A DNA stretch of 64,000 nt. Source: Shigella phage SSP1. The translations under genes were made by a program, and so were the position numbers. This document shows positions 1 through 64,000 of this stretch, piece after piece (within the stretch, counting starts at the first letter, position 1; each line of letters begins with the position of its first letter). Under the pieces are notes generated by a model. It had not been told where the DNA came from. It made no database searches and saw nothing but the letters and a program-made list of their open reading frames with translations. The stretch lies in the sequence record KY963424, one strand, 5' to 3'.

Positions 1-2
1 TT

Positions 3-2051
3 TATGGTGTGCAGAAAATACCTGGAATACCTATTTTTGCGGATACGGAATTACATAATCCTAATATAGTTTACGTAGTATATGCTTTTGCTGAAGGAGA
101 GATAGACGGTTTTCTTGACTTTTCCTTTGGTGATAATCCTATGATTTGTATGGACTCTAATGATAGCTCTGCTAGAACCTGCTTCGGTGTTAAAAAAGTA
201 GCAGGAGACACCATGCAAAGAATAGCATCAGGAATATCTTCTAGTAGTCCTTCTGTGCATGGCCAGGAATATAAATATAACGATGGTAATGGTGATATAA
301 GGATTTGGACTTATCATGGAAAAGCCGATCAAACTGCTTCTGAAGTATTAGTAAATATAGCGAAGGAGCGTGGGTTCTATCTCCAAAGTATGAACGGTAA
401 TGGACCTGAGTACTGGGATGCTAGATATAAACTATTAGATACTGCATACGCGGTAGTACGCTTTACTATTAATGAAAATAGAACTGAGATCCCAGAAGTT
501 AGTGCTGAGATTCAGGGTAAGAAGATAAAAATCTACCATTCTGATGGTAGAGTAACTGCTAATAGTACTAGTTTAAATGGTATTTGGCAAACACTTGACT
601 ACTTAACTTCAGATAGGTATGGTGCAAACATTGCTATTGATCAGTTCCCTCTCCAACAATTGGTACAAGAAGCTGCTATCTTAGATATTATAGATGAATC
701 TTACCAGGTATCTTGGCAGCCATACTGGAGATATGTTGGGTGGACTGATCCATTAGCAGAAAATAGGCAAATAGTACAAATGAATACTATTCTAGATACA
801 TCTGAATCAGTATTTAAAAACGTGCAAGGTTTGCTAGAGTCCTACGGTGGGGCTATTAACAACTTATCTGGTCAATATAGGATTACTGTAGAAAAATATT
901 CTAATACTCCATTAGAGATTAATTTTCTGGATACTTATGGTGATTTAGAGCTATCAGATACTACTGGTAGAAATAAATTCAACTCAGTTCAAGCATCCAT
1001 CGTAGACCCAGCTCTTAGCTGGAAAACTAACTCTATTACCTTTTACAACTCTAAATATAAAGAGCAAGATAAAAATTTAGACAAAAAATTACAATTATCT
1101 TTTGCAAATATAACTAACTACTATACTGCTAGAAGTTTTGCAGACAGAGAGCTTAAAAAATCTAGGTATTCTAGAACCCTCTCATTTTCTTTACCATACC
1201 AATTCATTGGTATTGAGCCTAACGATGCTATTGCATTTACATACGACCGTTATGGATGGGATAAGAAATACTTTTTAGTAGATGAAGTCGAAAACTCTAG
1301 AGAAGGAAAGATAAATGTTACTCTACAAGAGTATGGGGAAGATGTATTTATCAACTCTGATCAAGTAGATAATAGTGGTAATGATATACCAGATATTAGT
1401 AACAATGTTCTTCCTCCTAGAGATTTTAAATATACCCCTACACCCGGTGGTTTAGTTGGTTCTATAGGAAAAAATGGTGAGCTATCTTGGCTTCCAAGTT
1501 TAACTAATAACGTAGTTTATTACTCTATCATGCATTCAGGTCATGCTGAACCCTATATCGTACAGCAACTAGAAACAAATCCCAATGAACGCATGATCCA
1601 AGAGATAATTGGAGAGCCTGCAGGTTTAGCAATATTTGAAATAAGGGCCGTGGATATAAACGGTAGAAGAAGTTCTCCAGTAACATTATCTATAGAACTT
1701 AACTCTGCTAAAAACCTAAGTGTAGTATCTAATTTTAGGGTAACTAATACGGCTTCTGGGGATGTAACTGAGTTTGTAGGCCCAGATGTAAAACTAGCTT
1801 GGGATAGGATACCAGAAGAAGATATAATAGAAAGTATATTCTATACTCTGGAGATCTATGATTCTCAGAATAGAATGCTAAGAAGTGTACGTATTGAAAA
1901 TCAGTATACTTATGACTATTTATTAATGTATAATAAGGCAGATTTTGCTCTTCATAACAGCGATGCTCTAGGAATCAATAGAAAACTATATTTTCGTATT
2001 AGAGCAGAAGGAGATGATGGAGAACAGTCTGTGGAGTGGGCATCCATTTAA
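3..2051 (+). CDS. Tail tip/baseplate protein, pb3-like, 5'-partial (reading frame is open to the window edge)
   Basis: Long ORF with no in-frame stop upstream of position 9; sits directly upstream of pb4-like and tail-fibre genes; product assigned by gene order and size only. Confidence 0.55.
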   Translation, partial: YGVQKIPGIPIFADTELHNPNIVYVVYAFAEGEIDGFLDFSFGDNPMICMDSNDSSARTCFGVKKVAGDTMQRIASGISSSSPSVHGQEYKYNDGNGDIRIWTYHGKADQTASEVLVNIAKERGFYLQSMNGNGPEYWDARYKLLDTAYAVVRFTINENRTEIPEVSAEIQGKKIKIYHSDGRVTANSTSLNGIWQTLDYLTSDRYGANIAIDQFPLQQLVQEAAILDIIDESYQVSWQPYWRYVGWTDPLAENRQIVQMNTILDTSESVFKNVQGLLESYGGAINNLSGQYRITVEKYSNTPLEINFLDTYGDLELSDTTGRNKFNSVQASIVDPALSWKTNSITFYNSKYKEQDKNLDKKLQLSFANITNYYTARSFADRELKKSRYSRTLSFSLPYQFIGIEPNDAIAFTYDRYGWDKKYFLVDEVENSREGKINVTLQEYGEDVFINSDQVDNSGNDIPDISNNVLPPRDFKYTPTPGGLVGSIGKNGELSWLPSLTNNVVYYSIMHSGHAEPYIVQQLETNPNERMIQEIIGEPAGLAIFEIRAVDINGRRSSPVTLSIELNSAKNLSVVSNFRVTNTASGDVTEFVGPDVKLAWDRIPEEDIIESIFYTLEIYDSQNRMLRSVRIENQYTYDYLLMYNKADFALHNSDALGINRKLYFRIRAEGDDGEQSVEWASI

Positions 2052-4108
2052 TGATTTCGAATAATGCACCAGCCAAAATGGTCTTAAATAGTATAATGAC
2101 TGGATATACAATGGCATATGTCCAGCACTCTATATATACTGACTATGACGTTATTGGCAGATCTTTTTGGTTAAAGACAGGAGAAAGTGTAGATAGACGT
2201 GATTATACTGGTATAGATACTTTCTTCGTAATGATTAATAATCTGACCCCTTCAACCTCTTATGAGATTCAAGGGGCTTTCTACGACTCTATTATTGATT
2301 CTGAACTGTTAGAGGCTAAGATTGGTATCAATCTCTCTAATGAGACTAACTTTAGGACAAAAGAGAAGCCAACAATTGTTGCAGCAAGATCTGAATCAGA
2401 ACCTGTGGATGTTGGGGTAGGTGCACCGATAGTTATCGTAGAAACAACTGGTGAAGCAAGCTACTGTACTATTGAGTTAAAAAGTACAGCTACTGAAGAC
2501 AGTCCTTGGACTAAGTATTACATTGGTGCTTTAGGTTCTACTATTAAATTTGGTGGAGTTCCTATCGGAGATTACAAGATCAGAATATCTGGTCAAGTAA
2601 CTATGCCTGATGGTGTTACAGTTGATTCTTCTGGGTATTATGAATTCCCTAATATTTTAACTGTAGCGTATAATTTTGTTCCTCCTACTGCACCTATCAA
2701 TATTGTTTTTAAAGCTGCACGAATTGCTGATGGTAAAGAACGCTATGATGTTAGAATTGAGTGGGATTGGGAACGCGGTGGCGGTGCTAATGTTCGTGAG
2801 TTCTTGGTTACTTATATAAACTCTGAAGAATACGGTAAGACTGGCTGGGCTAAAGCCCAAAAGATAAACGTTGGTGCTGCTAGAGCTGCAACAATTATAT
2901 CCTTTCCATGGAAAGTTGAGCATACTTTTAAGGTATCATCAATTGCCTGGGGACCAAATAAGCAGGATATAACAGAATCAGCTCCTGTAACATTTATATT
3001 GAATGAAGATACTCCTCTAGACAACAGCTTTGTCAATGAGACGGGTATTGATGTTAACTATGCCTTTATTAAAGGCAGCATGAAAGATGGAGAAATCTGG
3101 AGACAGACATTCTTAATCGATGCAGCTACTGGTGCTATTAACATCGGTCTGCTAGATGAAGAGGGAAAAGCACCTATTTCTTTTGATCCTATAAACCGTG
3201 TTGTTAACGTTGATGGTAAAGTAATTACTAGAGATATTAATGCTGCGAATTTTATCATGACTAACTTATCCGGTAAGGATAATCCAGCAATTTATACTCA
3301 AGGTAAATCTTGGGGAGATAATAACTCCGGTATTTGGATGGGCATGGATAATACCTCTGCCAAAGCTAAGTTAGACATTGGTAATGCCACACAGTGGATT
3401 CGTTATGATGGTGATGTGCTACGTATCTCTAGTGGTGTAGTAATTGGGACACCAAATGGCGATGTAGATATTGGTACTGGGATGCAGGGTAAACAAACAG
3501 TATTTGTTTATAAGTTAGCAACATCTCTACCCGCTAAACCACTAGAACAAGATTACCCGCCTCCTGGTTGGTCAAAAACTCCACCTAACCGTACAGATAT
3601 GACACAAAATATCTATGCAACTACGGGTACACTTGATCCGGTTACTAACAAACTTCTTGAAGGTACTAGCTGGTCTGATGTAGTTCAGTGGAGTGGTACT
3701 GAAGGTACTATTGGTGCAGATGGTCAAAGGGGGCCTGGCATGTATTCCTTAGGTATTCCAGGTCTTGGAGGCTGGGATGATGGACAAGCTAATGCCTTCT
3801 TCCAGAATAACTTTGGTAGTCCACCAGTTAGATATGATGTATTGACTGAGTTTAATAGTAATGCTCCGCAATCTGCATTTACTCGTCAATGGAATGGTTC
3901 CGGTTGGATTAACCCTGCAATGGTTCTTCATGGCAACATGATTGTTAATGGAACTGTGACTGCTGATAAGATTGTGGCAGGAAATGCCTTCTTATCACAA
4001 ATCGGTGTTAATATAATCTATGATAGAAATGCTGCGTTATCAGGGAACCCTGAAGCATACTATAAGATGAAGATAGACCTAAATAGTGGGTATATCCATA
4101 TAAGGTAA
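2051..4108 (+). CDS. Tail straight-fibre/baseplate protein, pb4-like (about 686 aa)
   Basis: ATG overlaps upstream stop (TAATG); size and position match T5 pb4 as recalled; a GTG/ATG at 2036 is an alternative start. Confidence 0.55.
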
Positions 4109-4112
4109 AATA

Positions 4113-4535
4113 ATGAGTACAGAAAATAGAGTAATTGATATTGTTGTTGATGAGAAAGTACCTTATGGTCTTGTCATGCAGTTTATGGATGTTGATGATA
4201 GTGTCTACCCTCCCTCTGAAATACCTGTTAACCTAACAGGTTACTCACTTCGTGGAACTATTAAAGCAAGTCTTGATGAAGATGCAGAAACTTTAGCTAC
4301 TTTTAAAACTCGTATAATCGATGCGGCTCAAGGAGCTGCTGCTATTAGCCTTAGTGTTGGAGATGTTAATAATATTGGTATTAAGGCATCCAAAGAGCGT
4401 GATAAATATAACCCAAGACAACGTTTTGCAGGCTATTACGATATTCTAATGACCCGCGATGTTATTGGTTCAGAAGTCAGTTCTTTCCGTATTATGGAAG
4501 GAAAGGTTTATGTGAGTGATGGGGTAACTCAATAA
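4113..4535 (+). CDS. Small tail protein, 140 aa, possibly collar (p132-like)
   Basis: Compact ORF between pb4-like and tail-fibre genes; same length as T5 p132 as recalled. Confidence 0.45.
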
Positions 4536-7500
4536 TGGCACTTAAAACTAAAATTATTGTACAGCAGATTCTGAACATAGATGACACTACAACTACTGCT
4601 AGTAAGTACCCTAAATATACAGTAGTTTTAGGAAATTCTATTAGCTCTATTACTGCTGGTGAATTAACTTCTGCTGTAGAAGCCTCCGCTGCTTCTGCGG
4701 CAGCAGCAAAAGGTTCTGAAATTGCTGCTAAAGATTCTGAGAATAAAGCAAAAGACTCCGAAATTATGGCGGGTATCTATGCAGATTCTTCCCAAACATC
4801 AGCTACTCAATCCGCAGCTTCAGCAGCAGAATCTGAGAAACAAGCTAGATTATCTCAGAAGAGTGCAGATGCTTCTGCTACATCAGCGGAAGAGTCTAAA
4901 GGATTTAGAGATTCTGCTGAACTAGCTGCTCAGAATGCTGAGAACAGTCGTAGACTTGCTGAACAAGCTAAGTCTGCTGCGCAAGCTGCTCAAACAGCGG
5001 CTGAAACTGCTAAGACTGGTGCTGAAACAGCAAAAGCTGGAGCAGATGCTGCTGCTACAACTGCTGGAGAACACGCTGCTGCTGCGAAACAATCAGAATT
5101 AAATGCTAAAACTTCTGAGACTAATGCTGCTAGCTCTGCTACAGAAGCGGGGGACAAAGCTATTGATGCTACTACTGAAGCAGATCGTGCTAAAGCTGAA
5201 GCAGATCGTGCAACTCAGATTGTTGATAGTAAACTTGATAAGGTAGATATTTCTGGTTTCATCAAAGTTTATAAGACTAAAGCAGAAGCCGATGCGGATG
5301 TTGGAAGTCGTGTACTAGGGGAGAAGATCCTAGTATGGAATCAAACTGATTCAAAATATGGGTGGTATAAGGTCACTGGTACTGCCGAAGCTCCTGTTCT
5401 AGAATTAGCAGAAATAGAGCAAAAGCTAGTTTCTATTAATAACGTTCGTGCAGATGACGCGGGTAACGTACAGATTACTCTTCCTGGTGGTAACCCCTCT
5501 TTATGGCTAGGTGAAGTTACTTGGTTCCCTTATGATAAAGATTCAGGTGTTGGCTATCCCGGTGTTCTGCCTGCCGATGGCCGTGAAGTCCTTCGTGTAG
5601 ACTACCCAGACACTTGGGAAGCCATCGAAGCTGGTCTAATTCCTTCTGTATCAGAAGCTGAATGGCAGGCTGGTGCAATACTCTACTTCTCCACTGGTGA
5701 TGGTTCTACAACCTTCCGTTTACCAGATATGATGCAAGGGCAGGCTTTCCGTGCACCAACTAAAGGTGAAGAAAATGCTGGTGCTATCAAAGAACAAATT
5801 CCTTATATCACCACTGTGAATGGAATTAGTCCTGCTGACGATACTGGAGCTATTAAGCTCCCTTACGTGGCGATGGTTAATGGAACTATTATACCAGATG
5901 AGAATGGAAACCTAGCACTAGGTAACGTTGTTACTAAGAATGTTTGGAATGGTACTGATGGAGAAGTTCTACTTCGTGGTGCTTTTGGTTTAGGTGGTGC
6001 TGGTATTGCGTTAAATGAACCTGATATAGTATCATTTTTTAAGGCTATGAGAGCTTTTGGCTCTGGGTATTATCGCAATGATACGGGATTTGATGGCTTG
6101 CCTGCATACGCTGCAGGTTTCTACTCCAGGGTAGCAGATACTAACTCGTTTATCTGCCCATCGTATGGTAGTGCTTCAGTATTTGTAGCTGCAATCAATG
6201 ATGCTGGTTTAGATAGTGAAAACCCTATTGTTCATACTAATATTCTTTATGGTACTGTTAATAAGCCAGATCTAAATGGTGATACTAATGGAGTTCTTAG
6301 TGTTGGTAAAGGCGGTACTGGAGCTACCACAGTTAGTGCTGCTAAGAAAGCTTTAGAAGTTGGTGGAGTTTTCTGTAATGATAGCCCAGCTGATGCTGCT
6401 TTCAACTCTCTCCAGAGCCCTGCTGGTATTCATGAGTTTAGACTAACTAATGAGGGGTTATGGGGTGTATGGAAGAAGGGGGAAGAAACGGTAGCTGCGT
6501 TGCCTATAGGCTCTGGTGGTACAGGAGCTACTGATAAAGTTGCTGCACGTGATAACTTTGAATTGGGGTATCATAATACTCCTAGATTTACTGGGGTAGA
6601 TCTATCTAATCCCGAAAGCATACCCTATAGTGGTATCCTTAATCTAAACAGGCTAAAGGAATCTGATCAAAATGTTATTACTCAGGGTAGAATCTATCAT
6701 GAGATGCAATCAGATTTGGCTAAAATTACCCTTCATATTAACAATACTTTAAATGGTGCAAACCGTTATATACAGTTTGTAGAAAATGGTGATTTAACTG
6801 GGCTACAGAATGTACATGCAGTTAACTACCTTGCAAGTGGTTATGTTACAGCCCAGGGATGGATCAAAGGCGGGGAAAAAATCTATATACAGCAAACAGG
6901 TGGGGGCAACAGGGAAATTAGTATGGCTGTACCTACTCCTAATAATGACCCTGGTGCTGGTTCTTGGGTTAACTTACTACAGGGTAACTGGTATAACGGT
7001 TACTGGCAAGTAGGTGGTATCCGTGGTAGTGGACCGGACTTAGACTGCCTCCGTATTGGAGTTAACAACTCTGGTACAGATTGGAAGGAATTCAATTTCT
7101 ACAACTCCTATGGTGGCCATATAACTGCTCCAAAAGGTTTTCGTGGTCAGTGTACTCAAGGATATTGGGGCTTAGAGTGGGATTACATGGGCGCCCCATT
7201 TCATGCAGAGTCTGTAGCAAATAATGATGGTGGTTGGTCTCCTATAGTATCGGGAGGTTCTTTATCCGCTGGTGGATATCATTTAAGAATAGGCCTTGGC
7301 TGTATCTCTAATGGTAACGCTGCATGGCCTGACGCTGCTCTTAAGTTAAATGGGGATGGCCAGTTCCACCGTTCATTCAACTTTAGAACAAACGGTAGCG
7401 TGTATACTTGGGGTAATGATCCTTGGGGAGGTAACTATGACTTTGCTATGAACCCTTCTTCAGATAGAGATATCAAAAGAGATATTAATTATGATGATGG

Positions 7501-7885
7501 GTTAGCCTCCTATGAGAATATAAAGCAATTTAAACCTACCACATTTATCTATAAACTAGATAAGTATAATCGTGTACGCCGTGGTGTTATTGCTCAAGAT
7601 CTTTATAAAATTGACCCTGAGTACGTAAAACTGGTTCCTGGTTCCCCTATCATAGAAACTCCAGAACATCATTGCTGTGACGAAAAAACTGAGAACGTAG
7701 AAAGTAAGATCATTGACTATGAGGATGATACTTTAGCTCTGGATATTAACCCGATCGCTATTGATACGGCATTAGCAGTTCGTTACTTGTCTCTAAAGTT
7801 CGAAGAGTCCCAGGAAGAACTGAAGTCCGTTAAGGCAGAACTGGCAGAGTTAAAAGCTCTAGTAGCCACTCTGGTAAATAAGTAA
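4535..7885 (+). CDS. L-shaped tail fibre protein (LtfA/pb1-like) with C-terminal intramolecular chaperone (peptidase S74) domain
   Basis: 1116 aa; Ala/Ser/Glu-rich N-terminal coiled region; repeated GGTGAT..AKKAL motifs; C-terminal DIKRDINYDD...VIAQDLYKIDPEYVKL resembles the self-cleaving chaperone domain of phage fibres and endosialidases. Confidence 0.8.
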   Translation: MALKTKIIVQQILNIDDTTTTASKYPKYTVVLGNSISSITAGELTSAVEASAASAAAAKGSEIAAKDSENKAKDSEIMAGIYADSSQTSATQSAASAAESEKQARLSQKSADASATSAEESKGFRDSAELAAQNAENSRRLAEQAKSAAQAAQTAAETAKTGAETAKAGADAAATTAGEHAAAAKQSELNAKTSETNAASSATEAGDKAIDATTEADRAKAEADRATQIVDSKLDKVDISGFIKVYKTKAEADADVGSRVLGEKILVWNQTDSKYGWYKVTGTAEAPVLELAEIEQKLVSINNVRADDAGNVQITLPGGNPSLWLGEVTWFPYDKDSGVGYPGVLPADGREVLRVDYPDTWEAIEAGLIPSVSEAEWQAGAILYFSTGDGSTTFRLPDMMQGQAFRAPTKGEENAGAIKEQIPYITTVNGISPADDTGAIKLPYVAMVNGTIIPDENGNLALGNVVTKNVWNGTDGEVLLRGAFGLGGAGIALNEPDIVSFFKAMRAFGSGYYRNDTGFDGLPAYAAGFYSRVADTNSFICPSYGSASVFVAAINDAGLDSENPIVHTNILYGTVNKPDLNGDTNGVLSVGKGGTGATTVSAAKKALEVGGVFCNDSPADAAFNSLQSPAGIHEFRLTNEGLWGVWKKGEETVAALPIGSGGTGATDKVAARDNFELGYHNTPRFTGVDLSNPESIPYSGILNLNRLKESDQNVITQGRIYHEMQSDLAKITLHINNTLNGANRYIQFVENGDLTGLQNVHAVNYLASGYVTAQGWIKGGEKIYIQQTGGGNREISMAVPTPNNDPGAGSWVNLLQGNWYNGYWQVGGIRGSGPDLDCLRIGVNNSGTDWKEFNFYNSYGGHITAPKGFRGQCTQGYWGLEWDYMGAPFHAESVANNDGGWSPIVSGGSLSAGGYHLRIGLGCISNGNAAWPDAALKLNGDGQFHRSFNFRTNGSVYTWGNDPWGGNYDFAMNPSSDRDIKRDINYDDGLASYENIKQFKPTTFIYKLDKYNRVRRGVIAQDLYKIDPEYVKLVPGSPIIETPEHHCCDEKTENVESKIIDYEDDTLALDINPIAIDTALAVRYLSLKFEESQEELKSVKAELAELKALVATLVNK

Positions 7886-7891
7886 GAGTAT

Positions 7892-7912
7892 AGGGGAGTA
7901 ATTCTCCCCTAT
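7892..7912 (+). terminator. Hairpin after first tail-fibre gene
   Basis: AGGGGAG-TAATT-CTCCCCT inverted repeat followed by ATTTACT. Confidence 0.45.
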
Positions 7913-7928
7913 TTACTAAGGAAATACT

Positions 7929-10016
7929 ATGTCACGTAATTTAATGCCTAAATCTGGCGCAATGGCGCCTTACGTAGTAGTTAACAGAGACGCTGCAGTT
8001 GCTGGTGTTTTCTCTGTCGATGGAGAGGCTGGTGCTGTTGTACTAACTTCCAAATATCTACAAATTACAAAATATACTACTGATAAAGCTGCTACTGATG
8101 CATCTATTAATAGTATTAATGAATCAATTGGTAATATTAATACTGCATTAGGTGGTATTAATACTACTTTAGGTACTAAAGCTGCTAAAGGTGCTAATAA
8201 CGATATTACAGAATTAAATGCACTGACTAAAGCTATTACTATTGCTCAGGGTGGTACTGGTGCTACTACGTTAGAGGGTGCTAAGAAGGCCTTACAAGTT
8301 GAGCGCCTTCGCCAACAGAGTAATGGAACTTTTATTGTATCTCCTAATGAGAAATATTCTTTATTTATATATGATAGTGGAGATTTTGGTCTACTTGATA
8401 ATTCTACCGCAGCAGTACAAGCATTAAAAGTTGCATTTGGTGGTACTGGAGGAACTACTCCAAAAGCAGCAAGAAAAAATCTTAATGTTCCGGTTGGCGC
8501 CTCGGCTGAAAAAATTGCTGATGGGGAAGATGTTCTAAACTATATTGCGGTTGCAGGTCAAAGTGGATACTATTCATCTGGTGAATTAATAGTTAATGGG
8601 CCTCCTAAGCAAGAAGGTTGGTGGGCCTATAACTTCCACTGTCATGGTGTGGATATTAACGGAGCTGCTCAGTATGGTACACTAAAAGCTACAGGAGCAC
8701 TTGGAAGTACTTGGATCAATATTCTAGATGGTACAGACAACTGGAGAGGATGGAAAGAGCAATTTAATACCCAGTCTATCATACAGTTTTCAAATGGGGG
8801 TACTGGTGCTACTTCTAAAGATGGTGCAAGAACTAACCTGGATATTGACAGATTCAAACAAAGTGCTACTGAGACTATGGTATATGCTCCCGGAAGTGGA
8901 TTTAGAATCACTGCTAGGCCTAATGGGGAATGGGGTACATGGAGAGATGATACCGGTACTTGGGTTCCTTTGGCTATTACAGCCGGGGGTACAGGAGCTA
9001 ATTCTGCCGACCAAGCTAGAAAAAATCTAGAGTTAACAGAGTGGAACCTCTTATCCTCTATGGATGGTAAATACCCTAATGGGTTTAATTTTGACACTCT
9101 TGCTGTAAATAGTAAGTTTACTGTTCCACCTACTGGAGGAAATATTGTTGGTACCCGACCATACCAACAAATAAACGGGTTGGAAGACGCTTGGTTTTTC
9201 CTAGAGACTCTAGTACACCCAGATCCTAACTATAGAATGCAAAGAGCCACCACGTTTACAGGAACTTGGAAAGGTTCAGTAAGCGTACGTATTATGGAGA
9301 ATGGTACTTGGGGTGTATGGCAACAAGCTCATGGGGCTTTGGGGCAATTAGTTAATGCAATCTCTAACCGAGGTGCCATTAGAGTACAGGGGGCTGCAAG
9401 TGGGGAATCTGGGTCACTAATAAGTGGTGCTATTACTGGTGGTTCATTTACTGATTGGAGATCAAGACCTACAGGAGTACTAGTAGAACATACTGGATTG
9501 GATTCTGCATCTTCTGTATTTAAAAGCGTAATGTGGGGTGTAGACTGGTTAGCCGGTATGGATGTAGTAGGCTGGAGTGCCGGCGGTGCACAGTTAAACA
9601 TGTATTGCAGGGGGGCTGAGTTTCGTTTTGATAGCGCTGGTAATGCTGTTGGTGGTAACTGGGTAAGCAGTTCTGATATTCGCATGAAAGCCAATCTTAA
9701 GGAAATTGAGAATGCTCGTGATAAGGTTAAGTCTCTAGTAGGCTATACATACTACAAGAGAAATACTCTAGCAGAAGAAAGAGATACCGTGTACAGTACT
9801 GAGGCTGGTGTTATCGCTCAAGATGTGCAATCTGTTCTCCCAGAAGCAGTGTACAAGATTGAGCCACAAAAAGAAGACAGTATGCTTGGTGTCTCCCATG
9901 CAGGTGTCAATGCTCTTCTAGTTAATGCTTTTAATGAACTTAACGAAGTTGTTGAAAAGCAGCAACAAGAGATTGATGAGCTTAAGAAACTGGTAAAACA
10001 GTTACTTGATAAATAA
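7929..10016 (+). CDS. Second tail fibre protein (LtfB-like) with C-terminal intramolecular chaperone (S74) domain
   Basis: 695 aa; four GGTGAT(T)..A(K/R)KAL/NL repeat units; C-terminal SSSDIRMKANL...VIAQDVQSVLPEAVYKI chaperone-like domain; RBS AAGGAAA upstream. Confidence 0.8.
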   Translation: MSRNLMPKSGAMAPYVVVNRDAAVAGVFSVDGEAGAVVLTSKYLQITKYTTDKAATDASINSINESIGNINTALGGINTTLGTKAAKGANNDITELNALTKAITIAQGGTGATTLEGAKKALQVERLRQQSNGTFIVSPNEKYSLFIYDSGDFGLLDNSTAAVQALKVAFGGTGGTTPKAARKNLNVPVGASAEKIADGEDVLNYIAVAGQSGYYSSGELIVNGPPKQEGWWAYNFHCHGVDINGAAQYGTLKATGALGSTWINILDGTDNWRGWKEQFNTQSIIQFSNGGTGATSKDGARTNLDIDRFKQSATETMVYAPGSGFRITARPNGEWGTWRDDTGTWVPLAITAGGTGANSADQARKNLELTEWNLLSSMDGKYPNGFNFDTLAVNSKFTVPPTGGNIVGTRPYQQINGLEDAWFFLETLVHPDPNYRMQRATTFTGTWKGSVSVRIMENGTWGVWQQAHGALGQLVNAISNRGAIRVQGAASGESGSLISGAITGGSFTDWRSRPTGVLVEHTGLDSASSVFKSVMWGVDWLAGMDVVGWSAGGAQLNMYCRGAEFRFDSAGNAVGGNWVSSSDIRMKANLKEIENARDKVKSLVGYTYYKRNTLAEERDTVYSTEAGVIAQDVQSVLPEAVYKIEPQKEDSMLGVSHAGVNALLVNAFNELNEVVEKQQQEIDELKKLVKQLLDK

Positions 10017-10020
10017 AAGA

Positions 10021-10050
10021 AAACCCCAGTGGATTGCCCACTGGGGTTTA
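10021..10050. terminator. Bidirectional intrinsic terminator between convergent late (+) and early (-) blocks
   Basis: CCCCAGTGG-ATTGC-CCACTGGGG perfect hairpin flanked by A-run upstream and T-run downstream. Confidence 0.7.
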
Positions 10051-10053
10051 TTA

Positions 10054-10320
10054 TTACCTGCTACCAGCAATAATACCTAAATTAAACACTGCTAACATAG
10101 CTCGAAGAGTAGGATCTTCTGAATTACTACATAGTTCGATAAAAGCCTCCTCATCCCAATGGATTACATTGCCTTCACGATCTACTTTGAGAACTACGTT
10201 ATTCATGTCTGGTTCTGCTACCATAACATGATGATATGTAGCGGGATGTTCAAATGATCCTACCATATTAGGATCAACAAAATTATTTACTTCCTGAACT
10301 TCCAAATCCACCTTCTCCAC
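10054..10320 (-). CDS. Hypothetical protein (88 aa)
   Basis: ORF at 3' end of the minus-strand early block; no recognisable motif. Confidence 0.4.
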   Translation of the reverse strand: MEKVDLEVQEVNNFVDPNMVGSFEHPATYHHVMVAEPDMNNVVLKVDREGNVIHWDEEAFIELCSNSEDPTLRAMLAVFNLGIIAGSR

Positions 10321-10729
10321 GATTAGTCTCCTCTAGTTCGTCAACGATTTTAAAATTATGGGTTGAGTAGTGTGGTACTATCACCAACTGACAAAGTCTT
10401 TCGAAATTTTCTAATGTTTGTATTTCAGAACCGTAGTTAAATAGATTCATCTTAATAGTTCCACGATAGTCTGAGTCAATCACTCCTGCGGTGTTTGCGA
10501 TCATCAGATGACGCTTACCTAAAGAGCTGCGAGGAACTACCAAACCGAACCAACCTCGCGGAATTTCCACCGCGACACCGGTGTCAATCATTAAGGATTT
10601 GCCTGGTGCAATAGCACGTAAATCTGCGGCAGGGTTAGTACCAAAGAACGCTCGTAAATCCATACCTGCGGCATCTTCGGAACCAATCTTAGGCATACAA
10701 TCTGGATGAGTTAATTTAATTTTAATCAT
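10283..10729 (-). CDS. dut: dUTP pyrophosphatase
   Basis: 148 aa; motifs AGMDLRA, RSSLGKRHLMIANTAGVIDSDYRG typical of trimeric dUTPases. Confidence 0.85.
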   Translation of the reverse strand: MIKIKLTHPDCMPKIGSEDAAGMDLRAFFGTNPAADLRAIAPGKSLMIDTGVAVEIPRGWFGLVVPRSSLGKRHLMIANTAGVIDSDYRGTIKMNLFNYGSEIQTLENFERLCQLVIVPHYSTHNFKIVDELEETNRGEGGFGSSGSK

Positions 10730-11601
10730 TGTTCTGCAATCTCCAAAATATCTTTTGTAAACTTATCTAATACATCTTGACCTACAGCAGCAATAGCATC
10801 TACACAGTAGGTAGGTAAATCAACCAGAATTAAGTTTCGGTAAAGCAATTCTTCCGAAGCATTTAAATTCTGTATATATTTCTGTTTTCCAGGTAGTGGA
10901 AGCTGATCAATAATATCCAGAACGTTACCAAATTCACGAATAATATTATACCCGCGTTTTGCCCCAATACCTTCAACACCACGGATATTATCCCCTAAAT
11001 CACCCATAATTGCTTTCAGAGAGATAAACTGCTCTACATCGTCAACATTATGATGCTCATACATATCACGAAGATGGTATTCGCGACGTGTTGTAAAAGA
11101 GAAGCGAGAAACTTTATCAGTTAATAAAGTATCCCAGTCACCATCAGTAGAAATCAACCAAACGTGATCATACAGATGTCCAATGAGTTTAACGATATAA
11201 GCCGCCATATCATCTGCTTCTACACCACGAATAGTGAATGTTGGGAATGTAGTTTCACATAGTTCGAAAGCATCTTTCAAATACTCGAAGAACTGCTCAT
11301 CTAACGCTTTCTCCTCTTCCGTACGCTGCGAGTATTTCTCATCTCGATTCCCTTTATACTCAGGGAGATGCTCTAAGCGGAATGCAGACTTCCCTTTATC
11401 TCCTAAAACTATTGTAGTTCTAGCGGAATAAGATTTTGCTAGAGACTGAATAGTGGAAACATAACTTGAGGCAAATGGTTTTTTACTGTTATTATGCTTG
11501 AAGCGAAAGCCTAAGTTAGTTCCATCAACAATCATTAGGTTACGACGGGAAGCCATTTCAGCTTCCTCTTCTTCAATAAATTTTCCCCAGGATTTACTCA
11601 T
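10726..11601 (-). CDS. Flap endonuclease / 5'-3' exonuclease (T5 D15-like)
   Basis: 291 aa; N-terminal MSKSWGKFIEEEE...NLMIVDGTNLGFRF and acidic metal-binding residues characteristic of FEN/5' nuclease family. Confidence 0.8.
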   Translation of the reverse strand: MSKSWGKFIEEEEAEMASRRNLMIVDGTNLGFRFKHNNSKKPFASSYVSTIQSLAKSYSARTTIVLGDKGKSAFRLEHLPEYKGNRDEKYSQRTEEEKALDEQFFEYLKDAFELCETTFPTFTIRGVEADDMAAYIVKLIGHLYDHVWLISTDGDWDTLLTDKVSRFSFTTRREYHLRDMYEHHNVDDVEQFISLKAIMGDLGDNIRGVEGIGAKRGYNIIREFGNVLDIIDQLPLPGKQKYIQNLNASEELLYRNLILVDLPTYCVDAIAAVGQDVLDKFTKDILEIAEQ

Positions 11602-12083
11602 TATTTAATTAAGTCCTCAACAGATGCATGATGTAGCCACGGCTCAAATAAACCAATTACGATTTCCATGTCTTTCTTATTTAACACCATATGGGTACGA
11701 CTCATTAAGTTGTCAACCATCGGGTCTGAGCTATCCAAAGCTATTAACCACTGTCCTCTGTCTTTCTTGAATATTAATGCAGGTTTGGAGTTCATCTGCT
11801 CACCTTCACGTGAGCACTGCTGCCACCACTTCTCTAGAGTGGATTCACCAACATTAAATAAATTACTTGATATATTATCATCTTTATACCACTTAACTTC
11901 GAAGCAGTATTTACTAATGTGTCCGCTTTGTGGTGGAAGGTAGATGTCACCCTTCAATCCGTGGCTCTGGCCAAAAGCACCAGAACCAGGAACACGTTCC
12001 CACTCAAGACCTGTACGTTCACGTAAAATATCTCTTACCTGATATTCACCACGTTTACCCTTCTCTCTACTATCTACAGCCAT
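11601..12083 (-). CDS. Hypothetical protein (160 aa, D14-like position)
   Basis: Conserved position between flap endonuclease and SbcC-like gene. Confidence 0.5.
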   Translation of the reverse strand: MAVDSREKGKRGEYQVRDILRERTGLEWERVPGSGAFGQSHGLKGDIYLPPQSGHISKYCFEVKWYKDDNISSNLFNVGESTLEKWWQQCSREGEQMNSKPALIFKKDRGQWLIALDSSDPMVDNLMSRTHMVLNKKDMEIVIGLFEPWLHHASVEDLIK

Positions 12084-12086
12084 GTT

Positions 12087-13925
12087 TTATTCTAAGTAGG
12101 AAAATCCTTCTGCATCTTTTTTGACAGTAATCTTATGGGCCAATGGATGCGTATGCCCATGAGAAACAATGATAGAATTTAGACTTTCTTCCTCATTTAA
12201 TAATTCAACAAGGGTGTCAAGTCCTTTAGTATCAATAAAGCTAATTACTTCATCAAGGAATAGAAGATTAATATTAACTTTACTAATAGATGTTAGTAGC
12301 ATTCGAATAGCTAACAGAGTTGCTAGGTTGATTCTACTTTGCTGACCAGTAGAGCAGTTCTCCATACTGGTACGGTTTCCATCATTGAAGATTACTACTT
12401 GTAATTTCGTTTCATCAAGCTCAAATCCAAGTGCGAACTTACCGCCAGTCATAATAGAAAGGTATTTATTGATAAGCTCTTCAAATACTTTCACACTATG
12501 CTCTAGTTTATACCCTACCAGATTTTTCAATGCGGCGATCAGAATATCGAGATCAGCAACAGCTTCTGATACTCCATCTAGTTTGGAAGTAATCTCAGAC
12601 ATTTCTGCCTCAGCTTTCTCAATCTGTTCTAGTTTCGCTCTATATTTTGCATTGGCTAATTCAACATTTGCATTATGCTCTTTGGCAATTGCAACCTTAG
12701 AACGTCCGTCAGCGATTTCCTGTTCTAGTTGTCGGATTTGCACCTGTAGGTTTTGCACATTGAGTTCTTCAAAAGAGGCATCACTCATTGAATTTTTGAA
12801 CTCGTCTCTAGCTGCTACTGCTTTATCCAAAGCATCCTTTGCTCTGATATACGTAGTGTACTCAAGTTGTTCTTTCTTCAGCTGTTCTAGCTTGGTTTCA
12901 AGAGATTGCTTCTCTTTGAACAGAGGATCATATTCTGTTCTAGCCATATCCATTGCTTTTTGAGCAGCAGTTATATCCAGATGAGTACCACAAGTAGGAC
13001 ATTCAGTATTTGAAGCCTCTTGCTTGAACTTCTGATAACGTTTCTTGACTTCGCCCGCACGTGAGGTCACAATTGTTAGGTCACGCGTAACACTCGAGAT
13101 CTCTTCATTTTGGTCGGTGGGCGCAGGTAAATTTTTGAAAGGCTCGAAAGATTGTTCGGCAACTTGTACAGCTTTGTCCAAATTACGCAATTTAGTAATA
13201 TTAGCCTCTTGAGACTTGGCTAATGCCGCCTTAATTTTCGATTCAGTAAGTTCTTGTGCTAAGGGTTCTTCGTCAAACTCAGGCACTTCGACTGGTTCCT
13301 GCAAAGTTCCCAGATTATTCTTTCCATTAAGGATTTTCGTAATTACAGCCATTTGGCCCTGCAAATTATTCAAGGTATTTGCTATTTCTTTACGGTCGGC
13401 CTTAATAGTTTCTGACATTTCTTTGTACTGTTCTTGATTGAACAAGTTAACAAGAAAAGCCTTACGTGTTGCATCTGTTGCTTTTAGAAAATCTAGGTTG
13501 GAACCCACTGATTGATAAATTAGTTTGGTGAATGTTTGGAAGTCACCACCCATAATCTCTTCAATCATCTTGTATGTTTGAGTTGCCGTGTGGCCACTAA
13601 TATCTTCTCCATTCTTAATAAGAGTTACTTTAGCAGTTGATTTAACTACTTTATGCAATTCATACTCATCTTCATCTTTTGAGAAGTAAGCGTGCATATC
13701 ATACTCTTTTTTCGGAGAAGACCAGGAGAACAGAGCATCCTTCTTAATACCACGTGAGTTCTTATTATAAAATAGTTCTTCAATAACAGTAGCAATAGTG
13801 GATTTTCCTAACCCATTGCCACCAATTAGTTGGGTAACTGGATTCTTATCGAAATGAATTACGATGTCCTTACCGTAAGACATAACGTTACTAAATTTTA
13901 GTGTCTTAATTGTAATCTTTGACAT
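12087..13925 (-). CDS. SbcC/Rad50-like recombination ATPase
   Basis: Walker A GGNGLGKST near N-terminus, long coiled-coil middle, C-terminal LLFLDEV signature/D-loop; start chosen at MSKITIK (ORF extends to 14006). Confidence 0.8.
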   Translation of the reverse strand: MSKITIKTLKFSNVMSYGKDIVIHFDKNPVTQLIGGNGLGKSTIATVIEELFYNKNSRGIKKDALFSWSSPKKEYDMHAYFSKDEDEYELHKVVKSTAKVTLIKNGEDISGHTATQTYKMIEEIMGGDFQTFTKLIYQSVGSNLDFLKATDATRKAFLVNLFNQEQYKEMSETIKADRKEIANTLNNLQGQMAVITKILNGKNNLGTLQEPVEVPEFDEEPLAQELTESKIKAALAKSQEANITKLRNLDKAVQVAEQSFEPFKNLPAPTDQNEEISSVTRDLTIVTSRAGEVKKRYQKFKQEASNTECPTCGTHLDITAAQKAMDMARTEYDPLFKEKQSLETKLEQLKKEQLEYTTYIRAKDALDKAVAARDEFKNSMSDASFEELNVQNLQVQIRQLEQEIADGRSKVAIAKEHNANVELANAKYRAKLEQIEKAEAEMSEITSKLDGVSEAVADLDILIAALKNLVGYKLEHSVKVFEELINKYLSIMTGGKFALGFELDETKLQVVIFNDGNRTSMENCSTGQQSRINLATLLAIRMLLTSISKVNINLLFLDEVISFIDTKGLDTLVELLNEEESLNSIIVSHGHTHPLAHKITVKKDAEGFSYLE

Positions 13926-14883
13926 ATTTCGCAGCTCTAGCCAAGATTCTATCAATGTCACCTTGAGATAGCTTCTCAACTTCACGGAAGTAAAGTTCAA
14001 GTTCACCTAACATATCAAGATCAACAAGATTTAACTTAGCGTCTTTAGTAACTCGATGATTAATCTTCTTATCTAATAAATCAGAGTCTTTGATAGACTT
14101 TAATTGAACAACGTCACCAGTAACTTCATAGACTACACGATCATAATCACTAGGTTCCATCTCTTCACCAGCTCCGATTGTTTTACGAATCAGTTGTGGT
14201 AAATCACCGAGTTCAATCCATTCTACTTTTAATGTATCGGTATCAATGATAAAGCAACCATTTGTACCTTTTGTGCGTTCTCTATGGAACGATGTAGTTA
14301 ATGGAGACCCTGGGTAGAGGAGTCTAGTAGATCCGATAGTCTGGCTATTAGTATAAGAATGTAAATCGCCAGCAATTACAGTATCATAACAGTTGTACTT
14401 AGTTAGATCAATTTCTGGTTTTACATGTGGAGGGATTTCACCACGAACATGCGTGAAACATAGTTTTGATTCAGATGGTTTCCACTTAGACTTATGGATC
14501 TCATCATACGGAACAATATCAAATTCAGGGGAACGATATGGTTTGGTAATTACTTCCCACTTCCCACTCGTTACTTTATTAATAACTCCCGCATAATGAT
14601 ATAGGCATGAAATAGTTTTAGTTAACATTTCATGATTTCCAGTAAAGATTTTGCCCGGATGGTCAAGTCTTGACATGAACTGTTCAAGCAGTTCTATTTC
14701 TTCTGACGACGGGTCGGCAACATCAAGTATATCACCACCAGCAATATGAAGATCACAGTTATGATTATGGAATATATCATTTAACCGTTCTCCTAGCATC
14801 AGGAAGCGACGCTTCTGCCATTCCTTTGGAACTTTATCTTGTCCTAGTTTGATATGATGATCAGCACTAAATAATATTCTCAT
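13906..14883 (-). CDS. SbcD/Mre11-like nuclease
   Basis: MRILFSADHH, GDILD, GNHE calcineurin-like phosphoesterase motifs. Confidence 0.8.
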   Translation of the reverse strand: MRILFSADHHIKLGQDKVPKEWQKRRFLMLGERLNDIFHNHNCDLHIAGGDILDVADPSSEEIELLEQFMSRLDHPGKIFTGNHEMLTKTISCLYHYAGVINKVTSGKWEVITKPYRSPEFDIVPYDEIHKSKWKPSESKLCFTHVRGEIPPHVKPEIDLTKYNCYDTVIAGDLHSYTNSQTIGSTRLLYPGSPLTTSFHRERTKGTNGCFIIDTDTLKVEWIELGDLPQLIRKTIGAGEEMEPSDYDRVVYEVTGDVVQLKSIKDSDLLDKKINHRVTKDAKLNLVDLDMLGELELYFREVEKLSQGDIDRILARAAKYVKDYN

Positions 14884-14888
14884 TGGTT

Positions 14889-14912
14889 AAAAAGAAAGGG
14901 GCCGAAGCCCCT
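14889..14912 (-). terminator. Intrinsic terminator (minus strand)
   Basis: AGGGGC-CGAA-GCCCCT hairpin with T-run on minus strand. Confidence 0.55.
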
Positions 14913-14919
14913 CTATTTA

Positions 14920-15693
14920 TTAGTCGTCCAGATCGCTTGCAGCTTCTGTGTCAATACCTTTCTGGGAGCCTGCATTGCTATTACCAGATTTGGCATCATC
15001 ATCTTTATTCTCACGACCCTCCATGAAGGCTTGAATTGCTTCTTTCTGCTCTTCATAGGTAGGAACCGGATAGGTTTGTTCCAGAGAAGGAACTTTTTCG
15101 AACTTAATGATGTCGCCATCTTCATCACACATAGCTTCACCGATCAGATCTACGTCTGCAGCATATTGCTTAGATTCTGCACTGTTAGGATCTTGCAGCT
15201 TAATCTGGAACTGCATAGCAGCAATCTGCTGTACATCATACTCAGTATCGAAACCTTTACCTTTTTTCTCGATAGAAATATCAATATCAAACGGAGTTGC
15301 CAGATTCAACTGCTTCATGATAGACTGGATGCCTTTCAGAATCGTAGCCTTGACTTCCATTACTTTCAGTTTGTTATCAGAACGGTCGATAACAAAAGCG
15401 ATATAGTTTTTCTTCGGTTTCAGCGGAACACGATTACCATCTTTATCCAGCTCTTTCTCGAAGAAGCCCATCTCATGAACCGGATCAGCTTTACCACGAA
15501 CAAAGCTCTCTTTGTCACGGTTAAAACGGAGGCATTCGAAAGGAGCTACGTTACCCTCTTTATTAGTCAGCCAATAGACATAACGTGGAAGAACACCAGA
15601 AACGATACGAACACGAGTGATACCGTTGTTGAACTTCAGGAATTCGATTTTATCGTTAGAACCGCCAGTAGTTTCGCCCCAAGACTTAGCCAT
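14920..15693 (-). CDS. Putative ssDNA-binding protein (acidic C-terminal tail)
   Basis: 257 aa; C-terminus DTEAASDLDD acidic tail typical of SSBs; location within replication module; assignment tentative. Confidence 0.45.
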   Translation of the reverse strand: MAKSWGETTGGSNDKIEFLKFNNGITRVRIVSGVLPRYVYWLTNKEGNVAPFECLRFNRDKESFVRGKADPVHEMGFFEKELDKDGNRVPLKPKKNYIAFVIDRSDNKLKVMEVKATILKGIQSIMKQLNLATPFDIDISIEKKGKGFDTEYDVQQIAAMQFQIKLQDPNSAESKQYAADVDLIGEAMCDEDGDIIKFEKVPSLEQTYPVPTYEEQKEAIQAFMEGRENKDDDAKSGNSNAGSQKGIDTEAASDLDD

Positions 15694-15970
15694 ATTTTAT
15701 TTCCTCTTTAAAGATTAATTTCGATTTGTTAATTGCGATTAGTGGGTTAGTGTCGATTACTAAACGTGGTATCCATACTGGAACATATTGTATGTCCAAA
15801 CTAGGATCGTTTGTAAACTTGTATTCGGCATAATTTCGTAGACTTAAAATCCCTAGATATTCTGCCAGTTGTCTATTAGACAATTTATTTGGATTATCAA
15901 CTATTGTTGATTCATTCAAAATGAATGAGGAACCGACCAATAATTGGTGAGCATCAGGCTCTGTAAGCAT
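15686..15970 (-). CDS. Hypothetical protein (94 aa)
   Basis: ORF downstream of tandem early promoters. Confidence 0.45.
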   Translation of the reverse strand: MLTEPDAHQLLVGSSFILNESTIVDNPNKLSNRQLAEYLGILSLRNYAEYKFTNDPSLDIQYVPVWIPRLVIDTNPLIAINKSKLIFKEEIKYG

Positions 15971-16077
15971 TCTTTTGAATAGCTTAATAATTAGGTCGGA
16001 ATTTCCTCTAGCTAGTAAGTATAGCTTTTCATAATCGAAGAATTTAATTTTTGTTTTCTCCTCGAATTTATGTATAT

Positions 16078-16107
16078 ATTATACTAGATTTCGAGAGAAT
16101 TTAGCAA
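16078..16107 (-). promoter_or_regulatory. T5-type early promoter (TTGCTA-18-TATAAT)
   Basis: Reverse complement reads AAAATTTTAGTTGCTAAATTCTCTCGAAATCTAGTATAAT with A-rich upstream region. Confidence 0.6.
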
Positions 16108-16178
16108 CTAAAATTTTTATTTTTCTGCTTCGGACTTTCTTATCAAACCGAAACTTTCTCTCTCAAATTTATGTATAT

Positions 16179-16207
16179 ATTATACATCATTTATGAGCTA
16201 TTGCCAA
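16179..16207 (-). promoter_or_regulatory. Second tandem early promoter (TTGGCA-17-TATAAT)
   Basis: Reverse complement TTGGCAATAGCTCATAAATGATGTATAAT followed by conserved ATACATAAATTTGAGAGAG box; overlaps stop of helicase gene. Confidence 0.5.
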
Positions 16208-17543
16208 ATGCAATTTTAGCTAATTGAACTGCTTTCTCCGGAGTCATAGTAATAGTTTTCCACCCGTTATTACGATATACTGCCATACGTCCAGAAGCCT
16301 GTCTTAGTCCAGTACCACCTTTCATAATTAGATCTACAACAATAGGATCGAGTTTACCCTTGACAATACGTTGAACACGGCCTGCAAGCTGTTCAATGAG
16401 AGATTCATTATTAATAAGACTTCCCATTATTAAACAAGACAGCTCATTAAGGGAAATACCTTCAGAGAAGATACTTTGAGCGGCTGCGAGTACACAAGGT
16501 CCACCTTTTGCTATATCTTCCTGAATTTTTAATCGATCATCTAAGTGGGTTGCCCCTATAATTTCATATGTTGTAACACCACGCTGTGCAAGAGCTTCTA
16601 GTACTGTTTGGATTAACTCTGTTCTGTCACTTACAATGAGTACTTTATGCCCCATATTCACATATAAATGTGCTAGATTTATAATAGTCTCTCGATATTC
16701 AGGATGGTTGTACACATCATTAGCACGTAATGCCCATGGCACATTCTGATTTCCTGATAACTCAACAGGCACGGAGTACCTATGGATTGTAGGTGCAATA
16801 GTATTATTAACCGGCGGGCTAAAGATCTTATATCCAAAGAAATCTTTGAACATAACTTGTAGACCATCTTTTCTTTTTAATGTTCCAGATAGCCCGATTT
16901 TATAGCGAGCACATGATATTTCTAGGAAGTTAGTGAAAGTTGTAGCCACACAATGGTGAACTTCATCAACTATAACAGTACCGAATACTTTAGAAAGATT
17001 ATTCGCATGTTTATTCACTGTTTGAATATTACTGACCACAATTGGTGGGTCAATATTGTATTTCCCGGAACCTATGATGCCTGGTTCAAACCCAAACCAT
17101 TTACGAACTTCTGCCGCCCACATTTCACGAATAGATGTGTTGGTACAAATTACCAAAGTTTTCTGGCCAAATTTATACGCAAGCGCAAGGGCTAGGATAG
17201 TTTTACCAAATCCAGGCTTACCATTAATAATACAGGTATCATCGCATTCTTCGTATATTGGAAGCTGGTCTTCTTCACGCAGCTTGAACTTAGGTTTTGG
17301 TATATCTACCGGAGCTAATGTGCGTTTATCAACTAATTCGTATTTTACTCCTTTAGCATCTAGTAAGTCTAGACGTGTAATAGGAATCCACTTAATCTCT
17401 TTGGCAACAACACCACTATTCTTATACATAATAGGGTATTTACTAGTCATTGTCTCAATGTGATAAGTGGTTTGCTTACTACAATAATCCCAAAGTTCAT
17501 CATCGGGCTTGAAATAGGCTTTATTAGATATAACAACCTTCAT
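16191..17543 (-). CDS. SF2 DNA helicase (DEAH box)
   Basis: Walker A GKPGFGKT, Walker B VIVDEVHH, C-terminal helicase domain. Confidence 0.8.
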   Translation of the reverse strand: MKVVISNKAYFKPDDELWDYCSKQTTYHIETMTSKYPIMYKNSGVVAKEIKWIPITRLDLLDAKGVKYELVDKRTLAPVDIPKPKFKLREEDQLPIYEECDDTCIINGKPGFGKTILALALAYKFGQKTLVICTNTSIREMWAAEVRKWFGFEPGIIGSGKYNIDPPIVVSNIQTVNKHANNLSKVFGTVIVDEVHHCVATTFTNFLEISCARYKIGLSGTLKRKDGLQVMFKDFFGYKIFSPPVNNTIAPTIHRYSVPVELSGNQNVPWALRANDVYNHPEYRETIINLAHLYVNMGHKVLIVSDRTELIQTVLEALAQRGVTTYEIIGATHLDDRLKIQEDIAKGGPCVLAAAQSIFSEGISLNELSCLIMGSLINNESLIEQLAGRVQRIVKGKLDPIVVDLIMKGGTGLRQASGRMAVYRNNGWKTITMTPEKAVQLAKIAFGNSS

Positions 17544-18037
17544 AATTTTATTCTAAGTCTAGGAATTTCAGGCTCCTCTTGATGGACTTGATAAATAACA
17601 GGGCTATTATTTACCAGAATATAGCTTATATAAGCTGGAACATAGGATAATACAAATGGATATGGAACCTTAGCTACATAGCATTGGTATTTTCCGTTAT
17701 AAATTCTAGCTGAATGCAAAACTTTAGAGGTGACAACATCATAGAACGTAGTTTTCTTCCAGTTAATAAGATTTCCATCAGAATCTATAAATTGGCTACG
17801 CTTTGACCCAACTAATTGAGACAACATTGATATTCTACCTCTAATAGGGTAGAGCTTGTATGGTAATTCTTTCCGTTTCTCAAATAGAATAAGCCTACGT
17901 TGAGAAAACGTGCCAGGCAACTTCCTGTTATCTAGCACATATTTATTATATCTTGTTGTAATTACGGAATAATCACCTTCTTGCTCAATTGATACAAATG
18001 CCCGTAAAGCATATACGGGCAATTTGAAATCAAGCAC
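17540..18037 (-). CDS. Hypothetical protein (165 aa)
   Basis: ORF translationally coupled between DNA polymerase and helicase. Confidence 0.5.
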   Translation of the reverse strand: MLDFKLPVYALRAFVSIEQEGDYSVITTRYNKYVLDNRKLPGTFSQRRLILFEKRKELPYKLYPIRGRISMLSQLVGSKRSQFIDSDGNLINWKKTTFYDVVTSKVLHSARIYNGKYQCYVAKVPYPFVLSYVPAYISYILVNNSPVIYQVHQEEPEIPRLRIKL

Positions 18038-20597
18038 CGAGAATCCTTCTCACGTTATCCAAATCTTTACATACAGCAATAAACTTATCATCCTTGTATT
18101 TGCTATGATCTGGATGCTCTTTATCCATTGCAGCTAGTTTCTTATACTCGAACTCTGCATCAAGTAATACACCCTTAACATAACGAGTATATTCATCATC
18201 ATCAATACAAGCGATTGATGGGTGCTGTTTCTTCATCTTACCACAAGAATAGTCACGAGAACCTCCAGCTTCAGAATCTGAATCAATACCAATCGGACAG
18301 CCAGGAATACTGATACCACGGTCTTTTTGAATATTACGAATCAGGATTTCATTGTATTGGTCGATCAAATCCTCACGAACAATAGCAACTACGGAGTCGT
18401 GAACCAGCATAACAATCTTCATCTCTTGTTCTAGGCCAAGAGAGATGATCTCATTATCTGCATCTACAGCCCCTAAAAGGAGACTATCAGAAGAAGCAGA
18501 CTGAATGATTGCGTTAAATCCAGAACGGATTTCTTCACCCTGAACACCACGGTCTTCGGAGTGGATATTATGCAGACGACGTTTACGACCAAAGTGACTA
18601 TAGATAAATCCATGATTCTTGATCTGATCGTGGCACTTATCAATCCAACGCTTAAGCTGTGGGAACTGACCGAAGTAAGTTTCAATGTACTCTTTAGCAT
18701 CTGCAACAGTACACTCTACAAACGGTTCACCTGTCTTAGCAGCCTGTTCCAGAAGAGCTTCGTTAACAGAATGAGCTACTTTAGCTGGGCCAGAACCATA
18801 CAGAATACCAAAGGTGATTGCTTTAGCTGCTTGACGCAGAGCTGGGAATAGCTTTTTAACATCACGAGGCTCGCATTGGAGTTTAAATACCATGTGTGCG
18901 ATGTTAGAGTGGAAGTCAGGGTATTTATCTGGTTCATTTCTCATGTTGATAAATACTTGTTGCATATTTCTATCGCCAGATAGAACAGCAGCATAATAAA
19001 CTTCCGCAGTTGTTAAGTCCCATGCAATTACACGGTATCCTACAGGGGCTACTACACAACCCTTGATAATGGATTCATCACGTGGTAACTGTTGCAGGTT
19101 CAGTTTACCAGAAGAACTCAGACGACCAGAAGTAGTCATATGTTCATGGAAGCCAGTACGAATGCAACCATCAGCATCAATACTCAGAAGAATTTTCTCA
19201 ACGTAAGTAGAGATCAGCTTAGTCAGCTTACGAATCTCTAGTAGAGTCTTAGCAATTGGATGCTGCGTAGACAATTCGTTCAGAGCTTCTGCATCTGTAG
19301 AGTCTGCTCCAGTATCCGTCAATTTACCTGTTGGAGTTAACCCAACATAATCAAACAGAAGAACACGGAGTTGTTTAACAGAGTTTGGGTTAAACGCTTC
19401 GTTCTGATCTTTCTCTAGCTGAACGACTTCTGGGTAAGTATACAGCTTCTCACGGGCTTTATTCAGATTATGAGTTAACTGATACTGAGCTTCTTTCAAG
19501 CGATCAATAGAAATTGGTACACCACGATCCTCAACACGCTGGAGAAATACACAACCAGGCATTAGGACATCATAATACAGGCTGCAAAGTTTTTCATTCT
19601 TCTCAATTTTTGGTAAGAAGAAGTTGTGCAAACGTAGTGTGGCATCAGTATCTTTTGCAGCGTAAGGCCACATAATATCAAACGGAATTAAATCATAGGT
19701 GAAATCTTCTTTCTTGATTTTATGTGCTTTGCAGTAATCCTCCTTGAACTTATCTAGTTCAAAGTCATAGTCACCCATATCGGTATACTTCATTGCTAGA
19801 GATTTCAAGCCATGAGTACCACGACGCTCATCTAGAACATAATGCTGCAACATTGTATCATGGAGCCTGCGTTCTTTATGTGCTTTATCAAAAGTAAGTC
19901 CCAGATGGTACTTATAAAAGTGCATATCAAACTTCAAGTTGTGAAAAACAATAGTGTGGTTTTCACTATCTAGAATTTTCTGGAGATAATATACTGCAAC
20001 CTCTGTGAGACAATCAGAATCGATATACACACCCTGATACTCTTGGTGAGACATAGAAACACCAAGCAGATAACCATCTCGACAGTATAGTGCTGAGGTT
20101 TCGGAGTCGAATGCGACAGGTCCGATAACCATATTATACACCATCTTGATATATTCTTCCGCCTCGTCAGGGTCAGTAATAGGACGGTAATCACCAGCTT
20201 TTGCAATCTTCTCACGACCATTGATAATATCGTGGATATTTTCTACTGTTGCATCGAAAACTGGTTTCATTTCAGGCTTAAAGTGTAACTGGGCTGGGCT
20301 GATACTCGCAATCCAGTTAGCATATCCATTATACTCTACACGTTTACCAGTATAGTCACCAATGCCTTTCTTACCTGCGAAATACAGGAAAGGTTCAGCA
20401 CCTACTAGTATAACAAAATCGTAATCATTCGGATCAAATGGGTTTTCTGGTGTTCCAATAGTAATGTGCTTTTTAAGCAAACGACCGGATAACTTTTCGT
20501 TACACATATGGAATACATCAACTTTCTCGCCGTATAGCTGGAAATGTTTATCGTAACGAGTGTTATTTAGAGCTTTATCAACTACTGCTATTTTCAA
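18030..20597 (-). CDS. DNA polymerase, family A, with 3'-5' exonuclease domain
   Basis: 855 aa; exo motif FDSETSALY; Pol A motif B RQAAKAITFGILYGSG; motif C VHDS. Confidence 0.9.
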   Translation of the reverse strand: MKIAVVDKALNNTRYDKHFQLYGEKVDVFHMCNEKLSGRLLKKHITIGTPENPFDPNDYDFVILVGAEPFLYFAGKKGIGDYTGKRVEYNGYANWIASISPAQLHFKPEMKPVFDATVENIHDIINGREKIAKAGDYRPITDPDEAEEYIKMVYNMVIGPVAFDSETSALYCRDGYLLGVSMSHQEYQGVYIDSDCLTEVAVYYLQKILDSENHTIVFHNLKFDMHFYKYHLGLTFDKAHKERRLHDTMLQHYVLDERRGTHGLKSLAMKYTDMGDYDFELDKFKEDYCKAHKIKKEDFTYDLIPFDIMWPYAAKDTDATLRLHNFFLPKIEKNEKLCSLYYDVLMPGCVFLQRVEDRGVPISIDRLKEAQYQLTHNLNKAREKLYTYPEVVQLEKDQNEAFNPNSVKQLRVLLFDYVGLTPTGKLTDTGADSTDAEALNELSTQHPIAKTLLEIRKLTKLISTYVEKILLSIDADGCIRTGFHEHMTTSGRLSSSGKLNLQQLPRDESIIKGCVVAPVGYRVIAWDLTTAEVYYAAVLSGDRNMQQVFINMRNEPDKYPDFHSNIAHMVFKLQCEPRDVKKLFPALRQAAKAITFGILYGSGPAKVAHSVNEALLEQAAKTGEPFVECTVADAKEYIETYFGQFPQLKRWIDKCHDQIKNHGFIYSHFGRKRRLHNIHSEDRGVQGEEIRSGFNAIIQSASSDSLLLGAVDADNEIISLGLEQEMKIVMLVHDSVVAIVREDLIDQYNEILIRNIQKDRGISIPGCPIGIDSDSEAGGSRDYSCGKMKKQHPSIACIDDDEYTRYVKGVLLDAEFEYKKLAAMDKEHPDHSKYKDDKFIAVCKDLDNVRRILGA

Positions 20598-20658
20598 ATT
20601 TAATCTCCTCTTGGTAAGTAAGTATAACTTCAGTGTTTCTTCTCTAACTTACCAATAT

Positions 20659-20688
20659 ATTATACCAAATCTTTAAGCGATTCAGCAA
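20659..20688 (-). promoter_or_regulatory. Putative early promoter inside 3' end of primase gene (TTGCTG-18-TATAAT)
   Basis: Reverse complement TTGCTGAATCGCTTAAAGATTTGGTATAAT upstream of polymerase start. Confidence 0.45.
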
Positions 20689-21550
20689 CTAAAATTTCAA
20701 TACGTTTTGCTAACATATCAATTTCATCTTTGTTTAAGTCACCTGGATCTTTGCCTTCTGGTAGAAGAAAGTTAGCAACTACAGGTGTTAAACGCGTTTT
20801 TGTACGAATTAATTTGGCCAATGCTTGTGCAGCTTTATTACCAGAAGCATCATTATCTAGTAAGATAACAACAACTTTAACACCAGCAATAATATAAGGA
20901 CTGAACTTATCTGCAATGTTATCTGGAGTGAACTGATGTGTACCAAAGCAGCAAGAAGCATAGTCTATACCATTATCCTCTAGGTTCAGCATATCAAAGA
21001 TACCTTCAACTAGGATAAGAACTGGAGTATTATATCGTACAGGGAAAATCGGTGGTGAAACTTGTTTTGGTTTTACTAAGTATTTAGGAGGGGCAGAACT
21101 GTTTATAGAACGACCCAAAAATAGGATATTGCGTCCAACAGCATCTGTGATTGGGAATACAATTCTGCCTTCCCAGTCTGCTTGGTGTTGGAAAGCAAAA
21201 TATTTCTTCAAGGTCTTAGAACTTATACCTCGGAAATCACCTTCGAAAAGGTAAGCAGATTCAGGAATTGCAAGATTCGTAGATCCATTCCTAATCTCTG
21301 AAATCTTTTTACGTACCTGCGATAGTCTTGGGGACTGTCGGTACTGAGTCTCATTAAAATAATGGTAAATGCTCGGTATACCTTTACCGAAGCCACAACT
21401 CAAGCAGTGCATAATACCTGTTTCAGGATCAATACGCAAACTTGGGTGTTTATCGTCATGATCTGGATTGAGACAACAGATGAGGATGTCCCCACCTGTG
21501 TCTTTATATTCAATGCCTTTCAGATCAAGTAGTTCTGTTATTCTACTCAT
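20660..21550 (-). CDS. DNA primase (DnaG-like zinc-binding + Toprim)
   Basis: CxxC...HCLSCGF zinc ribbon near N-terminus; Toprim-like acidic cluster VVILLDNDASG. Confidence 0.75.
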   Translation of the reverse strand: MSRITELLDLKGIEYKDTGGDILICCLNPDHDDKHPSLRIDPETGIMHCLSCGFGKGIPSIYHYFNETQYRQSPRLSQVRKKISEIRNGSTNLAIPESAYLFEGDFRGISSKTLKKYFAFQHQADWEGRIVFPITDAVGRNILFLGRSINSSAPPKYLVKPKQVSPPIFPVRYNTPVLILVEGIFDMLNLEDNGIDYASCCFGTHQFTPDNIADKFSPYIIAGVKVVVILLDNDASGNKAAQALAKLIRTKTRLTPVVANFLLPEGKDPGDLNKDEIDMLAKRIEILVAESLKDLV

Positions 21551-23019
21551 ATATCGCTGGCCTGTTCACCTGTTGAATTTTCAGCTTTGTCTTTCTTAGC
21601 ACGTTTAGGTTGAGCCGGCTTATCCTTCTCAATAGGGATAACGAACTCAGCTTCCATTTGAGATATATCTTCCATTGCTAGGTTGGTAGTGTTATCCATT
21701 CGCAGAGTTTCCCAGTTCATTTTAGGCATAAACTTCACGCTATCAGAAGAACGAGTCTTAACGAAGTCAAACATAATAGCACCTTGACCATTATCAGCTT
21801 TTGCAGCATTAAGATTAGCAGCCATGTCTGCGGAATCAAGAATCCCCTTTGACATACGTGTTCTACCATCTTGATCGATCTGGTAAGGAGCTACACCAGC
21901 CACGTTATGTTTCTGGCAGATAGATTTGAAAGACGAGCTGACAACCATCTGTTCTTTCCAGTCATACATATCAATGGTTTTAGAGTCTGGAAGTCGGGTT
22001 TGGTTAATATAGTCCAGTAAAGCTACTGTAACTTTATCACCATATCTAGCAACTAATTTATTTAGTTCTACGTCAACTGTTGTAATGGACAGTTCAGGAT
22101 CATAAACAATAATCATAGGAGTATGTAGCTCATACCCTTCTATTAGTTTACTCTCCATATCGTAGAAATCACTCATCTTAGCCATTGTGTACTGTTTAAC
22201 GAAGCTATCGAAAAGCTCTTCACCACCATTAAACATTCTAGCTCTAGTTCTGGCTAATCTCAACAGAGCTGCACCTTCTAGAGTATTATTACGCATTGCT
22301 AGTGCTGATACACCTGCTAACATGGCTAAATTACGCCTAAATACTTCATGTTCTTTCATCTCAATTGAGAAGTATGGAGCAATATCCCCATTCAAATATT
22401 GCTGAACCTGTATGTTTGAACAGATAATGGATTTACCAGTACCACGCCAACCACCAAGCAGTAACGTTTCTGTGCGAGCTAAACCAATTTGAGCGTCGAA
22501 CTCATTACAAATACCAAGAGCGATTAAGTTCAGTTTGGTATCTTCTTCTCTCTGGAAAATACGCATGTTATCTGCGTTGAATACTTTTCCAGTATTCGTT
22601 ACTTTCTCTTCTAATTTTAAGTGAAGGGAGGCAACTCGGTTGAGAATTTCTCCCTGATCCAGCATTGTTAAATCTTGAAGCACGTCTGTTTCTAGAAGCT
22701 TCAGGAATAAATCCTGTGTATATTCGGCTTCTAGGACTTCAAGTGCCTGTTCCATGCTCACTTCTGGAATTTGAGTGTTAGCTAAGACGACTAGAGCTTG
22801 AGAAAGGCGGGCGTTCCTATTAGCTTCAAGCATAAGTGCGTCAATGGACGGCATTGTGTTATATTTTTTATAATAATTCTGGACGGCTTGGTAAATTGAG
22901 GAGAAAGCGTCATTAAAATGATCTTTATGCAGTTTTGAGAATGTTTCCAATGCTATTTGCTTCTGTTCGGAAGCTAGAAGCATCTTCAACACTACAGCTT
23001 GCACGTTAAACAAGGTCAT
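21547..23019 (-). CDS. Replicative helicase, DnaB-like
   Basis: Walker A GGWRGTGKS; RecA-fold C-terminal half; start set at MTLFNV with AGGAGA RBS (ORF extends to 23070). Confidence 0.7.
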   Translation of the reverse strand: MTLFNVQAVVLKMLLASEQKQIALETFSKLHKDHFNDAFSSIYQAVQNYYKKYNTMPSIDALMLEANRNARLSQALVVLANTQIPEVSMEQALEVLEAEYTQDLFLKLLETDVLQDLTMLDQGEILNRVASLHLKLEEKVTNTGKVFNADNMRIFQREEDTKLNLIALGICNEFDAQIGLARTETLLLGGWRGTGKSIICSNIQVQQYLNGDIAPYFSIEMKEHEVFRRNLAMLAGVSALAMRNNTLEGAALLRLARTRARMFNGGEELFDSFVKQYTMAKMSDFYDMESKLIEGYELHTPMIIVYDPELSITTVDVELNKLVARYGDKVTVALLDYINQTRLPDSKTIDMYDWKEQMVVSSSFKSICQKHNVAGVAPYQIDQDGRTRMSKGILDSADMAANLNAAKADNGQGAIMFDFVKTRSSDSVKFMPKMNWETLRMDNTTNLAMEDISQMEAEFVIPIEKDKPAQPKRAKKDKAENSTGEQASDI

Positions 23020-23049
23020 TCTCCTTTGCACGCTTTCGTGCCTTCTAAA

Positions 23050-23095
23050 TGCAAAAAGGGGAAGGAGCATAGCCCCCTCCCCTTAGGTTTAATTT
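23050..23095 (-). terminator. Possible hairpin terminator
   Basis: GGGGAAGG...CCCCCTCCCC imperfect inverted repeat with T-run on minus strand. Confidence 0.35.
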
Positions 23096-23101
23096 ACCAG
23101 A

Positions 23102-23869
23102 TTATTCAGCAGCCGCAGCTTTTGCATCCAGTTTAGCACGCTTAGCGGCACCATCATAGTCCTTAGCAACCAGACCACGACGAGACAGCATAGATTTAAC
23201 ACCACGCTCAGACTTACCAGTTTTCTCAGCGATCTCAGCAACAGTCATGTTAACCAGATCCAGACCTTCTAACAGATCTTCACGAGTTTTAGCACTTGAA
23301 GTTTCCTGTACCGGCATAGCAGCGATACGACCTTCACGAAGCAGGCTCAGAGCTTTACCACGGATCTGCTTAATATTGCGGCCGAAGTGAGCAGCGATAG
23401 CTTCAATAGTAGCACCAGCAACAACCTGATTAACAAAATCAGTTTCTTCATCCGGAGTGAAGGAACGAACAGCAGCAGCTTTTTCAGTTGGCTTAACAGA
23501 AGCGGTCATTTCCAGGCTCAGAATCTTACCCTGTACCTGCTTAGCACCGAACTGACCACCAGCTACAGCAGCAGCGATTTCAGCATAGGTATACTGACCA
23601 GCATGAGCGTTCAGGAAATCAACCAGTTCAGCTTCCTGCTCAGGAGTCCACGGGGATTTCTGTACTTCGTTAGCTTTCTGTACTTCAAAACCTTCTTTAC
23701 GCAGTTTAGAGCCAACAGAGCGAGCAGTAACGTCTTTGCCAGTTTCAGCAGCCAGTTCAGTAGCGATAGCAGCTACTTGTTCTTGAGAGATTACAGCAAC
23801 ACCCAGAGCAGTGGCTTTTGCTTTCAGAGACTCGGTTACACCTTCTACGTTCCAGTTCAGTTTAGACAT
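23102..23869 (-). CDS. Ala-rich hypothetical protein with internal repeats and C-terminal HTH-like segment
   Basis: 255 aa; visibly higher GC and host-like codons (CTG, CGT, GCA) than neighbours; repeated ...EIAAAV/IEAIAAHF...; TVAEIAEKTGKSERGVKSMLSRRGL resembles an HTH. Confidence 0.6.
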   Translation of the reverse strand: MSKLNWNVEGVTESLKAKATALGVAVISQEQVAAIATELAAETGKDVTARSVGSKLRKEGFEVQKANEVQKSPWTPEQEAELVDFLNAHAGQYTYAEIAAAVAGGQFGAKQVQGKILSLEMTASVKPTEKAAAVRSFTPDEETDFVNQVVAGATIEAIAAHFGRNIKQIRGKALSLLREGRIAAMPVQETSSAKTREDLLEGLDLVNMTVAEIAEKTGKSERGVKSMLSRRGLVAKDYDGAAKRAKLDAKAAAAE

Positions 23870-24644
23870 TATTATTTTTCTCCAATAGTTCTTTAATCGA
23901 CAGGATTTCTATCCCATTCGTTTCGGCTTTCTTATAAGATGAGGAAGAACGTTTTGATTCATCCTCACAGATTAGGTATTTGACGTCTTTAGTAACGGAT
24001 TTCTTAACCGTATACCCTAGACTTTCTAAATAGTTTGTTGCATCCGTTCTATTTGCAAAATCTTGCAAAGATCCGGTAATACATACCGCGATTCCGTTTG
24101 GCTGGGCAACTAATTCATCTGTAATTATGATATTAGCTTTTGCACCTCTGATACCAGTTGAGAATTTCCACGGTAGTTCGATAACATCCTTGCCTTGTGG
24201 GGAATTTAGCCAGGCTCTATAGTTTTCTCCAGCCTTGCCGTCAGCCTTCACATCGTGGAAGCTAGTGCAATTTTGGGATAATTTCTTTGCTGCAACCTCT
24301 CCAATTAGAGGGATTCCTAAAGAACCGAGAACTGAATCAAAGTCAATGTCTCCGCGAACTTTAGTATTTAATTCGCTAATTAACTTAGCGGCAACCTTGC
24401 TACCCACGGCTCTAACCAAATCTTCTTCGGTTAGGTAAAACAGTTCTGAAATCTTCGTCAGCTCCAGCTTCTCAATAGTTTTTGGGCCAAAGCCCTTTAA
24501 CTTCATTTTTGTACAGAAGTTCTCAATTAACTTACTTGATTGCGCTGGACAGTTGGACTTATTCCGACAGAATAATTGTCCGTTGACAAGATCTAGCTTA
24601 GAACCACAAGAGGGACATTGTGTTGGAATTTCGATTTTCATCAA
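23862..24644 (-). CDS. NAD-dependent DNA ligase, C-terminal part (zinc finger/HhH/BRCT-like), subunit B
   Basis: CPSCGSKL...CRNKSNCPAQ Cys4 zinc finger, helix-hairpin-helix region, C-terminal BRCT-like fold. Confidence 0.65.
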   Translation of the reverse strand: MMKIEIPTQCPSCGSKLDLVNGQLFCRNKSNCPAQSSKLIENFCTKMKLKGFGPKTIEKLELTKISELFYLTEEDLVRAVGSKVAAKLISELNTKVRGDIDFDSVLGSLGIPLIGEVAAKKLSQNCTSFHDVKADGKAGENYRAWLNSPQGKDVIELPWKFSTGIRGAKANIIITDELVAQPNGIAVCITGSLQDFANRTDATNYLESLGYTVKKSVTKDVKYLICEDESKRSSSSYKKAETNGIEILSIKELLEKNNNV

Positions 24645-24671
24645 ATTTCTTCCTTATCAATTTATATAAAT

Positions 24672-24700
24672 ATTATAGCAAGTATTTAAGCATTTAGCAA
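24672..24700 (-). promoter_or_regulatory. T5-type early promoter in ligase inter-subunit gap (TTGCTA-17-TATAAT)
   Basis: Reverse complement AAAATTGTAGTTGCTAAATGCTTAAATACTTGCTATAAT. Confidence 0.6.
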
Positions 24701-24843
24701 CTACAATTTTAACTAACTTTGCTTACCCTCGCCATAACTTTCTATCCCTCAACTGAATGATAATAGTATATACCTAAGCGGCGAAAATGTCAATAACCAC
24801 TTTATAATTCCGATATGGTAGATGGGTAGCAAAGGGTTATGTA

Positions 24844-25815
24844 TTAATCGTATACTCGCTCTACTATGCACGGGATTACACCACCAGCACGAATTACTCG
24901 AATCTGGCAACCGATCTCTAGATCAAGAGAGTTAATATAATCAACGTTATTAAGAGTCGCTTTAACAATTGTAGCATCATCAATAATTACCGGTTCGAAA
25001 TAACCAACTGGAGTTACTTTACCAGAAGCCCCTACCTGCCACTCAACTTTAGTAAGAGTTGTAATCTCGCCTTCTTCATCCTCTTTAATAGCGAATGCTC
25101 CACGAGGGAATTTATTAGTCCAGCCTTCTCGGAAGAATTTGTTGTTGTCATTAATACGAACAACTTTACCGTCCGTCGGAATCCATTTAAAGAAGGAACG
25201 CACATTAACAACTGTTAAGAAATCTTCATTCTCTAGCCAGAGCATATCTTTTAAATATGATTCTGTAATACCTACAGATTCAGCAGAACACTGGATACCA
25301 TATGCAACGAAGATTAAACCACCTTCCCCGATACGTTGTACGAAATCATCGCTATCTTTGAGGTTAATAGCGCCAGAGGCAAAGTTACGTTTATTTTCTA
25401 CTTCTTTTGTAATTAGAACTTCACCAGTGATTTGAGTAGGTACTTTTTGGGAAATCTTTTGAGGGATATTTAGCAATCTTACGTTGCTTGTGACATCATT
25501 CCCTAGAATACCATTACCACGAGTTAGTGCTTGAACAAAATCTCCATTAATATATAACAGAGAAATCGCACAACCATCTAACTTATCAGTTTCTACCTGA
25601 CCTAATGGATTAAATGGAGGTTTATCTCCACGATTATAATAAACTTTCTGTAAAGAATACATACGATACAGATGTGGAATATCACCTTTAGGCCCGATCT
25701 CTTCTTCTAACGGAAATCTTTTAATCAGACGATCATATTCTTCGTCAGAGATTAAAGACATTCCCTGGTAATATGCTTCTTGACAACGTTTAATAAAGTC
25801 TTTTACATTAGTCAT
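24844..25815 (-). CDS. NAD-dependent DNA ligase, N-terminal adenylation/OB part, subunit A
   Basis: SDEEYDRL and KLDG (adenylation lysine motif) typical of LigA domain Ia/NTase. Confidence 0.75.
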   Translation of the reverse strand: MTNVKDFIKRCQEAYYQGMSLISDEEYDRLIKRFPLEEEIGPKGDIPHLYRMYSLQKVYYNRGDKPPFNPLGQVETDKLDGCAISLLYINGDFVQALTRGNGILGNDVTSNVRLLNIPQKISQKVPTQITGEVLITKEVENKRNFASGAINLKDSDDFVQRIGEGGLIFVAYGIQCSAESVGITESYLKDMLWLENEDFLTVVNVRSFFKWIPTDGKVVRINDNNKFFREGWTNKFPRGAFAIKEDEEGEITTLTKVEWQVGASGKVTPVGYFEPVIIDDATIVKATLNNVDYINSLDLEIGCQIRVIRAGGVIPCIVERVYD

Positions 25816-26014
25816 TCATTTCTACCTGTAGTTCTTTATTATACTGAGTAGTGAGATCGGCTAACTCTTGCGCTTCTTTCAACCACGCATCTTTGTACGC
25901 TTTATCGTTGATTCCACCAAAGTTATCTAGATAGTTATTTCTAGCAGTTGATACTAGGTTTAACTTTGCTTGAATTTTTGGAAGTGTTATGTTCATAATT
26001 GATCCTCTCATCAA
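25808..26014 (-). CDS. Hypothetical protein (68 aa)
   Basis: ORF directly downstream of an early promoter. Confidence 0.45.
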   Translation of the reverse strand: MMRGSIMNITLPKIQAKLNLVSTARNNYLDNFGGINDKAYKDAWLKEAQELADLTTQYNKELQVEMND

Positions 26015-26025
26015 TTTATATAAAT

Positions 26026-26054
26026 ATTATATAACAAAACTGAGTTGAAAGCAA
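26026..26054 (-). promoter_or_regulatory. T5-type early promoter (TTGCTT-17-TATAAT)
   Basis: Reverse complement ATTTGCTTTCAACTCAGTTTTGTTATATAAT. Confidence 0.6.
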
Positions 26055-26081
26055 ATACATTTATAAAGAAAAAGCCAAGAA

Positions 26082-26390
26082 CTAGGCATTCTTGGCTTTT
26101 AGTTCTTCAGCTCGTTTCTGTACTTCATGTAAAACCTCAGATTCGCTAAGAATCTGTGTAAACGCATAGAAAAGCTGTGATGTTGTTTCTAGGGTGTAAG
26201 GAAAAGAGAAGCCAGATTTCGTTGGAAACCATTCATCATTAATATCAAGAAGCCAGTAACGAATACCCATGTATAGATTCCCACGAAATTCAGATACTGT
26301 TAATCTTACTTGTTCTCCCTCCTTCTCCCAAAGTATGATGGACTGGTCATCAACGTGTCCTTCATAGTTTTGATTTACCTGTTCGCTCAT
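26082..26390 (-). CDS. Hypothetical protein (102 aa)
   Basis: ORF with upstream RBS. Confidence 0.5.
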   Translation of the reverse strand: MSEQVNQNYEGHVDDQSIILWEKEGEQVRLTVSEFRGNLYMGIRYWLLDINDEWFPTKSGFSFPYTLETTSQLFYAFTQILSESEVLHEVQKRAEELKAKNA

Positions 26391-26410
26391 TTACATATCC
26401 CAAATACACA

Positions 26411-26430
26411 AAAAGCCCCATATAGGGGCT
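26411..26430 (-). terminator. Intrinsic terminator (minus strand)
   Basis: AGCCCC-ATAT-AGGGGCT hairpin, T-run on minus strand. Confidence 0.6.
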
Positions 26431-26440
26431 AATTGGTTTC

Positions 26441-26737
26441 TTATCGGCCTACTGGAGAAGCACGATCTAACTCTGATTGGAGGCTAGTCACACGACGGAC
26501 TTTCTCGACAGGAATAAAACGGAAGCTATCATTAGTACGAGAGAAGACAAGGATCTCATCATCTTTCGCTTTACGAATACGTTCACGTTTAATACGCTCA
26601 GCCAGATATTTATCTTGGGCTGGATCAAATTCCATCGTACCCTGAAGGTACGTGGTTCCTTTCTGACGAAGTTTCTCGTAATGAAGATAAAACTCACCAA
26701 ATTTTTCACATTGTGCGATAATTTCAGCTTTGGTCAT
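26441..26737 (-). CDS. Hypothetical protein (98 aa)
   Basis: ORF; basic/acidic mixed small protein. Confidence 0.5.
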   Translation of the reverse strand: MTKAEIIAQCEKFGEFYLHYEKLRQKGTTYLQGTMEFDPAQDKYLAERIKRERIRKAKDDEILVFSRTNDSFRFIPVEKVRRVTSLQSELDRASPVGR

Positions 26738-26773
26738 AACTGTATTCCTTTTGTTGGTGGATTTATCTAAAAA

Positions 26774-27184
26774 TTACTTAGTGATAGCTCGGATTGCTTC
26801 TGCCAGATGAGCAGCTGCTTTACCGGTCAGTTTGTCGATAATTGCATCATCCAGAAAATCTGGTGCTAGGCCAGCATCAGAGAATGCTGAACGAAGATCG
26901 GCATGAGCTTGGGCTTTGGAAGTACGAGAACCACCAGAGGCTTTTTCTCCAGTAGATGCGCTAGATTTAGAAGCAGAGCCAGCAGCTTTCTTGATATACA
27001 AACCTGCTTTAGTCAGCTTCATACGAAAACCGTTCGGAGTTACACCATTTTCCTGGGCAATTTCGCTAACAATTTCCATGCTAACACCGGGACGTTCATC
27101 CTCTGGGAATTGCTCCATACGAGCAACGTATTCGGAAGACATTTTTTCGAACAGTTCATCAGTCCACTGAGTTGGAGTAGTCAT
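26774..27184 (-). CDS. Hypothetical protein (136 aa)
   Basis: ORF downstream of early promoter at 27242..27270. Confidence 0.5.
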   Translation of the reverse strand: MTTPTQWTDELFEKMSSEYVARMEQFPEDERPGVSMEIVSEIAQENGVTPNGFRMKLTKAGLYIKKAAGSASKSSASTGEKASGGSRTSKAQAHADLRSAFSDAGLAPDFLDDAIIDKLTGKAAAHLAEAIRAITK

Positions 27185-27241
27185 ATTTTATATTTCCTTA
27201 ATTAAGAATTAAACAGAATAGTTCTTTCAAACTATGAGAAT

Positions 27242-27270
27242 ATTATATCAAGAATTATAGAATTAAGCAA
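27242..27270 (-). promoter_or_regulatory. T5-type early promoter (TTGCTT-17-TATAAT)
   Basis: Reverse complement TTTCAGTTGCTTAATTCTATAATTCTTGATATAAT. Confidence 0.6.
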
Positions 27271-27290
27271 CTGAAATTTTTCGGTAATTG

Positions 27291-27545
27291 CTACACATCT
27301 AGTTCAACAATCTCCCAATCATCAGCCAGAGCCTCGTCTAGGGTAAGGTTTACTTGACGGATAAGCGGGGATTCCATACCGTTCTCCCACACATGTTCAG
27401 TCACTGTACCCTGCTCTACGTTAAATTCTAAAACCACTGTAAAGTGTTTATTGTTTTCCCAGCAATCTCGCTGGAGATATTTTACGTCCCCAGCTTTCAG
27501 CAAATCTGTTAGCTTACTCACGGCGTTTTCCTTTTTCTTTATCAA
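27291..27545 (-). CDS. Hypothetical protein (84 aa)
   Basis: ORF overlapping stop of upstream gene. Confidence 0.45.
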   Translation of the reverse strand: MIKKKENAVSKLTDLLKAGDVKYLQRDCWENNKHFTVVLEFNVEQGTVTEHVWENGMESPLIRQVNLTLDEALADDWEIVELDV

Positions 27546-28218
27546 GTTTCAGGGCAGCCTTAACAGCTTCGTTAATCAACGTAATAATTTCTTCACGAGT
27601 CCATTTATATCCCAGAGATTTTACGTCAACCCCTAGCTTTTCCAGGTGTTTAACAGAAGCCAGCTCGTAATTCATATAATGGACGTTCTGTTGTTTGCCT
27701 TCTGATAGAAGCCATACACGGTAGCAACCAACAGGATTATCCATTGCTTTTTTGATTTCACCGATACACTGGTATCCAGGAACCCAAACAAGCTCACCAA
27801 CTGCAAATTCTTCTGCTACAGCATCATCAGGAATAATTGGAGGATTCAATGGATCTACAATATCGTTCAAACGAAGTAAAGCACCATAGCGTTCCAAAAC
27901 TGATTTGACCATTGCTACAGAGCGATAATTACGATCAGCAATTTCTTCAAAAGAATCACCAGATAAATACTGCTCAATAACGTTAGCTAACTCAATGCCT
28001 TCAATGAGTGTGCCACGTTTCTTTTTCTTCATTTCGGCAACTTGGATCTGGCGGTCTTGCCATTCTTCAATCATCCTTTCCATAGTTGGATTGGATGATA
28101 CGCCGAGCATTTCACATGCTGCTTTCTTAGTACCACCGTTCTCCAGATGCTCTATAACTTTTTTAAAGACTTCATCCGGGATTTCATGGATATGTTTCTT
28201 TCTACGAGAACCAGCCAT
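27514..28218 (-). CDS. Putative DNA-binding protein (HTH), first gene behind PN25-like promoter
   Basis: 234 aa; GGTKKAACEMLGVSSNPTMERMIEEW helix-turn-helix-like N-terminus. Confidence 0.55.
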   Translation of the reverse strand: MAGSRRKKHIHEIPDEVFKKVIEHLENGGTKKAACEMLGVSSNPTMERMIEEWQDRQIQVAEMKKKKRGTLIEGIELANVIEQYLSGDSFEEIADRNYRSVAMVKSVLERYGALLRLNDIVDPLNPPIIPDDAVAEEFAVGELVWVPGYQCIGEIKKAMDNPVGCYRVWLLSEGKQQNVHYMNYELASVKHLEKLGVDVKSLGYKWTREEIITLINEAVKAALKLDKEKGKRRE

Positions 28219-28249
28219 ATTTAAACTCCTCTCTCAAATTTATGAATCT

Positions 28250-28278
28250 ATTATACAGAAAAATTTTCCTGAAAGCAA
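28250..28278 (-). promoter_or_regulatory. Early promoter matching T5 PN25 as recalled (TTGCTT-17-TATAAT + ATAAATTTGAGAGAGG box)
   Basis: Reverse complement reads AAAAATTTATTTGCTTTCAGGAAAATTTTTCTGTATAATAGATTCATAAATTTGAGAGAGGAG, which matches the PN25 sequence as I remember it. Confidence 0.8.
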
Positions 28279-28286
28279 ATAAATTT

Positions 28287-28529
28287 TTACGATTCCTTGA
28301 GCAAAGAAGCAAGTTCAGCATAGACTTTATCTAACTCAAAGCCGATGCGAAGAGACACGTTTGTTTTCCGTTGTTTAAGTAACCACTCGGATATGTTAGG
28401 GATGCCAGCTAATCTATGCGGTACCACCCTACATAGCTTTTCCGAAGTGTCGTAAACAGGAACTTTACGTTCTTTTACTGGGAACTTCCTTGTTTCCCAT
28501 TTTTTATTCTTCACTGTCATTTCTAGCAC
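28287..28529 (-). CDS. Hypothetical protein (80 aa)
   Basis: ORF overlapping end of 929-aa gene. Confidence 0.4.
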   Translation of the reverse strand: MLEMTVKNKKWETRKFPVKERKVPVYDTSEKLCRVVPHRLAGIPNISEWLLKQRKTNVSLRIGFELDKVYAELASLLKES

Positions 28530-31293
28530 CTAGCTCTGCCATTGCTTCATCATGCATATGTTTCTCCTCGTCAGTCATAAACTTATATGGGATTGGCATA
28601 CACTCGATTTTACAATAAGTTCTGTACCAGTCTACAATATTCTCCGTATTCATATCCTTACCAATACCCATCATACCAAGATACATTCTCGCATATTTTG
28701 GGTTAGCACTCTGACCTGTTTTAAGGAAGAAATCTTTCTTTTTACCTTTCAGAGCTTCTATGAATGGTTTGATAGTGACATTTGAACACTTCTTAATATC
28801 TTCCCAGAACATCTCGTGCATTTTATGGAAAAATGCCGCTCGATCATTCGGTTTATCCTTGATATATTGTTCAACATGCTCAACTGTTACATCTTTAATA
28901 GACTCAAGATGATAGTAGCGAACAAGAAGTAGTTTAGCTTCATACGCATCTGCATGGCGTGGAGCACAATAATCAGGAGTTGAATACAAAATAGCTTTGA
29001 TTCGCTCTTCCGTATATTCCTTCCCAGCACCTTCGATAGTTCCCCAGCTTTCACTGAAAATATCAATAGTTGCACCCTGATCAAGCAAGTAATAACGTAA
29101 AGTACTAGTATAGTTCCTAGATTCCAGCTCCCTACGACGTGCGTATAATTGCTGTGCTAACTCCAGCCAACCTTCATCAATGTTATATTGCTCAGAACCT
29201 GCGGAGAATCCACTCGTAGATTTATCAATAAAATAATAAATGTTCTGAGCGCCACGGTCGCGCCTGATTGCTTGAAAACGCATGTTTGGCGCTTGGTTGC
29301 TGGTTCTAGTAATAACGAATACGTTATCAAAATAGTTGAAGTCAACACCACTAGTTACTGATGGACTACATAATAAGCAATCAATTTGTTGGTCAATTAG
29401 CTCATTAGTTGTGTAATCCAGAATACGTCTAATATCTACATCAGACGTAGAGTTTGAGTGGATTTCCTTAACTAACGCACCCGTATTACGACGCAACGCC
29501 ATGCCCTTCTCATTCAGTTCATCTGGACCACAGTCAGATACTAGGATAGATTTCTCACCCATCTCTAGAGAAGTCTGAAGTGCAACCCAAATACTGGATT
29601 CATCAGGGAACTCATAAGCATGAGCTTTTGACAGCATTTTACGGTGGTGATTATAAAATGCAACCGGTTTATCAAAATCAATTAGAGAACCGTAGGCTTC
29701 AATAGTCTCAGCACTAATATCACCATCGGATAAGATTACAGTTTTAGCTGTCATGAGGATGTCACGTAGAACTTGAATACACTCGCGACGTTGTTTAACA
29801 ACTGGGGCGAATAATAGATCATTCATTACAGCGTCACATTCATCAATAAAGATGGTGTCTATTTGACCAATAAAACTTTTGAACTTATGCAAAGAGTGAA
29901 TAGTTGTGGACATACGATCAATAGCTCCACGTTTAAAGTTGAGCATATCTACAGACTTATCATATTGTCCTGCGCTAAATTTCTTAGCGTTTGAAGATAC
30001 CAGCGCTCTAGTATTTGTAACTGCTAAAAAGTTGCCAGGAAGAACCCCTGCGTCCAGCCATTTAGTTACTGCCGTAGTTTTACCAGTACCAAGACTTGCC
30101 TTAACAAATGTTATATGGCCCTTTGGGGGCACAATGTTAATCTTCAGGTATGGAACTTCTGGTGGAGAATCCACTTCTAATTTCTTGAGTGGAACACCCT
30201 TCAGATTTAATGGAATCTCACGTTTAGAATTATTAACAAACGCTTTGAGAGCCTGCTTACGACCGTTATTAAAGTAATCTTGAATATTACGACTGTTATC
30301 TTTAGTTGCAATATATTCAGATAAAGCGGGTTTAATCTCACGTTCTAGCCATGCGAAATCAACACCATCCTCTAATGCTCTATGGTATAGTTTGGGGATA
30401 ATACGCAAGTACACCCCATCATCAGCTTCTTCCAATTCGCTGATGGTTTCTTCTACTTTATCAGAAGCAATCTTTTTGCCTTTAATTTGATCAAGTAAAG
30501 AATAAAACTCTTCCTTAAACTCCCCTCTAGTTGTTTCATAGTCAACCAGATTATTAGGCAAATTTACCTTCGAACCTTTAACATACACCAGACGTGGCTT
30601 ACTCTCCGCTTTAAACGGATCAACAATACCATCGCTAAATAAAGGGTCGGCAAAATAGTGAAGCTGGACAGATGAATAATAAGCTAAGTCGGCAATATCA
30701 AAACCGAATTTTTGCTTACTACTATCATTGATAGACGTAAATAGGAACTTTAACTGACCTTGAGTTACCTTGACGTTAGATTCTAGCATTAAGTGCATTC
30801 GGATACCTGGTTTTAGGCCAGCCGAAGACGATGCATGAGCAATAAACCCTGCATCAAGAGGAAACATGTCCTCACTAATACTATTCAACATCTTAATAAT
30901 GTGGCGGGCCATACCTACAAGATTAAACTTGTCGTACCCACCGGTATCTATGATACCATCCACGTCCATAGCAATAATATTGCTAGGGTTGGATACATTA
31001 AAGTTACCTTTCTTACGTCGCACATTATTTTTAGGTGCAAGACATCGACCTCGTACCGCAACGATATGAGGGTCAGACGTTAAACGTCTCATAAGTGGTA
31101 ACATTTCGGCAAGGCTTTGCGGGTCATGCTCTTCTATTACATCAAATTTGAAGGGCATAGAAGCTGGTTTACCTTCTGGATGCTCTTTCGAGAATCGTTT
31201 GGCAAAGGTATAATCTTCCGCTTTGATTTCTCGCCAAATACCTGTTGCTAAATCACGAGAAAATCCGGCGTGACCTTGGAGGATAGAAAACAC
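28504..31293 (-). CDS. Putative replication-origin-binding protein / SF2 ATPase (UL9-like)
   Basis: 929 aa; Walker A VKASLGTGKTT, Walker B/DExD IFIDECD; large N-terminal domain. Confidence 0.65.
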   Translation of the reverse strand: MFSILQGHAGFSRDLATGIWREIKAEDYTFAKRFSKEHPEGKPASMPFKFDVIEEHDPQSLAEMLPLMRRLTSDPHIVAVRGRCLAPKNNVRRKKGNFNVSNPSNIIAMDVDGIIDTGGYDKFNLVGMARHIIKMLNSISEDMFPLDAGFIAHASSSAGLKPGIRMHLMLESNVKVTQGQLKFLFTSINDSSKQKFGFDIADLAYYSSVQLHYFADPLFSDGIVDPFKAESKPRLVYVKGSKVNLPNNLVDYETTRGEFKEEFYSLLDQIKGKKIASDKVEETISELEEADDGVYLRIIPKLYHRALEDGVDFAWLEREIKPALSEYIATKDNSRNIQDYFNNGRKQALKAFVNNSKREIPLNLKGVPLKKLEVDSPPEVPYLKINIVPPKGHITFVKASLGTGKTTAVTKWLDAGVLPGNFLAVTNTRALVSSNAKKFSAGQYDKSVDMLNFKRGAIDRMSTTIHSLHKFKSFIGQIDTIFIDECDAVMNDLLFAPVVKQRRECIQVLRDILMTAKTVILSDGDISAETIEAYGSLIDFDKPVAFYNHHRKMLSKAHAYEFPDESSIWVALQTSLEMGEKSILVSDCGPDELNEKGMALRRNTGALVKEIHSNSTSDVDIRRILDYTTNELIDQQIDCLLCSPSVTSGVDFNYFDNVFVITRTSNQAPNMRFQAIRRDRGAQNIYYFIDKSTSGFSAGSEQYNIDEGWLELAQQLYARRRELESRNYTSTLRYYLLDQGATIDIFSESWGTIEGAGKEYTEERIKAILYSTPDYCAPRHADAYEAKLLLVRYYHLESIKDVTVEHVEQYIKDKPNDRAAFFHKMHEMFWEDIKKCSNVTIKPFIEALKGKKKDFFLKTGQSANPKYARMYLGMMGIGKDMNTENIVDWYRTYCKIECMPIPYKFMTDEEKHMHDEAMAELGARNDSEE

Positions 31294-31790
31294 AACAATA
31301 CTCCTGTATTGATTAATCGAAATCTTTTCTTTAGGACTATTCAGAAAGAATAGAACAACTATTACTACTATTTACGTAAACATCAATTATCATCAAACAA
31401 TATGAATAAGTTATCATATCTCAGTGCTGTGCTCTCTTCGCTCATATACAGAATAGAACCTAGGTCATTGGCCGCTAAGCCGATTCTATTTGTCCTCACT
31501 ATCCTATTGGTAGGTGACTACTGTACGTGCCGCCATTCGCTGCTCTTTTCGTTCGCACCCCCATATAAAGCTCTGCCTATATAACGAGCTAAATATGCAC
31601 GGTTTGGATTTACCTTTCCGAATTCAGGGTACACAGATCACTTAATTGAAGATTAACTAATGCAATATAAACACTAGTAATAGTTAAAACAACCCTTAAT
31701 GGGGCAGCCTAACTGTTCCGTATCGCGGATTGTAAACAAGAAAAATTAGCAAAATCAATTTTTACTAATGTCTCTCAATTCAATATAAAT

Positions 31791-31819
31791 ATTATATCAA
31801 GATTTTGGGCATCCTGCAA
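31791..31819 (-). promoter_or_regulatory. Early promoter (TTGCAG-17-TATAAT)
   Basis: Reverse complement TTTTACTTGCAGGATGCCCAAAATCTTGATATAAT; followed by about 480 nt leader before the 929-aa gene. Confidence 0.5.
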
Positions 31820-31913
31820 GTAAAATTTTCCGGATGGTGCTATCATTGGTCTTGAGTACGGGTAAAACCGAGCCAAAATGACTCGGTAATCAGAGTTCAG
31901 CCAATAAAAATCA

Positions 31914-32303
31914 TTAGTCATTTAATCCCGGAACATAGATCCCAACACGGTTTAATTGTTCTTTAGCTTCTTTGAGAATATCTGGAGTGTACTCCCAAAT
32001 ATCATCTTCCACCTGTAAAAGATGGGGCGAACAACCGTCATCCGGCACACGGCATATGGCCAAACCACGTGGGTGGAACAAAGAGAAATTTAGGGCAACA
32101 ATTAAACCCATAGCAGACAATTCATTCCAATCCAATTCCCATTCCCCCGCGTAGCCGGATAGGAAAACACCAACACAGGGATCATCTATTTGCTGCTCCG
32201 GAAAAGTGAAGGAGGCTTGTCTTACCCCCAACCAACGTTGTAGCAGCTTCTCCGCACGTTTCACCAAACTAGGATCAATCTGACGCCAATATACTTGTTC
32301 CAT
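31914..32303 (-). CDS. Hypothetical protein, paralog A (129 aa)
   Basis: Shares ...GxxExxxxELxxMGLxxALNxxLF...VPGL(N/T) architecture with adjacent ORF. Confidence 0.55.
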   Translation of the reverse strand: MEQVYWRQIDPSLVKRAEKLLQRWLGVRQASFTFPEQQIDDPCVGVFLSGYAGEWELDWNELSAMGLIVALNFSLFHPRGLAICRVPDDGCSPHLLQVEDDIWEYTPDILKEAKEQLNRVGIYVPGLND

Positions 32304-32312
32304 TGTGCCCCC

Positions 32313-32741
32313 TTAGGCAGTTAAACCTGGGATCATATACCCGAAACGTCGAAGTTTCTGAATCCCCTCATTTACTTCTTCCGGTGAGTAAGACCAACCA
32401 TAACGTTCATTAACCTGAAAACCAGGAGATTCACTAGTTTTATAGTTAACAACGAGGCGATGCTTAGCAGGCATAAACAGCTTATAGTTTAACGCAAAAA
32501 CTAAGCCCATTTCATCTAACTCTTTCCAGCCGACAATCTCTTCAAGACCCTCCTCTACCTGAACAATTAAACCAATACAGGGAGCCTCATCAATATCATC
32601 TTTAAAAGCAAAGGAGATTTCGTTATTCTCACACCATATTTTCAAAGAGTTAATAGCCTCATTATACAGGCTAGCTGGGAGAGTACGCCAAAAGTTAACC
32701 AAAATTGGATTAGCTTCTTTAGAGAATACATTATTGAACAT
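32313..32741 (-). CDS. Hypothetical protein, paralog B (142 aa)
   Basis: Tandem paralog of 31914..32303. Confidence 0.55.
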   Translation of the reverse strand: MFNNVFSKEANPILVNFWRTLPASLYNEAINSLKIWCENNEISFAFKDDIDEAPCIGLIVQVEEGLEEIVGWKELDEMGLVFALNYKLFMPAKHRLVVNYKTSESPGFQVNERYGWSYSPEEVNEGIQKLRRFGYMIPGLTA

Positions 32742-32743
32742 AT

Positions 32744-33256
32744 TTACACCTTAAATTGTTGTAGGGCTTTACACATTTCAAGATCTGGACTAAATTCTAA
32801 CATATAGCTAACAGCTCTTAAATCTTGAAGATTTATCCCAGTTCTACCATTGACTATAACTGTTGGATACTGATACATCATAGCACCGGCATCATCCAGC
32901 ACACACCAATGTTTGAGCCTATGCTTTTCAACGAAGCGAAGAACAGAATTACCCCTAGATAATCCACCCCCAGTAAAATCCGTTGTACCAAGAAAACGAT
33001 CGATAAGGCCTAATCCGGTCATAATCTGAACGTTCTCCATCTCATTTCTGACAGAGAACCAAGATGATACTCCAACAATCATTATCGGAGAAGGACGAAT
33101 AAAGTCCTGAAAAGCCTTGAGAAGCGGTTTGAAAACCCAGTCACTTCCAAAGAAAATCTTTTCATCATCAGGTGCATGATGGTGGGAGATGCTCGAATTG
33201 AGCACCCCATCAATGTCTAGAAAAATAATTGGAATATTACTTATTTCCTGACACAT
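32744..33256 (-). CDS. HAD-superfamily hydrolase (putative nucleotidase/phosphatase)
   Basis: N-terminal IIFLDIDGVL HAD motif I (DxDGx). Confidence 0.6.
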   Translation of the reverse strand: MCQEISNIPIIFLDIDGVLNSSISHHHAPDDEKIFFGSDWVFKPLLKAFQDFIRPSPIMIVGVSSWFSVRNEMENVQIMTGLGLIDRFLGTTDFTGGGLSRGNSVLRFVEKHRLKHWCVLDDAGAMMYQYPTVIVNGRTGINLQDLRAVSYMLEFSPDLEMCKALQQFKV

Positions 33257-34052
33257 AAGGTCTACCCCCTAAATGAGCTTCTACACGAGCAATAAAATCA
33301 GTATCACTGAAAGCATCTACCGCACCTTTACTCCAGTAAGGGATACCGCGTTCTTCCAGCTGGTACATCTCACTACGAGTCATACCTTGATAGCTCGGTT
33401 CCGCCGCTAGTACACTATCATAGTAGTTAACAACCATAAGTTTCGCAGCAGTCAAATTAAGAACAGGAAATAATTCCCAATAGAAGTTAATTACTTGGTT
33501 AGAGCAACCAACCACAATGATCATATCTTGACTAGTAATACCATCAAAAACATTATACATTTCTGCATACGCTGGAGCATGCTCCCCAAAGAAGACTACA
33601 TTAGGTTTAACCCATTTATAATCATCTGGGTCAATAGAATTGTATCCTACATCAATAATCCGTTTATTGCTACTATTGTAGCTATCAGCTACAACAACCT
33701 CTTTTAAATATCCGTGAATGTGCAGAATGTCACTATGTGGAACGCCAGCACGCTCAATAAGGTCATCAACGTTGGTAGTCAAGTTTACTACTTGACCTGG
33801 GTATTGTTTATACCATTCACCAATACGCAAATGCGCAAGATTGGGTTCAACAGTTTTTAGCTCTTCACGACGCTTGTTGTAAAACATATGGGTTTTATGG
33901 TAAAAATTACCACGAAAGGCATGAATATTACACACTTCTTCTAGATCATAATCATCCCACAATGCTTTACCACTAGCAGTATCAGTACGAAAAGCTCGTA
34001 CACCACTTTCAACACTCAAACCTGCACCGCTAATAATAATTAACCTACGCAC
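33237..34052 (-). CDS. SIR2-family (sirtuin-like) NAD-dependent enzyme
   Basis: LIIISGAGLSVESGVRAFR Rossmann/NAD-binding sirtuin signature; 271 aa. Confidence 0.65.
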   Translation of the reverse strand: MRRLIIISGAGLSVESGVRAFRTDTASGKALWDDYDLEEVCNIHAFRGNFYHKTHMFYNKRREELKTVEPNLAHLRIGEWYKQYPGQVVNLTTNVDDLIERAGVPHSDILHIHGYLKEVVVADSYNSSNKRIIDVGYNSIDPDDYKWVKPNVVFFGEHAPAYAEMYNVFDGITSQDMIIVVGCSNQVINFYWELFPVLNLTAAKLMVVNYYDSVLAAEPSYQGMTRSEMYQLEERGIPYWSKGAVDAFSDTDFIARVEAHLGGRPYVSGNK

Positions 34053-34246
34053 TATACGATTCCTCGCTTAAATCCTTCGATAATATTTCGGAGTAAAATT
34101 GCTTCCTCCGGGCGTACCTTTTCTTGCTTAATAAGCATATCCAATCCAGCAATACAACTAGCTACACCAGCATTATAACCAGAGTTCCATTGCTCAATAA
34201 GCATGTTTTCTAGATTACTTTTTAGACTCTGATTCAAGAAGTCCAT
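34052..34246 (-). CDS. Hypothetical protein (64 aa)
   Basis: Small ORF. Confidence 0.35.
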   Translation of the reverse strand: MDFLNQSLKSNLENMLIEQWNSGYNAGVASCIAGLDMLIKQEKVRPEEAILLRNIIEGFKRGIV

Positions 34247-34418
34247 AAAGTTTCTCCTCTAGTTCCATAACACGATTTTCATAAGAAGCACGCAACTTTT
34301 CAATTGCCAGCGCACGCACTGTAACCTCATTAGAATTAATAGCTAACTGGGCCAGGTCTTCTGTTTCCATACGTCCGTTGTAAATTAAGCGATATTTAAG
34401 ATGTTTTACGTTTTTCAT
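34215..34418 (-). CDS. Hypothetical protein (67 aa)
   Basis: Small ORF. Confidence 0.35.
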   Translation of the reverse strand: MKNVKHLKYRLIYNGRMETEDLAQLAINSNEVTVRALAIEKLRASYENRVMELEEKLYGLLESESKK

Positions 34419-34427
34419 TCTTGTTCC

Positions 34428-34709
34428 TTAGTTCTGTACTGTAAACTCATTCTTATCACAGTGAGCATAATAATACCCATACATACGATAAATTTTCACA
34501 GCCTTAGTAGACCCCTTCGATTCTTCATAATCAATCCAGAGCCACTTGTCTTTACCTACATAATGTACCCGAAACTTCTTAACTTTCTTATCATTCCATG
34601 TTGCAACAACACGACGATAATCAAATCCACCCAACCAATCTAGAGCCTTACGTTCTTCACTAGGCTCTCCAAGATGGGAGACATCTACTTTAGGAAGCAA
34701 CTCGCTCAT
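34428..34709 (-). CDS. Hypothetical protein (93 aa)
   Basis: ORF downstream of early promoter at 34738..34766. Confidence 0.45.
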   Translation of the reverse strand: MSELLPKVDVSHLGEPSEERKALDWLGGFDYRRVVATWNDKKVKKFRVHYVGKDKWLWIDYEESKGSTKAVKIYRMYGYYYAHCDKNEFTVQN

Positions 34710-34737
34710 AGCTTTCTCCTCTCAAATTTATAAATCA

Positions 34738-34766
34738 ATTATACATAAATTTTTGGCTGAAAGCAA
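34738..34766 (-). promoter_or_regulatory. T5-type early promoter (TTGCTT-17-TATAAT + ATAAATTTGAGAGGAG box)
   Basis: Reverse complement TTTATTTGCTTTCAGCCAAAAATTTATGTATAATTGATTTATAAATTTGAGAGGAG. Confidence 0.65.
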
Positions 34767-34808
34767 ATAAAATAAAAGCCAGGTCGACTAGCAACCCGGC
34801 TGATTAGC

Positions 34809-36683
34809 TTATTTAGCTCGAATATCCTGATGTTTCACTCTGCCCATAACCTCGTGCTGTTTGCCGGGGTTAAATGGACGAGCACCCGGATTTCCAAGAT
34901 ACCCACAAACTCGACGAGTTACCTCAAGAGTTTCGGGGTCATGATTACCACAGATAGGGCACTTAAATCCATCTTCGGATGCTATTGTTTCACCTAAGAA
35001 TCCACATTTACCGCAAGAATCCACTGGAGTATTAATACCGAAGTAATGAACTTTACTAGCAGCATAATTAATAACCCATTCCAGTGCATCTGGGAATCGT
35101 TTCATATCTGGTAGTTCTACATAGGAAATGCACCCACCAGAAGCAATCGGAGTGAAATTAGATTCATAATCAAATTTCACGTTAGGAGCAACTTTACGTT
35201 CTACATCAAGGTGGTGAGAGTTAGTGTAGTATCCTTTGGACAGAATATCTTCATGCTCCGGGAAATATTCGCGGTCTAGACGACAAAAACGGTCACATAG
35301 GGATTCTGATGGTGTAGCATACAGGCTATAACCTAATTTAGTTTCTTCCTTCTTCTGATCGACTCTATCCCGCATGTACTGCAATACACGCTGAACAAAC
35401 TTGATGCAGGTCTCGGACATTGTGTCTACATCTTTGCCAAACATAAACTGTAGCATTTCATGGCAACCAATATACCCTAGAGATACAGAAGCACGGTTAT
35501 AGAAATGATCGAATACATACTCATCCGGCTCCAAGCGTAACCCAAAGGCTCCTGACATATAGAGGATGGGTGCAGCTTTAGCTTGAATGTATTTTAAGCG
35601 ATCAACTCTCCACTCCAATGCTTTTAACGCTGTATCCACACGTAGCTCAAGCAAATCAAAGAATAGATCAATATTTCCTTCAGCTTCGATAGCAATTCTA
35701 GGCAAGTTTACAGAAACAACACCTAAGTTATTACGACCGGCAGTTTCACCATCTTCTGTAGCAGCTAGGAATGAACGGCAGCCCATAGAAACTTTATAGT
35801 CACCAGTAACTTCCACAACCTTATCATAGCTGATATAATCTGGATACATACGTTCAGCAGTACATTTCATAGCTAACTTCTTGATGTCATAATTAACATC
35901 TCCTGGTTTCATATTTACGCCATCACGAAGTACAAATACCAGTTTCGGGAAGATAGCTGTACGTTTATTGATACCTAAACCATCCATGCGTACTTTCAGT
36001 ATTGCTTTCTGTACTAGACGTGCTTCCCAAGAAGTTCCTAGACCAAAACCAAAGGTAATAAATGGACTCTGCCCATTAGAGTTGAACATGGTATTGATTT
36101 CATATTCTAAACCCTGACAAGCGTCATAGACTTCTTTTTCAGTCATCTCCGTAGCCATTACGGATGCTTTGGCTTCATCCTTAGTCCAACGTTTTGCAAA
36201 CGCATGATTTTTGTCATAGGATTTACGAACATAAGGGGCTAATACTTCATCAAGGCGATCTACAGAAGTACCACCATACTGATGGGAGCTAACCTGAGTG
36301 ATAATCTGAGCAGTAATAGCCGCCGCAGTAGTGATAGAGTTTGGAGTGCTAATTTCAGCATTACCAACCTTCATGCCATTCTTCAACATATCTTCCAGGG
36401 CCACCAGACAACAGTTAGTCATGCCTAATGCAGCATAATCAGCATCATGGAAATGAATATCCCCAATCATATGAGCATTTCGAATCTGAATTGGCATTTC
36501 TTCTAGAATTAGATACTTACTCAACTCACCTGCAAGCATATCCCTTTGTGTAGGGAAACGTTCTGAGGGTTTATTGGCATTATTAAATAGCAGTTCTTCA
36601 TCTGCTGACCCTTCGATAATCTCTTTGCAGTTTCTAATTAACGCCTGCATTTCTTTATACTTTAGTTCTTCATTACGATTCAT
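34809..36683 (-). CDS. nrdD: Anaerobic ribonucleoside-triphosphate reductase (class III)
   Basis: 624 aa; C-terminal glycyl-radical motif RVCGYLG and Cys4 zinc site CGKCGF...CPICG. Confidence 0.9.
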   Translation of the reverse strand: MNRNEELKYKEMQALIRNCKEIIEGSADEELLFNNANKPSERFPTQRDMLAGELSKYLILEEMPIQIRNAHMIGDIHFHDADYAALGMTNCCLVALEDMLKNGMKVGNAEISTPNSITTAAAITAQIITQVSSHQYGGTSVDRLDEVLAPYVRKSYDKNHAFAKRWTKDEAKASVMATEMTEKEVYDACQGLEYEINTMFNSNGQSPFITFGFGLGTSWEARLVQKAILKVRMDGLGINKRTAIFPKLVFVLRDGVNMKPGDVNYDIKKLAMKCTAERMYPDYISYDKVVEVTGDYKVSMGCRSFLAATEDGETAGRNNLGVVSVNLPRIAIEAEGNIDLFFDLLELRVDTALKALEWRVDRLKYIQAKAAPILYMSGAFGLRLEPDEYVFDHFYNRASVSLGYIGCHEMLQFMFGKDVDTMSETCIKFVQRVLQYMRDRVDQKKEETKLGYSLYATPSESLCDRFCRLDREYFPEHEDILSKGYYTNSHHLDVERKVAPNVKFDYESNFTPIASGGCISYVELPDMKRFPDALEWVINYAASKVHYFGINTPVDSCGKCGFLGETIASEDGFKCPICGNHDPETLEVTRRVCGYLGNPGARPFNPGKQHEVMGRVKHQDIRAK

Positions 36684-36712
36684 TACACCCTCCTTCTCTA
36701 ACTAAGACTACT

Positions 36713-36741
36713 ATTATAACTCATTCGAGGGCGGATGTCAA
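36713..36741 (-). promoter_or_regulatory. Consensus sigma70-like promoter for nrdD (TTGACA-17-TATAAT)
   Basis: Reverse complement TTGACATCCGCCCTCGAATGAGTTATAAT. Confidence 0.6.
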
Positions 36742-36876
36742 TATAATTTTTCTCTTAGATATCGTATTTTGATCTGTGCTAAGAAACTTGATCAGAGTGT
36801 CAAAATTTTATTGACACCACCGTAACTTTTGTATAAGATATACACATAATTTAAGAAATTTGACAAGGAAATAAAA

Positions 36877-37368
36877 ATGAACACTGAAATAACACAAGAC
36901 CTACTAAGAACTTACTTTGACTATAAAGATGGAGAATTGTTTTACAAACCAACTTATAAAACCCCTGCAGGAAGAATATCCAAAAAAGCAGGTAAATCCG
37001 CCAGACTAACTCCGAGTAACGGGTACTATCGTATAAATGTACCAAGAATAGGTGTACAGAAAGAACATAGGATGATTTTCCTATATCATGAAGGATACCT
37101 ACCAGAAGTAGTAGATCATATTGATAGGGATAAGGAAAATAATAGGATAGAGAACCTTAGGGCATCTAATCTTCAGGACAACGCTATTAATCGCTCCATA
37201 AGTAAGAGTAACACCTCTGGCATTGTGGGTGTCCATTATGATGAATCGTATGGTAAGTGGGTTGTAACGTATAGGGGTAAGTACTTTGGAAGATTTGATA
37301 CCAAAGAAGAAGCTGCCGAAGTTAATGCTAATGTTCGTGCCCTTGATCAAACCCGTATAAATAGTTGA
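36877..37368 (+). CDS. HNH homing endonuclease with AP2 DNA-binding domain
   Basis: VDHIDRDKENNRIENLRASNLQDNAIN (HNH) followed by GVHYDESYGKWVVTYRGKYFGRFDTKEEAA (AP2-like). Confidence 0.75.
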   Translation: MNTEITQDLLRTYFDYKDGELFYKPTYKTPAGRISKKAGKSARLTPSNGYYRINVPRIGVQKEHRMIFLYHEGYLPEVVDHIDRDKENNRIENLRASNLQDNAINRSISKSNTSGIVGVHYDESYGKWVVTYRGKYFGRFDTKEEAAEVNANVRALDQTRINS

Positions 37369-37451
37369 TTATCTAGTATCACACATCTCCCGTTAAAAGC
37401 AAGCAAATTTTTTATTTAAATGCAATATCATAGGCTTATTTAAAATTGTAG

Positions 37452-37480
37452 TTGCTTTTTACTGTATATATTGGTATAAT
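37452..37480 (+). promoter_or_regulatory. T5-type early promoter (TTGCTT-17-TATAAT)
   Basis: AAAATTGTAGTTGCTTTTTACTGTATATATTGGTATAAT. Confidence 0.6.
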
Positions 37481-37553
37481 ATATTTGTAAGTTGATAAAC
37501 AAGATCTTTTTGTTGATCCTCTGTTAGCGAAGTACACTATAGGAGTGTTATTT

Positions 37554-38306
37554 ATGGGAAAAGCACGTCAAAAAAGAGAGAACCGCAATGGTTCAAGAAA
37601 GCGTGGCAACAAATATGAGAACAACGTAATTCAGGCTGATTTTTCTAATGATTACGCTAATCCAGTTGCTAAATCCCTAGTAGGTAAAAACCGCGAGCAA
37701 AAATCATATATCAATATGATCAAGAACAACACAGTGACTGTGGGTATCGGTGAGCCAGGTACTGGTAAAACCTTTATTCCGTCCGTTCTTGCAGCTCAGG
37801 AACTCGTAGACATTCACTCAGATATTGAGCAAGTGATCCTCGTACGTCCTAATGAACCTCTAGGTAAGTCTCTTGGTATGCTTCCTGGTGATCTAGCGGA
37901 AAAGCTAGAGCCTTGGTTAGAGCCAATAGCTGATGGTATGAAATGGGCCATCGGCGATCATGCGTATAAAGGATATGTCGAACGTCAGAAAATTAAATTT
38001 TTGGCTGTCGAACATGCTCGTGGCAGAACTTTCAACAACTCCTATGTAATTGTCGATGAAGCTCAGAATATTTCCGTTGAGGCAATGATTTGTCTCCTAA
38101 CTCGTGTAGGACAAGACTGCCGTTTAATTATCTGCGGAGATATAGCTCAGAAAGACATTAAAGGTGACTCAGGTCTAGCACTCCTTATGGAAGTCTATGA
38201 AAAATACGAAAATGCCCCATTCTCAATGATCGAATTGATTGATAACGTTCGTTCTGTTGAGTCTAAAGCATTCTATGATATTTTTAAAGACATGGGGAAG
38301 GTGTAA
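37554..38306 (+). CDS. phoH: PhoH-like ATPase
   Basis: Walker A GEPGTGKT, Walker B VIVDEAQN; ATG with AGGAG RBS (ORF track starts at GTG 37545). Confidence 0.8.
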   Translation: MGKARQKRENRNGSRKRGNKYENNVIQADFSNDYANPVAKSLVGKNREQKSYINMIKNNTVTVGIGEPGTGKTFIPSVLAAQELVDIHSDIEQVILVRPNEPLGKSLGMLPGDLAEKLEPWLEPIADGMKWAIGDHAYKGYVERQKIKFLAVEHARGRTFNNSYVIVDEAQNISVEAMICLLTRVGQDCRLIICGDIAQKDIKGDSGLALLMEVYEKYENAPFSMIELIDNVRSVESKAFYDIFKDMGKV

Positions 38307-38307
38307 T

Positions 38308-38550
38308 ATGGGAAACGTCGTTCATCTGAGCCGTAAAACTAAAATACATCGTACTTCACTGAGTGCTGCTAATATGATTACACGTAAGGAAGGGGAAGAA
38401 AGTCCTAAGACAACCCTAGCGTGGAAAATTGTAACCTCAAATCCAAATAAACCATTCAATTATAACGAGTTGAGCACCTCCATAGATATTCTATTAAAAG
38501 AGGCAGCTAGAGCTAAAGTAATTGAACAAGCTAAAAAGCTAGACTGGTAA
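38308..38550 (+). CDS. Hypothetical protein (80 aa)
   Basis: ATG with GGGGAAGG RBS immediately after phoH stop. Confidence 0.45.
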   Translation: MGNVVHLSRKTKIHRTSLSAANMITRKEGEESPKTTLAWKIVTSNPNKPFNYNELSTSIDILLKEAARAKVIEQAKKLDW

Positions 38551-38671
38551 TATACAGGGCCTGGGTATGAAAATACTCGGGCCTTTTCTATCAGAAAATT
38601 TTATTTGCCTAATGACCGATAATAAAGTAGAATATTCCTTAAATCCTGATAACTATAAAAAGGAAAGCCAA

Positions 38672-41002
38672 ATGAGTCATCGCATTGAAAAAGTAATTAA
38701 ACGTGACGGTACTGTAGAAGACTTTGCTCCTGAAAAAATCAATGGTTGGGCAGAGTATGGTTGCAAAACAGTTGATGTAAGTTGGTCAGCCATTACTATG
38801 GCTGCTCAAAAAACTCTGCCTAAAGGGGTTGTAGATTCCGACACTCTGATGGATGCATTAATTAAAGCTGCTGAAAGTCTTATTAAAGATAATCCAGCAT
38901 ATGATGTGCCAGCAAAGGAATTACGTCTTGCGCAAATGCGTAAACGCCTTTATGATTCTTTCGAACCACCTTCTCTACGCTTCTTCCATGATCACATGGT
39001 TAGCGTAGGTGCATGGGAAGACATGAGTGCATGGATTACCGATGAGCAATTTGAAGCTCTGAATCAGGTTATCGACCATGATCGTGACCGTCTTTTTACT
39101 AGTGGTGGGCTGAAGCAGTTCTTTGATAAGTATTCCCGTCGTAACATAGCCACTGGTGAAATCTATGAAACTCCGCAGTTTGCCTACATGGGTATGGCAA
39201 TGGCGATGTTATCTCAACCTAACTGGACAATTCTAGATGCAATCGACCTCTACAACGCAATGTCACTCCACAAAATCAACGTTCCTACGCCGCCACTGGT
39301 TGGTCTGCGCTCTAGTGACCGTGGATTTGCTAGTTGCTGCCTCGTGGATTCCACTGACACGTTGGATTCAATCGACACCGCCGAGCACATCGTCTTCAAA
39401 ATGGTCGCAGCCAGAGCGGGAATCGGGTATCATCTTGAAAGCCGATCAATTGCTGATCCGGTGCGAAATGGGGCATTCCCGCATTCCGGAAAACTGCCAT
39501 ATTATCGACACATTGACCGCTCAGTAAAGGCCAATACTCAGCAAACTCGTGGTGGTTCTGCTACAGTGTCTTATCCGTACTTCGACCCTGAAATCATTCA
39601 ATTGATGCAGGTTAAGCAGCAACGTGCTACAGATGAGAATAAAATCGATAAGATGGATTATTCTCTGAGCTTTAACAATCTTTTGTTAAAACGTTATCTT
39701 AAAAACGAAGATATTACGCTAATGTCATACTTCTATGCTCCAGAAGTTCATGAAGCGTTTTATAGTGATGACGAGGCTAAATTTGAAGAAATCTACGTGG
39801 CAGCGGAGAAACGTGTGGCATCTCTTACAAAGATCGACCACGAAGGAAAAACAGTTCCAGCAGCTCCTAAAGTCTCTGCAAAAGAAATCCTAGATACTTG
39901 GCTACGTATCCGAATGGAAACAGGACGTATGTATGCTCATCACATCGGGGAATCTAATCGTCACGGTAACTTCCTTGATCCGATCCGTATGACAAACCTT
40001 TGTGTTGAAATTACTCAGCCTACACGCCCATTCCATCATATCACGGAACTGTATAAAACAAAAGAACAACTTGATCAAATGAAGCCGGAGGATATTGGTG
40101 AAGTATCTCTGTGTAACTTAGGTGGTGTTGTACTTGGACGCATGGAATCTCTGGCCGAGTGGGAAAAAACTTGCTACATCCTCCTGAAATTCGTTGATAC
40201 AATTATTGAAATTCAGGATTATCCGTTCCCAACTATGGAATATACGGCTAAGAAACGTCGTAATGTTGGTATTGGCCTGATGAACGCAGCAGGTGCAATG
40301 GCAGCAGAAGGTCTGGCTTATGAAGGTATTGAAGCCCGTAACTGGATTCACCGTGAGGCTGAAAAACTGTCTTACTTCCTGCATAAAGCCTCTGTACGCC
40401 TAGCTAAAGAACAGGGCGCATGTGAGTGGTTTGATCGTACTAAACCATCTAAAGGAATTCTGGTAATCGACACGTACAAGAAAACTGTTGATGAACTGGT
40501 ATCCGTAGGTCTAGAAATGGATTGGGAGTCTCTACGTGCAGATATTCTGAAATATGGTATGCGTAACTCTGTTCTGACTGCTCAGATGCCGGGAGAAAGT
40601 TCTTCTGTTCTGTTAGGTGTTACTAACTCTATCGAACCACCTCGTAAGATTGTATCTATCAAGGGTAGTGCAGTTAATAAAGTAATTGCAATTGCTCCAG
40701 GTGCAACCGATTGGGAAACGTTAATGAGCTATAAACTGGCTTATGATGTAGATCGTATCGAGTGGATCAAGTGGGTAGCAACTATGCAGAAATTCTTCAG
40801 TCAGTCTATCAGTACGAATATGTACTATGACTACACCAAGTTTGAGAATGAAATCATTCCTGGCCCAGTAGTAGTTCGTGATTTCATGACTGCTGTTAAG
40901 TATGGGTGGAAAACTTGGTATTATGCTAACTTCAATACCGCAAATGGTGGAGGTGCTGGAGAAGAAGCAGCCGGTTGTGCATCCGGCGGTTGTACTATTT
41001 AA
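38672..41002 (+). CDS. nrdA: Ribonucleoside-diphosphate reductase, alpha subunit (class Ia)
   Basis: N-terminal ATP-cone (IKRDGTVEDF), catalytic core, C-terminal CxxxxC tail; start at MSHRIEK with AAAAGGAAAG RBS. Confidence 0.9.
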   Translation: MSHRIEKVIKRDGTVEDFAPEKINGWAEYGCKTVDVSWSAITMAAQKTLPKGVVDSDTLMDALIKAAESLIKDNPAYDVPAKELRLAQMRKRLYDSFEPPSLRFFHDHMVSVGAWEDMSAWITDEQFEALNQVIDHDRDRLFTSGGLKQFFDKYSRRNIATGEIYETPQFAYMGMAMAMLSQPNWTILDAIDLYNAMSLHKINVPTPPLVGLRSSDRGFASCCLVDSTDTLDSIDTAEHIVFKMVAARAGIGYHLESRSIADPVRNGAFPHSGKLPYYRHIDRSVKANTQQTRGGSATVSYPYFDPEIIQLMQVKQQRATDENKIDKMDYSLSFNNLLLKRYLKNEDITLMSYFYAPEVHEAFYSDDEAKFEEIYVAAEKRVASLTKIDHEGKTVPAAPKVSAKEILDTWLRIRMETGRMYAHHIGESNRHGNFLDPIRMTNLCVEITQPTRPFHHITELYKTKEQLDQMKPEDIGEVSLCNLGGVVLGRMESLAEWEKTCYILLKFVDTIIEIQDYPFPTMEYTAKKRRNVGIGLMNAAGAMAAEGLAYEGIEARNWIHREAEKLSYFLHKASVRLAKEQGACEWFDRTKPSKGILVIDTYKKTVDELVSVGLEMDWESLRADILKYGMRNSVLTAQMPGESSSVLLGVTNSIEPPRKIVSIKGSAVNKVIAIAPGATDWETLMSYKLAYDVDRIEWIKWVATMQKFFSQSISTNMYYDYTKFENEIIPGPVVVRDFMTAVKYGWKTWYYANFNTANGGGAGEEAAGCASGGCTI

Positions 41003-41010
41003 TAAAAACA

Positions 41011-41038
41011 AGGAGATCTTCGGGTCTCCTTTTTCTTT
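41011..41038 (+). terminator. Intrinsic terminator after nrdA
   Basis: GGAGATC-TTCG-GGTCTCC hairpin followed by TTTTTCTTT. Confidence 0.65.
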
Positions 41039-41048
41039 GAAATTTTAC

Positions 41049-41078
41049 TTGCTAATCGCTACCAGATTTGCTATAATA
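41049..41078 (+). promoter_or_regulatory. T5-type early promoter (TTGCTA-18-TATAAT)
   Basis: AAATTTTACTTGCTAATCGCTACCAGATTTGCTATAAT. Confidence 0.6.
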
Positions 41079-41108
41079 TTCCTGAAATAGTGAGAAAGAG
41101 GAAAATCA

Positions 41109-42254
41109 ATGACTACTTTACTAAACCTGAACTGGGATCATACTAACGCTGACCTTTTCCTGGGAGATTCTCTCGGTATCGCAGATTATGTACGTGTAGC
41201 ACATCCAGAACTAGAACGTCTGGCACTTCTGCAACGCTCTCAATTTTGGACTGAAACTGAAATCAGTCTGGAAGCAGATAAGAAACAATGGCCTAATCTC
41301 CCGCGTGAAATTCAGGAAATTACACTCCTGAACTTAGCATGGCAGACTCAAACAGATTCCTTTATCAGTCGTGCTCCTGAAGCAGCTATTATGCCGCTTG
41401 TAAGTCGTCCAGAATTGGAAGGTATGCTCAAGCAGTGGAGCTACTTCGAAGATCTACATAGTCGTGCTTATAGCAATATTATTCGTAATGTGCTAACTGA
41501 TCCAGCAGAATTTATTGATTCTGTAACCAAAAACCAAGAAGCATTCGCACGCATCGCTGATTCTGTTGAACTATTCGATGAACTGTACCAGTTAGGTCAG
41601 TATTTCATCGCAGTACGCGATCATCGTGGCGACAATACATATCCAGAAACTGAGTTCCCTGAAGTTAAACGTGAAACTCAGGCTAAACTATTAGACGCTT
41701 ACTTTGCGATCTATGGTCTGGAAGCAATGCAGTTTTACGCATCCTTTGCATGTACCTTTGCATTAGCAGAGAACGATATTCTGCAAGGTATTGCTAAAAA
41801 TCTGCAATTAATCGCTAAAGATGAAGCTCTGCACACTCAGATGTCCAAAGCAATCATCCAGATTATGTTCCAGCAGTTTGACAAAGACCTGGTGGATGAA
41901 GCAGTGGCTAAAGCACCAGCACAGCTCCTGAAAACTCTGAAAACTGAAATTGAATGGGGTCACTTCATTTTCAAAGGTCGTAGTCTGATTGGCTTGAATG
42001 CAGAACTTCTAGAAGAATATCTGTACTTTGTGGGGCGTAATGCATTTATGCACATCGGTGTAGAATGGCCAAGTAACCTGCCGGTAATCACCAAGAACCC
42101 TATTCCATGGATCATGAACTGGTTGGATACCACTTCTTTACAGCCTGCTCCACAAGAAATCCAGATTGGTGCAGCATATCGTGTAGGTCAGGTAACTGAG
42201 ACCTCTACTGATACTCTGAAAGATCTGGGCAATGAATTTGGAGATTTCTTATGA
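41109..42254 (+). CDS. nrdB: Ribonucleoside-diphosphate reductase, beta subunit
   Basis: 381 aa; di-iron/tyrosyl radical ferritin-like fold; follows nrdA. Confidence 0.9.
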   Translation: MTTLLNLNWDHTNADLFLGDSLGIADYVRVAHPELERLALLQRSQFWTETEISLEADKKQWPNLPREIQEITLLNLAWQTQTDSFISRAPEAAIMPLVSRPELEGMLKQWSYFEDLHSRAYSNIIRNVLTDPAEFIDSVTKNQEAFARIADSVELFDELYQLGQYFIAVRDHRGDNTYPETEFPEVKRETQAKLLDAYFAIYGLEAMQFYASFACTFALAENDILQGIAKNLQLIAKDEALHTQMSKAIIQIMFQQFDKDLVDEAVAKAPAQLLKTLKTEIEWGHFIFKGRSLIGLNAELLEEYLYFVGRNAFMHIGVEWPSNLPVITKNPIPWIMNWLDTTSLQPAPQEIQIGAAYRVGQVTETSTDTLKDLGNEFGDFL

Positions 42255-42784
42255 TAACGGCATTATATGCAGTTGGGCCGAATGGGGAGTTCGGCCTCCG
42301 AGGTAAACTCCCCTGGGGTTCCTTCAAAGAAGAACTAGATGCTTTCTACTCTCAACTGGACGTGTTGAACCCAGATAACATCATCATTGGTGCGGGCACT
42401 TATTTAGCACTTCCAGAAGTTGTTCGGCAACGTATGATTGGAGAATCTGACCTCTTTATTCGTGCGGATCGTCCTCTGCCTGATGATATTAAACATGGTA
42501 TTTACACTCCAATTTCTAAGATTGGGGATACATTACCTACGTTCTTAAAAGATCAACAGACAGTGGTTTTAGGTGGTGCAACATTACTGTACGAAATGTA
42601 TATTCATGGACATATTGAAAGTGCTTTTGTATCAACAATCTTTAGTAATCAAAAACTAGAGGCAGATGTACATCTGGATAATATGATTCTAGATTACAAC
42701 TATGAATCTACTCGTTTAGTTTACGCAACTGGCGCAAACAGTGATAACAGCCTGCGATTTGTACAGGAATTGGTTACTTATTAA
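42251..42784 (+). CDS. Dihydrofolate reductase
   Basis: MITALYAVGPNGEFG...LPW DHFR N-terminal signature; translationally coupled to nrdB and thyA. Confidence 0.85.
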   Translation: MITALYAVGPNGEFGLRGKLPWGSFKEELDAFYSQLDVLNPDNIIIGAGTYLALPEVVRQRMIGESDLFIRADRPLPDDIKHGIYTPISKIGDTLPTFLKDQQTVVLGGATLLYEMYIHGHIESAFVSTIFSNQKLEADVHLDNMILDYNYESTRLVYATGANSDNSLRFVQELVTY

Positions 42785-43623
42785 TGCAACAATATTTAAA
42801 AATTCTAACAGATGTAATTCTACTAGGTGAACCACGTAACGATCGTACAGGAACAGGCACAGTTTCAATTTTTGATTCCTATGCTAAGTTCGACCTACGT
42901 GAAGGATTCCCTGCCGTAACCACTAAACGTCTAGCTTGGAAATCGGTAGTTGGAGAACTCTTATGGTTTTTATCTGGATCTACAAATCTCCATGATCTGC
43001 GAGTATTCACATTTGGGCGTGACGAAGGACAGTGGACTATCTGGACTCCAAATTATGAAGACCAAGCCATAAGCATGGGTTATGACAGGGGTAATCTGGG
43101 GCCAGTATATGGTAAACAATGGCGCAACTTTGGTGGACGAGATCAGATCCTAGAACTCATTGAGGGTCTTAAGAATAATCCACATGGTCGTAGACACCTA
43201 GTATCTGCATGGAACGTTGCCGAACTAGATAAGATGGCACTACCACCATGTCACTATGGTTTCCAGTGTTACGTAAGTAATGATGGATACTTAGATCTTA
43301 AATGGACACAACGTTCTGTAGACTGTTTTCTAGGTCTGCCTTTTAATATTGCTAGCTATGCTTTATTAACACATATCCTGGCAAAACTGACTGGATTAAA
43401 ACCTCGTTATCTCATCTTTAGTGGTGGAGATACACATATTTACAGTGATCATATAGAGCAAGTAGAGGAGCAAATGAAACGTAAACCACGTCCTTTGCCA
43501 ACTCTAGTAATGCCAGAGTTTGTAGATCTCTATGATTTATTAGAGAATAATACTGCGGCTTGGTCCTTCCAACTTGAAGGATATGATCCACATCCCGCTC
43601 TTAAAGCTAAAATGTCCTCTTAA
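42784..43623 (+). CDS. thyA: Thymidylate synthase
   Basis: RNDRTGTGT, catalytic PPCH, and DxxxxxxNxxxY motifs. Confidence 0.9.
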   Translation: MQQYLKILTDVILLGEPRNDRTGTGTVSIFDSYAKFDLREGFPAVTTKRLAWKSVVGELLWFLSGSTNLHDLRVFTFGRDEGQWTIWTPNYEDQAISMGYDRGNLGPVYGKQWRNFGGRDQILELIEGLKNNPHGRRHLVSAWNVAELDKMALPPCHYGFQCYVSNDGYLDLKWTQRSVDCFLGLPFNIASYALLTHILAKLTGLKPRYLIFSGGDTHIYSDHIEQVEEQMKRKPRPLPTLVMPEFVDLYDLLENNTAAWSFQLEGYDPHPALKAKMSS

Positions 43624-43627
43624 CTTA

Positions 43628-43650
43628 AGTAGCCCTTCGGGGCTATTATA
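43628..43650 (+). terminator. Intrinsic terminator after thyA
   Basis: AGCCC-TTCG-GGGCT hairpin followed by ATTATATTT. Confidence 0.6.
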
Positions 43651-43693
43651 TTTGAAATTGTACTTGCTTATTAAGTACAATTTCAAATATAAT
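43651..43693 (+). promoter_or_regulatory. Early promoter embedded in a 15-17 bp perfect inverted repeat (TTGCTT-18-TATAAT)
   Basis: TTTGAAATTGTACTTGCTTATTAAGTACAATTTCAAATATAAT; the two arms are exact reverse complements flanking the -35. Confidence 0.55.
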
Positions 43694-43722
43694 ATACTCA
43701 ATAAGTACAAAAGGATAATAAA

Positions 43723-44106
43723 ATGAGTAAAGAAATTGAATTAGAACAAGCCCTTCTGAATTACTCCAATTACTTGCAGGGTGATAAAGAAACTATTACT
43801 AAGGAACAGGTATTATTAATACTAGACTCTATCACTTCTAAATTCAGGACTTTAGAAGACTACTACTCTGTAGGCAATGGAGATGAGAAGGTAGAGTTAT
43901 GTCTAAATCTCCTAGAAGATATGGGTTGGGATGAGGAAGATCAAGTAGGGTATTTAGGTATATCTACAGAAATTCTAGAAAATACAGAGCATGAAAATAT
44001 ACTTGAAGTAAAGAGCAGAAGTGCTATTCGATATAATACTTATGGTACAGGTATTACAGGAATAAAAGCATTACTTAGTATAGACATAGGATGGTTAGAT
44101 GAGTAA
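43723..44106 (+). CDS. Hypothetical protein (127 aa)
   Basis: ORF with GGATAA RBS-like sequence. Confidence 0.5.
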   Translation: MSKEIELEQALLNYSNYLQGDKETITKEQVLLILDSITSKFRTLEDYYSVGNGDEKVELCLNLLEDMGWDEEDQVGYLGISTEILENTEHENILEVKSRSAIRYNTYGTGITGIKALLSIDIGWLDE

Positions 44107-44647
44107 AAAGTTACCTAGCCAAGAAAGATTAAAAGAAATACTAATCTATGATCCAGATACTGGTATATTTACTAATAAGGTAAGTCGTGGTAGGGGAGGA
44201 AAAGCAGGTTCGCCAGCTGGATACCTAAGAAAAGATGGCTATATAACTATTAAGATAGATAAAATAGATTATTTAGCGCATAGGTTAGCCTTTCTATACA
44301 TGACAGGATCAATACCTGATTTAATAGACCACAAAAATAGAATTAGGTCAGATAATAGGTGGATAAATCTAAGAGAAGCTACAAGCCAGTCTAATAACAG
44401 AAATTGTACCGCATCGAGTAAATCTGGATATCTAGGTGTACACTGGAACAAACAACTACAGAAATGGCAAGTACAGGTGATTGATAATAATGGTAAAAAT
44501 ATTTACGGGGGTGTTTTTGATTACTTAGACCTAGAAAGTGCGGTCATAAAGGCTAATGAACTAAGAAAAACACTTCATGGTAGCGAAGCAGTTATAGAAG
44601 ATTTCTATACCAACTATTACCCACCAATAGAGGAACTTAATAAGTGA
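44099..44647 (+). CDS. HNH homing endonuclease with AP2 domain
   Basis: DHKNRIRSDNRWINLREATSQSNNRN (HNH) and GVHWNKQLQKWQVQVIDNNGKNIYGGVFD (AP2-like). Confidence 0.75.
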   Translation: MSKKLPSQERLKEILIYDPDTGIFTNKVSRGRGGKAGSPAGYLRKDGYITIKIDKIDYLAHRLAFLYMTGSIPDLIDHKNRIRSDNRWINLREATSQSNNRNCTASSKSGYLGVHWNKQLQKWQVQVIDNNGKNIYGGVFDYLDLESAVIKANELRKTLHGSEAVIEDFYTNYYPPIEELNK

Positions 44648-45120
44648 GCGTTTTCCACATTTACACAGATGGTGCTTGTAAGTCTAACCCAGGTCCAGGT
44701 GCTTGGGGTTTTATTGTTTATGATGATAACGACGATCGTTTAGGTTCTAAATCTGGTTATAATCCTAAAACTACAAATAATGAGATGGAACTCACAGCTA
44801 TTGTAGAAGCTTTACGTTGGTCTGTTAAAAAAGATAATAGACCAATTGCTATCTATACTGACTCTGCTTATTGCAAAAATGGCATGGAAAGTTGGATGTT
44901 TTCTTGGCAAAGGAAAGGCTGGAAGAAAGCAGATGGTGAAGTTCCTCTTAATCTAGAACTTTGGCAGGAAGCATTTAAATTAACACAGCAGTATATCAAC
45001 TTTCATAATACTAATCCTACCTTTATTAAGGTTAAAGGACATTCTGGTATTAGTGGTAATGAAGCTGTAGATGCATTGTGTAATACTGTTATTACTGAAG
45101 CTGAAATGGCTGAGATGTAA
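44644..45120 (+). CDS. Ribonuclease H
   Basis: IYTDGACKSNPGPGAWG...TNNEMEL...YTDS...H motifs of RNase HI. Confidence 0.8.
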   Translation: MSVFHIYTDGACKSNPGPGAWGFIVYDDNDDRLGSKSGYNPKTTNNEMELTAIVEALRWSVKKDNRPIAIYTDSAYCKNGMESWMFSWQRKGWKKADGEVPLNLELWQEAFKLTQQYINFHNTNPTFIKVKGHSGISGNEAVDALCNTVITEAEMAEM

Positions 45121-45140
45121 TAAATAAATTAAAAATTCAC

Positions 45141-45169
45141 TTGCTTAAAGCCCTCTAATTTAGTATAAT
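45141..45169 (+). promoter_or_regulatory. T5-type early promoter (TTGCTT-17-TATAAT)
   Basis: AAAAATTCACTTGCTTAAAGCCCTCTAATTTAGTATAAT. Confidence 0.65.
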
Positions 45170-45196
45170 ATTCGTATTGAAAGTGAGGAGGGCTTT

Positions 45197-45481
45197 ATGC
45201 GGATTTATAACTCAAATTCATTAGGATTTAAGCCATTGAGAAAACGTGCACAATCACCTCGTCAAATAAGAAAGGCTAATATTGGTGAGCCAGAAACACG
45301 TCTTCCACCTCCTCCAGAGCAACGTTTAGTTTATCTGGACGAAGAGTTAGCTGAACGCGAAAGAAAAGCTCAAGAAGAGATTGAGCGTAAGAAAATGTGT
45401 ACTGCTCCAGCCTACTCCAAAGGGGCTTATCAGTATATCTATACAGCCGAGGAGGCTAAAGATGCGGGGCGTAAAAAATGA
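45197..45481 (+). CDS. Hypothetical protein (94 aa)
   Basis: ORF with GAGGAGGG RBS. Confidence 0.5.
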   Translation: MRIYNSNSLGFKPLRKRAQSPRQIRKANIGEPETRLPPPPEQRLVYLDEELAERERKAQEEIERKKMCTAPAYSKGAYQYIYTAEEAKDAGRKK

Positions 45482-45927
45482 AGATTACCGAATTTAAAGG
45501 TACTTATAGTTTCTTATCTAACTTTTATTTATCACCAATTACTTTCGAATACCTAAACGAGATATGGCATGCTGATACTGTAGAACATGCTTTTCAGGCT
45601 ATGAAATCCGACCAAAAAGATGATGTAGCTCATGTACTGCGCTCCCTAAATGCAGGTGTTGCCAAACGTAGAGGACGTAAATTAACTCTGCGCTCTGACT
45701 GGGATAAGGTAAAAGATGATGTAATGCTAGAGCTTTTACGGTTAAAGTTTGCAATCCCTGATTTGAGAGACAAACTGTTAGCAACAAAAAATGCAACTTT
45801 GATCGAAGGAAATACCTGGGGAGATACATATTGGGGTGTTTGCCGAGGAATCGGGGATAATACTTTAGGAGTTCTTTTGATGCAGGTAAGGTCTGAAATT
45901 AAAAGAAGCTTACAGTTAATAAATTAA
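45478..45927 (+). CDS. NADAR-family (YbiA/DUF1768-like) protein
   Basis: 149 aa; FLSNFY...EHAFQA...KSDW...GxxxWG pattern typical of the NADAR domain. Confidence 0.6.
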   Translation: MKITEFKGTYSFLSNFYLSPITFEYLNEIWHADTVEHAFQAMKSDQKDDVAHVLRSLNAGVAKRRGRKLTLRSDWDKVKDDVMLELLRLKFAIPDLRDKLLATKNATLIEGNTWGDTYWGVCRGIGDNTLGVLLMQVRSEIKRSLQLIN

Positions 45928-45935
45928 AAATTCAT

Positions 45936-45964
45936 TTGCTAAACGCTTCAAATTCTCGTATAAT
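45936..45964 (+). promoter_or_regulatory. T5-type early promoter (TTGCTA-17-TATAAT)
   Basis: AAAAATTCATTTGCTAAACGCTTCAAATTCTCGTATAAT + CATAAATTGA box. Confidence 0.65.
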
Positions 45965-46002
45965 ATACTTCATAAATTGATAAACAAAAAGGAAAACAAA
46001 TA

Positions 46003-46518
46003 ATGGCTAAGCAGAAAAACGCAAAAACTCAAGCAGCTCCGGCAGTTAAAACTTTCCCGAAGACTGAGGCTAATCGCAAAGCTCGTCTGGAACGTCACCT
46101 GCGTAAGCATCCTACCGATGCTCAGGCTGCGCAAGCACTGAATAATCCGGCTCCGATTCGTCAGAAGCCTAAAGCTAAAAATGCCACCCGTAAATCCTAC
46201 AAAATGGTTATGTATGTAGAAAATTACGGCCACAAATCTGTCCCAGTTTCCCTGAGCTTCAACGCCGGGGCTGAATTGTTCTCTCGTAATGGCATGGCTA
46301 TGAAAGACTATGAGAAAGCAGTTAACCAAAAACGTAAACCAACGGCAGACGTACTACGTGATGCTCGTGGACAGTTTGGTTCTGTTAAGCCAAATATCTT
46401 TGGCGTAGAGTATAGTAAAGATAACGTTCGCGCTCTGTGTTACGGCGTAGGTATTAAGTTCACGGGTGATTCTGCTCGTAAATCTGCTAAACCAGCTCGT
46501 AAGCGTAAAGCGAAGTAA
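46003..46518 (+). CDS. Basic hypothetical protein (171 aa), Lys/Arg-rich termini
   Basis: Strong RBS AAAAGGAAAACAAATAATG; high-GC host-like codon usage. Confidence 0.55.
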   Translation: MAKQKNAKTQAAPAVKTFPKTEANRKARLERHLRKHPTDAQAAQALNNPAPIRQKPKAKNATRKSYKMVMYVENYGHKSVPVSLSFNAGAELFSRNGMAMKDYEKAVNQKRKPTADVLRDARGQFGSVKPNIFGVEYSKDNVRALCYGVGIKFTGDSARKSAKPARKRKAK

Positions 46519-46582
46519 TAGATAAATAGGGGCTTCTGCCCCTACAATCTACTAATTCTCTAACTAATCAAGGATATTTTTT

Positions 46583-46798
46583 ATGTTCTCTAAGAAACCA
46601 CGTTCCGTTACTGAAATCGTTGCTTCCTTTACCACTATCACTGATGAGCTTCAAGCCCGTATTGAAGCTGATCAAAAAATTGCTGCGGATATTCAGAAAC
46701 AGCAGGAAGAACTCGCTTTAAAGTTGGCTGAAACCAACAAGAGTGAAAAATCTGCCCAAACTATTATGGAAAATATCCTTAAACTGCTGGGTAAGTAA
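46583..46798 (+). CDS. Hypothetical protein (71 aa)
   Basis: ORF with AAGGA RBS. Confidence 0.45.
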   Translation: MFSKKPRSVTEIVASFTTITDELQARIEADQKIAADIQKQQEELALKLAETNKSEKSAQTIMENILKLLGK

Positions 46799-46799
46799 T

Positions 46800-47060
46800 A
46801 TGAAAGAAAATAACGCTCGTATTATGTCAGGTATGCTGCAACGCCTGTTCTACGATGGTGCAGTAAAAGCGTACAAAACTGAATTTCCAAATATCTGGAA
46901 ACTAGAGTTTCGGTCATCAGATGACCCAGATTTTTTGTACAACCAAACATTTACTTGGTATGAATATTCTGATGAGTGTGAACAGTTTAGCGAGGGCTAC
47001 TTCGTTACGCCTGGAGAGGCTCAGGCTGCTTTAGAGCATTACTGTCGAACTTGTCTTTGA
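46800..47060 (+). CDS. Hypothetical protein (86 aa)
   Basis: Start MKENNAR coupled to upstream stop. Confidence 0.45.
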   Translation: MKENNARIMSGMLQRLFYDGAVKAYKTEFPNIWKLEFRSSDDPDFLYNQTFTWYEYSDECEQFSEGYFVTPGEAQAALEHYCRTCL

Positions 47061-47065
47061 TAGGT

Positions 47066-47095
47066 AGGGGGCGAAAGCCCCTCTTATTTGGAGAA
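47066..47095 (+). terminator. Intrinsic terminator
   Basis: AGGGGGCG-AAA-GCCCCTCT hairpin followed by TATTT. Confidence 0.55.
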
Positions 47096-47098
47096 ACT

Positions 47099-47335
47099 AT
47101 GCGTAATTTTGTAGCAAAGAATGATTTTAACCGTGCTAGCACCCATAAGTCAGCTAGGGATTATACACGACTTTCTAGTCATGAGGTAATGGATACTTGT
47201 TATGAAGAGCTGGAAGGTAGCTGGAATGAGTGGCCCGACTTCTCTATGGAAGAGAACTGGGATGTCGGTGAGGATATGCTTCCTGGTTTTAAAGACCCCA
47301 AGAAGTGGGAGTCTATTAAAGAGACAGCTCTTTAA
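47099..47335 (+). CDS. Hypothetical acidic protein (78 aa)
   Basis: Start MRNFVAK after terminator. Confidence 0.4.
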   Translation: MRNFVAKNDFNRASTHKSARDYTRLSSHEVMDTCYEELEGSWNEWPDFSMEENWDVGEDMLPGFKDPKKWESIKETAL

Positions 47336-47363
47336 TAGTTTTCTACACAATAAAGGATAAGTT

Positions 47364-48065
47364 ATGAAAGTAAAACCATTTGGTATGCTAGATATTGAAT
47401 CTCTAGGAACTCCAGGAGATTGTGGTACTACTCATATCGCAATGCCTTCTTTCGCTTTTGTGGCTATGCATGGAATTGATAAAGATCCTGATCTAGTATT
47501 TGTTACTTTGGATGTACAAGATCAGCTTAATTCTGGTGCTAAAGTTACAGCATCTACTCTAGCATTCTGGATGGATCAAGCTAAAAATAGCCCGTCTGCT
47601 ATCCACATTATGGAAGCTATGAAGGAACGTAATCCAAAACTGATTGCCTTCCAAAATGGTAAACATCATTGCACTAATAAATTAGGCTCAAACTATGCTG
47701 CCTTCTCTATGGCTCAAAATATTATGGAGTTGGCTCTAGGCGAAAACGCTTTGTATTATGGCAATGGTCCAGAGTTTGATATGACTATCTACTCCGCAAA
47801 TACGTTCCATGCTGGAACCAATGGAGAGGTAGTTCCGTGGAAATTCTGGAATTTGGGCAATGTTCGATCTCTTCGTAATCTCTGGATGCAAACTGGCTAT
47901 AGTTATAAAGCTCTAGAAACCGAAGGTATTAGCTGGGCAATAGCTAAAATGGAGAAGATGGACACCATTCGTTATGGGATCTATCCGGTTAAGCACGACC
48001 CAGCATTCGATGCCCTAGTTGAGAGCTATTGTGTTGCAGCTATGATCGAAAAAATGAAAATTTGA
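47364..48065 (+). CDS. Putative DEDDh 3'-5' exonuclease
   Basis: MLDIESLG (Exo I-like D-x-E) and KHDPAFDA (Exo III H-x4-D) motifs; tentative. Confidence 0.45.
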   Translation: MKVKPFGMLDIESLGTPGDCGTTHIAMPSFAFVAMHGIDKDPDLVFVTLDVQDQLNSGAKVTASTLAFWMDQAKNSPSAIHIMEAMKERNPKLIAFQNGKHHCTNKLGSNYAAFSMAQNIMELALGENALYYGNGPEFDMTIYSANTFHAGTNGEVVPWKFWNLGNVRSLRNLWMQTGYSYKALETEGISWAIAKMEKMDTIRYGIYPVKHDPAFDALVESYCVAAMIEKMKI

Positions 48066-48066
48066 T

Positions 48067-48095
48067 TTGCTTCCGGCTCCAAAATTCTGTATAAT
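48067..48095 (+). promoter_or_regulatory. T5-type early promoter (TTGCTT-17-TATAAT)
   Basis: GATTTGCTTCCGGCTCCAAAATTCTGTATAAT + CATAAATTTGAGA box. Confidence 0.65.
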
Positions 48096-48135
48096 ATATT
48101 CATAAATTTGAGAAAACAATAAAAGGAAAACAAAT

Positions 48136-48318
48136 ATGCCAGTATCTAAAAATGTTCGTAAAAATGGTAAGAAAGCTACTCGTAATCTGGGTATCCGTCG
48201 TATGGCTGAACGTCAATCAGGTATCCAGAAAATCTTTGATCTGCTAAATCGTGCTAATCCTAAAATTGATAACAGTAACGATACTGTTCTGCGCACTCTG
48301 CTGGCAATTGGTCTGTAA
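48136..48318 (+). CDS. Hypothetical basic protein (60 aa)
   Basis: AAAGGAAAACAAATATG RBS. Confidence 0.45.
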   Translation: MPVSKNVRKNGKKATRNLGIRRMAERQSGIQKIFDLLNRANPKIDNSNDTVLRTLLAIGL

Positions 48319-48371
48319 TAGACCAACTTTAAACAAATTCAAATCTCAAACTTCATATAAGGAAACAAATA

Positions 48372-49010
48372 ATGACTACTCGTATTTCTAAAACTCGCGC
48401 TCTGGCAACTATTAAATCTCTGGAAGCTAAAATCCGTAAAGCTACTGAACAGCAGCTTCTGATCGCTGTTGGTGAAGGTAAGGATAAAAACCAGGTTGTA
48501 GTTGGCGCTGCAATCGAAGTAGCTGATCTGTCTACTCGTATTAAGGCAGATTTCCAATCTCTCCTGGATATGATGTCCCAGCGTGATCGTATCAAAGCCG
48601 CTCTGATTAAGAGCAATGCGGAAACAGTAGTTGAGATTGGTTCTCGTAAGATGACTGTTGCGGAAGCAATTGAAGCTAAGCGTTCTATGGAACTTAAAGC
48701 CCAACTGCTGGCTAATATGCGTAAGCAGTTCCATGCCGCTACGGTTAAGTTTAATACGCAGAAAGCACAGTTTGATGCTAAATATGAGCGTTTGCAGGAT
48801 AGCATGGCTACCCGCGATAAGAAAACTTCCGAAGATGAAGTTAAAATGCAGCTCAACCTGCTGGAACTCAAGAATACTCCATTCTTGATTGATCCGCTGG
48901 AACTGGAAAAGCTGATTAAGCAGCATGATGAGGAATATCAGGACTTTGCAACAAATGTTGACTTTGTTCTGTCCGAGTCTAACGCCTCTACCTTCATTGA
49001 AGTAGAGTAA
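48372..49010 (+). CDS. Hypothetical coiled-coil protein (212 aa)
   Basis: AAGGAAACAAATAATG RBS; heptad-like charged pattern. Confidence 0.55.
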   Translation: MTTRISKTRALATIKSLEAKIRKATEQQLLIAVGEGKDKNQVVVGAAIEVADLSTRIKADFQSLLDMMSQRDRIKAALIKSNAETVVEIGSRKMTVAEAIEAKRSMELKAQLLANMRKQFHAATVKFNTQKAQFDAKYERLQDSMATRDKKTSEDEVKMQLNLLELKNTPFLIDPLELEKLIKQHDEEYQDFATNVDFVLSESNASTFIEVE

Positions 49011-49393
49011 TAATTTAAAAGCTAGTAAATCGGTAGACGAAAGCCCAAGCATCTTACCTCGCAGCAGCGGTTGAAATACGAGGTTAAATAGGACCGCTGA
49101 CCATACTATAAAGTATAATCTATTGGAGATTATGTTTATTACACCAGCCTTTTAAGCTGACACGTAAGAACAAAGCGTCGTTGATATTACCGACACAACT
49201 TCAAAGATCAACATTTAAGTATGAAAGCTGAAAAGTTTAAAGAACTCAAACTTCTAAACTTCTAAAGCTAAAAGATGCAAAGTATTCGTTGATGATTCAA
49301 ACCCTAGATCAAAGGTACATGGCTCATAAGATATGGCCTGTGGCGCCTCTAGGCTGTTTATCGGTTTACTAGTTTCACAATTTAAAAATGTAT

Positions 49394-49422
49394 TTGCTAA
49401 TCTACTAAATTATATGTATAAT
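49394..49422 (+). promoter_or_regulatory. T5-type early promoter (TTGCTA-17-TATAAT)
   Basis: AAAAATGTATTTGCTAATCTACTAAATTATATGTATAAT. Confidence 0.65.
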
Positions 49423-49452
49423 ATATTTTTAAATTGATGAAACGAGGCTATT

Positions 49453-49770
49453 ATGACTTTTCATATTTTGATTGATGATGTGCGTAATCTTCACGGAATG
49501 GACATTATCATTCGAACCCCAGAAGCCGCTGTAGAGTTTCTGAATAAAACTGATACCACAGGCCATTTCGTTTATATGGATAATGACTTGGCTGTAGATG
49601 GTATGGAAGGTTATCAAATTCTTCGTTTACTCTTAGAATTTGGGCAGAGACCAAAGAAAGTGGTACTAGTAACCTCGAACCCAGTAGCTAAGCAAAATAT
49701 GCGTAATGATTTGCTTGACTTAGGGTATAAAGAAAATCCCAATCGTGTTGAATATGATTGGCAGGAGTAA
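49453..49770 (+). CDS. Small protein with receiver (CheY-like) domain-like pattern
   Basis: HILIDDV...FVYMDNDLAVDGMEGYQILRLL...VVLVTSNP resembles an orphan REC fold (acidic pocket, phospho-Asp position, T/S, hydrophobic beta strands); tentative. Confidence 0.4.
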   Translation: MTFHILIDDVRNLHGMDIIIRTPEAAVEFLNKTDTTGHFVYMDNDLAVDGMEGYQILRLLLEFGQRPKKVVLVTSNPVAKQNMRNDLLDLGYKENPNRVEYDWQE

Positions 49771-49775
49771 AAAGA

Positions 49776-50225
49776 ATGAAGGCAGCTTTGCTTTTAGTAG
49801 CTGCCCTTACCTTCAGCTTTAGTAGTCAGGCATCGCACGATGCAAAAGAAATAGATTGCATTGCTAAAAATATCTATTTCGAGAGTCGTGGTGAGGGCAT
49901 AAAGGGAATGACGGCGATTGCACATGTTACTAAAAACCGTGTAAACTCCGGTAAATTCCCAGATTCCTACTGTAAAGTAGTATATCAGTCTAACCAGTTC
50001 TCTTGGGTATCTAAGAGACCAAAAGTTGATAAAACTGATGAGGCTTGGCAAACCGCTAAGAATTTAGCTAGAGTGATATACTACGTTGATTTACCACAAG
50101 ATCCTACATATGGAGCACTATACTTCCATAGTGGTAAAGATAAACCTTACTGGACAAAGAAGTTTAAGAAAACAACTAAGATTAAGGGGCATACGTTTTA
50201 TAAACCTGTTGTCACTAAAACTTAA
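49776..50225 (+). CDS. Secreted cell-wall hydrolase, SleB-like (Hydrolase_2)
   Basis: N-terminal signal peptide MKAALLLVAALTFSFSSQA; IAKNIYFESRGEG...AIAHVTKNR core similar to SleB/CwlJ-type hydrolases. Confidence 0.55.
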   Translation: MKAALLLVAALTFSFSSQASHDAKEIDCIAKNIYFESRGEGIKGMTAIAHVTKNRVNSGKFPDSYCKVVYQSNQFSWVSKRPKVDKTDEAWQTAKNLARVIYYVDLPQDPTYGALYFHSGKDKPYWTKKFKKTTKIKGHTFYKPVVTKT

Positions 50226-50233
50226 AAATTTAC

Positions 50234-50262
50234 TTGCTTAAATACTTAAATTTCCGTATAAT
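50234..50262 (+). promoter_or_regulatory. T5-type early promoter (TTGCTT-17-TATAAT)
   Basis: AAAAATTTACTTGCTTAAATACTTAAATTTCCGTATAAT. Confidence 0.65.
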
Positions 50263-50293
50263 ACTTCCATAAATTAATGAGAGGAAGCGAAAT

Positions 50294-50464
50294 ATGAAAT
50301 CAGTTGTAATTATTGGTGTTAACACTCGCGGTATTCGTACTACGAAAACTGTTAAAACTTCTAACGTTGCTGAAATCACTACGAACCCTAAAAAGTTTGA
50401 TTTCGCCAAAGTCTCAGCAGTTATGACAGAACAATCTTTTAACCAAGCGTTAGGAATGAAATAA
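50294..50464 (+). CDS. Hypothetical small protein (56 aa)
   Basis: GAGGAAGCGAAATATG RBS; below 60-aa cut-off of ORF track; stop overlaps next start (TAATG). Confidence 0.35.
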   Translation: MKSVVIIGVNTRGIRTTKTVKTSNVAEITTNPKKFDFAKVSAVMTEQSFNQALGMK

Positions 50465-50907
50465 TGGAAGAGAATATTTTAGATGTTTTGCGTAGAGCTT
50501 TGCAGGATTCTAAGTTTAATGGTTCTGATAAAGAAGTCGCTAAAAGCTATCAGACCATAATTGGGGATCTTCAGCGTATTGATAAAGATTTCATCACTTC
50601 TGAACAATTTGTGTCTTATCTCAAAGCTCAACTAAAAAGCATTAACCAGATGAAAGCTAAACTTCATGGTCAAGATCTTGATAGTTATAGCTTGCAGTCT
50701 GCTCAGTATGAATACATTCTAAATAAGTGGTTGCAGGAGTATCTGCCCCCTCAGTTATCTGATACTGAGATTCGTAAATACTTTGCAGAATTAGTTAAGC
50801 TAAACCCTGGAATTACAAAAGGTATGCTGATGAAAGCGATTAAGGAAGAATTTCCTGGGCGTTATGATGGTGGTACTGCTGCTCAGATTGCTGGCGAATT
50901 TAATTAA
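50464..50907 (+). CDS. GatB/YqeY-domain protein
   Basis: 147 aa; LSDTEIRKYFAEL...GMLMKAIK pattern typical of YqeY/GatB C-terminal domain. Confidence 0.55.
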   Translation: MEENILDVLRRALQDSKFNGSDKEVAKSYQTIIGDLQRIDKDFITSEQFVSYLKAQLKSINQMKAKLHGQDLDSYSLQSAQYEYILNKWLQEYLPPQLSDTEIRKYFAELVKLNPGITKGMLMKAIKEEFPGRYDGGTAAQIAGEFN

Positions 50908-50915
50908 AAATTTAT

Positions 50916-50944
50916 TTGCTAAATGCCTTTAAATTCTGTATAAT
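50916..50944 (+). promoter_or_regulatory. T5-type early promoter (TTGCTA-17-TATAAT) preceding ORF-less region
   Basis: AAAAATTTATTTGCTAAATGCCTTTAAATTCTGTATAAT + CATAAATTAGGGAAC. Confidence 0.65.
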
Positions 50945-51182
50945 ATATTCATAAATTAGGGAACAGCGAGCCGATTACGCTGAACTTGTCTTAATGTAAG
51001 ATGCGTCGAGCACTAAGATTCGTTGAATAGAGTCGGTGGGTTAGTTGTAAAACTAGTACACATGGGGCGGCAATCCCGGTTAGTGGCTAGAACGTGTAAA
51101 ATGAGGCGTCTGAAACCTCTCCCCTAAACTCTTCTCTAATTTATAAATAGTGGGGTGTGGAAATCACTTATGTAGTAACACT

Positions 51183-51254
51183 GCCGTCCTAGTATAATTG
51201 GTATTATCAAGCCGTAACTGGTGGAAGATGTAGGTTCGAATCCTACGGTCGGTA
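51183..51254 (+). ncRNA. tRNA-like element (canonical T-arm, 6/7 acceptor pairs, no recognisable anticodon arm)
   Basis: GTAGG-TTCGAAT-CCTAC T-arm; 5' GCCGTCC pairs with 3' GGTCGGT except one U-U; D- and anticodon regions do not fold canonically. Confidence 0.35.
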
Positions 51255-51754
51255 AGAACTGGATAACTGATGCTTTTAACGTAAAAGCTTCCGAGGTTAG
51301 TTGCGCACTGCCTAAACCACGCGGTAGTTGGTTCCAGACTAACCAACCAGTCTGCTGAATAGTTTTATTACGATTTAACTATGTCCAGGCTAAAGAAGAA
51401 CTTTAGAAGGTATTCTAGGATAGTGAAGTTCTTCCTCCATATCGGAGTAGTTTTTCAAGCTATCCACAAAGTGGGAAATGCTGACATGAGAGATGTCACT
51501 AATGGTGCACAATAGCACAGGTAATTCGCGATAATTCCTGTTGAGTAGCAGCAAAAGGCGGGAAGTCATGACCCCAAGCCTAACCGAGTCCTCAATATAC
51601 CGCAGGACATAACCACTAAGTCACCCTGACTTAAACTGGAAAATAATAGACGTTACCGTATTTTGTCTTGAAATACTTAATGAGTGAGACTTATGACTCT
51701 CCCGGTATCGTCTGTATTTTTAAGAGTTTTTACGAGAGTTCTTAAAAATACTTA

Positions 51755-51827
51755 AACGGGGTGTAGTCTAAGGGAGAGGCAGGAGTCTTCTAAATTCCTT
51801 TATGCAGGTTCGAATCCTGTATGAGCA
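51755..51827 (+). ncRNA. tRNA-like 3' element (T-arm GCAGG-TTCGAAT-CCTGT) at end of ORF-less region
   Basis: Canonical T-loop; no complementary 5' acceptor strand found by eye. Confidence 0.3.
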
Positions 51828-52734
51828 AAAATTGATGCGTAATATCAAACGTTGGGGTATTGGTGCTGCAGTTGGTTTGGTAGGTTTAGTTCTGGCCCTT
51901 AACTCCTATACTGTTGTTCAAGACGGTACTGTTAAAACCCAGACTTTCCTGGGTAAAGTTGACCCTAGCCCAGTATTACCCGGCTTTCATATTGTAAATC
52001 CTTTTGCTTCTTTCGATACTTTTAGTACTAAAGATATTGCTCTAAAATTAGATAAACTTCAGGTTCCTAGTCAGGATAAGTTTAAATCCACTGTTGACCT
52101 GACTGTTATGTTGCAGTTTGATGGTTCTAAGGCACCGATTAACCGTATTAATGCAGGTACTCAGGATCAATCGTTAGACAAATATGTAACTGAAAAATTA
52201 CTGTCTACTATTCGTGAGTTTGGTAAATCTGTACCTAAAGCACAAGATTTGTTTGATGCTAAAATTCAGGCTCAATTGCAAACTGCAATTCAACAGGAAG
52301 TTGAAGAGTATGCACGCCCATATGGTTACACAGTTAAGCAGGTGTTCCTTCAGGATATTACTTTGCCACCGGTAATCATGGAACAGGTACAGAATACCAA
52401 AGTTCGTGAAGAGCAGGTTAATGCTGCTAAAGCTGAATTAGCTCGTGTTGAACAGGAAGCACAGCAAAAAGTTAAACAAGCAGAAGCAGATCGTGAAGCC
52501 CGCAACAACCAAGCTATTGCCAATGAACGTGACGCAGATGCTAAACTATACGCAGCTAAGAAAGAAGCTGAAGCTAACGCCGCATTACAACGTACCATTA
52601 CTCCTGAGATGATTCGCTGGAAGCAACTGGAAGTCGAAATGATTCGTGCTCAGAAATATCAAGGTGGTGTACCCCAGACTGTGGTAGGTACTGGCTACGA
52701 TGGTCAAATGATCATGGATATGCGTAATAAATAA
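51802..52734 (+). CDS. SPFH/band-7 domain membrane protein (prohibitin/HflC-like)
   Basis: N-terminal TM helix WGIGAAVGLVGLVLAL, SPFH-like core, C-terminal Ala/Glu/Gln-rich coiled coil; likely start at ATG 51835 (MRNIKRW); no clear SD. Confidence 0.65.
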   Translation: MQVRILYEQKLMRNIKRWGIGAAVGLVGLVLALNSYTVVQDGTVKTQTFLGKVDPSPVLPGFHIVNPFASFDTFSTKDIALKLDKLQVPSQDKFKSTVDLTVMLQFDGSKAPINRINAGTQDQSLDKYVTEKLLSTIREFGKSVPKAQDLFDAKIQAQLQTAIQQEVEEYARPYGYTVKQVFLQDITLPPVIMEQVQNTKVREEQVNAAKAELARVEQEAQQKVKQAEADREARNNQAIANERDADAKLYAAKKEAEANAALQRTITPEMIRWKQLEVEMIRAQKYQGGVPQTVVGTGYDGQMIMDMRNK

Positions 52735-52759
52735 TACCCGCATGTAACATCTGAAGTAA

Positions 52760-52796
52760 GCCCTGCGTTCCCTGGAGAGCGCAGGGTTTTTCTGTA
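52760..52796 (+). terminator. Intrinsic terminator after SPFH gene
   Basis: CCCTGCG...CGCAGGG hairpin followed by TTTTTCTG. Confidence 0.65.
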
Positions 52797-52812
52797 TTTA
52801 AGATAAAAGAAA

Positions 52813-52850
52813 AGCCCCTAAGTCTTTCGACTAGGGGCTTTATTGTTTGG
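52813..52850. terminator. Second hairpin, potentially bidirectional terminator
   Basis: AGCCCCTAG-TCTTTCGA-CTAGGGGCT flanked by A-run upstream and TTATTGTTT downstream. Confidence 0.55.
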
Positions 52851-53058
52851 TTCTTTAGAACCATATACTCTTATTACAGCAACCACCCATACGGGAGGCC
52901 AACCTTGACTGAAAATCTACTCTAGGGGGCAGGATAAGAGTAGGCTTAAAGGCAAACGGATTGAACGCCGGTATTTGCGTAAACATTGCTGGAGAGCAAC
53001 AACGTGCTACAGGCATTGGGCAGCACGAAACAGATTTTCTGCAACACATAATTCCTCC

Positions 53059-53475
53059 TTAGGAGTTATTACCACCATTTTGAGCTTTTGCAACTTGGCT
53101 TTGGCAGAAGCTATTAAACTTACCCATAAGTGATACAAGCTGTTTCCCATCCTCTGTCTTTGCGAAGTCTTCGAAAAGGGCTAGTACTGCCTGTCCTTCC
53201 GCAGAAACCTGCGGTTGTTGGGTTTGTTGCTGAACTTGCTGCTGCGGCACCTGTTGCTGCATTTGTTGAGGCATTTGCGACTGCCCGCTCATTTGCTGCA
53301 TCATTTGCATAGGACTCACACTTCCAGGGTTTTGCTGGAGTTGTTGCTGCATCTGTTGCGCTTCTGCTAAACGCTGTTGCAATTGTTGTAAGTAGGGGTT
53401 ATCCAGACCCGGAACGGGCTGCTGGGAGCCCATATTTTGATTAAGTCCGTTATTTACAAAACCATATTTACTCAT
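53059..53475 (-). CDS. Gln-rich low-complexity protein (138 aa)
   Basis: About 30% Gln (QQLQQRLAEAQQMQQQLQQ...QQMQQQVPQQQVQQQTQQPQ); RBS GGAGGAG upstream; second gene of minus-strand island. Confidence 0.6.
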   Translation of the reverse strand: MSKYGFVNNGLNQNMGSQQPVPGLDNPYLQQLQQRLAEAQQMQQQLQQNPGSVSPMQMMQQMSGQSQMPQQMQQQVPQQQVQQQTQQPQVSAEGQAVLALFEDFAKTEDGKQLVSLMGKFNSFCQSQVAKAQNGGNNS

Positions 53476-53496
53476 AATGGGCTCCTCCCCTTAATA

Positions 53497-54483
53497 TTAA
53501 GCCGGCAGTTTAGCCTGCAGACCAGCCAGAGTCTGAGTGATAGCACCAAGACTTAAAGCGATTTGATTAATTACCTGACCGTTAGCACCGCTACCCGCAG
53601 CGATTGCTTCACGTAGGCGACATGCGTCTAACTCATCCTGGATACGCGCAGTAGTTACACCAGCTATCGCAGTCTGAAGTTCACAGCAACATTCAGCGAT
53701 CTGACGTTCCAAAGAGTTCTGGTTAGCACACATCTGAGCCTGAACAGCGGCAAACTGGTTATTAGTTTGTAAAGTCTGCTGGAAAGCGATCTGTGCAGAA
53801 TCAAACTTATCTTGTGCACGAGCTATCTGATTAGCTGCGAAAGATTGATCAATCTGGCGAGAAAGATCGAACTGACCCTGAATAACGTTGCGAGTTTCCT
53901 GGCAGATTTGATTAGACAGATTAGCACCCGTACCATAGATCGTAGTTAGTACAGACTGAGTATCACGGCTCTGGTTTTGGGATGTCTGGCTAAAACCATT
54001 GTTAACTGCGCTTAAAACAGCTCCAGTACCCTGGTTAGCTTCTGTACGAGTAGTGTTAATAGCTGCTAGAATACTAGCGGTATCTTGGTTCTGAAGTACT
54101 GCATCAACTGCGGTACCTTCACCAACTACACCACGTCCACCGAATCCACCGAAACCACCGAATCCGCCTGTTAATAGAGCACCGATTAGGATAGCTCCGA
54201 ATAGCCCCATACCTTCACCACCGAAAGCACCTGCGTTTGCTGGGTAACCACCCAGTAGGCCAGGGAAGCCACTAGTGAATACGTTTACTGGTTCTTGCAT
54301 TTTATGTTTTCCATATTTATGACAATGTTCATCATCGTCATCTTCTTCATCGTCGTGTTCGCGATGTTTCTCTTCGTAGGCTCTGACCTTCTCCCACTTT
54401 TTCTTATCTGATTCCTCGTGACGGTGCAGTTCTGCTGCAACGCTAGCGACGGTCTCAGGACTCTTAGCTACTTCTTCTGTCAT
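53497..54483 (-). CDS. Membrane protein with acidic/His-rich N-terminus, glycine-zipper TM (GGFGGFGGFGG) and Gln/Asn/Thr-rich C-terminal domain
   Basis: Start MTEEVAK with AGGAGGTG RBS (ORF track extends to 54543); MGLFGAILIGALLTGGFGGFGGFGG hydrophobic Gly-zipper; long Q/N/A/T-rich tail. Confidence 0.6.
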   Translation of the reverse strand: MTEEVAKSPETVASVAAELHRHEESDKKKWEKVRAYEEKHREHDDEEDDDDEHCHKYGKHKMQEPVNVFTSGFPGLLGGYPANAGAFGGEGMGLFGAILIGALLTGGFGGFGGFGGRGVVGEGTAVDAVLQNQDTASILAAINTTRTEANQGTGAVLSAVNNGFSQTSQNQSRDTQSVLTTIYGTGANLSNQICQETRNVIQGQFDLSRQIDQSFAANQIARAQDKFDSAQIAFQQTLQTNNQFAAVQAQMCANQNSLERQIAECCCELQTAIAGVTTARIQDELDACRLREAIAAGSGANGQVINQIALSLGAITQTLAGLQAKLPA

Positions 54484-54545
54484 TTTTTGACACCTCCTAG
54501 TATATAGAAAATGTGTGTCTCTTTGATCACTCATCCATAACATAT

Positions 54546-54574
54546 ACTTTACACTACCCCAGCGAAAATGTCAA
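54546..54574 (-). promoter_or_regulatory. Host-like sigma70 promoter for minus-strand island (TTGACA-17-TAAAGT)
   Basis: Reverse complement CCCTTGACATTTTCGCTGGGGTAGTGTAAAGT; differs from the phage early-promoter family. Confidence 0.5.
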
Positions 54575-54690
54575 GGGGTCTTTAAAAATTGCCCCCGGAT
54601 TTTTAGTGGGGTCACAAATTTTGGTCCTCACCACTTATCTGCTACCCTTAAGTGCCCTATGATTTTCCTCTAAAAAGTTAAAAAATTTGA

Positions 54691-54719
54691 TTGCTTGAAT
54701 GCTAAATTCTCTGTATAAT
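54691..54719 (+). promoter_or_regulatory. T5-type early promoter (TTGCTT-17-TATAAT)
   Basis: AAAAAATTTGATTGCTTGAATGCTAAATTCTCTGTATAAT + CTATAAATTTGAGAGAGG. Confidence 0.65.
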
Positions 54720-54749
54720 ATATCTATAAATTTGAGAGAGGAACCAAAT

Positions 54750-55268
54750 ATGAATGTTGATGAGCTAACACAGCACCTCTTATCTAGAGGATTTGATACA
54801 GATAAATATCATTGCTGGTTAAGTCCGGAAGGGTGGCTAACTGTCCCGTTGTATGACTTCTCTGGGATGTTGAGAGGCTATCAGACGTATAATCCTTCTG
54901 CTCCAAAAGGTCATGGTAAGTGCCCCTTTGAAGCTAAATATTTTACTTATTCTACTACACAGTGTGTATGGGGACTAGAAACTCTCAATGGAGATGAAAA
55001 AGTAGTATTGATTGCTGAATCTGTATTTAAGGCAGTTGCATTACATAACGCTGGTTATCCAGCCCTGGCAATGTTGGGTTCTTCTCCAGGAAAAGCGTTA
55101 TTAAAGCAACTGAAATTATTACCTTTTAAATTGGTAGCTGTCGGGGACAACGATCCTGCTGGTGAAAAATTTGCTAGAAAATTGAACGGCTTTGTTTCTC
55201 CCGTAGATGTGGATGAGATGTCTACCGAAAACTTGAAAAATTTTCTTGCTATGAAGCTAAATTTCTAA
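54750..55268 (+). CDS. Toprim-domain protein (primase-like)
   Basis: VVLIAESVFKAVAL (Toprim Glu) and VAVGDNDPAGEKFARKL (DxD) motifs; start MNVDEL with GAGAGAGG RBS. Confidence 0.5.
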   Translation: MNVDELTQHLLSRGFDTDKYHCWLSPEGWLTVPLYDFSGMLRGYQTYNPSAPKGHGKCPFEAKYFTYSTTQCVWGLETLNGDEKVVLIAESVFKAVALHNAGYPALAMLGSSPGKALLKQLKLLPFKLVAVGDNDPAGEKFARKLNGFVSPVDVDEMSTENLKNFLAMKLNF

Positions 55269-55289
55269 TATAATATATCTTATAAATTC

Positions 55290-55378
55290 GGAAGAATAGC
55301 ATAACGGTATTGCAGCAGATTGCTAATCTGTCGGTTTGAAATATAGCCTTGTGGGTTCGATTCCCACTTCTTCCGCCA
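55290..55378 (+). tRNA. tRNA-Ser(GCT), type II
   Basis: Acceptor GGAAGAA/TTCTTCC, anticodon loop TTGCTAA, long variable arm, T-arm GTGGG-TTCGATT-CCCAC, encoded CCA. Confidence 0.8.
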
Positions 55379-55384
55379 GATTTT

Positions 55385-55462
55385 GGTTCTCAAGCTCATA
55401 TGGTATGAGCACCCGGCTCATAACCGGAAGGTACGTAGGTTCGAATCCTCGGGGAGCCACCA
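55385..55462 (+). tRNA. tRNA with CAT anticodon (Met or Ile2)
   Basis: Acceptor GGTTCTC/GGGAGCC (with G-U pairs), D-stem GCTC/GAGC, anticodon loop CTCATAA, T-loop TTCGAAT with imperfect stem, CCA encoded. Confidence 0.6.
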
Positions 55463-55480
55463 GTTAAATAGAGGTCACAA

Positions 55481-55669
55481 ATGGATCTATATATAGTTTA
55501 TGTTGTGTTTATTCAAGATAGAGAATACCCGGATGAATATAAAAAAGGATATAGGTTAGCCAGAGCTACCTCTGTAGCCCAAGCTATGGATAAAGTGGCA
55601 GATTATATGATTACGGTAGAAAACGTACACTATATCGACTACCTTGAAGCCTCAAAAGTAATTGACTAA
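55481..55669 (+). CDS. Hypothetical protein (62 aa)
   Basis: ORF immediately after tRNA; weak RBS. Confidence 0.4.
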   Translation: MDLYIVYVVFIQDREYPDEYKKGYRLARATSVAQAMDKVADYMITVENVHYIDYLEASKVID

Positions 55670-55678
55670 GGAGACTAT

Positions 55679-55864
55679 ATGTCTAAGTTTCAAGAACTCA
55701 AGCAAGAGCTAGAAGAATGTGCCTGCCCCGAATGTAGGGGAATTGGTGAAAGTTCTGATGCAGAAGCAGGAGATACTTTTTGCAATATCTGGGTTTGCTC
55801 AAATTGCAATGGTACAGGTATTAATCCTAACTGCGGTATTTCCCTAGATATTGAACGAGGATAA
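55679..55864 (+). CDS. Small Cys-rich (zinc-ribbon-like) protein (61 aa)
   Basis: CPECRG...CSNCNGTG two CxxC pairs; AGGAGACTATATG RBS. Confidence 0.45.
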   Translation: MSKFQELKQELEECACPECRGIGESSDAEAGDTFCNIWVCSNCNGTGINPNCGISLDIERG

Positions 55865-55965
55865 TACCTGTGAAACTAAAAGATTATTATATTGGTTGGT
55901 TTGTAGGATTAGTAGTAGGATTTTCACTAGGCTATAATATGTATCAACTAATAAACTGATTACAT

Positions 55966-56042
55966 GGGGGTGTAATCGAATTGGCATAGGTACTGGACTT
56001 AAAATTCAGGTTTTGTGGGTTCGAATCCCACCACCCCTACCA
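55966..56042 (+). tRNA. tRNA with anticodon TAA (Leu-type anticodon) but short variable arm
   Basis: Acceptor GGGGGTG/CACCCCT, anticodon arm CTGGA-CTTAAAA-TTCAG, T-arm GTGGG-TTCGAAT-CCCAC, CCA encoded; D-arm non-canonical. Confidence 0.55.
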
Positions 56043-56057
56043 AATTAAGGAAATAAG

Positions 56058-56225
56058 ATGTATAGACATCCACCTCCGCCAACACGTCGTTCTAGAGAAG
56101 TTATTCTCATGGAATTGACTAAAAACTTCAAGGCAACCCTTGAAGATAGAGATCTAGGCACGGATGAAGACATTGATTTTATTTGTAGACTATTAAAGAT
56201 GAAACTGGAGAAACAACATGGCTAA
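56058..56225 (+). CDS. Hypothetical small protein (55 aa)
   Basis: AAGGAAATAAGATG RBS right after tRNA; below ORF-track cut-off. Confidence 0.35.
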   Translation: MYRHPPPPTRRSREVILMELTKNFKATLEDRDLGTDEDIDFICRLLKMKLEKQHG

Positions 56226-56424
56226 TCCTGAAATTACCGCACAACGCTTCATGCTTAAAGGCATGATTGCTGAGGCAGGTATAACTCAAGAGGTTGCAGA
56301 TTTTCATAAGCAATTTCTTGATATTATAACTCTAGCTAAAGAGACTGGAGAAAAAGAGCACGGAGCAGCAATTATGGCTATATCTCTTATTAGTCTAGAC
56401 TTGGCTGAAGAATCTGGAGTTTAG
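56218..56424 (+). CDS. Hypothetical protein (68 aa)
   Basis: ORF overlapping previous stop. Confidence 0.4.
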   Translation: MANPEITAQRFMLKGMIAEAGITQEVADFHKQFLDIITLAKETGEKEHGAAIMAISLISLDLAEESGV

Positions 56425-56454
56425 CTCCTCCAAACAGAATTTTTAAAAATGTAC

Positions 56455-56484
56455 TTGCCTTTTGCTTTAAATTTCTGATATAAT
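56455..56484 (+). promoter_or_regulatory. T5-type early promoter (TTGCCT-18-TATAAT)
   Basis: AAAAATGTACTTGCCTTTTGCTTTAAATTTCTGATATAAT. Confidence 0.55.
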
Positions 56485-56514
56485 AGTTATATAAATTGAT
56501 GAAGGAGTTAACGA

Positions 56515-56790
56515 ATGCAAAATCGTGTTATAGCTGCTGGTATTGAAAGTGCAATCTGTAAATCCTGGGAAGGCTGGGAAGGTGAGATTGAATGGCTTTA
56601 TTTCTACGATGTAGAACTTCTGCCGGAAATTAAAGCTAAATGTGTTGAAGCTGGCATGGCTCCAGATGCAAAAGCTGATATTGATATTTCAATGTCTGAA
56701 CTTAAAGGTCGTGTAATCACTGTTAGTGATGAGGGTGAAGAAGTTTTTGAACTTCCGTTCTCCTTAACTGTCACTCCTAAGTTCGACTAG
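56515..56790 (+). CDS. Hypothetical acidic protein (91 aa)
   Basis: GAAGGAG RBS. Confidence 0.45.
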   Translation: MQNRVIAAGIESAICKSWEGWEGEIEWLYFYDVELLPEIKAKCVEAGMAPDAKADIDISMSELKGRVITVSDEGEEVFELPFSLTVTPKFD

Positions 56791-56826
56791 CTAATACAGC
56801 ATTGGGCAAGTTCTTTAAAATTTGAC

Positions 56827-56855
56827 TTGCTCAGTGCCTTAAAACTTGATATAAT
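56827..56855 (+). promoter_or_regulatory. T5-type early promoter (TTGCTC-17-TATAAT) upstream of tRNA-Tyr
   Basis: AAAATTTGACTTGCTCAGTGCCTTAAAACTTGATATAAT. Confidence 0.6.
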
Positions 56856-56979
56856 AGTTATCTAATTTGGAAACATATCTGAATGAGAAGTAATTAAGCG
56901 AGTTGCTTTGAGGGGTAAAGTCAGGAAATCCTGAAATATTCCACCTTGAGTTTAACCGACTTACTTTTCATTCAAATAT

Positions 56980-57060
56980 GAGGGATTGGCTCAGTGGCGA
57001 CGGCGCCTGGCTGTAGACCGGGTATATCACGCGGAGGTTCGAGTCCTCCATCCCTCACCA
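56980..57060 (+). tRNA. tRNA-Tyr(GTA)
   Basis: Acceptor GAGGGAT/ATCCCTC perfect, anticodon arm CCTGG-CTGTAGA-CCGGG, extended variable region, T-arm GGAGG-TTCGAGT-CCTCC, CCA encoded. Confidence 0.7.
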
Positions 57061-57078
57061 AATTACTAAGGAAGTAAT

Positions 57079-57624
57079 ATGCACAATAAGTTAATAAATG
57101 AGCTTCAAAAAAGACAAATAATAACAAAAACTAAGGAGTTTGATATAACTCCAGATTTAATAGTTGAATGTTCAAAAGTTTACTTAGAATTAAGTAACAC
57201 AAAAGCTAAGAAAGTCTCTTTAGGGGATCTTAGATATAACGTTAAACTATTGTGCTTATCATTAATTAAATTTAAACAGGAAAATAAACTTGCTATAAAA
57301 GAAGGCTTCATATATTTTATAGCAAATAAGGCCTGGCCCAATTATTTTAAGATTGGTATGTCAGCTAACCCAAAGAAACGCTTAGCGAACTATCAAACAT
57401 ATAGCCCCTTTAGGGATTATACAATGCTACACTGGTCTTTCTGGTTTGATAGAAAGGAAGGTGAAAAGTTTGTCCATAGTCTCTATCATGATAGAGATCA
57501 TGAATGGGTTAAGTTGCCTCAAAGAAAACTAAATAAAATATTTGAACAAATTAATAAACTTTCTGGTTTGGAACATTTAGTACAGAAAGTTAATAGAGAA
57601 ATAGTTAATGCACCTATCGTCTAA
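57079..57624 (+). CDS. T5orf172/GIY-YIG-like domain protein (mobile-element-type)
   Basis: GFIYFIANKAWPNYFKIGMSANPKKRLANYQTYSP resembles the T5orf172 (GIY-YIG-related) signature; AT-rich codon usage; stop overlaps tRNA-Glu 5' end. Confidence 0.55.
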   Translation: MHNKLINELQKRQIITKTKEFDITPDLIVECSKVYLELSNTKAKKVSLGDLRYNVKLLCLSLIKFKQENKLAIKEGFIYFIANKAWPNYFKIGMSANPKKRLANYQTYSPFRDYTMLHWSFWFDRKEGEKFVHSLYHDRDHEWVKLPQRKLNKIFEQINKLSGLEHLVQKVNREIVNAPIV

Positions 57625-57684
57625 TGGTTAGGACATCAGGATTTCAATCTGAGAATCGGAGTTCAATTCTCCGTGGGTGTACCA
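57610..57684 (+). tRNA. tRNA-Glu(TTC)
   Basis: Acceptor GCACCTA/TGGGTGT (two G-U), D-stem GTC/GAC, anticodon arm TCAGG-ATTTCAA-TCTGA, T-arm CGGAG-TTCAATT-CTCCG, CCA encoded. Confidence 0.75.
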
Positions 57685-57692
57685 GTTTCTGC

Positions 57693-57769
57693 ATTCCTAG
57701 AGTGTTACTGGACAGCATGTCGGTCTCCAAAACCGTACGGTCTAGGTTCGAGTCCTAGTAGGTTTGCCA
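57693..57769 (+). tRNA. tRNA-Trp(CCA)-like (acceptor stem with two U-U mismatches)
   Basis: Anticodon arm CGGT-CTCCAAA-ACCG, D-stem GTGT/GCAT, T-arm CTAGG-TTCGAGT-CCTAG, CCA encoded; acceptor ATTCCTA/TAGGTTT pairs only 5 of 7. Confidence 0.5.
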
Positions 57770-57775
57770 AAATTT

Positions 57776-57850
57776 GCACCTTTAGCTGAGATGGATTAGC
57801 GCTTGCCTGAAGAGCTTGAGAGGTTCGTTCGATACGAACAGGGTGCACCA
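57776..57850 (+). tRNA. tRNA-Phe(GAA)-like
   Basis: Acceptor GCACCTT/AGGGTGC, D-stem GCTG/TAGC, anticodon loop CTGAAGA (stem has two U-U), T-arm GTTCG-TTCGATA-CGAAC, CCA encoded. Confidence 0.6.
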
Positions 57851-57852
57851 AT

Positions 57853-58140
57853 TTGAATGAGCTGCTGATGCATCCTGAAAACTTCTTTATTTACTGCGCG
57901 GATAAGTCGCTGAAACGTAGAATTAACAAAGTCTATCATTATCGTGCTAGTCAACAGCCTTATGTATATGCTTTTGACGGTGATCACATTCCACTAGAAC
58001 AATTATCTTGTGATTACATGATATTGAAGAACTTTGACGAGACGAAGATCTCAAGCGTTCATAATCGACAGAATCCATTAACGTGGAAATATAAGAAGAA
58101 AAAGAAAGGCATCAAATTCTTAAAAAATGTAGTTGCTTAG
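57853..58140 (+). CDS. Hypothetical protein (95 aa)
   Basis: ORF following tRNA block; 3' end overlaps a promoter; weak evidence. Confidence 0.35.
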   Translation: MNELLMHPENFFIYCADKSLKRRINKVYHYRASQQPYVYAFDGDHIPLEQLSCDYMILKNFDETKISSVHNRQNPLTWKYKKKKKGIKFLKNVVA

Positions 58141-58161
58141 TTTCCAAAAGTTCTGTATAAT
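58133..58161 (+). promoter_or_regulatory. T5-type early promoter (TTGCTT-17-TATAAT)
   Basis: AAAAATGTAGTTGCTTAGTTTCCAAAAGTTCTGTATAAT + ACATAAATTGAACTGGAG. Confidence 0.6.
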
Positions 58162-58190
58162 AATTACATAAATTGAACTGGAGAAGCAAC

Positions 58191-58415
58191 ATGACAGAAC
58201 AAGAATTGAATGAACGTAAGCTGGTAATGCTTCGCTTACTAAATATTTTCTCTGGTATGGACGGTGGAATTGACTTTGTTCATCTACGTTCTTTCGTAGA
58301 AGAAGCCGAAGGCGAATCTATCACTAAAATCCTTAAACACATGGGATTACTTTTAGATGCTGCTAATGTGGCTACTGAATATAAACTAGAAGATCTACCG
58401 AAGCGTGTTAAATGA
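58191..58415 (+). CDS. Hypothetical protein (74 aa)
   Basis: Start MTEQEL with GGAGAAGCAACATG RBS. Confidence 0.45.
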   Translation: MTEQELNERKLVMLRLLNIFSGMDGGIDFVHLRSFVEEAEGESITKILKHMGLLLDAANVATEYKLEDLPKRVK

Positions 58416-58603
58416 GAAAGTTAGTTAAATTTAAGTGTTGTGGTTCTGAACATATTTTCACACATCTTCGTGAATTTAAAATGTGTGATTGTGGTAAATC
58501 AGGCTATGACTCAGGAGATGGGTTCTACACCCGTACTCTAGGGAACTTCAATGATCTAGAATTTGAAGATCTCGAAAAACAAGATAAATCGACCGTTGGC
58601 TGA
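58412..58603 (+). CDS. Small Cys-containing protein (63 aa)
   Basis: Translationally coupled; CCGSEH...CDCGKSG; stop overlaps tRNA-Cys 5' end. Confidence 0.4.
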   Translation: MRKLVKFKCCGSEHIFTHLREFKMCDCGKSGYDSGDGFYTRTLGNFNDLEFEDLEKQDKSTVG

Positions 58604-58665
58604 ATGGCTTAGGCGAAGGATTGCAAATCCTTTTTATGTGAGTTCAAATCTCATGCGGTCGTCCA
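58590..58665 (+). tRNA. tRNA-Cys(GCA)
   Basis: Acceptor CGACCGT/GCGGTCG, anticodon arm AAGGA-TTGCAAA-TCCTT, T-arm GTGAG-TTCAAAT-CTCAT, CCA encoded. Confidence 0.75.
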
Positions 58666-58667
58666 AT

Positions 58668-58808
58668 TTGCTGAAAGAATTGTTAAATCAATTCAGGCAC
58701 GCGTAGGAACACTGTCTCCGCAATTGAAAGATGAGGCACGGTTTGGAGAGGTATGCCGCTACACGCTACGGTGCTAACTCCGTCTAGGTGAAAATCCTAG
58801 TCAGCAAT
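58668..58808 (+). ncRNA. 141-nt tRNA-like structured RNA (perfect 7-bp terminal stem, T-arm-positioned hairpin, long insertion)
   Basis: 5' TTGCTGA pairs perfectly with 3' TCAGCAA; hairpin CTAGG-TGAAAAT-CCTAG immediately precedes the 3' strand; no ORF. Confidence 0.35.
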
Positions 58809-58817
58809 ATAAATTTA

Positions 58818-58900
58818 GGGTCGTTAGCCAAGCGGTTTGGCGGTGGACTGTTAATCCATGTCGAAAGACAACGTAGGTTCGAATCCTACACGGCCCGCCA
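58818..58900 (+). tRNA. tRNA with Asn-type anticodon arm (GTT) but extended 13-nt variable arm
   Basis: Acceptor GGGTCGT/ACGGCCC, D-stem GCC/GGC, anticodon arm GTGGA-CTGTTAA-TCCAT (close to the E. coli tRNA-Asn arm as recalled), variable GTCGAAAGACAAC, T-arm GTAGG-TTCGAAT-CCTAC, CCA encoded. Confidence 0.6.
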
Positions 58901-59002
58901 AATTCTGTGTAGAGTTAAGTAAACCGGTAGCCAACCAGCTATCATTGCTGATATCGAATTCAGCCACAGATACCATTTTCATTAATAACTGAGGAAACAA
59001 GC

Positions 59003-59188
59003 ATGTCCAAGAATGTAATTGCACAGTTAGAAGTTCATCGTGATAGCACTATCAACAATATTGAAGTTGAGAAGAAATACATAGAAGAACTTAAACACGA
59101 TATACTAGTAAGTCTCAATCGTCTTAATGTACGAAAAGAGTTTCTTAAAGAACTTAATGCAGCTATTGAAAAACTCAAAGCTGAGTAA
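59003..59188 (+). CDS. Hypothetical coiled-coil protein (61 aa)
   Basis: GAGGAAACAAGCATG RBS. Confidence 0.45.
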   Translation: MSKNVIAQLEVHRDSTINNIEVEKKYIEELKHDILVSLNRLNVRKEFLKELNAAIEKLKAE

Positions 59189-59195
59189 ATGAATT

Positions 59196-59777
59196 ATGCA
59201 CGGAATATTTTTACCTATTCCTATGTTTGATGAATATCTGGTAAGTCTAGATGGGTTAGTGTTCAGTATTAAATCAAATAAAATACTAACCCCAATAACT
59301 AGTAATTATGGATATGTATCTGTACGCCTACATCATAACGGTAGGCAAAGAAATACTGGTATACATAGAATCATAGCATGTGCCTTTAAAAGGTTACCTA
59401 GTTTAGACTCTGTACTAGAGGTTGATCATATTGATACAGATATCACCTATTGGGGATTAAATAATCTACAAGTCCTTACTAAAGAACAGCATTTAGAAAA
59501 AACCCTGAAAGATAAGGGCTATAATAAACTAATACATAATAAACAGTGTAGTATATGTGGTGAACCTATATCACTGAAAGCAGATAAGTGTCAAAAATGC
59601 TCATCACATAAACTGAAAGATCCATCTATTACTAAAGAAATAATAGAATCTACTGTAAAAGAGTTAGGATGGTCTGGTGCTGGAAGAAGATTATCTTATT
59701 CTGATAACGGGTTAAGAAAACGTTATAAAGCATTAGGTGGTGATCCAAAAGAATTAAAAAAGTTAAAGGTACTATAG
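59196..59777 (+). CDS. HNH homing endonuclease (NUMOD4-like N-terminus + HNH)
   Basis: IHRIIACAF...EVDHIDTDITYWGLNNLQVLTKEQHLEKT HNH core; paralog of 62914..63474 with shared C-terminal SGAGRRLSYSDNGLRKRYKALGG; stop overlaps tRNA-Asp. Confidence 0.7.
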   Translation: MHGIFLPIPMFDEYLVSLDGLVFSIKSNKILTPITSNYGYVSVRLHHNGRQRNTGIHRIIACAFKRLPSLDSVLEVDHIDTDITYWGLNNLQVLTKEQHLEKTLKDKGYNKLIHNKQCSICGEPISLKADKCQKCSSHKLKDPSITKEIIESTVKELGWSGAGRRLSYSDNGLRKRYKALGGDPKELKKLKVL

Positions 59778-59842
59778 TCTAACGGTTAGGATACTCCCCT
59801 GTCACGGGAGAGGTAGGGTTTCGATTACCCTTAGTACCGCCA
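59768..59842 (+). tRNA. tRNA-Asp(GTC)
   Basis: Acceptor GGTACTA/TAGTACC perfect, anticodon arm CTCCC-CTGTCAC-GGGAG, T-arm AGGGT-TTCGATT-ACCCT, CCA encoded. Confidence 0.8.
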
Positions 59843-59868
59843 AACTAAACTAGCACGAGAAATATGCT

Positions 59869-60216
59869 ATGATTAATGCTAAAGAAGAATTGTTACTTGC
59901 CCTAAAGAATATTAATTCTGAAGTTAAGTGTATTAAGATAGAATTCGGTTATTATGGGGACAAAGAAGTTTGGGTATTACCCATAGGTTATACAGAAAAA
60001 GATATTGAAGATTTTCTAAATAATCTAGACTTTAAATATGATTCTGGTTTCGGTGGACAATTGCTTTATGGTAACGTATGGTTTACTGATGGAACTTGGT
60101 TAGAACGTGGTGAATATGATGGTTCTGAATGGTGGGAATATAAGACTACACCGGCAATCCCAGAAGAATGCCGAACAATTAATGGTGAAGTAGATAATAC
60201 TTTACGGTTAAACTAA
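59869..60216 (+). CDS. Hypothetical protein (115 aa)
   Basis: ORF with Trp/Gly-rich C-terminus. Confidence 0.5.
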   Translation: MINAKEELLLALKNINSEVKCIKIEFGYYGDKEVWVLPIGYTEKDIEDFLNNLDFKYDSGFGGQLLYGNVWFTDGTWLERGEYDGSEWWEYKTTPAIPEECRTINGEVDNTLRLN

Positions 60217-60220
60217 TAAA

Positions 60221-60329
60221 ATTTCAGTGCAGAACACGGAGCTAGCAATTCGGAAGTGCTGACTCATGATAAGCTGCCTATGTACTTGCTAAGCGGTCGT
60301 GTCCAAGACTCGGACTCTTGCACTGAAAA
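60221..60329 (+). ncRNA. Structured RNA candidate closed by about 11-bp terminal stem
   Basis: TTTCAGTGCAG (60222-60232) is complementary to CTTGCACTGAAA (60317-60328); internal hairpin GTCC-AAGACTC-GGAC; no ORF. Confidence 0.35.
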
Positions 60330-60338
60330 CAATCAAAC

Positions 60339-60459
60339 ATTCTAGCGTGGTTGATGGAGAAACCAGCTTGGCGAGGGCAGAAGCTCGTTCGATTCGAGTG
60401 AAAGAATGGTTCTCGTAAGTCCGCACAAGTGATAACAGGTTCGAGTCCTGTCTAGAATG
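60339..60459 (+). ncRNA. 121-nt tRNA-like RNA (perfect acceptor stem + canonical T-arm, oversized body)
   Basis: 5' ATTCTAG pairs with 3' CTAGAAT; T-arm ACAGG-TTCGAGT-CCTGT; second internal T-arm-like hairpin GCTCG-TTCGATT-CGAGT; no CCA encoded. Confidence 0.4.
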
Positions 60460-60469
60460 ACACTATAAA

Positions 60470-60592
60470 GTTTACTTATTATGTAGGTTCCGATAGATCG
60501 GCGGGTCTATTCTGGCATTTAAGAGAGGTCTCGCAAACTTCTTTGTCAGCCGTGGGGTTCATAGCCTCCAGGTGGCCTACACAATAAGTAAA
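60470..60592 (+). ncRNA. Structured RNA candidate closed by 14-bp terminal stem
   Basis: ACTTATTATGTAGG (60474-60487) pairs with CCTACACAATAAGT (60576-60589) with one mismatch; internal palindromes; no ORF. Confidence 0.35.
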
Positions 60593-60608
60593 TTTATTAA
60601 AAATTCAT

Positions 60609-60638
60609 TTGCTATTCTGCTTTATTATCTGTATAATA
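60609..60638 (+). promoter_or_regulatory. T5-type early promoter (TTGCTA-18-TATAAT)
   Basis: AAAAATTCATTTGCTATTCTGCTTTATTATCTGTATAAT. Confidence 0.6.
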
Positions 60639-60669
60639 TATTTTATAAAGTGAAGAGAAGGAAAGCTAA

Positions 60670-60867
60670 ATGAAGAAAGTTTTATTACTATCTGTATTCC
60701 TACTTACTGGTTGTTTTAAATTTGACTCAACCATTAATAAAGAGTATGAATTTGCTAAAAATTTCTGTGGCGGAGAGAGTAATATAAAGAATTTCTACAT
60801 ATATAGTACAATTCCTAGTACCGTTTATTGTGTAGACGGACGAATTATTAATATTCCTCCACAATAA
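60670..60867 (+). CDS. Small lipoprotein (65 aa)
   Basis: MKKVLLLSVFLLTGC lipoprotein signal peptide with lipobox LTGC; GAGAAGGAAAGCTAAATG RBS. Confidence 0.55.
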   Translation: MKKVLLLSVFLLTGCFKFDSTINKEYEFAKNFCGGESNIKNFYIYSTIPSTVYCVDGRIINIPPQ

Positions 60868-60876
60868 AAGAATTAA

Positions 60877-60952
60877 CAGTGCGTAGCGCAGTTGGTAGCG
60901 TGGGAGCCTTGGATGCTTCGGGTCGCAGGTTCGAGTCCTGCCGCACTGACCA
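60877..60952 (+). tRNA. tRNA-Pro(TGG)
   Basis: Acceptor CAGTGCG/CGCACTG perfect, D-stem GCGC/GCGT, anticodon arm GGAGC-CTTGGAT-GCTTC, T-arm GCAGG-TTCGAGT-CCTGC, CCA encoded. Confidence 0.8.
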
Positions 60953-60958
60953 AACAAT

Positions 60959-61036
60959 TGCGGGTTAGATCTCTGGTAGAGATCACTAGTCTCATAAGCT
61001 AGAAAGAGGTAGGTTCGATTCCTGCACCCGCTTCCA
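60959..61036 (+). tRNA. tRNA with CAT anticodon (second Met/Ile2-type), unpaired 1-72
   Basis: D-stem GATC/GATC, anticodon arm CTAGT-CTCATAA-GCTAG, T-arm GTAGG-TTCGATT-CCTGC, CCA encoded; acceptor TGCGGGT/ACCCGCT with T-T at 1-72. Confidence 0.6.
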
Positions 61037-61056
61037 TTTTAATAGAGGATTTCGAA

Positions 61057-61224
61057 ATGAAAGTATTTCGATTAGTAGTAAGTGACAAACGTTCAGGTAA
61101 AAATACCTCAAAATCCTTACTCGCTCATTATGGTAAAAATTGGGATGAAGTAATGTCAGAGTTTAATACTAATCACCCTTACTTGAAAGTTCACTCTATT
61201 AAAGAAGTATATAATGGTTACTAA
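61057..61224 (+). CDS. Hypothetical small protein (55 aa)
   Basis: TAGAGGATTTCGAAATG RBS; below ORF-track cut-off. Confidence 0.35.
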   Translation: MKVFRLVVSDKRSGKNTSKSLLAHYGKNWDEVMSEFNTNHPYLKVHSIKEVYNGY

Positions 61225-61225
61225 T

Positions 61226-61304
61226 AGATCGCTAGCTCAATAGGTTTAGTAGCATCCGACTTTTAATCGGAAGGTTCTGGGTTCGAGTCCCAGGCGATCT
61301 ACCA
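61226..61304 (+). tRNA. tRNA-Lys(TTT)
   Basis: Acceptor AGATCGC/GCGATCT perfect, anticodon arm TCCGA-CTTTTAA-TCGGA, T-arm CTGGG-TTCGAGT-CCCAG, CCA encoded. Confidence 0.8.
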
Positions 61305-61323
61305 ATTTCAAGAAAAATGTACT

Positions 61324-61351
61324 TGCTTGATGCTTAATTTCTTGTTATAAT
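61324..61351 (+). promoter_or_regulatory. T5-type early promoter (TTGCTT-16-TATAAT)
   Basis: AAAAATGTACTTGCTTGATGCTTAATTTCTTGTTATAAT + ATATAAATTGATGGGGAG. Confidence 0.55.
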
Positions 61352-61589
61352 ATTTATATAAATTGATGGGGAGAAATCCTCATCATAGTTCACTAAGGTA
61401 TTAGCTCGACCTAGGACTGGCTGCCAAAAAGCACGATCCCTACGATTCGGGAGAAGTTCTAGATTAGTCCACTAGATTCAGTGGCAACTGAGTAGTGTAT
61501 CGGGTTTGCGAGATGACGCGGTTCCTTCCGCTTGAAGCGAAGGTGCTGTAGTTACGCCGAGCTAATAGCCTTAGTAAACTAAAGAATTT

Positions 61590-61663
61590 GGGGATATAGT
61601 TTAATGGTAGAACATCTGCTTTGCACGCAGAAGACGAGGGTTCAACTCCCTCTTTCTCCACCA
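61590..61663 (+). tRNA. tRNA-Ala(TGC)
   Basis: Acceptor GGGGATA/TTTCTCC (one mismatch), anticodon arm TCTGC-TTTGCAC-GCAGA, T-arm GAGGG-TTCAACT-CCCTC, CCA encoded. Confidence 0.7.
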
Positions 61664-61668
61664 AATTT

Positions 61669-61753
61669 GGGGCTATGCTGGAACTGGTAGACAATACGGC
61701 CTTAGATTCCGTAGCTTAAATGCGTGGGAGTTCGAGTCTCCCTAGCCCCACCA
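61669..61753 (+). tRNA. tRNA-Leu(TAG), type II
   Basis: Acceptor GGGGCTA/TAGCCCC perfect, D-loop with GGTAGAC, anticodon loop CTTAGAT, 13-nt variable arm, T-arm GGGAG-TTCGAGT-CTCCC, CCA encoded. Confidence 0.75.
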
Positions 61754-61865
61754 AATTTGATGGTCAGAGTAAAATAAACCTACTATCTCGGTTGAGCTGT
61801 TTTAATGGGTTCGAATCCCAGCGAGGCGTAACTGCCTGGTGTGATAGAGGCATCATCTTATTATT

Positions 61866-61956
61866 GGAAGAGCAAATCGAATTGGCGACGAAAACCGCTT
61901 GGAAAGTGGCTGACTGGTAAAACGGCTTGAGAGTTCAAATCTCTCCTCTTCCGCCA
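61866..61956 (+). tRNA. tRNA-Ser(GGA), type II
   Basis: Acceptor GGAAGAG/CTCTTCC perfect, anticodon loop TTGGAAA, long variable arm, T-arm GAGAG-TTCAAAT-CTCTC, CCA encoded; D region irregular. Confidence 0.6.
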
Positions 61957-61978
61957 AACAATTTATATGGTAGGTCAA

Positions 61979-62073
61979 TCCAACGGCTGGCGCTGGACTC
62001 CGACTTGAAATCGGTTGATCGTAGTGATACGGTGTAAGGGTTCGATCCCCTTACCTACCTCCAAATCTTGAAG
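61979..62073 (+). tRNA. tRNA-Ser(TGA), type II
   Basis: Acceptor GGTAGGT/ACCTACC perfect, anticodon arm CCGA-CTTGAAA-TCGG, long variable arm, T-arm AAGGG-TTCGATC-CCCTT, CCA encoded. Confidence 0.7.
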
Positions 62074-62439
62074 TATGCCGGAATCGGTAGACGGGGCTGC
62101 CTAAAAGGTTTATAGGGAACATCCACTCCCTGCAATATACCTCATAAAGCGGCTGAGATAAATGGTCTATCTCGTGAAGGTTCAAGTCCTTCTACTTCTT
62201 GATATATCAATGGCTCAAAGTGTAACGGTGCTATTTGATGCGCTTGGAAAGACTTCCCCGACATGCGTTCGGGAGTAAGCTACTAAGGCTAGAGTAGAAG
62301 AGTTTCGGAGAGCCGCCACAATTGAAAATTCGTACTCGTCTTGAGCTGCGTGCAATAGGAGATAACTTGATTAGTATTCTAGAACATGCTAATTGAGGAA
62401 GGTTTCGCTAACCCTGCGAGTTTTCAATTGTGGCTATAT
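62074..62439 (+). ncRNA. ORF-less segment with degenerate tRNA-like pieces and a 14-bp long-range stem
   Basis: T-arm GAAGG-TTCAAGT-CCTTC without matching acceptor; ...GAGAGCC-G-CCA 3'-end-like motif at 62308-62318; GCCACAATTGAAAA (62314-62327) is the exact reverse complement of TTTTCAATTGTGGC (62431-62444). Confidence 0.3.
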
Positions 62440-62516
62440 CATAATTGGTTAATGATCCTGATTGTGAATCAGGCCTATGTGGATTCGAATTCCACTAGCC
62501 ACCCCAAATTAACTTA
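62440..62516 (+). tRNA. tRNA-His(GTG)
   Basis: Acceptor GTGGCTA/TAGCCAC perfect, D-stem TCAT/ATGA, anticodon arm CCTGA-TTGTGAA-TCAGG, T-arm GTGGA-TTCGAAT-TCCAC, CCA encoded. Confidence 0.8.
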
Positions 62517-62531
62517 AATAGGAAATAAAAT

Positions 62532-62732
62532 ATGGCTGATTTCTGCAAACAATGCTCCATTGATATGTGGGGCAGAGATACTGGTGATCTTTCTGGTTTG
62601 ATTACAGAAGCTGAAGTTAAAGAAGGCTACGGTGCTGTTGTGATTTGCGAAGGATGCGGAGTTATTCGAGTAGATCATGAAGGCAAACGTTTAGAAGATC
62701 CAGAACCAATCGCCACGGTTCCTGTAGAATAA
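62532..62732 (+). CDS. Small zinc-ribbon-like protein (66 aa)
   Basis: CKQC...CEGC two CxxC pairs; AATAGGAAATAAAATATG RBS. Confidence 0.45.
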   Translation: MADFCKQCSIDMWGRDTGDLSGLITEAEVKEGYGAVVICEGCGVIRVDHEGKRLEDPEPIATVPVE

Positions 62733-62739
62733 AAATTAT

Positions 62740-62815
62740 TGGGATGTAGATCAATTGGCAGATCGTCGGCCTCTGACTCCGAAGGTTCCACGTTCGATCC
62801 GTGGCATCCCAGCCA
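62740..62815 (+). tRNA. tRNA-Gln(CTG)
   Basis: Acceptor TGGGATG/CATCCCA perfect, D-stem GATC/GATC, anticodon loop CTCTGAC, T-arm CCACG-TTCGATC-CGTGG, CCA encoded. Confidence 0.7.
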
Positions 62816-62821
62816 AATAAT

Positions 62822-62897
62822 TGGAGAGTAGTGTAACGGTTAGCACAACGGCCTTTGACTCCGTTAATGGTAGGTTCGATTCCTCCTTCTCCAGCCA
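62822..62897 (+). tRNA. tRNA-Gln(TTG)
   Basis: Acceptor TGGAGAG/TTCTCCA, D-stem GTG/CAC, anticodon loop CTTTGAC, T-loop TTCGATT, CCA encoded; near-duplicate of the CTG isoacceptor. Confidence 0.7.
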
Positions 62898-62913
62898 AAA
62901 TAAATAAAGTATT

Positions 62914-63474
62914 ATGAAAATAATTCCTGAATTTCCAAACTATAGTATAACTGAGGATGGTAAGGTATGGTCTAAAAATATTAATGCATTTTTATCTCCA
63001 TATGTTAATAACTCAGGATACCCATGCTATAAACTCCACAAGAATGGTATTCAGTACACACAGTCTATCCATAGATTACTTGCTAGAGTGTATAAGGGTT
63101 TACCTTCACTAGACTCTGAACTAGAGGTAGATCATAAAGATACCGATCCTTCTAATTATAGTTTAGATAATATACAAGTTCTAAGTAAAGAAGAACACTT
63201 GAAGAAAACCCTTCAAGATAGGAAACAGTTGCCTTATAATACTATTTGCCCACTTTGCTCAGGCTACAAAGATCCTGGTGCTTCTAAGTGTAAGAAATGT
63301 TCTTCTTTATCACAAGTAAAAGATAAATCTGTTACCGTAGAACAGATCGAATACTGGGTTAAAAACTATTCTTGGGTAAGAGCTGGAAAGGAATTAGGTT
63401 ATTCAGATAGTGGATTACGTAAACGTTATAAAGCTCTTACTGGTAAAGACCCTAAACAAATAAAATGCGGTTAG
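62914..63474 (+). CDS. HNH homing endonuclease (NUMOD4-like N-terminus + HNH)
   Basis: EFPNYSITEDGKVWS; IHRLLARVY...EVDHKDTDPSNYSLDNIQVLSKEEHLKKT; paralog of 59196..59777; stop overlaps tRNA-Gly. Confidence 0.7.
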   Translation: MKIIPEFPNYSITEDGKVWSKNINAFLSPYVNNSGYPCYKLHKNGIQYTQSIHRLLARVYKGLPSLDSELEVDHKDTDPSNYSLDNIQVLSKEEHLKKTLQDRKQLPYNTICPLCSGYKDPGASKCKKCSSLSQVKDKSVTVEQIEYWVKNYSWVRAGKELGYSDSGLRKRYKALTGKDPKQIKCG

Positions 63475-63538
63475 CCTCATGGTGGGGACTTAGTCTTCCA
63501 AACTAATGGAGAGGGTTCGATTCCCTCTAGCCGCTCCA
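63467..63538 (+). tRNA. tRNA-Gly(TCC)
   Basis: Acceptor GCGGTTA/TAGCCGC, anticodon arm TTAGT-CTTCCAA-ACTAA, T-arm GAGGG-TTCGATT-CCCTC, CCA encoded; short D-arm. Confidence 0.7.
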
Positions 63539-63554
63539 ACTTTAAGGAAACGTT

Positions 63555-63776
63555 ATGCACGTTTTTGAATTTCGTAATAAAAGTACCGATAAACGAGTTA
63601 TTGTTATTGGAGAAACATACCGAGCATACGAACAAACTGACGGCTCTGTTATCCTGAATGACGAGAAAGGAGGTTTTAGCTTTTATCCCAAAGAAACTTA
63701 CGAAGAATTTCGTACAAAGTTTCTTCTACCAGACTGGCTAGAAGTAGCGCAGCAACGAGAACCCGAAGATGGCTGA
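63555..63776 (+). CDS. Hypothetical protein (73 aa)
   Basis: AAGGAAACGTTATG RBS. Confidence 0.45.
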   Translation: MHVFEFRNKSTDKRVIVIGETYRAYEQTDGSVILNDEKGGFSFYPKETYEEFRTKFLLPDWLEVAQQREPEDG

Positions 63777-63933
63777 TAATCTGAAAGTCAAGATCGATAA
63801 ACAAAAGAAACGTGTAGAAGTAGAGATTGGTGAAGAACGTGTAGCCTTCACCTTTGAATTTCTACAACAAATGGCAATGACAGTCATGACTGACAAGTCC
63901 CCTGTTATTGAAAAAGAAATCCCGTTGAAATAA
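63769..63933 (+). CDS. Hypothetical small protein (54 aa)
   Basis: ATG overlapping previous stop; below ORF-track cut-off. Confidence 0.3.
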   Translation: MADNLKVKIDKQKKRVEVEIGEERVAFTFEFLQQMAMTVMTDKSPVIEKEIPLK

Positions 63934-63941
63934 CGGGTTCT

Positions 63942-64000
63942 GCTGGGTTGGCAGAATGGTTGAATGCACCTGATTTGTAATCAGGAGGAGTAATCCCGTT
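63942..64000 (+). tRNA. tRNA, 3'-truncated by window edge (anticodon loop TTTGTAA, Thr-type TGT)
   Basis: D-arm GCA-GAATGGTTGAA-TGC and anticodon arm CCTGA-TTTGTAA-TCAGG visible; T-arm lies beyond window. Confidence 0.4.

What the first reader, a model, noticed from the sequence alone, without database searches (positions are those of the whole stretch)
55966..58900. Several tRNAs deviate from canonical architecture
(i) 55966..56042 has a Leu-type anticodon loop CTTAAAA (anticodon TAA) but only a 5-nt variable arm, i.e. a type I body. (ii) 58818..58900 has an anticodon arm close to the E. coli tRNA-Asn arm as I recall it (anticodon GTT), but a 3-bp D-stem and a 13-nt variable arm, i.e. a type II body. 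(iii) The Trp-type tRNA (57693..57769) has two U-U mismatches in the acceptor stem. (iv) There are two CAT-anticodon tRNAs; the one at 60959..61036 has an unpaired 1-72. Such oddities could alter recognition by host tRNA-targeting nucleases or by synthetases, or some may be pseudogenes.
Basis: partly seen in the sequence, partly recalled or inferred. Interest (0 to 1): 0.5.

Follow-up and report, generated by a model that had tools for sequence, protein, structure and literature searches.

The report
Working phage tRNAs with unusual shapes
The oddly shaped tRNAs in this T5-like phage are real, conserved genes already shown to work in E. coli; two of the shapes (a leucine tRNA without its extra arm, an asparagine tRNA with one) turn out to be common in phages, perhaps to dodge host tRNA-cutting defences.

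Summary
All four observations are in the sequence. The window is the tRNA region of a T5-like phage. The tRNAs are 98.7-100% identical to genes annotated in Salmonella phage 5 (AJ604531). That record notes that the Leu(UAA), Asn and Trp tRNAs become amber suppressors once given a CUA anticodon, so they are not pseudogenes.

(i) The UAA tRNA is a tRNA-Leu that lost only the variable arm. It keeps A73, A14, A15-U48, G18G19, A20a and G1.U72. About 30% of phage tRNA-Leu have this form, whereas Ser and Tyr almost never lose the arm.

(ii) The GUU tRNA carries a 3-bp GAAA-capped hairpin in the variable region. That stem covaries across T5-like, T4-like, phAPEC8-like and phiKZ-like phages. I found 153 unique examples, 92% with G73, about 8-10% of phage tRNA-Asn.

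(iii) The U2.U71/U3.U70 tandem in tRNA-Trp is invariant while the flanking pairs covary.

(iv) The unpaired 1-72 marks the initiator tRNA; the other CAU tRNA is annotated tRNA-Ile2.

Host synthetases most likely still charge these tRNAs, because the elements they read are retained. Escape from host tRNA nucleases such as PARIS AriB is plausible but untested. T5 itself carries type I Asn and Thr alleles with altered anticodon stems.

The parts
55966..56042 (+). tRNA-Leu(UAA) with a type I body: 5-nt variable loop, 3-bp D stem, 11-nt D loop GAAUUGGCAUA, G1.U72, A73, CCA encoded
   Evidence: ARAGORN; Rfam 57.4 bits; 100% identical to AJ604531 tRNAL2, noted as an 'effective amber suppressor'; family covariation
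58818..58900 (+). tRNA-Asn(GUU) with a type II body; G1-C72, G73; anticodon arm as in E. coli asnT except pair 28-42
   Evidence: ARAGORN; Rfam 59.0 bits; 100% identical to AJ604531 tRNAN; the minimum-energy fold is a cloverleaf with an extra hairpin; covariation
58860..58872 (+). Variable arm of the tRNA-Asn: 3-bp stem GUC/GAC capped by a GAAA tetraloop, then 3 unpaired nucleotides (AAC)
   Evidence: Sequence; all 4 stem pairs show changes on both sides across 14 homologues; GNRA-capped hairpins number 67 against 1.0 in shuffles
57693..57769 (+). tRNA-Trp(CCA) with A1-U72, tandem U2.U71/U3.U70 (bases 57694-57695 and 57763-57764), U27.U43, G73
   Evidence: ARAGORN; Rfam 36.3 bits; 100% identical to AJ604531 tRNAW; mismatches invariant while neighbouring pairs covary
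60959..61036 (+). Initiator tRNA-fMet(CAU): U1.U72 mismatch, G2-C71, C3-G70, A11-U24, U73; only G30-C40 of the three usual G-C pairs in the anticodon stem
   Evidence: ARAGORN; Rfam 43.8 bits; 98.7% identical to the annotated 'initiator tRNA-fMet' of phage 5 and T5; U1.U72 conserved in four Demerecviridae genera
55385..55462 (+). The second CAU tRNA, annotated tRNA-Ile2; its T stem has two mismatches
   Evidence: Rfam 40.3 bits; missed by ARAGORN; 100% identical to AJ604531 tRNAI2; the T5 copy is noted as convertible to an amber suppressor
63942..64000 (+). First 59 nt of a type II tRNA-Thr(UGU), cut by the end of the window. The complete 87-nt gene has a GGA-GUAA-UCC variable arm
   Evidence: Rfam partial hit; 100% identical over 59 nt to AJ604531 tRNAT; fold of the complete gene
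61669..61753 (+). Canonical type II tRNA-Leu(UAG), 85 nt, useful as an internal comparison. In phage 5 the same slot holds a 77-nt type I tRNA-Leu(UAG)
   Evidence: ARAGORN; comparison of alleles

Best explanation
These are working phage tRNAs that keep what the host synthetases read and differ from host tRNAs elsewhere.

Shown here or in database annotation:
- The genes belong to the early tRNA cluster of a T5-like phage.
- They match curated genes whose CUA-anticodon derivatives suppress amber codons in vivo, according to the GenBank notes.
- Each odd feature is conserved while the surrounding helices show compensatory change.

Inferred, one tRNA at a time:
- tRNA-Leu(UAA) is charged by host LeuRS. 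It retains A73, A14, A15-U48, G18G19, A20a, G1.U72 and the tRNA-Leu type D arm. E. coli LeuRS does not use the variable arm.
- tRNA-Asn(GUU) is charged by host AsnRS, whose published identity set is the anticodon plus G73. The inserted GNRA-capped mini-helix is tolerated.
- tRNA-Trp is charged through its CCA anticodon, G73 and A1-U72.
- The U1.U72 tRNA is the phage initiator.
- The other CAU tRNA is tRNA-Ile2.

Most likely reason for the deviations (inference, not tested): a tRNA body unlike the host's escapes host defence nucleases that recognise more than the anticodon loop, while charging is preserved. Losing or gaining a variable arm, reshaping the D loop and weakening the acceptor stem would be an alternative route to the anticodon-stem substitutions seen in T5's own alleles.
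For: Identity and function:
- The window tRNAs are 100% identical to AJ604531 tRNAL2, tRNAN, tRNAW and tRNAI2, and 98.7% identical to its tRNAfM.

tRNA-Leu:
- In 24 type I tRNA-Leu, 99.8% of cells pair and 20 of 20 pairs show compensatory change. U8, A14, A15, G18, G19, A20a, U48 and A73 are invariant.
- Of 73 unique type I Leu, 71 have A73 and 69 have U48.
- E. coli leuZ has the same D-loop layout and G1.U72.
- Published identity rules are in PMC9976931.
- Leu loses the arm in 62 of 193 phage tRNAs, but Ser in 1 of 91 and Tyr in 2 of 36. This is what is expected if only LeuRS can do without the arm.

tRNA-Asn:
- All 4 variable-stem pairs show double changes.
- Of 153 unique type II Asn, 140 have G73. 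The 1-72 pair is U-A in about 70%, as in type I Asn and unlike Ser and Tyr.
- Other long-armed tRNAs keep the discriminator typical of their isotype: Cys U73 in 7 of 7, Trp G73 in 5 of 5, His C73 in 3 of 4.

tRNA-Trp:
-.

Defence link:
[quoted passage not shown] - T5's type I Asn and Thr alleles have G39. The window-type type II alleles keep the host-like U36-A-A-U39-C40.
Against: - No charging, modification or nuclease data exist for these particular alleles.
- The PARIS rescue experiments used T5's type I alleles, not these.
- The link between allele type and anticodon-stem sequence rests on few, related lineages.
- E. coli LeuRS failed to charge the type I tRNA-Leu(CAA) of Streptomyces coelicolor (PMC6614811). 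That tRNA has C48, not U48.
- tRNA-Trp lacks G2-C71 and G3-C70, which are minor TrpRS elements.
- The minimum-energy folds of the unmodified Leu and Trp sequences are not cloverleaves.
- The suppressor notes do not say which amino acid is inserted.
- Class switching could be neutral (see rivals).
Confidence: 0.6

Rival explanations
1. Neutral drift within loose constraints. Phage tRNA genes evolve fast and are shuffled as cassettes. Arms are lost or gained wherever the cognate synthetase does not care. Once an arm is present, its pairing is kept only to avoid misfolding. The shapes have no adaptive role.
For: - The arm is lost only in Leu, not in Ser or Tyr, which needs nothing more than relaxed constraint.
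- Type I and type II alleles of Asn, Thr and Leu(UAG) replace each other at the same loci among close relatives.
- Homing-endonuclease-like ORFs abut the tRNA genes.
Against: - The GNRA cap is strongly enriched: 67 observed against 1.0 expected, maximum 4 in shuffles.
- The arm geometry is uniform: a 3-4 bp stem followed by 3-4 unpaired nucleotides.
- The U.U tandem in tRNA-Trp is invariant across three Demerecviridae genera and three unrelated viral contigs while neighbouring pairs change.
- All three points suggest selection on specific features rather than mere tolerance.
Confidence: 0.3
2. The type II tRNA-Asn has a serine-like body and is charged, at least in part, by SerRS. It would then insert Ser at AAC and AAU codons, as allo-tRNAs and nematode nev-tRNAs carry Ser or Leu to other codons.
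For: - The window allele has G73, G1-C72, G2-C71, C11-G24, a variable arm, and a D loop resembling that of tRNA-Ser.
- The database notes say its CUA version suppresses amber codons, whereas T5's type I tRNA-Asn(CUA) does not. The same contrast holds for type II versus type I tRNA-Thr. AsnRS needs the anticodon, so some anticodon-independent enzyme may charge the type II body.
Against: - The arm has 3 bp and 3 unpaired 3' nucleotides, which is tRNA-Tyr-like geometry. Phage and E. coli tRNA-Ser arms have 4-7 bp and 1 unpaired nucleotide.
- Across 153 type II Asn, U1-A72 dominates, whereas tRNA-Ser is G1-C72.
- In large tRNA arrays the type II gene is often the only Asn tRNA.
- Amber suppressors are often mischarged by GlnRS or LysRS, so suppression alone does not imply SerRS.
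Confidence: 0.07
3. Some of these are decaying pseudogenes, or artefacts of mis-registered folds.
For: - Some automated annotations label a few tRNAs of this region 'tRNA-OTHER' or 'tRNA-Pseudo'.
- ARAGORN misses the tRNA-Ile2 and a tRNA-Ser(GGA).
- The Trp and Leu cloverleaves are thermodynamically weak.
Against: - Two independent tRNA finders agree on the folds.
- The genes are 98.7-100% identical to curated genes with suppressor notes.
- The Trp sequence is at least 95% identical in 277 phage records.
- Covariation supports every helix.
Confidence: 0.03

Closest known systems
tRNA gene cluster of phages T5, BF23 and Salmonella phage 5 (GenBank AY543070, AJ604531)
   Same: Same locus, gene order and promoters. 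The Leu2, Asn, Trp and Ile2 genes are identical to those of phage 5, and the fMet gene differs by 1 nt.
   Different: T5 itself has no tRNA-Leu(UAA). It carries a type I tRNA-Asn (78 nt), a type I tRNA-Thr (75 nt) and a different 71-nt tRNA-Trp. Results obtained with T5 alleles therefore do not transfer automatically to this window.
Type I tRNA-Leu of Streptomyces coelicolor (PMC6614811) and of animal mitochondria
   Same: A tRNA-Leu with a 5-nt variable loop that coexists with type II tRNA-Leu and a single LeuRS.
   Different: The phage form keeps the E. coli-type identity set: A73, A15-U48, G18G19, A20a. The Streptomyces tRNA has C48, does not rely on A73, and was not charged by E. coli LeuRS. 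The phage form makes up about 30% of phage tRNA-Leu in my sample. I found no paper stating this.
Long-armed tRNAs with anticodons other than Leu, Ser or Tyr: nematode nev-tRNAs (PMC3333845) and bacterial allo-tRNAs (PMC5389517)
   Same: A long variable arm on a tRNA whose anticodon belongs to a type I family.
   Different: Those tRNAs carry Leu or Ser identity and have 8/4 or 9/3 acceptor branches, or are hardly used in translation. The phage tRNA-Asn has a normal 7/5 branch, Asn-type G73 (and usually U1-A72), and a short Tyr-like arm. It is therefore most likely a genuine Asn acceptor.
Phage tRNAs that escape host tRNA nucleases: T5 tRNA-Lys, Thr and Asn versus PARIS AriB (PMC11464382, PMC12409363); T5 tRNA-Tyr versus retron Eco7 (PMC11555353); the anticodon-loop mutation hypothesis (PMC10264068)
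   Same: The same phage group and the same isoacceptors (Asn, Thr, Lys). The shared idea is that phage tRNAs differ from host tRNAs where nucleases read.
   Different: The published escapes are base substitutions in the anticodon stem-loop and at U16. The window alleles keep a host-like anticodon stem-loop and differ in the body instead: variable arm, D loop, acceptor stem. The PARIS papers and the eLife paper never use the word 'variable'.
Bacterial initiator tRNA-fMet
   Same: 1-72 mismatch, G2-C71, C3-G70, A11-U24, CAU anticodon.
   Different: U.U instead of C.A at 1-72, U73 instead of A73, and only the middle one (G30-C40) of the three G-C pairs in the anticodon stem.

Membership tests
Bacterial tRNA-Leu (substrate of E. 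coli-type LeuRS) | Discriminator A73 | tested here: met
   A73 in the window tRNA and in 71 of 73 phage type I tRNA-Leu
Bacterial tRNA-Leu (substrate of E. coli-type LeuRS) | Core elements A14, A15-U48, G18G19, A20a, in a 3-bp D stem with an 11-nt D loop | tested here: met
   D loop GAAUUGGCAUA against GAAUCGGUAGA in E. coli leuZ. These positions are invariant in 24 type I Leu. The identity set is taken from PMC9976931 and PMC6614811
Bacterial tRNA-Leu (substrate of E. coli-type LeuRS) | Long variable arm (type II body) | tested here: not met
   5-nt loop GUUUU. This is a structural hallmark but is reported not to be an identity element for E. coli LeuRS
Bacterial tRNA-Leu (substrate of E. coli-type LeuRS) | Accepts leucine | not testable with these tools
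   Only indirect evidence: the database note calls it an 'effective amber suppressor' after an anticodon swap
Bacterial tRNA-Asn (substrate of AsnRS) | Anticodon GUU and discriminator G73 | tested here: met
   G73 in 140 of 153 type II Asn. The identity set is from PMC9976931
Bacterial tRNA-Asn (substrate of AsnRS) | Type I body (4-5 nt variable loop) | tested here: not met
   13-nt variable region containing a hairpin
Bacterial tRNA-Asn (substrate of AsnRS) | Accepts asparagine | not testable with these tools
   No data exist for this allele. The PARIS rescue experiments used T5's type I allele
tRNA-Ser-like substrate of SerRS | Long variable arm with Ser geometry (4-7 bp stem, about 1 unpaired 3' nucleotide) | tested here: not met
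   3 bp and 3 unpaired nucleotides. Ser arms in the same data set have mostly 4-7 bp and 1 unpaired nucleotide; E. coli serU has 6 bp and 1
tRNA-Ser-like substrate of SerRS | G73, G1-C72, G2-C71, C11-G24 | tested here: met
   Present in the window allele. Across the whole type II Asn family, however, 1-72 is U-A in about 70%
Bacterial initiator tRNA | Unpaired 1-72 together with G2-C71, C3-G70 and A11-U24 | tested here: met
   U1.U72, acceptor positions 2-6 GCGGG, D stem GAUC/GAUC. U1.U72 is conserved in T5, phage 5, bobsandoy, Proteus phage 2 and DU_PP_V
Bacterial initiator tRNA | Three consecutive G-C pairs, 29-41 to 31-39 | tested here: not met
   A29-U41, G30-C40, U31.G39
Bacterial initiator tRNA | Formylated Met-tRNA used for initiation | not testable with these tools
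   Annotated as the initiator in T5 and phage 5. A 1975 paper on T5-coded Met and fMet tRNAs is listed in the references of PMC4810235, but the paper itself is not held
Bacterial tRNA-Trp (substrate of TrpRS) | Anticodon CCA, G73, A1-U72 | tested here: met
   conserved in the family
Bacterial tRNA-Trp (substrate of TrpRS) | G2-C71 and G3-C70 (minor elements) | tested here: not met
   U.U at both positions, and non-standard pairs in all 6 family members
tRNA-Ile2 (lysidine-modified CAU) | CAU anticodon together with the determinants read by TilS | not tested
   Assignment rests on the AJ604531 and AY543070 annotation. Here I confirmed only the CAU anticodon and the cloverleaf

The most novel reading that the evidence does not exclude
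Phages may routinely remodel the parts of a tRNA that synthetases ignore, so that their tRNAs become invisible to host tRNA-cutting immune nucleases while still being charged. The remodelling would include adding a short GNRA-capped variable arm to tRNA-Asn, tRNA-Thr and other tRNAs that read A-starting codons, deleting the arm of tRNA-Leu, and placing a U.U tandem in the tRNA-Trp acceptor stem. In this window, the variable arms of tRNA-Asn and tRNA-Thr sit next to the AriB cleavage site (positions 40/41). They would be the structural counterpart of the G39 substitutions found in T5's type I alleles.
Probability: 0.3. Interest if true: 0.75.

Novelty: new variant of a known kind. Interest (0 to 1): 0.5.

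Why it matters
Textbooks say bacterial type II tRNAs are Leu, Ser and Tyr only. These E. coli and Salmonella phage tRNAs break that rule in both directions. According to the GenBank suppressor notes, they still work in E. coli.

- They are natural experiments showing which tRNA parts LeuRS, AsnRS and TrpRS can do without.
- They are ready-made probes for how immune nucleases such as PARIS AriB recognise the tRNA body.
- They are candidate scaffolds for engineered tRNAs.

There is also a practical warning. T5 and its relatives carry different alleles of "the same" tRNA, so results obtained with T5 alleles should not be assumed to hold for other T5-like phages.

Tried and rejected
- BLAST of the Asn and Leu tRNAs against 5,426 E. 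coli genomes found no significant match. The best was tRNA-Lys at 71% identity, E about 1. They are therefore not recent copies of host genes.
- I tried to trace the origin of the window tRNA-Asn body by nearest neighbour, with the anticodon arm and variable arm removed. The result was unresolved: Lys, Ser, Phe, Trp and Asn all score 0.72-0.76. I therefore dropped my early idea that it is a tRNA-Tyr or tRNA-Ser with a changed anticodon. Across the whole family the bodies are closest to type I Asn, in 81 of 155 cases.
- I first took the PARIS rescue experiments as direct evidence of function for this tRNA-Asn. I withdrew that on finding that T5's allele is a different, type I gene.
- Single-sequence folding does not recover the cloverleaf for the Leu and Trp tRNAs. 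Support for those two folds comes from covariation instead.
- Literature searches for a description of long-armed tRNA-Asn or arm-less tRNA-Leu in phages found none. The library lacks most subscription and Russian-language papers, so earlier remarks by the group that annotated these records cannot be excluded.
- The 1975 PNAS paper on T5 fMet and Met tRNAs is not held.
It gives examples, not counts.

Full report
**What the region is**

The window's 55-64 kb stretch is the early tRNA cluster of a T5-like phage (family Demerecviridae). A search with 8.4 kb of it matched 599 phage records, nearly all T5-like Salmonella, Escherichia and Klebsiella phages. ARAGORN finds 18 tRNAs. Rfam adds one that ARAGORN misses and a partial one at the window's end.

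The most useful comparison is GenBank AJ604531, the "Bacteriophage 5 tRNA gene region". It is annotated feature by feature, with promoters, stable RNAs and notes on suppressor tests. A local BLAST against it gives these identities:

| Window tRNA | AJ604531 gene | Identity |
|---|---|---|
| 55966-56042 | tRNAL2 (Leu, UUA) | 100% |
| 58818-58900 | tRNAN (Asn) | 100% |
| 57693-57769 | tRNAW (Trp) | 100% |
| 55385-55462 | tRNAI2 (Ile, CAU) | 100% |
| 60959-61036 | tRNAfM | 98.7% |

**Checking the observation**

All four sub-observations hold.

- (i) The UAA tRNA is 77 nt, with a 5-nt variable loop, a 3-bp D stem, an 11-nt D loop, G1.U72 and A73.
- (ii) The GUU tRNA is 83 nt.
  - Its 13-nt variable region at 58860-58872 reads GUC-GAAA-GAC followed by AAC.
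  - Its minimum-energy fold is a cloverleaf with a fifth hairpin.
  - The "3-bp D stem" is the conserved core; this lineage can add A13-U22.
- (iii) The Trp tRNA has A1-U72, U2.U71 and U3.U70, plus a U27.U43 mismatch.
- (iv) The CAU tRNA at 60959 has U1.U72. The second CAU tRNA lies at 55385-55462.

**Are they pseudogenes?**

No. The AJ604531 notes state that replacing the anticodon with CUA:
- converts tRNA-Leu2 into an "effective amber suppressor";
- converts tRNA-Asn and tRNA-Trp into amber suppressors.

These are notes in a database record, not experiments I could read. They do not say which amino acid is inserted. They do imply transcription, processing, charging by some enzyme, and use on the ribosome.

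Comparative evidence agrees, as the next sections show.

**The arm-less tRNA-Leu**

Apart from the missing arm, this is a textbook E. coli-type tRNA-Leu.
- Its D arm (3-bp stem, loop GAAUUGGCAUA) has the same length and layout as E. coli leuZ (GAAUCGGUAGA). It also shares leuZ's G1.U72 and A73.
- The published E. coli LeuRS identity set is A73, A14, A15-U48, G18G19 and A20a. The variable arm is dispensable (PMC9976931 and the introduction of PMC6614811).

The same architecture is present in other Demerecviridae, with different stem sequences: Proteus phage 2, Klebsiella phage phiKp_27 and Pectobacterium phage DU_PP_V.

In viral contigs from IMG/VR I collected 73 unique type I tRNA-Leu covering all Leu anticodons:
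- 71 have A73;
- 69 have U48;
- 62 have the 3-bp D stem.

Twenty-four of them have exactly the window's 77-nt layout and align without gaps:
- 99.8% of cells pair;
- 20 of 20 pairs show compensatory change;
- the invariant bases are U8, A14, A15, G18, G19, A20a, A35, U48 and A73, together with T-loop bases and the CCA end.

In a less biased sample of 1,343 unique phage-contig tRNAs the arm is missing as follows:

| Isotype | Lacking the arm | Share |
|---|---|---|
| Leu | 62 of 193 | 32% |
| Ser | 1 of 91 | 1% |
| Tyr | 2 of 36 | 6% |

That asymmetry is what the identity rules predict, because SerRS and TyrRS use the arm and LeuRS does not.

One caution: E. coli LeuRS did not charge the type I tRNA-Leu(CAA) of Streptomyces coelicolor. 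That tRNA has C48 and uses different rules.

**The long-armed tRNA-Asn**

Homologues of 80-87 nt occur in several unrelated phage groups:
- other Demerecviridae: bobsandoy, Proteus phage 2;
- T4-like phages: CBH8, CC31, KP1;
- Marfavirus;
- phAPEC8-like phages;
- a phiKZ-like Pseudomonas phage that also carries a normal 76-nt tRNA-Asn.

The arm's stem changes by paired substitutions: GUC/GAC, GUUC/GAAC, GUCA/UGAC, AUCC/GGAU, GAGC/GCUC. In a 14-sequence alignment:
- all 4 stem pairs show changes on both sides;
- 98.8% of all cloverleaf cells pair;
- none of 500 shuffles reaches the observed values for four of the five measures (2 of 500 for the fifth).

A pattern scan found at least 120 IMG/VR contigs and many bacterial contigs with such genes. 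Among the bacterial hits that contain a type II tRNA-Asn, most lie in dense tRNA arrays; many other hits contained no tRNA at all. Across 153 unique sequences:
- 86% contain a hairpin of 3 bp or more, against 57% of shuffles;
- 67 are GNRA-capped, against 1.0 expected and a maximum of 4;
- 140 have G73;
- the 1-72 pair is U-A in about 70% and G-C in about 25%, the same as in type I Asn and unlike Ser and Tyr.

With the anticodon loop and variable arm removed, 81 of 155 bodies are closest to type I Asn.

Long-armed versions of other isotypes also keep their own discriminators: Cys U73 in 7 of 7, Trp G73 in 5 of 5, His C73 in 3 of 4, and mostly A73 in Lys, Ile and Met. These are therefore ordinary isoacceptors with an inserted mini-helix, not Ser or Leu tRNAs with foreign anticodons.

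The arm's geometry (3-4 bp, then 3-4 unpaired nucleotides) matches tRNA-Tyr. It does not match tRNA-Ser (mostly 4-7 bp, 1 unpaired nucleotide) or tRNA-Leu (1 unpaired nucleotide).

Scans that did not select on arm length suggest that about 8-10% of phage-contig tRNA-Asn are type II.

**An important correction about T5**

T5 itself (AY543070) does not carry these alleles.
- Its tRNA-Asn is a 78-nt type I gene and its tRNA-Thr a 75-nt type I gene. The notes say the CUA versions of both are not suppressors.
- Phage 5 and this window have the 83-nt type II tRNA-Asn and an 87-nt type II tRNA-Thr. The Thr gene is cut by the end of the window.
- The flanks are shared, but the tRNA itself is replaced like a cassette.
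- Three homing-endonuclease-like ORFs end inside the neighbouring tRNA genes.

**Link to host defence**

[quoted passage not shown] The site lies in a U36-A-A-U39-C40 context. T5's Lys, Thr and Asn tRNAs together rescue cells (PMC12409363). The authors' model places one AriB subunit on C40-A41 and the other on D-loop U16-U17. They infer further contacts elsewhere in the tRNA.

The two sets of alleles differ in a consistent way:
- T5's type I Asn and Thr alleles have G39. So do the type I alleles of phiKp_27 and DU_PP_V.
- The type II alleles keep the host-like UAAUC. The T4-like and phAPEC8-like type II tRNA-Asn have an anticodon stem-loop identical to that of E. coli asnT.

This fits two alternative escape routes: change the cleavage site, or change the body next to it. 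The variable arm begins three nucleotides after the cut. The window tRNA-Asn also has C16 instead of U16.

This is an inference from few, related lineages. No experiment has used these alleles.

**The tRNA-Trp mismatches**

The same A1-U72, U2.U71, U3.U70, G73 arrangement occurs in:
- Tequintavirus (the window sequence is at least 95% identical in 277 records);
- Sugarlandvirus and Hongcheonvirus;
- three unrelated IMG/VR contigs, one of which has C.U at 3-70.

In the 6-sequence alignment, pairs 1-72 and 4-69 to 7-66 all show double changes and always pair. Positions 2-71 and 3-70 are never standard pairs.

The tandem is therefore a selected feature of a phage tRNA-Trp lineage. Its purpose is unknown. 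It removes two minor TrpRS elements and makes the acceptor end weak; the single-sequence fold is no better than shuffled sequence (z = +0.3).

**The CAU tRNAs**

An unpaired 1-72 is the hallmark of bacterial initiators. This tRNA also has G2-C71, C3-G70 and A11-U24. It is annotated as the initiator in T5 and phage 5. U1.U72 is conserved in four genera.

- U73;
- only one (G30-C40) of the three G-C pairs in the anticodon stem.

The other CAU tRNA is annotated tRNA-Ile2. A third, the elongator Met tRNA, lies beyond the window.

**Verdict**

The tRNAs are known, curated and functional. "Pseudogene" is rejected, and item (iv) is ordinary.

Items (i) to (iii) are conserved architectural variants that keep the synthetase identity sets.

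This analysis adds that the arm-less tRNA-Leu and the long-armed tRNA-Asn are widespread in phage tRNA arrays. I found no paper saying so, though the library is incomplete.

The adaptive reason is open. Nuclease escape is my preferred reading, and neutral drift is the main rival.

Noticed in passing
window 61866-61956 (+): A tRNA-Ser(GGA) that is 100% identical to the annotated tRNAS2 of phage 5. Neither ARAGORN nor the Rfam scan at E<=1 finds it. T5's copy is noted as not convertible to a suppressor.
   Followed up: partly
window 58903-58975, 60338-60462, 60483-60583, 61399-61570, 62067-62211, 62212-62318, 62323-62428 (+): These stretches match the annotated RNA3, RNA2, RNAIV, RNA2H, RNA1, RNAI and RNAIII of phage 5 at 93-99% identity. 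The record calls them 'tRNA-like' or 'stable RNA with unknown functions'. RNA3 follows tRNA-Asn directly and ends in ACCA.
   Followed up: no
window 56980-57060 (+): tRNA-Tyr(GUA) of only 81 nt, with a 9-nt unpaired variable region and a 6-bp anticodon stem, intermediate between type I and type II. An annotation of a related phage under this region lists a 'tRNA-Pseudo-GTA' (not checked to be this gene). Phage 5 and T5 carry different 91-nt and 88-nt alleles at this locus.
   Followed up: partly
window 57079-57624, 59196-59777, 62914-63474 (+): Three homing-endonuclease-like ORFs: T5orf172/MUG113 domain; NUMOD4 plus a weak HNH_3 match; HNH_3. Each ends inside or right at the start of the next tRNA gene (Glu, Asp, Gly). 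This fits the cassette-like exchange of tRNA alleles among T5-like phages.
   Followed up: partly
window 61226-61304 (+): tRNA-Lys(UUU) of 79 nt with an enlarged 11-13-nt D loop. Its anticodon stem keeps U39-C40 and has G41, unlike T5's PARIS-resistant allele (A39, C41).
   Followed up: no
loci L168, L169, L171, L173 (Solirubrobacterales MAGs); L147, L152, L177, L155: Lone type II tRNA-Asn(GUU) genes of 83-89 nt in bacterial and archaeal contigs, with no surrounding tRNA array. Some cellular lineages may use a long-armed tRNA-Asn natively.
   Followed up: no
IMG/VR loci L005-L124 and L254-L475: Long variable arms also appear on Ile(UAU), Ile(GAU), Met/Ile2(CAU), Thr(UGU), Lys, Cys, Trp, Pro and His tRNAs in phage arrays, each with its isotype-typical discriminator. 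In the first sample they are more frequent on tRNAs that read A- or U-starting codons (about 12%) than on those reading C- or G-starting codons (about 3-5%).
   Followed up: partly
locus L001 (phage 5) versus window 61669-61753: The tRNA-Leu(UAG) slot is polymorphic among close relatives: 85-nt type II in the window and T5, 77-nt type I in phage 5 and Proteus phage 2, and an 81-nt form with a C-UUCG-G mini-hairpin in bobsandoy.
   Followed up: partly

What the first reader, a model, noticed from the sequence alone, without database searches (positions are those of the whole stretch)
56980..61304. Phage tRNA-Lys(TTT) and tRNA-Tyr(GTA) as possible anti-defence tRNAs
The cluster encodes tRNA-Lys(TTT) at 61226..61304 and tRNA-Tyr(GTA) at 56980..57060, each just downstream of a strong early promoter. 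As I recall, recent work on T5 reported phage tRNA-Lys and tRNA-Tyr variants that resist or replace host tRNAs cleaved by anticodon nucleases of defence systems (PARIS and a retron-associated effector). If that recollection is right, these two genes are the candidate counter-defence elements in this window; their sequence differences from host tRNAs would be the functional determinant.
Basis: partly seen in the sequence, partly recalled or inferred. Interest (0 to 1): 0.5.

Follow-up and report, generated by a model that had tools for sequence, protein, structure and literature searches.

The report
Phage tRNA-Lys and tRNA-Tyr counter-defence genes
These are two real tRNA genes in the tRNA-rich region of a T5-like phage, a region already shown to let such phages survive bacterial tRNA-cutting defences, but the versions here are not the ones tested in phage T5, so what they protect against is only partly known.

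Summary
Observation confirmed. tRNA-Tyr(GTA) lies at 56980-57060 and tRNA-Lys(TTT) at 61226-61304, inside a cluster of at least 19 tRNA genes in a T5-like phage (about 96% identical to Salmonella phages SP33 and Th1).

The recalled literature is real. T5 tRNA-Lys resists PARIS AriB. T5/SP15 tRNA-Tyr neutralises retron-Eco7 PtuAB. SP15 tRNA-Lys rescues phages from PrrC170.

The alleles here differ from those of T5.
- **tRNA-Lys:** it is the SP15 allele (78/79 nt) and only 71% identical to T5's. Its anticodon arm matches E. coli from position 30 to 40. It keeps U39 and U16, two of the three mapped AriB determinants, and changes only A41 to G. Anti-PrrC activity is well supported. PARIS resistance is not.
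- **tRNA-Tyr:** it is a third, untested allele, 61-63% identical to the T5, SP15 and E. coli genes. It has an unpaired 10-nt variable region instead of the helical arm that PtuAB cuts. Covariation shows it is functional, it carries the bacterial Tyr identity set, and I found the type only in phage or metagenome DNA. It sits about 120 nt downstream of the conserved strong P14a promoter.
- **Promoter claim:** tRNA-Lys is not "just downstream" of a promoter.

Verdict: known biology, new member. The "anticodon-stem-loop differences" idea is largely wrong for both genes.

The parts
56822..56855 (+). Early promoter upstream of tRNA-Tyr, homologous to T5 P14a and the SP15 tRNA-Tyr promoter. It has an extended -10 element, TGATATAAT.
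   Evidence: The alignment with T5 P14a and the SP15 promoter shows one core difference, TGA versus TGG before TATAAT. The SP15 promoter was shown to be strong with an RFP reporter (PMC11555353). The simple consensus scan missed it because its -35 hexamer is weak.
56980..57060 (+). tRNA-Tyr(GUA), 81 nt with encoded CCA. It has a 3-bp D stem, a CUGUAGA anticodon loop (G37) and a 10-nt unpaired variable region, UAUAUCACGC, instead of a helical long arm.
   Evidence: ARAGORN. Rfam 49 bits. Covariation across 6 phage homologues: 100% of cells paired, 12 of 20 pairs with compensatory changes, 0 of 500 shuffles as high. G1-C72, A73 and U35 are present (identity set from PMC9976931).
57079..57624 (+). 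181-aa ORF with a T5orf172/MUG113 (GIY-YIG-like) domain, inserted between tRNA-Tyr and tRNA-Glu. It is probably a mobile-element gene.
   Evidence: Pfam PF10544 at 8.6e-9 and PF13455 at 1.8e-9. The ORF is absent at this position in T5, SP15 and phage 26175I.
58818..58900 (+). tRNA-Asn(GUU), 83 nt, with an unusual long variable arm (GUC-GAAA-GAC). Host tRNA-Asn is a secondary PARIS target.
   Evidence: ARAGORN. Its site at positions 36-41, UAAUCC, is identical to E. coli tRNA-Asn; T5 has UAAGUU. The PARIS relevance comes from PMC12409363.
60609..60637 (+). Promoter-like site homologous to T5 P13a. It is the likely start of the unit ORF, tRNA-Pro, tRNA-fMet, ORF, tRNA-Lys.
   Evidence: TTGCTA-17-TATAAT, 10 of 12 matches. 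It aligns with T5 P13a.
61226..61304 (+). tRNA-Lys(UUU), 79 nt with encoded CCA. This is the SP15-type allele, with an 11-nt D loop and anticodon arm UCCGA-CUUUUAA-UCGGA.
   Evidence: ARAGORN. Rfam 60.9 bits. 78/79 nt identical to SP15, 71% to T5 and 69% to E. coli. 108 phage records match at 99% identity or more, including exact 79/79 matches.
61323..61351 (+). Promoter-like site homologous to T5 P13b. It lies downstream of tRNA-Lys, not upstream.
   Evidence: TTGCTT-17-TATAAT with TG before the -10 element; it aligns with T5 P13b.
63942..64000 (+). 5' part of a tRNA-Thr(UGU), cut off by the window end. Host tRNA-Thr(UGU) is the second prime PARIS target.
   Evidence: The 59 nt are identical to the 87-nt tRNA-Thr(tgt) of phage SP33, which has a long variable arm. 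Its site at positions 36-41, UAAUCA, is identical to E. coli; T5 has UAAGCA.
54699..55268 (+). Toprim-like protein, the homologue of SP15 ORF75 ('Rad', retron anti-defence).
   Evidence: 188 of 189 aa identical to SP15 ORF75. Pfam Toprim_2 at 2.6e-5. SP15 ORF75 rescues phages from retron-Eco2 and retron-Eco7 (PMC11555353).

Best explanation
[quoted passage not shown] Their most likely role is to keep phage translation running when a host defence nuclease destroys the matching host tRNA.

tRNA-Tyr is transcribed early and at a high level from the conserved P14a-type promoter, so it replenishes the Tyr-tRNA pool that PtuAB-type nucleases (retron-Eco7, Septu) deplete by cutting the variable arm of host tRNA-Tyr. 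This allele lacks the helical variable arm, so it may also be a poor substrate for those nucleases. That last step is inferred, not shown.

tRNA-Lys is practically the same molecule as SP15 tRNA-Lys (one base differs, in the acceptor stem). The SP15 tRNA rescues phages from the tRNA-Lys nuclease PrrC170, whereas E. coli tRNA-Lys expressed the same way does so only poorly. Whether it also escapes PARIS AriB is open. It lacks two of the three changes that make T5 tRNA-Lys resistant.

Shown here: gene existence, cloverleaf conservation, allele identities, promoter homology and determinant positions. Shown by others on homologues: rescue phenotypes and cleavage sites. Inferred: that these particular alleles confer protection.
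For: - Real tRNAs.
- The locus is syntenic with the T5 and SP15 TRR.
- The TRR is needed against PARIS and retron-Eco7 (PMC11464382; PMC11555353).
- The tRNA-Tyr promoter is conserved with the experimentally strong SP15 promoter.
- Rescue by tRNA-Tyr depends on dose and promoter (PMC13096335).
- PtuAB cuts U47|C48 in the variable arm, SP15 tRNA-Tyr is not cut, and its variable loop is required for rescue (PMC12673091).
- The window tRNA-Tyr has compensatory changes in all four helices, including a private G2-C71 to A2-U71 double change.
- It carries the bacterial Tyr identity set G1-C72, A73, U35.
- Window tRNA-Lys is 78/79 identical to SP15 tRNA-Lys, which rescues T1 and T7 from PrrC170.
- The window also encodes the anti-retron protein Rad, 188/189 aa identical. 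Anti-defence functions therefore cluster here.
Against: - No experiment exists on these exact alleles for PARIS or PtuAB.
- tRNA-Lys keeps U39 and U16. The U39-to-A change alone abolishes AriB cleavage and U16-to-C impairs it. Its anticodon arm equals the host's from position 30 to 40.
- The window's tRNA-Thr and tRNA-Asn also keep the host-like UAAUC site, whereas all three T5 tRNAs have changed position 39. This phage may therefore be PARIS-sensitive.
- The tRNA-Tyr variable region still contains a U|CA trinucleotide like the E. coli cleavage context.
- Deleting the V-loop of SP15 tRNA-Tyr abolished rescue.
- Septu EcB88 cuts host and T6 tRNA-Tyr alike.
- G37 replaces the usual A37.
- One relative's copy is annotated as a pseudo-tRNA and another carries a repeat expansion in the D arm.
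- The cluster covers nearly all amino acids, more than defence evasion alone would need.
Confidence: 0.65

Rival explanations
1. The tRNAs mainly serve translation economy. They raise the supply of tRNAs for codons that this AT-rich phage uses heavily, or replace host tRNAs lost during host shut-off. Any defence evasion is a side effect.
For: The cluster holds about 20 tRNAs covering nearly all amino acids. In 47 window ORFs, Lys codons make up 70.4 per 1000 and Tyr codons 39.2 per 1000. Both are above E. coli K-12 values as I recall them (about 44 and 28 per 1000; from memory, not computed here). Window GC is 39%.
Against: TRR deletion mutants of T5 and SP15 are viable and plate normally on defence-free hosts, but fail on PARIS and retron hosts. 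The PARIS paper notes that expression of T5 tRNAs does not track codon demand (discussion). The hypothesis does not explain why the alleles differ from host tRNAs in nuclease-relevant architecture, or why several very different alleles occupy one syntenic site.
Confidence: 0.2
2. The window's tRNA-Lys is not an anti-PARIS element. Like host tRNA-Lys it is cut by AriB, so this phage, unlike T5, is restricted by PARIS unless other features protect it.
For: The site at positions 36-41 is UAAUC|G, against UAAUC|A in the host and UAAACC in T5. U39 and U16 are retained. [quoted passage not shown] Some T5 relatives (Bas33, Bas34) are naturally PARIS-sensitive, and the authors could not exclude that Bas34's own tRNA-Asn is cleaved by AriB.
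Against: A41 is changed, and A41-to-C 'substantially inhibits' cleavage. Restoring the E. coli site in T5 tRNA-Lys did not restore cleavage, so distal features matter. The window tRNA has a different, larger D loop (AAUAGGUUUAG) with A17 where AriB is modelled to contact U16-U17.
Confidence: 0.4
3. The allele diversity at these tRNA sites comes from homing-endonuclease-driven gene conversion, with tRNA genes as endonuclease targets, rather than from selection by defence nucleases. On this view the unusual tRNA-Tyr is simply the cassette that travelled with a mobile element.
For: HNH endonuclease ORFs lie at 59196-59777 and 62914-63474, and a T5orf172/GIY-YIG-like ORF sits directly after tRNA-Tyr. 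On the 5' side the leader is conserved with T5 right up to the first base of tRNA-Tyr, where the allele changes. T5 and T6 endonucleases are known to cut within tRNA genes (annotations; PMC13096335).
Against: The window-type tRNA-Tyr also occurs without the adjacent ORF, for example in phage 26175I. It is found in distant phage groups, including an actinobacteriophage. Endonuclease mobility explains spread, not the strong structural conservation or the particular loss of the variable-arm helix. The two explanations are compatible.
Confidence: 0.15
4. The window tRNA-Tyr is a decaying or non-decoding gene: a pseudogene, a decoy or only a processing signal.
For: The phage Es2 copy is annotated tRNA-Pseudo-GTA. 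The S124 copy has a GGCGAC triplication in the D arm and is called tRNA-Arg. It has G37 and an atypical variable region. MFE folding of the single sequence does not give a cloverleaf.
Against: Every helix position pairs in all six homologues, with 12 compensatory pairs. CCA is encoded, the identity elements are intact, and the strong promoter is conserved. About 86 phage records keep the allele.
Confidence: 0.07

Closest known systems
SP15 tRNA-Lys(UUU), which counters the PrrC170 anticodon nuclease (Azam et al. 2024, PMC11555353)
   Same: 78 of 79 nt identical. The only change, G3 to A3, turns a G-U pair into an A-U pair in the acceptor stem. The genomic position is the same, after the T5.065-like ORF.
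   Different: It comes from a different phage isolate. Nothing else is distinguishable at sequence level. The mechanism of PrrC170 escape was not determined in the paper.
T5 tRNA-Lys(UUU), resistant to PARIS AriB (Burman et al. 2024, PMC11464382; Belukhina et al. 2025, PMC12409363)
   Same: Same anticodon, same syntenic slot in the TRR, and the same general idea of a phage copy of a targeted tRNA.
   Different: Only 71% identical. T5 has A39, C41 and C16; the window has U39, G41 and U16. The T5 allele is rare, with 23 phage records at 95% identity or more, against 161 for the window allele.
SP15 and T5 tRNA-Tyr(GUA), which neutralise retron-Eco7 PtuAB (PMC11555353; PMC12673091)
   Same: Same anticodon and the same slot directly downstream of the same strong promoter. 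The leader is conserved with T5; SP15's leader is shorter. Like them, its variable region differs from the host's.
   Different: 61-63% identity only. SP15 evades with a longer helical variable arm and T5 with a larger arm loop. The window allele has no arm helix at all: 10 unpaired nt. It is untested.
T6 tRNA-Tyr and SegB amplification against Septu EcB88 (PMC13096335)
   Same: A phage tRNA-Tyr acts by dosage against a nuclease that cuts the variable arm. A GIY-YIG-type gene lies next to the tRNA.
   Different: T6 raises dose by tandem amplification. Here dose comes from a strong promoter. The adjacent ORF has a T5orf172 domain and is not SegB. No amplification is present in the window.

Membership tests
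AriB(PARIS)-resistant phage tRNA-Lys (T5 type) | U39 replaced (Mut1, U39 to A, abolishes AriB cleavage) | tested here: not met
   The window has U39, and the A31-U39 pair is identical to E. coli.
AriB(PARIS)-resistant phage tRNA-Lys (T5 type) | A41 replaced (Mut2, A41 to C, substantially inhibits cleavage) | tested here: inconclusive
   The window has G41, paired with C29. The position is changed but to a different base, and A41-to-G was not assayed in the paper.
AriB(PARIS)-resistant phage tRNA-Lys (T5 type) | U16 replaced in the D loop (Mut3, U16 to C, impairs cleavage) | tested here: not met
   The window D loop begins A14 A15 U16 A17. U16 is kept and U17 is changed to A.
AriB(PARIS)-resistant phage tRNA-Lys (T5 type) | Not cleaved by AriB in vitro or in vivo | not testable with these tools
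   This needs an AriB cleavage assay on the window tRNA transcript.
SP15-type tRNA-Lys (anti-PrrC170) | Sequence identity with the tested SP15 tRNA-Lys | tested here: met
   78/79 nt; the only difference is in the acceptor stem.
SP15-type tRNA-Lys (anti-PrrC170) | Rescues phage infection from PrrC170 | not testable with these tools
   Shown for the SP15 allele only (PMC11555353).
Phage tRNA-Tyr that neutralises PtuAB (retron-Eco7 / Septu) | Decoding-competent tRNA-Tyr: GUA anticodon, intact stems and bacterial Tyr identity elements | tested here: met
   GUA anticodon, G1-C72, A73 and U35; all 20 stem pairs are conserved with covariation. Aminoacylation itself was not tested.
Phage tRNA-Tyr that neutralises PtuAB (retron-Eco7 / Septu) | High expression from the strong phage tRNA-Tyr promoter | tested here: met
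   The promoter core differs by 1 nt from the SP15 and T5 P14a promoters. Strength was measured only for SP15.
Phage tRNA-Tyr that neutralises PtuAB (retron-Eco7 / Septu) | Variable arm distinct from the host's, so that PtuAB does not cut at U47|C48 | tested here: inconclusive
   The variable region is clearly different: 10 unpaired nt against a 13-nt region with a 3-bp helix. A UCA trinucleotide remains, and cleavage cannot be predicted from sequence.
Phage tRNA-Tyr that neutralises PtuAB (retron-Eco7 / Septu) | Homology to a tested allele (T5, SP15 or KpP_HS106) | tested here: not met
   63% identity to T5 and 61% to SP15. The KpP_HS106 sequence could not be obtained.

The most novel reading that the evidence does not exclude
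The window's tRNA-Tyr may represent a phage-restricted structural class of tRNA-Tyr. This class has given up the helical long variable arm that defines bacterial tRNA-Tyr, specifically to remove the substrate of variable-arm nucleases (PtuAB/Septu), while still being charged by host TyrRS.

A related pattern concerns PARIS. T5 changed position 39 in all three of its PARIS-relevant tRNAs. [quoted passage not shown] That would be a second, architectural route of escape from tRNA-targeting defences.

Metagenomic contigs support an arms race focused on the variable arm. They carry 4-9 tandem tRNA-Tyr genes, several with differing variable regions and one of them of the window type.
Probability: 0.3. 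Interest if true: 0.7.

Novelty: new member of a known kind. Interest (0 to 1): 0.38.

Why it matters
Phage tRNAs as counter-defence is established biology (2024-2026), so the finding as stated adds little.

What matters is that T5, the model on which the determinants were mapped, carries minority alleles:
- The window's tRNA-Lys allele (161 phage records at 95% identity or more, against 23 for T5's) keeps the host-like AriB site.
- Its tRNA-Tyr allele (about 86 records) solves the variable-arm problem in a way nobody has tested.

If these alleles behave differently from T5's, predictions of which T5-like phages escape PARIS, PrrC, retron-Eco7 or Septu must be made allele by allele. That is relevant for choosing therapeutic Salmonella and E. 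coli phages.

Tried and rejected
- **IMG/VR scans.** The exact 3' half of the tRNA-Tyr gave no hit. A degenerate pattern returned only four contigs whose lengths match phages already seen in the GenBank searches, so no new diversity.
- **GTDB scans.** Two scans of the species-representative genomes for the window-type tRNA-Tyr motif found nothing. I read this as "not in cellular genomes", with the caveat that the pattern is strict.
[quoted passage not shown] Its sequence is not in the paper's text or held supplements, and the name is not in the paper library.
- **BASEL phages.** I tried to link the PARIS-sensitive phages Bas33 and Bas34 to tRNA alleles. The number-to-name mapping could not be completed.
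- **Retron-Eco7-sensitive T5-like phages.** HZA24 and HZA33 have no accession numbers in the text.
- **Pseudogene reading.** Considered and rejected for tRNA-Tyr because of the covariation.
- **Promoter scan.** The simple scan does not exceed its shuffled expectation (22 sites found against 28.4 expected). Promoter calls therefore rest on homology to annotated T5 promoters, not on the scan.

Full report
**1. Observation**

ARAGORN finds 18 tRNA genes on the + strand between 55290 and 63538. They include tRNA-Tyr(gta) at 56980-57060 and tRNA-Lys(ttt) at 61226-61304, exactly as stated. Rfam's tRNA model scores them 49.0 and 60.9 bits against a gathering score of 29. Both genes encode their CCA end.

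Rfam adds one more tRNA at 55385-55459. It is the homologue of T5 tRNA-Ile2(CAU). The last 59 bases of the window are the 5' part of a tRNA-Thr(UGU).

The region is about 96% identical to Salmonella phages SP33 and Th1 and matches 599 phage records in all, nearly all of those listed being T5-like (Demerecviridae). Gene order follows the tRNA-rich region (TRR) of T5 and SP15.

**2. Promoters**

The sequence 56822-56855 aligns almost base for base with T5 promoter P14a and with the SP15 tRNA-Tyr promoter. A reporter assay showed the SP15 promoter to be much stronger than the E. coli tyrT and tyrU promoters (PMC11555353).

tRNA-Lys is different. It is the last gene of a unit that starts about 590 nt upstream at the P13a homologue (60609-60637) and runs through an ORF, tRNA-Pro, tRNA-fMet and a second ORF. 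The strong-looking promoter beside it (61323-61351, the P13b homologue) lies downstream.

**3. Literature check**

[quoted passage not shown] T5 tRNA-Lys is not cleaved and rescues a T5 deletion mutant (PMC11464382).
- Follow-up work mapped three determinants. [quoted passage not shown] T5 tRNA-Lys is required but not sufficient (PMC12409363).
- Retron-Eco7 PtuAB depletes tRNA-Tyr. SP15 and T5 tRNA-Tyr rescue infection, and so does E. coli tRNA-Tyr when driven by the phage promoter (PMC11555353).
- The PtuAB cut lies between U47 and C48 of the variable arm. SP15 tRNA-Tyr is not cut, and its variable loop is needed for rescue (PMC12673091).
- Septu EcB88 cuts the same arm in host and T6 tRNA-Tyr, and dosage decides the outcome (PMC13096335).
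- SP15 tRNA-Lys rescues T1 and T7 from PrrC170.

Neither AriB nor PtuAB cuts within the anticodon loop, and PtuAB cuts outside the anticodon arm altogether, so "anticodon nuclease" fits neither well.

**4. tRNA-Lys**

The window gene is 78/79 identical to SP15 tRNA-Lys, 71% to T5's and 69% to E. coli's. 108 phage records match the allele at 99% identity or more, including exact 79/79 matches, and 161 match at 95% or more. The T5 allele has 23 records at 95% or more.

Laid out by tRNA position:

| tRNA-Lys | Anticodon arm | Positions 36-41 | D loop 14-17 |
|---|---|---|---|
| Window | UCCGA-CUUUUAA-UCGGA | UAAUCG | AAUA |
| E. coli | GUUGA-CUUUUAA-UCAAU | UAAUCA | AGUU |
| T5 | CUGGU-CUUUUAA-ACCAU | UAAACC | AACU |

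The window tRNA is identical to the host from position 30 through 40. It keeps U39 and U16 and changes A41 to G and U17 to A. Other phage alleles do change position 39 (cott162 to C, Klebsiella phage SEL21 to G) or carry C41 and C16 (BF23).

On the mapped determinants, the window allele is the most host-like of those I compared. Resistance to AriB therefore cannot be assumed. It cannot be excluded either, because restoring the E. coli site in T5 tRNA-Lys did not restore cleavage and the window D loop is larger and different.

The window's tRNA-Asn and tRNA-Thr show the same pattern. Their sites, UAAUCC and UAAUCA, equal the host's, while T5 has UAAGUU and UAAGCA. Both carry long variable arms, which is unusual for Asn and Thr.

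The well-supported activity of this tRNA-Lys is therefore anti-PrrC, by near-identity with the tested SP15 molecule.

**5. tRNA-Tyr**

The window gene is only 61-63% identical to the T5, SP15 and E. coli genes, although the leader up to its first base is conserved with T5. It has a 3-bp D stem as in class II tRNAs, a CUGUAGA anticodon loop (G37) and a 10-nt variable region, UAUAUCACGC, with no helix.

The variable arms compare as follows:
- E. coli: GUC-AUC-GAC.
- T5: the same stem with a 5-nt loop.
- SP15: a longer helix.

About 86-88 phage records carry the window type. They include Epseptimavirus and Tequintavirus, Klebsiella phage Sugarland, Pectobacterium phage My1, Erwinia phages and Microbacterium phage Count. 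For comparison, 162 records carry the SP15 type at 95% identity or more, and 40 carry the T5 type at 90% or more.

In an alignment of six homologues, every one of the 120 stem cells is a standard pair. Twelve of 20 pairs show compensatory changes, and no shuffle out of 500 reaches that value. Sliding the 3' partners by one to three columns collapses pairing to 40-57%. The window copy has its own compensatory change, G2-C71 to A2-U71.

The bacterial tyrosine identity set (A73, U35, G1-C72; PMC9976931) is intact. The gene is a conserved, decoding-type tRNA and not a pseudogene. This holds despite a "pseudo" annotation in phage Es2 and a GGCGAC triplication in phage S124.

The motif (anticodon loop, TATANNACNC, then the T arm) is absent from representative genomes of 185,579 bacterial and archaeal species. 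It occurs in 19 metagenome loci, many within tRNA clusters on contigs of 146-355 kb.

Whether PtuAB can cut this tRNA is unknown. The helix is gone, but a UCA trinucleotide remains. Deleting the arm from SP15 tRNA-Tyr destroyed its rescuing activity, which may reflect loss of tRNA function in that scaffold.

**6. Mechanism and rivals**

The best-supported reading is supplementation. The phage makes its own tRNA-Tyr at a high level from P14a, and its own tRNA-Lys, so that translation continues when host copies are destroyed. Nuclease resistance is probable for tRNA-Lys against PrrC170, possible for tRNA-Tyr against PtuAB, and doubtful for tRNA-Lys against AriB.

The neighbouring gene 54699-55268 is 188/189 aa identical to SP15 ORF75/Rad, which independently blocks retron-Eco2 and retron-Eco7. 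Any test of tRNA-Tyr must therefore control for Rad.

Codon supply remains a compatible, secondary explanation. The window ORFs use Lys codons at 70 per 1000 and Tyr codons at 39 per 1000.

Homing-endonuclease traffic probably explains how alleles are exchanged. HNH ORFs lie at 59196-59777 and 62914-63474, and a T5orf172 ORF at 57079-57624. That does not explain why this architecture is conserved.

**7. Novelty**

The phenomenon and the tRNA-Lys allele are already known. The tRNA-Tyr allele is annotated in GenBank, but I found no paper that describes its architecture or tests it. I file the finding as a new member of a known kind. A 0.3-probability more novel reading is that the variable-arm-less tRNA-Tyr, and the long-arm Thr and Asn tRNAs, are alternative architectural escapes.

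Noticed in passing
L024:428-1146 (contig OKEV01000018.1, 163,787 bp); also L031:2811-3730, L026:3556-3910, L030:539-898: Metagenome contigs carry 4-9 head-to-tail tRNA-Tyr(GTA) genes separated by a few bases. They carry several different variable regions: an E. coli-like GUC..GAC arm, GAAA-tetraloop arms, longer arms, and the 10-nt window type. This looks like an arsenal of tRNA-Tyr variable-arm variants. Neighbouring ORFs in L024 include TelA and an AAA ATPase; whether the contig is a phage was not established.
   Followed up: partly
window:54699-55268 (+): A Toprim-like protein 188/189 aa identical to SP15 ORF75 ('Rad'), which rescues T5-like phages from retron-Eco2 and retron-Eco7. It is a second, protein-based anti-retron element just upstream of the tRNA cluster.
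   Followed up: yes
window:58818-58900 (+): tRNA-Asn(GUU) of 83 nt with a long variable arm, GUC-GAAA-GAC. The stem has the same sequence as the variable-arm stem of E. coli tRNA-Tyr. The AriB-site positions 36-41 (UAAUCC) are identical to host tRNA-Asn, unlike T5's short-arm tRNA-Asn (UAAGUU). This long-arm allele is the majority form: 267 phage records at 95% identity or more.
   Followed up: partly
window:63942-64000 (+), full gene in L032:9067-9153: A tRNA-Thr(UGU), truncated by the window end, is an 87-nt allele with a long variable arm and a host-identical UAAUCA AriB site. T5 and SP15 have a 75-nt short-arm allele with G39. About 98 phage records carry the long-arm allele.
   Followed up: partly
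window:57079-57624 (+): A 181-aa T5orf172/MUG113-domain (GIY-YIG-like) ORF is inserted between tRNA-Tyr and tRNA-Glu. It is absent from T5, SP15 and phage 26175I at this position and is a possible homing element associated with the tRNA-Tyr cassette.
   Followed up: partly
window:55385-55462 (+): A tRNA found by Rfam (40.3 bits) but not by ARAGORN. It is the homologue of T5 tRNA-Ile2(CAU), with one compensatory A-U to G-C change in the anticodon stem.
   Followed up: yes
window:55966-56042 (+): tRNA-Leu(UAA) of only 77 nt, so it lacks the long variable arm expected of a bacterial tRNA-Leu.
   Followed up: no
L034:30-107 (phage BF23 tRNA-Lys): BF23 tRNA-Lys has the anticodon loop CCUUUAA, with C33 instead of the near-universal U33, next to the bond (U33/U34) that, as I recall, PrrC cuts. 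It also has C41 and C16.
   Followed up: no
L003:321-410 (Salmonella phage S124): The S124 copy of the window-type tRNA-Tyr carries a GGCGAC triplication in the D arm and is annotated tRNA-Arg(GCG). It is probably a disrupted copy.
   Followed up: no

Follow-up and report, generated by a model that had tools for sequence, protein, structure and literature searches.

The interval 58668-58808 (+ strand) of Shigella phage SSP1 DNA (record KY963424; the 64,000-nt stretch analysed here is called the window) is, at a probability that we put at roughly two in three, an independent gene whose product is a structured tRNA-like RNA without a decoding role, a natural "tRNA-scaffolded" RNA. In the model drawn from its homologues, the element keeps an acceptor/T-arm minihelix and a hairpin at the D-arm position, and an arm of about 80 nt, made up of a core and an apical hairpin, replaces the anticodon arm. 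The feature stands well beyond chance, because the comparative data show that compensatory changes have maintained its helices.

Locus and fold of the element

The source DNA belongs to a T5-like phage: over 58500-59000 it is 99.6% identical to Phage NBSal005, and blast comparison of this stretch gave hundreds of matches to Demerecviridae of Salmonella and Escherichia. About 20 tRNA genes were identified by ARAGORN and Rfam in an array on the + strand at 55-63.5 kb. The element and its neighbours are as follows.

58113..58187, + strand: homologue of the T5 early promoter P14b (98.7% identical to T5 "promoter P14b")
58590..58665, + strand: tRNA-Cys(GCA), CCA encoded (ARAGORN, Rfam, CCA check)
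58668..58808, + strand: probable tRNA-like RNA gene of 141 nt, with a discriminator-like U as its last base, 58808 (covariance model, homologues, covariation)
58818..58900, + strand: tRNA-Asn(GUU), CCA encoded (ARAGORN, Rfam, CCA check)
58903..58975, + strand: homologue of T5 "RNA3", annotated as a putative tRNA-like RNA (98.6% identity to T5 misc_RNA rna3)

The CCA of tRNA-Cys ends at 58665, and the element follows after 2 nt; a further 9 nt separate it from tRNA-Asn, whose first base is 58818. A CCA is encoded by each of the 19 tRNAs in the array (55290-63538), whereas the element is followed by ATA (the bases directly 3' of it are ATAAATTTA) and encodes none; the copies in Mydovirus and in phage Spivey are likewise without an encoded CCA. 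The P14b homologue lies about 480 nt upstream of the element and is likely the start of the transcription unit, judging from the promoter annotation in T5, and no terminator-like site was found on the + strand between the two. The precursor would carry, in order, P14b, two small ORFs, tRNA-Cys, the element, tRNA-Asn and RNA3, the last of which likely belongs to the same transcription unit.

The initial annotation had described a 141-nt tRNA-like RNA between tRNA-Cys and tRNA-Asn, and this is borne out by the sequence reading, by covariation and by the in-register position of the element in tRNA arrays. Its perfect 7-bp terminal helix also stands, with TTGCTGA at 58668-58674 as the 5' strand; the 3' strand, TCAGCAA, had been placed one base too far along (from 58802) and lies at 58801-58807. 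At the place of a T-arm there is indeed a hairpin (CTAGG at 58784-58788, loop TGAAAAT at 58789-58795, CCTAG at 58796-58800), with zero bases between it and the terminal helix, and its loop was correctly seen to be unlike a canonical TPsiC loop: UGAAAAU is invariant, with G and A where a tRNA has psi55 and C56.

This combination of helix and hairpin is by itself weak evidence. In a scan for a perfect 7-bp helix with an abutting hairpin of 5 bp and a 7-nt loop, over a total of 55-200 nt, about two matches are expected per shuffled window, so that the motif alone proves little. The real window has 15 matches, all on the + strand, and 13 of them are inside the tRNA array. The single-sequence folding z-score is -2.4 relative to shuffles.

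Comparison of homologues gives the fold. In the window, a covariance model trained on five T5-like sequences has just one match, at 179 bits, and it gives about 98 bits to the Mydovirus copies. With a 42-pair model and 16 distinct sequences, 97.6% of the cells are paired and 16 of the 42 pairs have changed on both sides, in a sample of about three independent clades where each covarying pair stands for one or two events and the alignment was fitted to the model. When the partners were slid, between 0 and 3 pairs changed on both sides (16 observed), and the observed covariation values were reached in none of 500 shuffles. An acceptor-like helix, a D-arm-like hairpin, a long central arm and a T-arm-like hairpin are supported, with the following parts.

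58668-58674 / 58801-58807, + strand: P1, acceptor-like helix of 7 bp (4/7 pairs changed on both sides, 99% of cells paired)
58677-58682 / 58689-58694, + strand: P2, hairpin at the D-arm position with a 6-nt loop (5/6 pairs changed on both sides, 100% paired)
58696-58700 / 58771-58775, + strand: P3a, base of the long central arm, in the place of the anticodon arm (100% paired)
58713-58718 / 58733-58738 (58713..58738), + strand: P4, apical hairpin (3 pairs changed on both sides)
58745..58781, + strand: core, GGAGAGGUAUGCCGCUACACGCUACGGUGCUAACUCC, almost unchanged between both phage families (alignment)
58784-58788 / 58796-58800, + strand: T-arm-like hairpin CUAGG/UGAAAAU/CCUAG, abutting P1 (1 pair changed on both sides, A-U to U-A; 100% paired)

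P1 and P2 are joined by the linker AA, and the P2 loop, UUAAAU, reads as having no G18G19-type bases. In P3a, two pairs have changed on both sides in Mydovirus (C-G to G-C and A-U to U-G). P4 shows several changes from wobble to Watson-Crick pairs besides its double changes, and its purine-rich loop contains UGAAAG (UGAGAG in Mydovirus); Mydovirus forms its own 6-bp hairpin there, at a position where the alignment register is uncertain. Single substitutions among the T5-like sequences are compatible with wobble pairing, with one exception. The + strand is taken to be the RNA because the frequent G-U pairs, including the invariant element pair 29-108, would become A-C on the opposite strand.

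The core can be folded in two ways, which are inseparable because it shows almost no variation; all sequences agree with either of them to 95-100%. In model A, 58702-58706 is paired with 58766-58770, and there is a pseudoknot of 58745-58748 with 58778-58781 (element 78-81 with 111-114). Model C pairs 58703-58706 with 58759-58762 and has a pseudoknotted hairpin of 58768-58771 with 58780-58783 (element 101-104 with 113-116). The energy penalty for imposing P3 is only 1.2 kcal/mol in the window, and in Mydovirus P3 belongs to the structure of minimum free energy (MFE). Three other readings were rejected. The pairing of 58696-58699 with 58754-58757 in the single-sequence MFE structure (element 29-32/87-90) has two of its four pairs broken in Mydovirus, and the ideas that the core resembles an 11-nt GNRA receptor and that the UGAAAAU loop resembles boxB were either without support or against the covariation.

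Comparison with tRNAs and with known structured RNAs

Regarding known families, the element gave no match to Rfam 15 (which includes YrlA/Y RNA, yjdF, ribozymes and phage motifs) at the gathering threshold, nor at E<=10 in a search of a 361-nt stretch. Over 58668-58808 there was no match to the tRNA clan even at E<=10, and the family threshold of 29 bits (RF00005) was not reached. The tRNA, tmRNA and intron modes of ARAGORN, at default thresholds, returned nothing in this interval. Under relaxed settings ARAGORN proposes a Pyl/CUA tRNA with a 63-nt intron in the window and a Cys/ACA tRNA with a 50-nt intron and different boundaries in Mydovirus, two calls that are mutually inconsistent. The element has the 7-bp acceptor helix and the abutting 5-bp T-stem with a 7-nt loop of a canonical tRNA. 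It has no anticodon stem-loop (5 bp, 7-nt loop, U33), an arm of about 80 nt being found there instead, and neither the G18G19 of a D-loop nor the U54-psi55-C56-R57-A58 of a T-loop; UUAAAU and UGAAAAU take their places in all copies. Because the T-loop and the P2 loop are both invariant and non-canonical, normal tRNA elbow chemistry and decoding are disfavoured. The hallmarks of tmRNA are missing as well, pair 3-70 being G-C or A-U and not G3-U70, and the ARAGORN and Rfam searches for it being negative. The element contains no ORF of at least 20 aa.

The T5 record (NC_005859) lists eight "stable RNAs", of which two are described as "tRNA-like stable RNA with unknown functions". The homologues of all eight were found elsewhere in the window, those of the T5 pair RNA2 and RNA1 at 60338-60462 and 62067-62211; therefore, the element is an additional, undescribed candidate of this kind. 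It resembles T5 RNA1 and RNA2 (misc_RNA rna1 and rna2) in lying in a T5-like tRNA array, on the strand of the tRNAs, and in a size range of 125-144 nt. The fold of T5 RNA2 has the same architecture, with an acceptor-like helix, a hairpin at the D position, a long central arm and an abutting T-arm. However, the T-loop of RNA2 is the canonical UUCGAAU and that of the element is UGAAAAU, and, unlike RNA1 and RNA2, the element is absent from T5 itself and occurs in Mydovirus as well. The covariance model had no match in the T5 or T4 tRNA regions at E<=10, and blastn was negative as well. No homology was found to T5 rna1, rna2, rna3 or rnaI/III/IV/2H/X, or to T4 rnaC or rnaD; a seemingly high global identity to T5 rna1 was an artefact of cheap gaps.

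The T4 RNAs RNAC (species 1, 139 nt) and RNAD (species 2, 119 nt) are also neighbours of tRNA genes and similar in size, and RNAC has a canonical T-arm beside the terminal helix at its end. They come from another phage family, and their expression has been shown experimentally, by Northern blot (PMC9697503), whereas the element is a prediction from sequence. Both are encoded in the T4 tRNA region, and their roles are still unknown (PMC3014915; PMC9697503). The element lies in a tRNA array, in the orientation of the tRNAs, within 100-170 nt and as a non-decoding RNA, and its terminal helix and T-arm are, as far as structure goes, fit for tRNA-type end processing. It is a probable new member of the class of tRNA-like stable RNAs, which is a functional kind and not a homology family.

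Three further systems offer comparisons of design. In the "tRNA scaffold" approach of Ponchon and Dardel, the anticodon arm is reportedly swapped for a cargo RNA, with stable expression in E. coli. As in such an engineered scaffold, the acceptor arm, the T-arm and the D-arm are retained and the cargo sits at the position of the anticodon arm, a likeness that is a design analogy only; in contrast to it, the element is natural and its elbow is non-canonical, with no equivalents of G18G19 or psi55C56. The tRNA-like domain of tmRNA also combines an acceptor helix and T-arm with a long helix in the place of the anticodon arm, but the element is far shorter, has neither a tag reading frame nor a resume codon, and does not encode CCA. 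YrlA, the bacterial Y RNA bound by Ro60/Rsr, is a non-coding partial tRNA mimic of about 100-150 nt, and some YrlA RNAs are phage-encoded. Its topology differs from that of the element, as its 5' and 3' ends pair to form the stem that Ro binds, with the tRNA-like part at the far end.

Distribution and genomic contexts

By blastn, 218 phage records have the element, about 211 of them T5-like and seven from Klebsiella Mydovirus, and the annotation names it in none of the 218. The T5-like carriers (Demerecviridae) include Tequintavirus, Epseptimavirus, Sugarlandvirus and Yersinia phage phiR2-01. The Mydovirus carriers are Klebsiella myoviruses (Vequintavirinae), in which the element has about 140 nt and about 76% identity. 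T5-like records that match the flanks number 467, against 218 records with the element; about half, T5 included, are without it, and the copy in KKP_3822 looks degraded. The element is thus dispensable. Scans of IMG/VR, JGI metagenomes and GTDB with core and T-arm patterns added only further copies of the T5-like, Sugarlandvirus-like and Mydovirus kinds, after four of the 16 matches to a 17-mer of the core in IMG/VR had been set aside as unrelated coding sequence. No bacterial copies were found with the T-arm pattern in metagenomes and GTDB genomes, and E. coli genomes and plasmids gave no match to the element. The T-arm GG-UGAAAAU-CC is also present in two "mini" tRNA-like elements of unrelated viral contigs. 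The literature yielded no description of this RNA and nothing specific on the tRNA-like RNAs of T5.

In all cases the element is on the strand of the tRNAs and starts 2-3 nt past the CCA of some tRNA. Four contexts were identified: between tRNA-Cys and tRNA-Asn in the window, after tRNA-Cys and tRNA-Asn in phiR2-01, between tRNA-Asn and tRNA-Cys in Spivey, and between tRNA-Ser(GCU) and tRNA-Ser(UGA) in Mydovirus. In Proteus phage Mydo the two tRNA-Ser genes are immediate neighbours, which makes a clean empty site, and other Mydoviruses have a different 80-nt insert or an HNH gene near the same slot. In T5 the slot holds T5.069, an ORF with a MUG113/T5orf172 domain, together with a different tRNA-Asn allele, and a possible 11-nt remnant follows tRNA-Cys. 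Since the loci without the element hold either another gene (T5.069) or a clean empty site (Mydo), it is a discrete, dispensable module, horizontally exchanged and gained or lost as a unit. The tRNA regions of T5-like phages and Mydovirus have no protein gene in common, and no conserved neighbour suggests a partner.

Alternative explanations and proposed role

That the element is a pseudo-tRNA in decay, or neutral spacer in which hairpins arose by chance, deserves hardly any credence. The two or so motifs expected per shuffled window, the modest folding z-score and the degraded KKP_3822 copy would suit it, but 16 pairs covary, identity is about 76% across unrelated phage families with invariant blocks, and the same boundaries recur in four genomic contexts and at a clean empty site. 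The extra 80 nt or so are conserved and partly covarying, not decaying, which does not favour the pseudo-tRNA proposed in the initial annotation; nor do orthologous loci hold the region as mere spacer, a possibility also raised there, as those without the element have the T5 ORF T5.069 or the empty site of Mydo. The same annotation had considered a tRNA carrying an insertion. A decoding tRNA with an insertion or intron, or an unusual tRNA, functional once the extra 65-70 nt or so are removed, would account for an acceptor helix of 7 bp, for linkers of the right length (2 nt and 1 nt) and for the geometry of the T-arm, and ARAGORN at an 80% score threshold does report in the window an "intron-containing" tRNA with exactly the ends of the element. 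We nevertheless consider it highly improbable, given that the default search with introns is negative and that the relaxed calls disagree between the window and Mydovirus. No Rfam tRNA appears at E<=10, the residual "anticodon loop" has no U33, the D- and T-loops are without the conserved nucleotides, and CCA is not encoded, against 19/19 neighbours. Moreover, a group I intron, to our knowledge the only type of tRNA intron in bacteria and phages, would have to be longer than the "insert", which is the most conserved part. Equally little weight can be given to a 12-residue micropeptide running from ATG at 58753 to TGA at 58789-58791, with GGAG at 58745-58748 before it. Its ORF, start, stop in the T-loop and GGAG are all kept in Mydovirus, as read from the alignment, but of the four codons that differ between the clades, three change the amino acid (V>G, P>L, R>W) while RNA pairing partners explain all four; GGAG and ATG are just 4 nt apart, and the start lies within predicted structure.

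The polymorphism of presence and absence, with exact boundaries, could also point to an element acting as DNA, either a miniature mobile element whose termini are 7-bp inverted repeats or the target or scar of a homing endonuclease. HNH and GIY-YIG-type genes abound in the tRNA arrays of these phages, and in T5 the same slot holds the MUG113/T5orf172 ORF. We regard this as very unlikely, since the internal helices covary, the G-U pairs fit only a + strand transcript and every copy points the same way as the tRNAs; the Mydo/VLCpiM5a junction shows no target-site duplication, and mobility by endonuclease-driven gene conversion would be compatible with an RNA gene. Another explanation, unlikely but with a real claim to attention, is that the element acts only in cis, as a tRNA-shaped spacer that gives RNase P and RNase E entry to a polycistronic tRNA precursor so that it is processed in an orderly way, the excised RNA being a functionless by-product. 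This agrees with the constant start 2-3 nt past the CCA of the preceding tRNA, with the unencoded CCA, with the dispensability of the element in many relatives and with the absence of a partner gene. However, a processing signal needs the acceptor/T-arm minihelix alone, and it is the central arm of about 80 nt that is most conserved (nearly 100%, in two families). Most of the tRNAs in the array undergo processing with no such element beside them, and Mydo has its tRNA-Ser genes back to back without the element. Because the strongest constraint sits in the central arm, a trans-acting and probably protein-binding role is favoured over a processing spacer.

Under the preferred reading, that of an independent gene for a tRNA-scaffolded RNA, the P14b-type early promoter would drive a single transcript of the element and the tRNAs on either side. 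The acceptor/T-arm minihelix is a determinant for RNase P and for the 3' maturation of tRNAs. RNase P would be expected to cut between 58667 and 58668, leaving tRNA-Cys with a trailer of only 2 nt, because the 12-bp coaxial stack of acceptor helix and T-arm is an RNase P determinant; neither the first pair, U1-A, nor the base at -1 is what we take to be the RNase P optimum. Host 3' processing would then trim the RNA to about 58808, possibly with CCA addition afterwards. By these two steps, RNase P cleavage and 3' trimming, the element is most likely released as a stable non-decoding RNA. The tRNA-like frame would provide correct excision and stability, with the conserved central arm as the working part. 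This arm would most probably bind a host or phage protein, the RNA serving as a tRNA-shaped ligand, sponge or decoy and not in decoding. A decoy substrate was among the options of the initial annotation, and it may be right.

A bolder and quite tentative extension, which we hold to be rather doubtful, is that the element is a self-contained, horizontally mobile "RNA cassette", whose tRNA frame would secure excision and stability in any enterobacterial host and whose invariant arm would act in trans as a decoy or sponge. Phage tRNA arrays counter host defences that cleave tRNAs, and a decoy might be aimed at an immune effector or toxin of the host that is directed at tRNA, or at a host protein that processes or binds tRNAs.

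Such RNA genes are overlooked entirely by current phage annotation pipelines. The present one defines a well-delimited family, with a fold backed by covariation and a near-invariant core of about 40 nt that has persisted through transfer from one to the other of a siphovirus family and a myovirus genus. Natural variants with and without the element exist among near-identical phages, some of them laboratory-tractable phages of E. coli K-12 such as the carrier IrisVonRoten (MZ501075). Together, the covariation, the core and these variants make a clean genetic and biochemical test of function feasible. We know of no function assigned since the 1970s to the non-tRNA RNAs of phage tRNA arrays (T4 RNAC and RNAD, T5 RNA1 and RNA2, and others). 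If the reading as a cassette and decoy is true, the GG-UGAAAAU-CC T-arm would mark a specific protein recognition site, and the element would be the first functionally assigned member of a class of phage tRNA-like stable RNAs that is 50 years old.

Variation at the element locus in phage genomes

The slot occupied in SSP1 by the 141-nt tRNA-like element is filled differently in phage T5, where an ORF with a MUG113/T5orf172 domain (T5.069) and a different tRNA-Asn allele are found instead. Immediately 3' of the CCA of the T5 tRNA-Cys lies TTACTAAAGGA, which is similar to the first 11 nt of the element form carried by phages phiR2-01 and Spivey and may be a replacement scar. The features concerned, here and in other phages, are as follows (L-numbers denote records of other phages or viral contigs, in their own coordinates).

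Features at the element locus and at related slots
L005 (NC_005859) 7007-7525, - strand: T5.069, MUG113/T5orf172-domain ORF of T5
L022 1509-1638: element copy of Salmonella phage KKP_3822, with several small deletions
L095 about 516-597: unrelated 80-nt insert between the tRNA-Ser genes of Klebsiella phage VLCpiM5b
L096 540-986: HNH endonuclease gene of phage DP, just 3' of the tRNA-Ser pair

The small deletions in the KKP_3822 copy include the loss of the 3' strand of the T-arm, and this copy is either decaying or affected by sequencing errors. Some T5-like phages show a length difference of approximately 115 nt over 58500-59000, which a comparison of Escherichia phage IME178 (L026 713-1000) with window 58412-58603 places outside the element, in a small ORF upstream of tRNA-Cys (DUF7695-like, with a match below threshold). 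The Mydoviruses differ in what separates their two tRNA-Ser genes: Mydo has an empty slot, seven phages carry the element there, and VLCpiM5b has the unrelated insert. The HNH endonuclease gene of phage DP overlaps the second tRNA-Ser.

Short tRNA-like elements in unrelated viral contigs

Features of metagenomic viral tRNA arrays
L027 4184-4248, - strand: 'mini' tRNA-like element
L077 about 2308-2366, + strand: 'mini' tRNA-like element
L027 4408-4651, - strand: 244-nt gap between tRNA-Tyr and tRNA-Thr, not AT-rich (metagenomic phage contig)

The two 'mini' elements (about 59-65 nt) come from unrelated contigs, lie immediately 3' of tRNA-Gly and tRNA-Leu, and each have a 7-bp acceptor helix. 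Their T-arms are of the unusual type also present in the SSP1 element, GU + NNNGG-UGAAAAU-CCNNN. In L027 this arm is identical to that of the Mydovirus element at 20 of 20 positions, and the L027 copy encodes CCA. These elements hint at a wider class with a common T-arm. The L027 gap is a candidate that may represent another embedded non-coding RNA.

Additional structured RNAs and candidates in the window

Further RNA features of the window, all on the + strand
51183-51254: weak Rfam tRNA match (35.5 bits)
60223-60327: structured RNA candidate of about 105 nt, without annotation, in which a T-arm-like hairpin abuts a terminal helix of 10 bp
61866-61955: tRNA-Ser-like gene, GGA anticodon loop, encoded CCA
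61969-62062: tRNA-Ser-like gene, UGA anticodon loop, encoded CCA
58903-58975, 60338-60583, 61399-61570 and 62067-62428: homologues of T5 stable RNAs rna3, rna2, rnaIV, rna2H, rna1, rnaI and rnaIII

The tRNA-Ser-like pair corresponds in relative position to T5 tRNA-Ser2/Ser1; neither gene was called by ARAGORN or matched Rfam at the gathering threshold, and the second scores 38 bits against the tRNA-Sec model, under the cut-off of 47. The match at 51183-51254, with no encoded CCA and no ARAGORN call, is contained in the homologue (51127-51756) of 'RNAX', a T5 RNA of 719 nt annotated as 'stable RNA with unknown functions'. The candidate of about 105 nt, a short distance upstream of the T5 RNA2 homologue (60338-60462), received no call from ARAGORN or Rfam, and the matching T5 interval is likewise without annotation. 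Every other annotated T5 stable RNA has a homologue in the array, and non-tRNA RNAs thus make up a large share of the 'tRNA region'.
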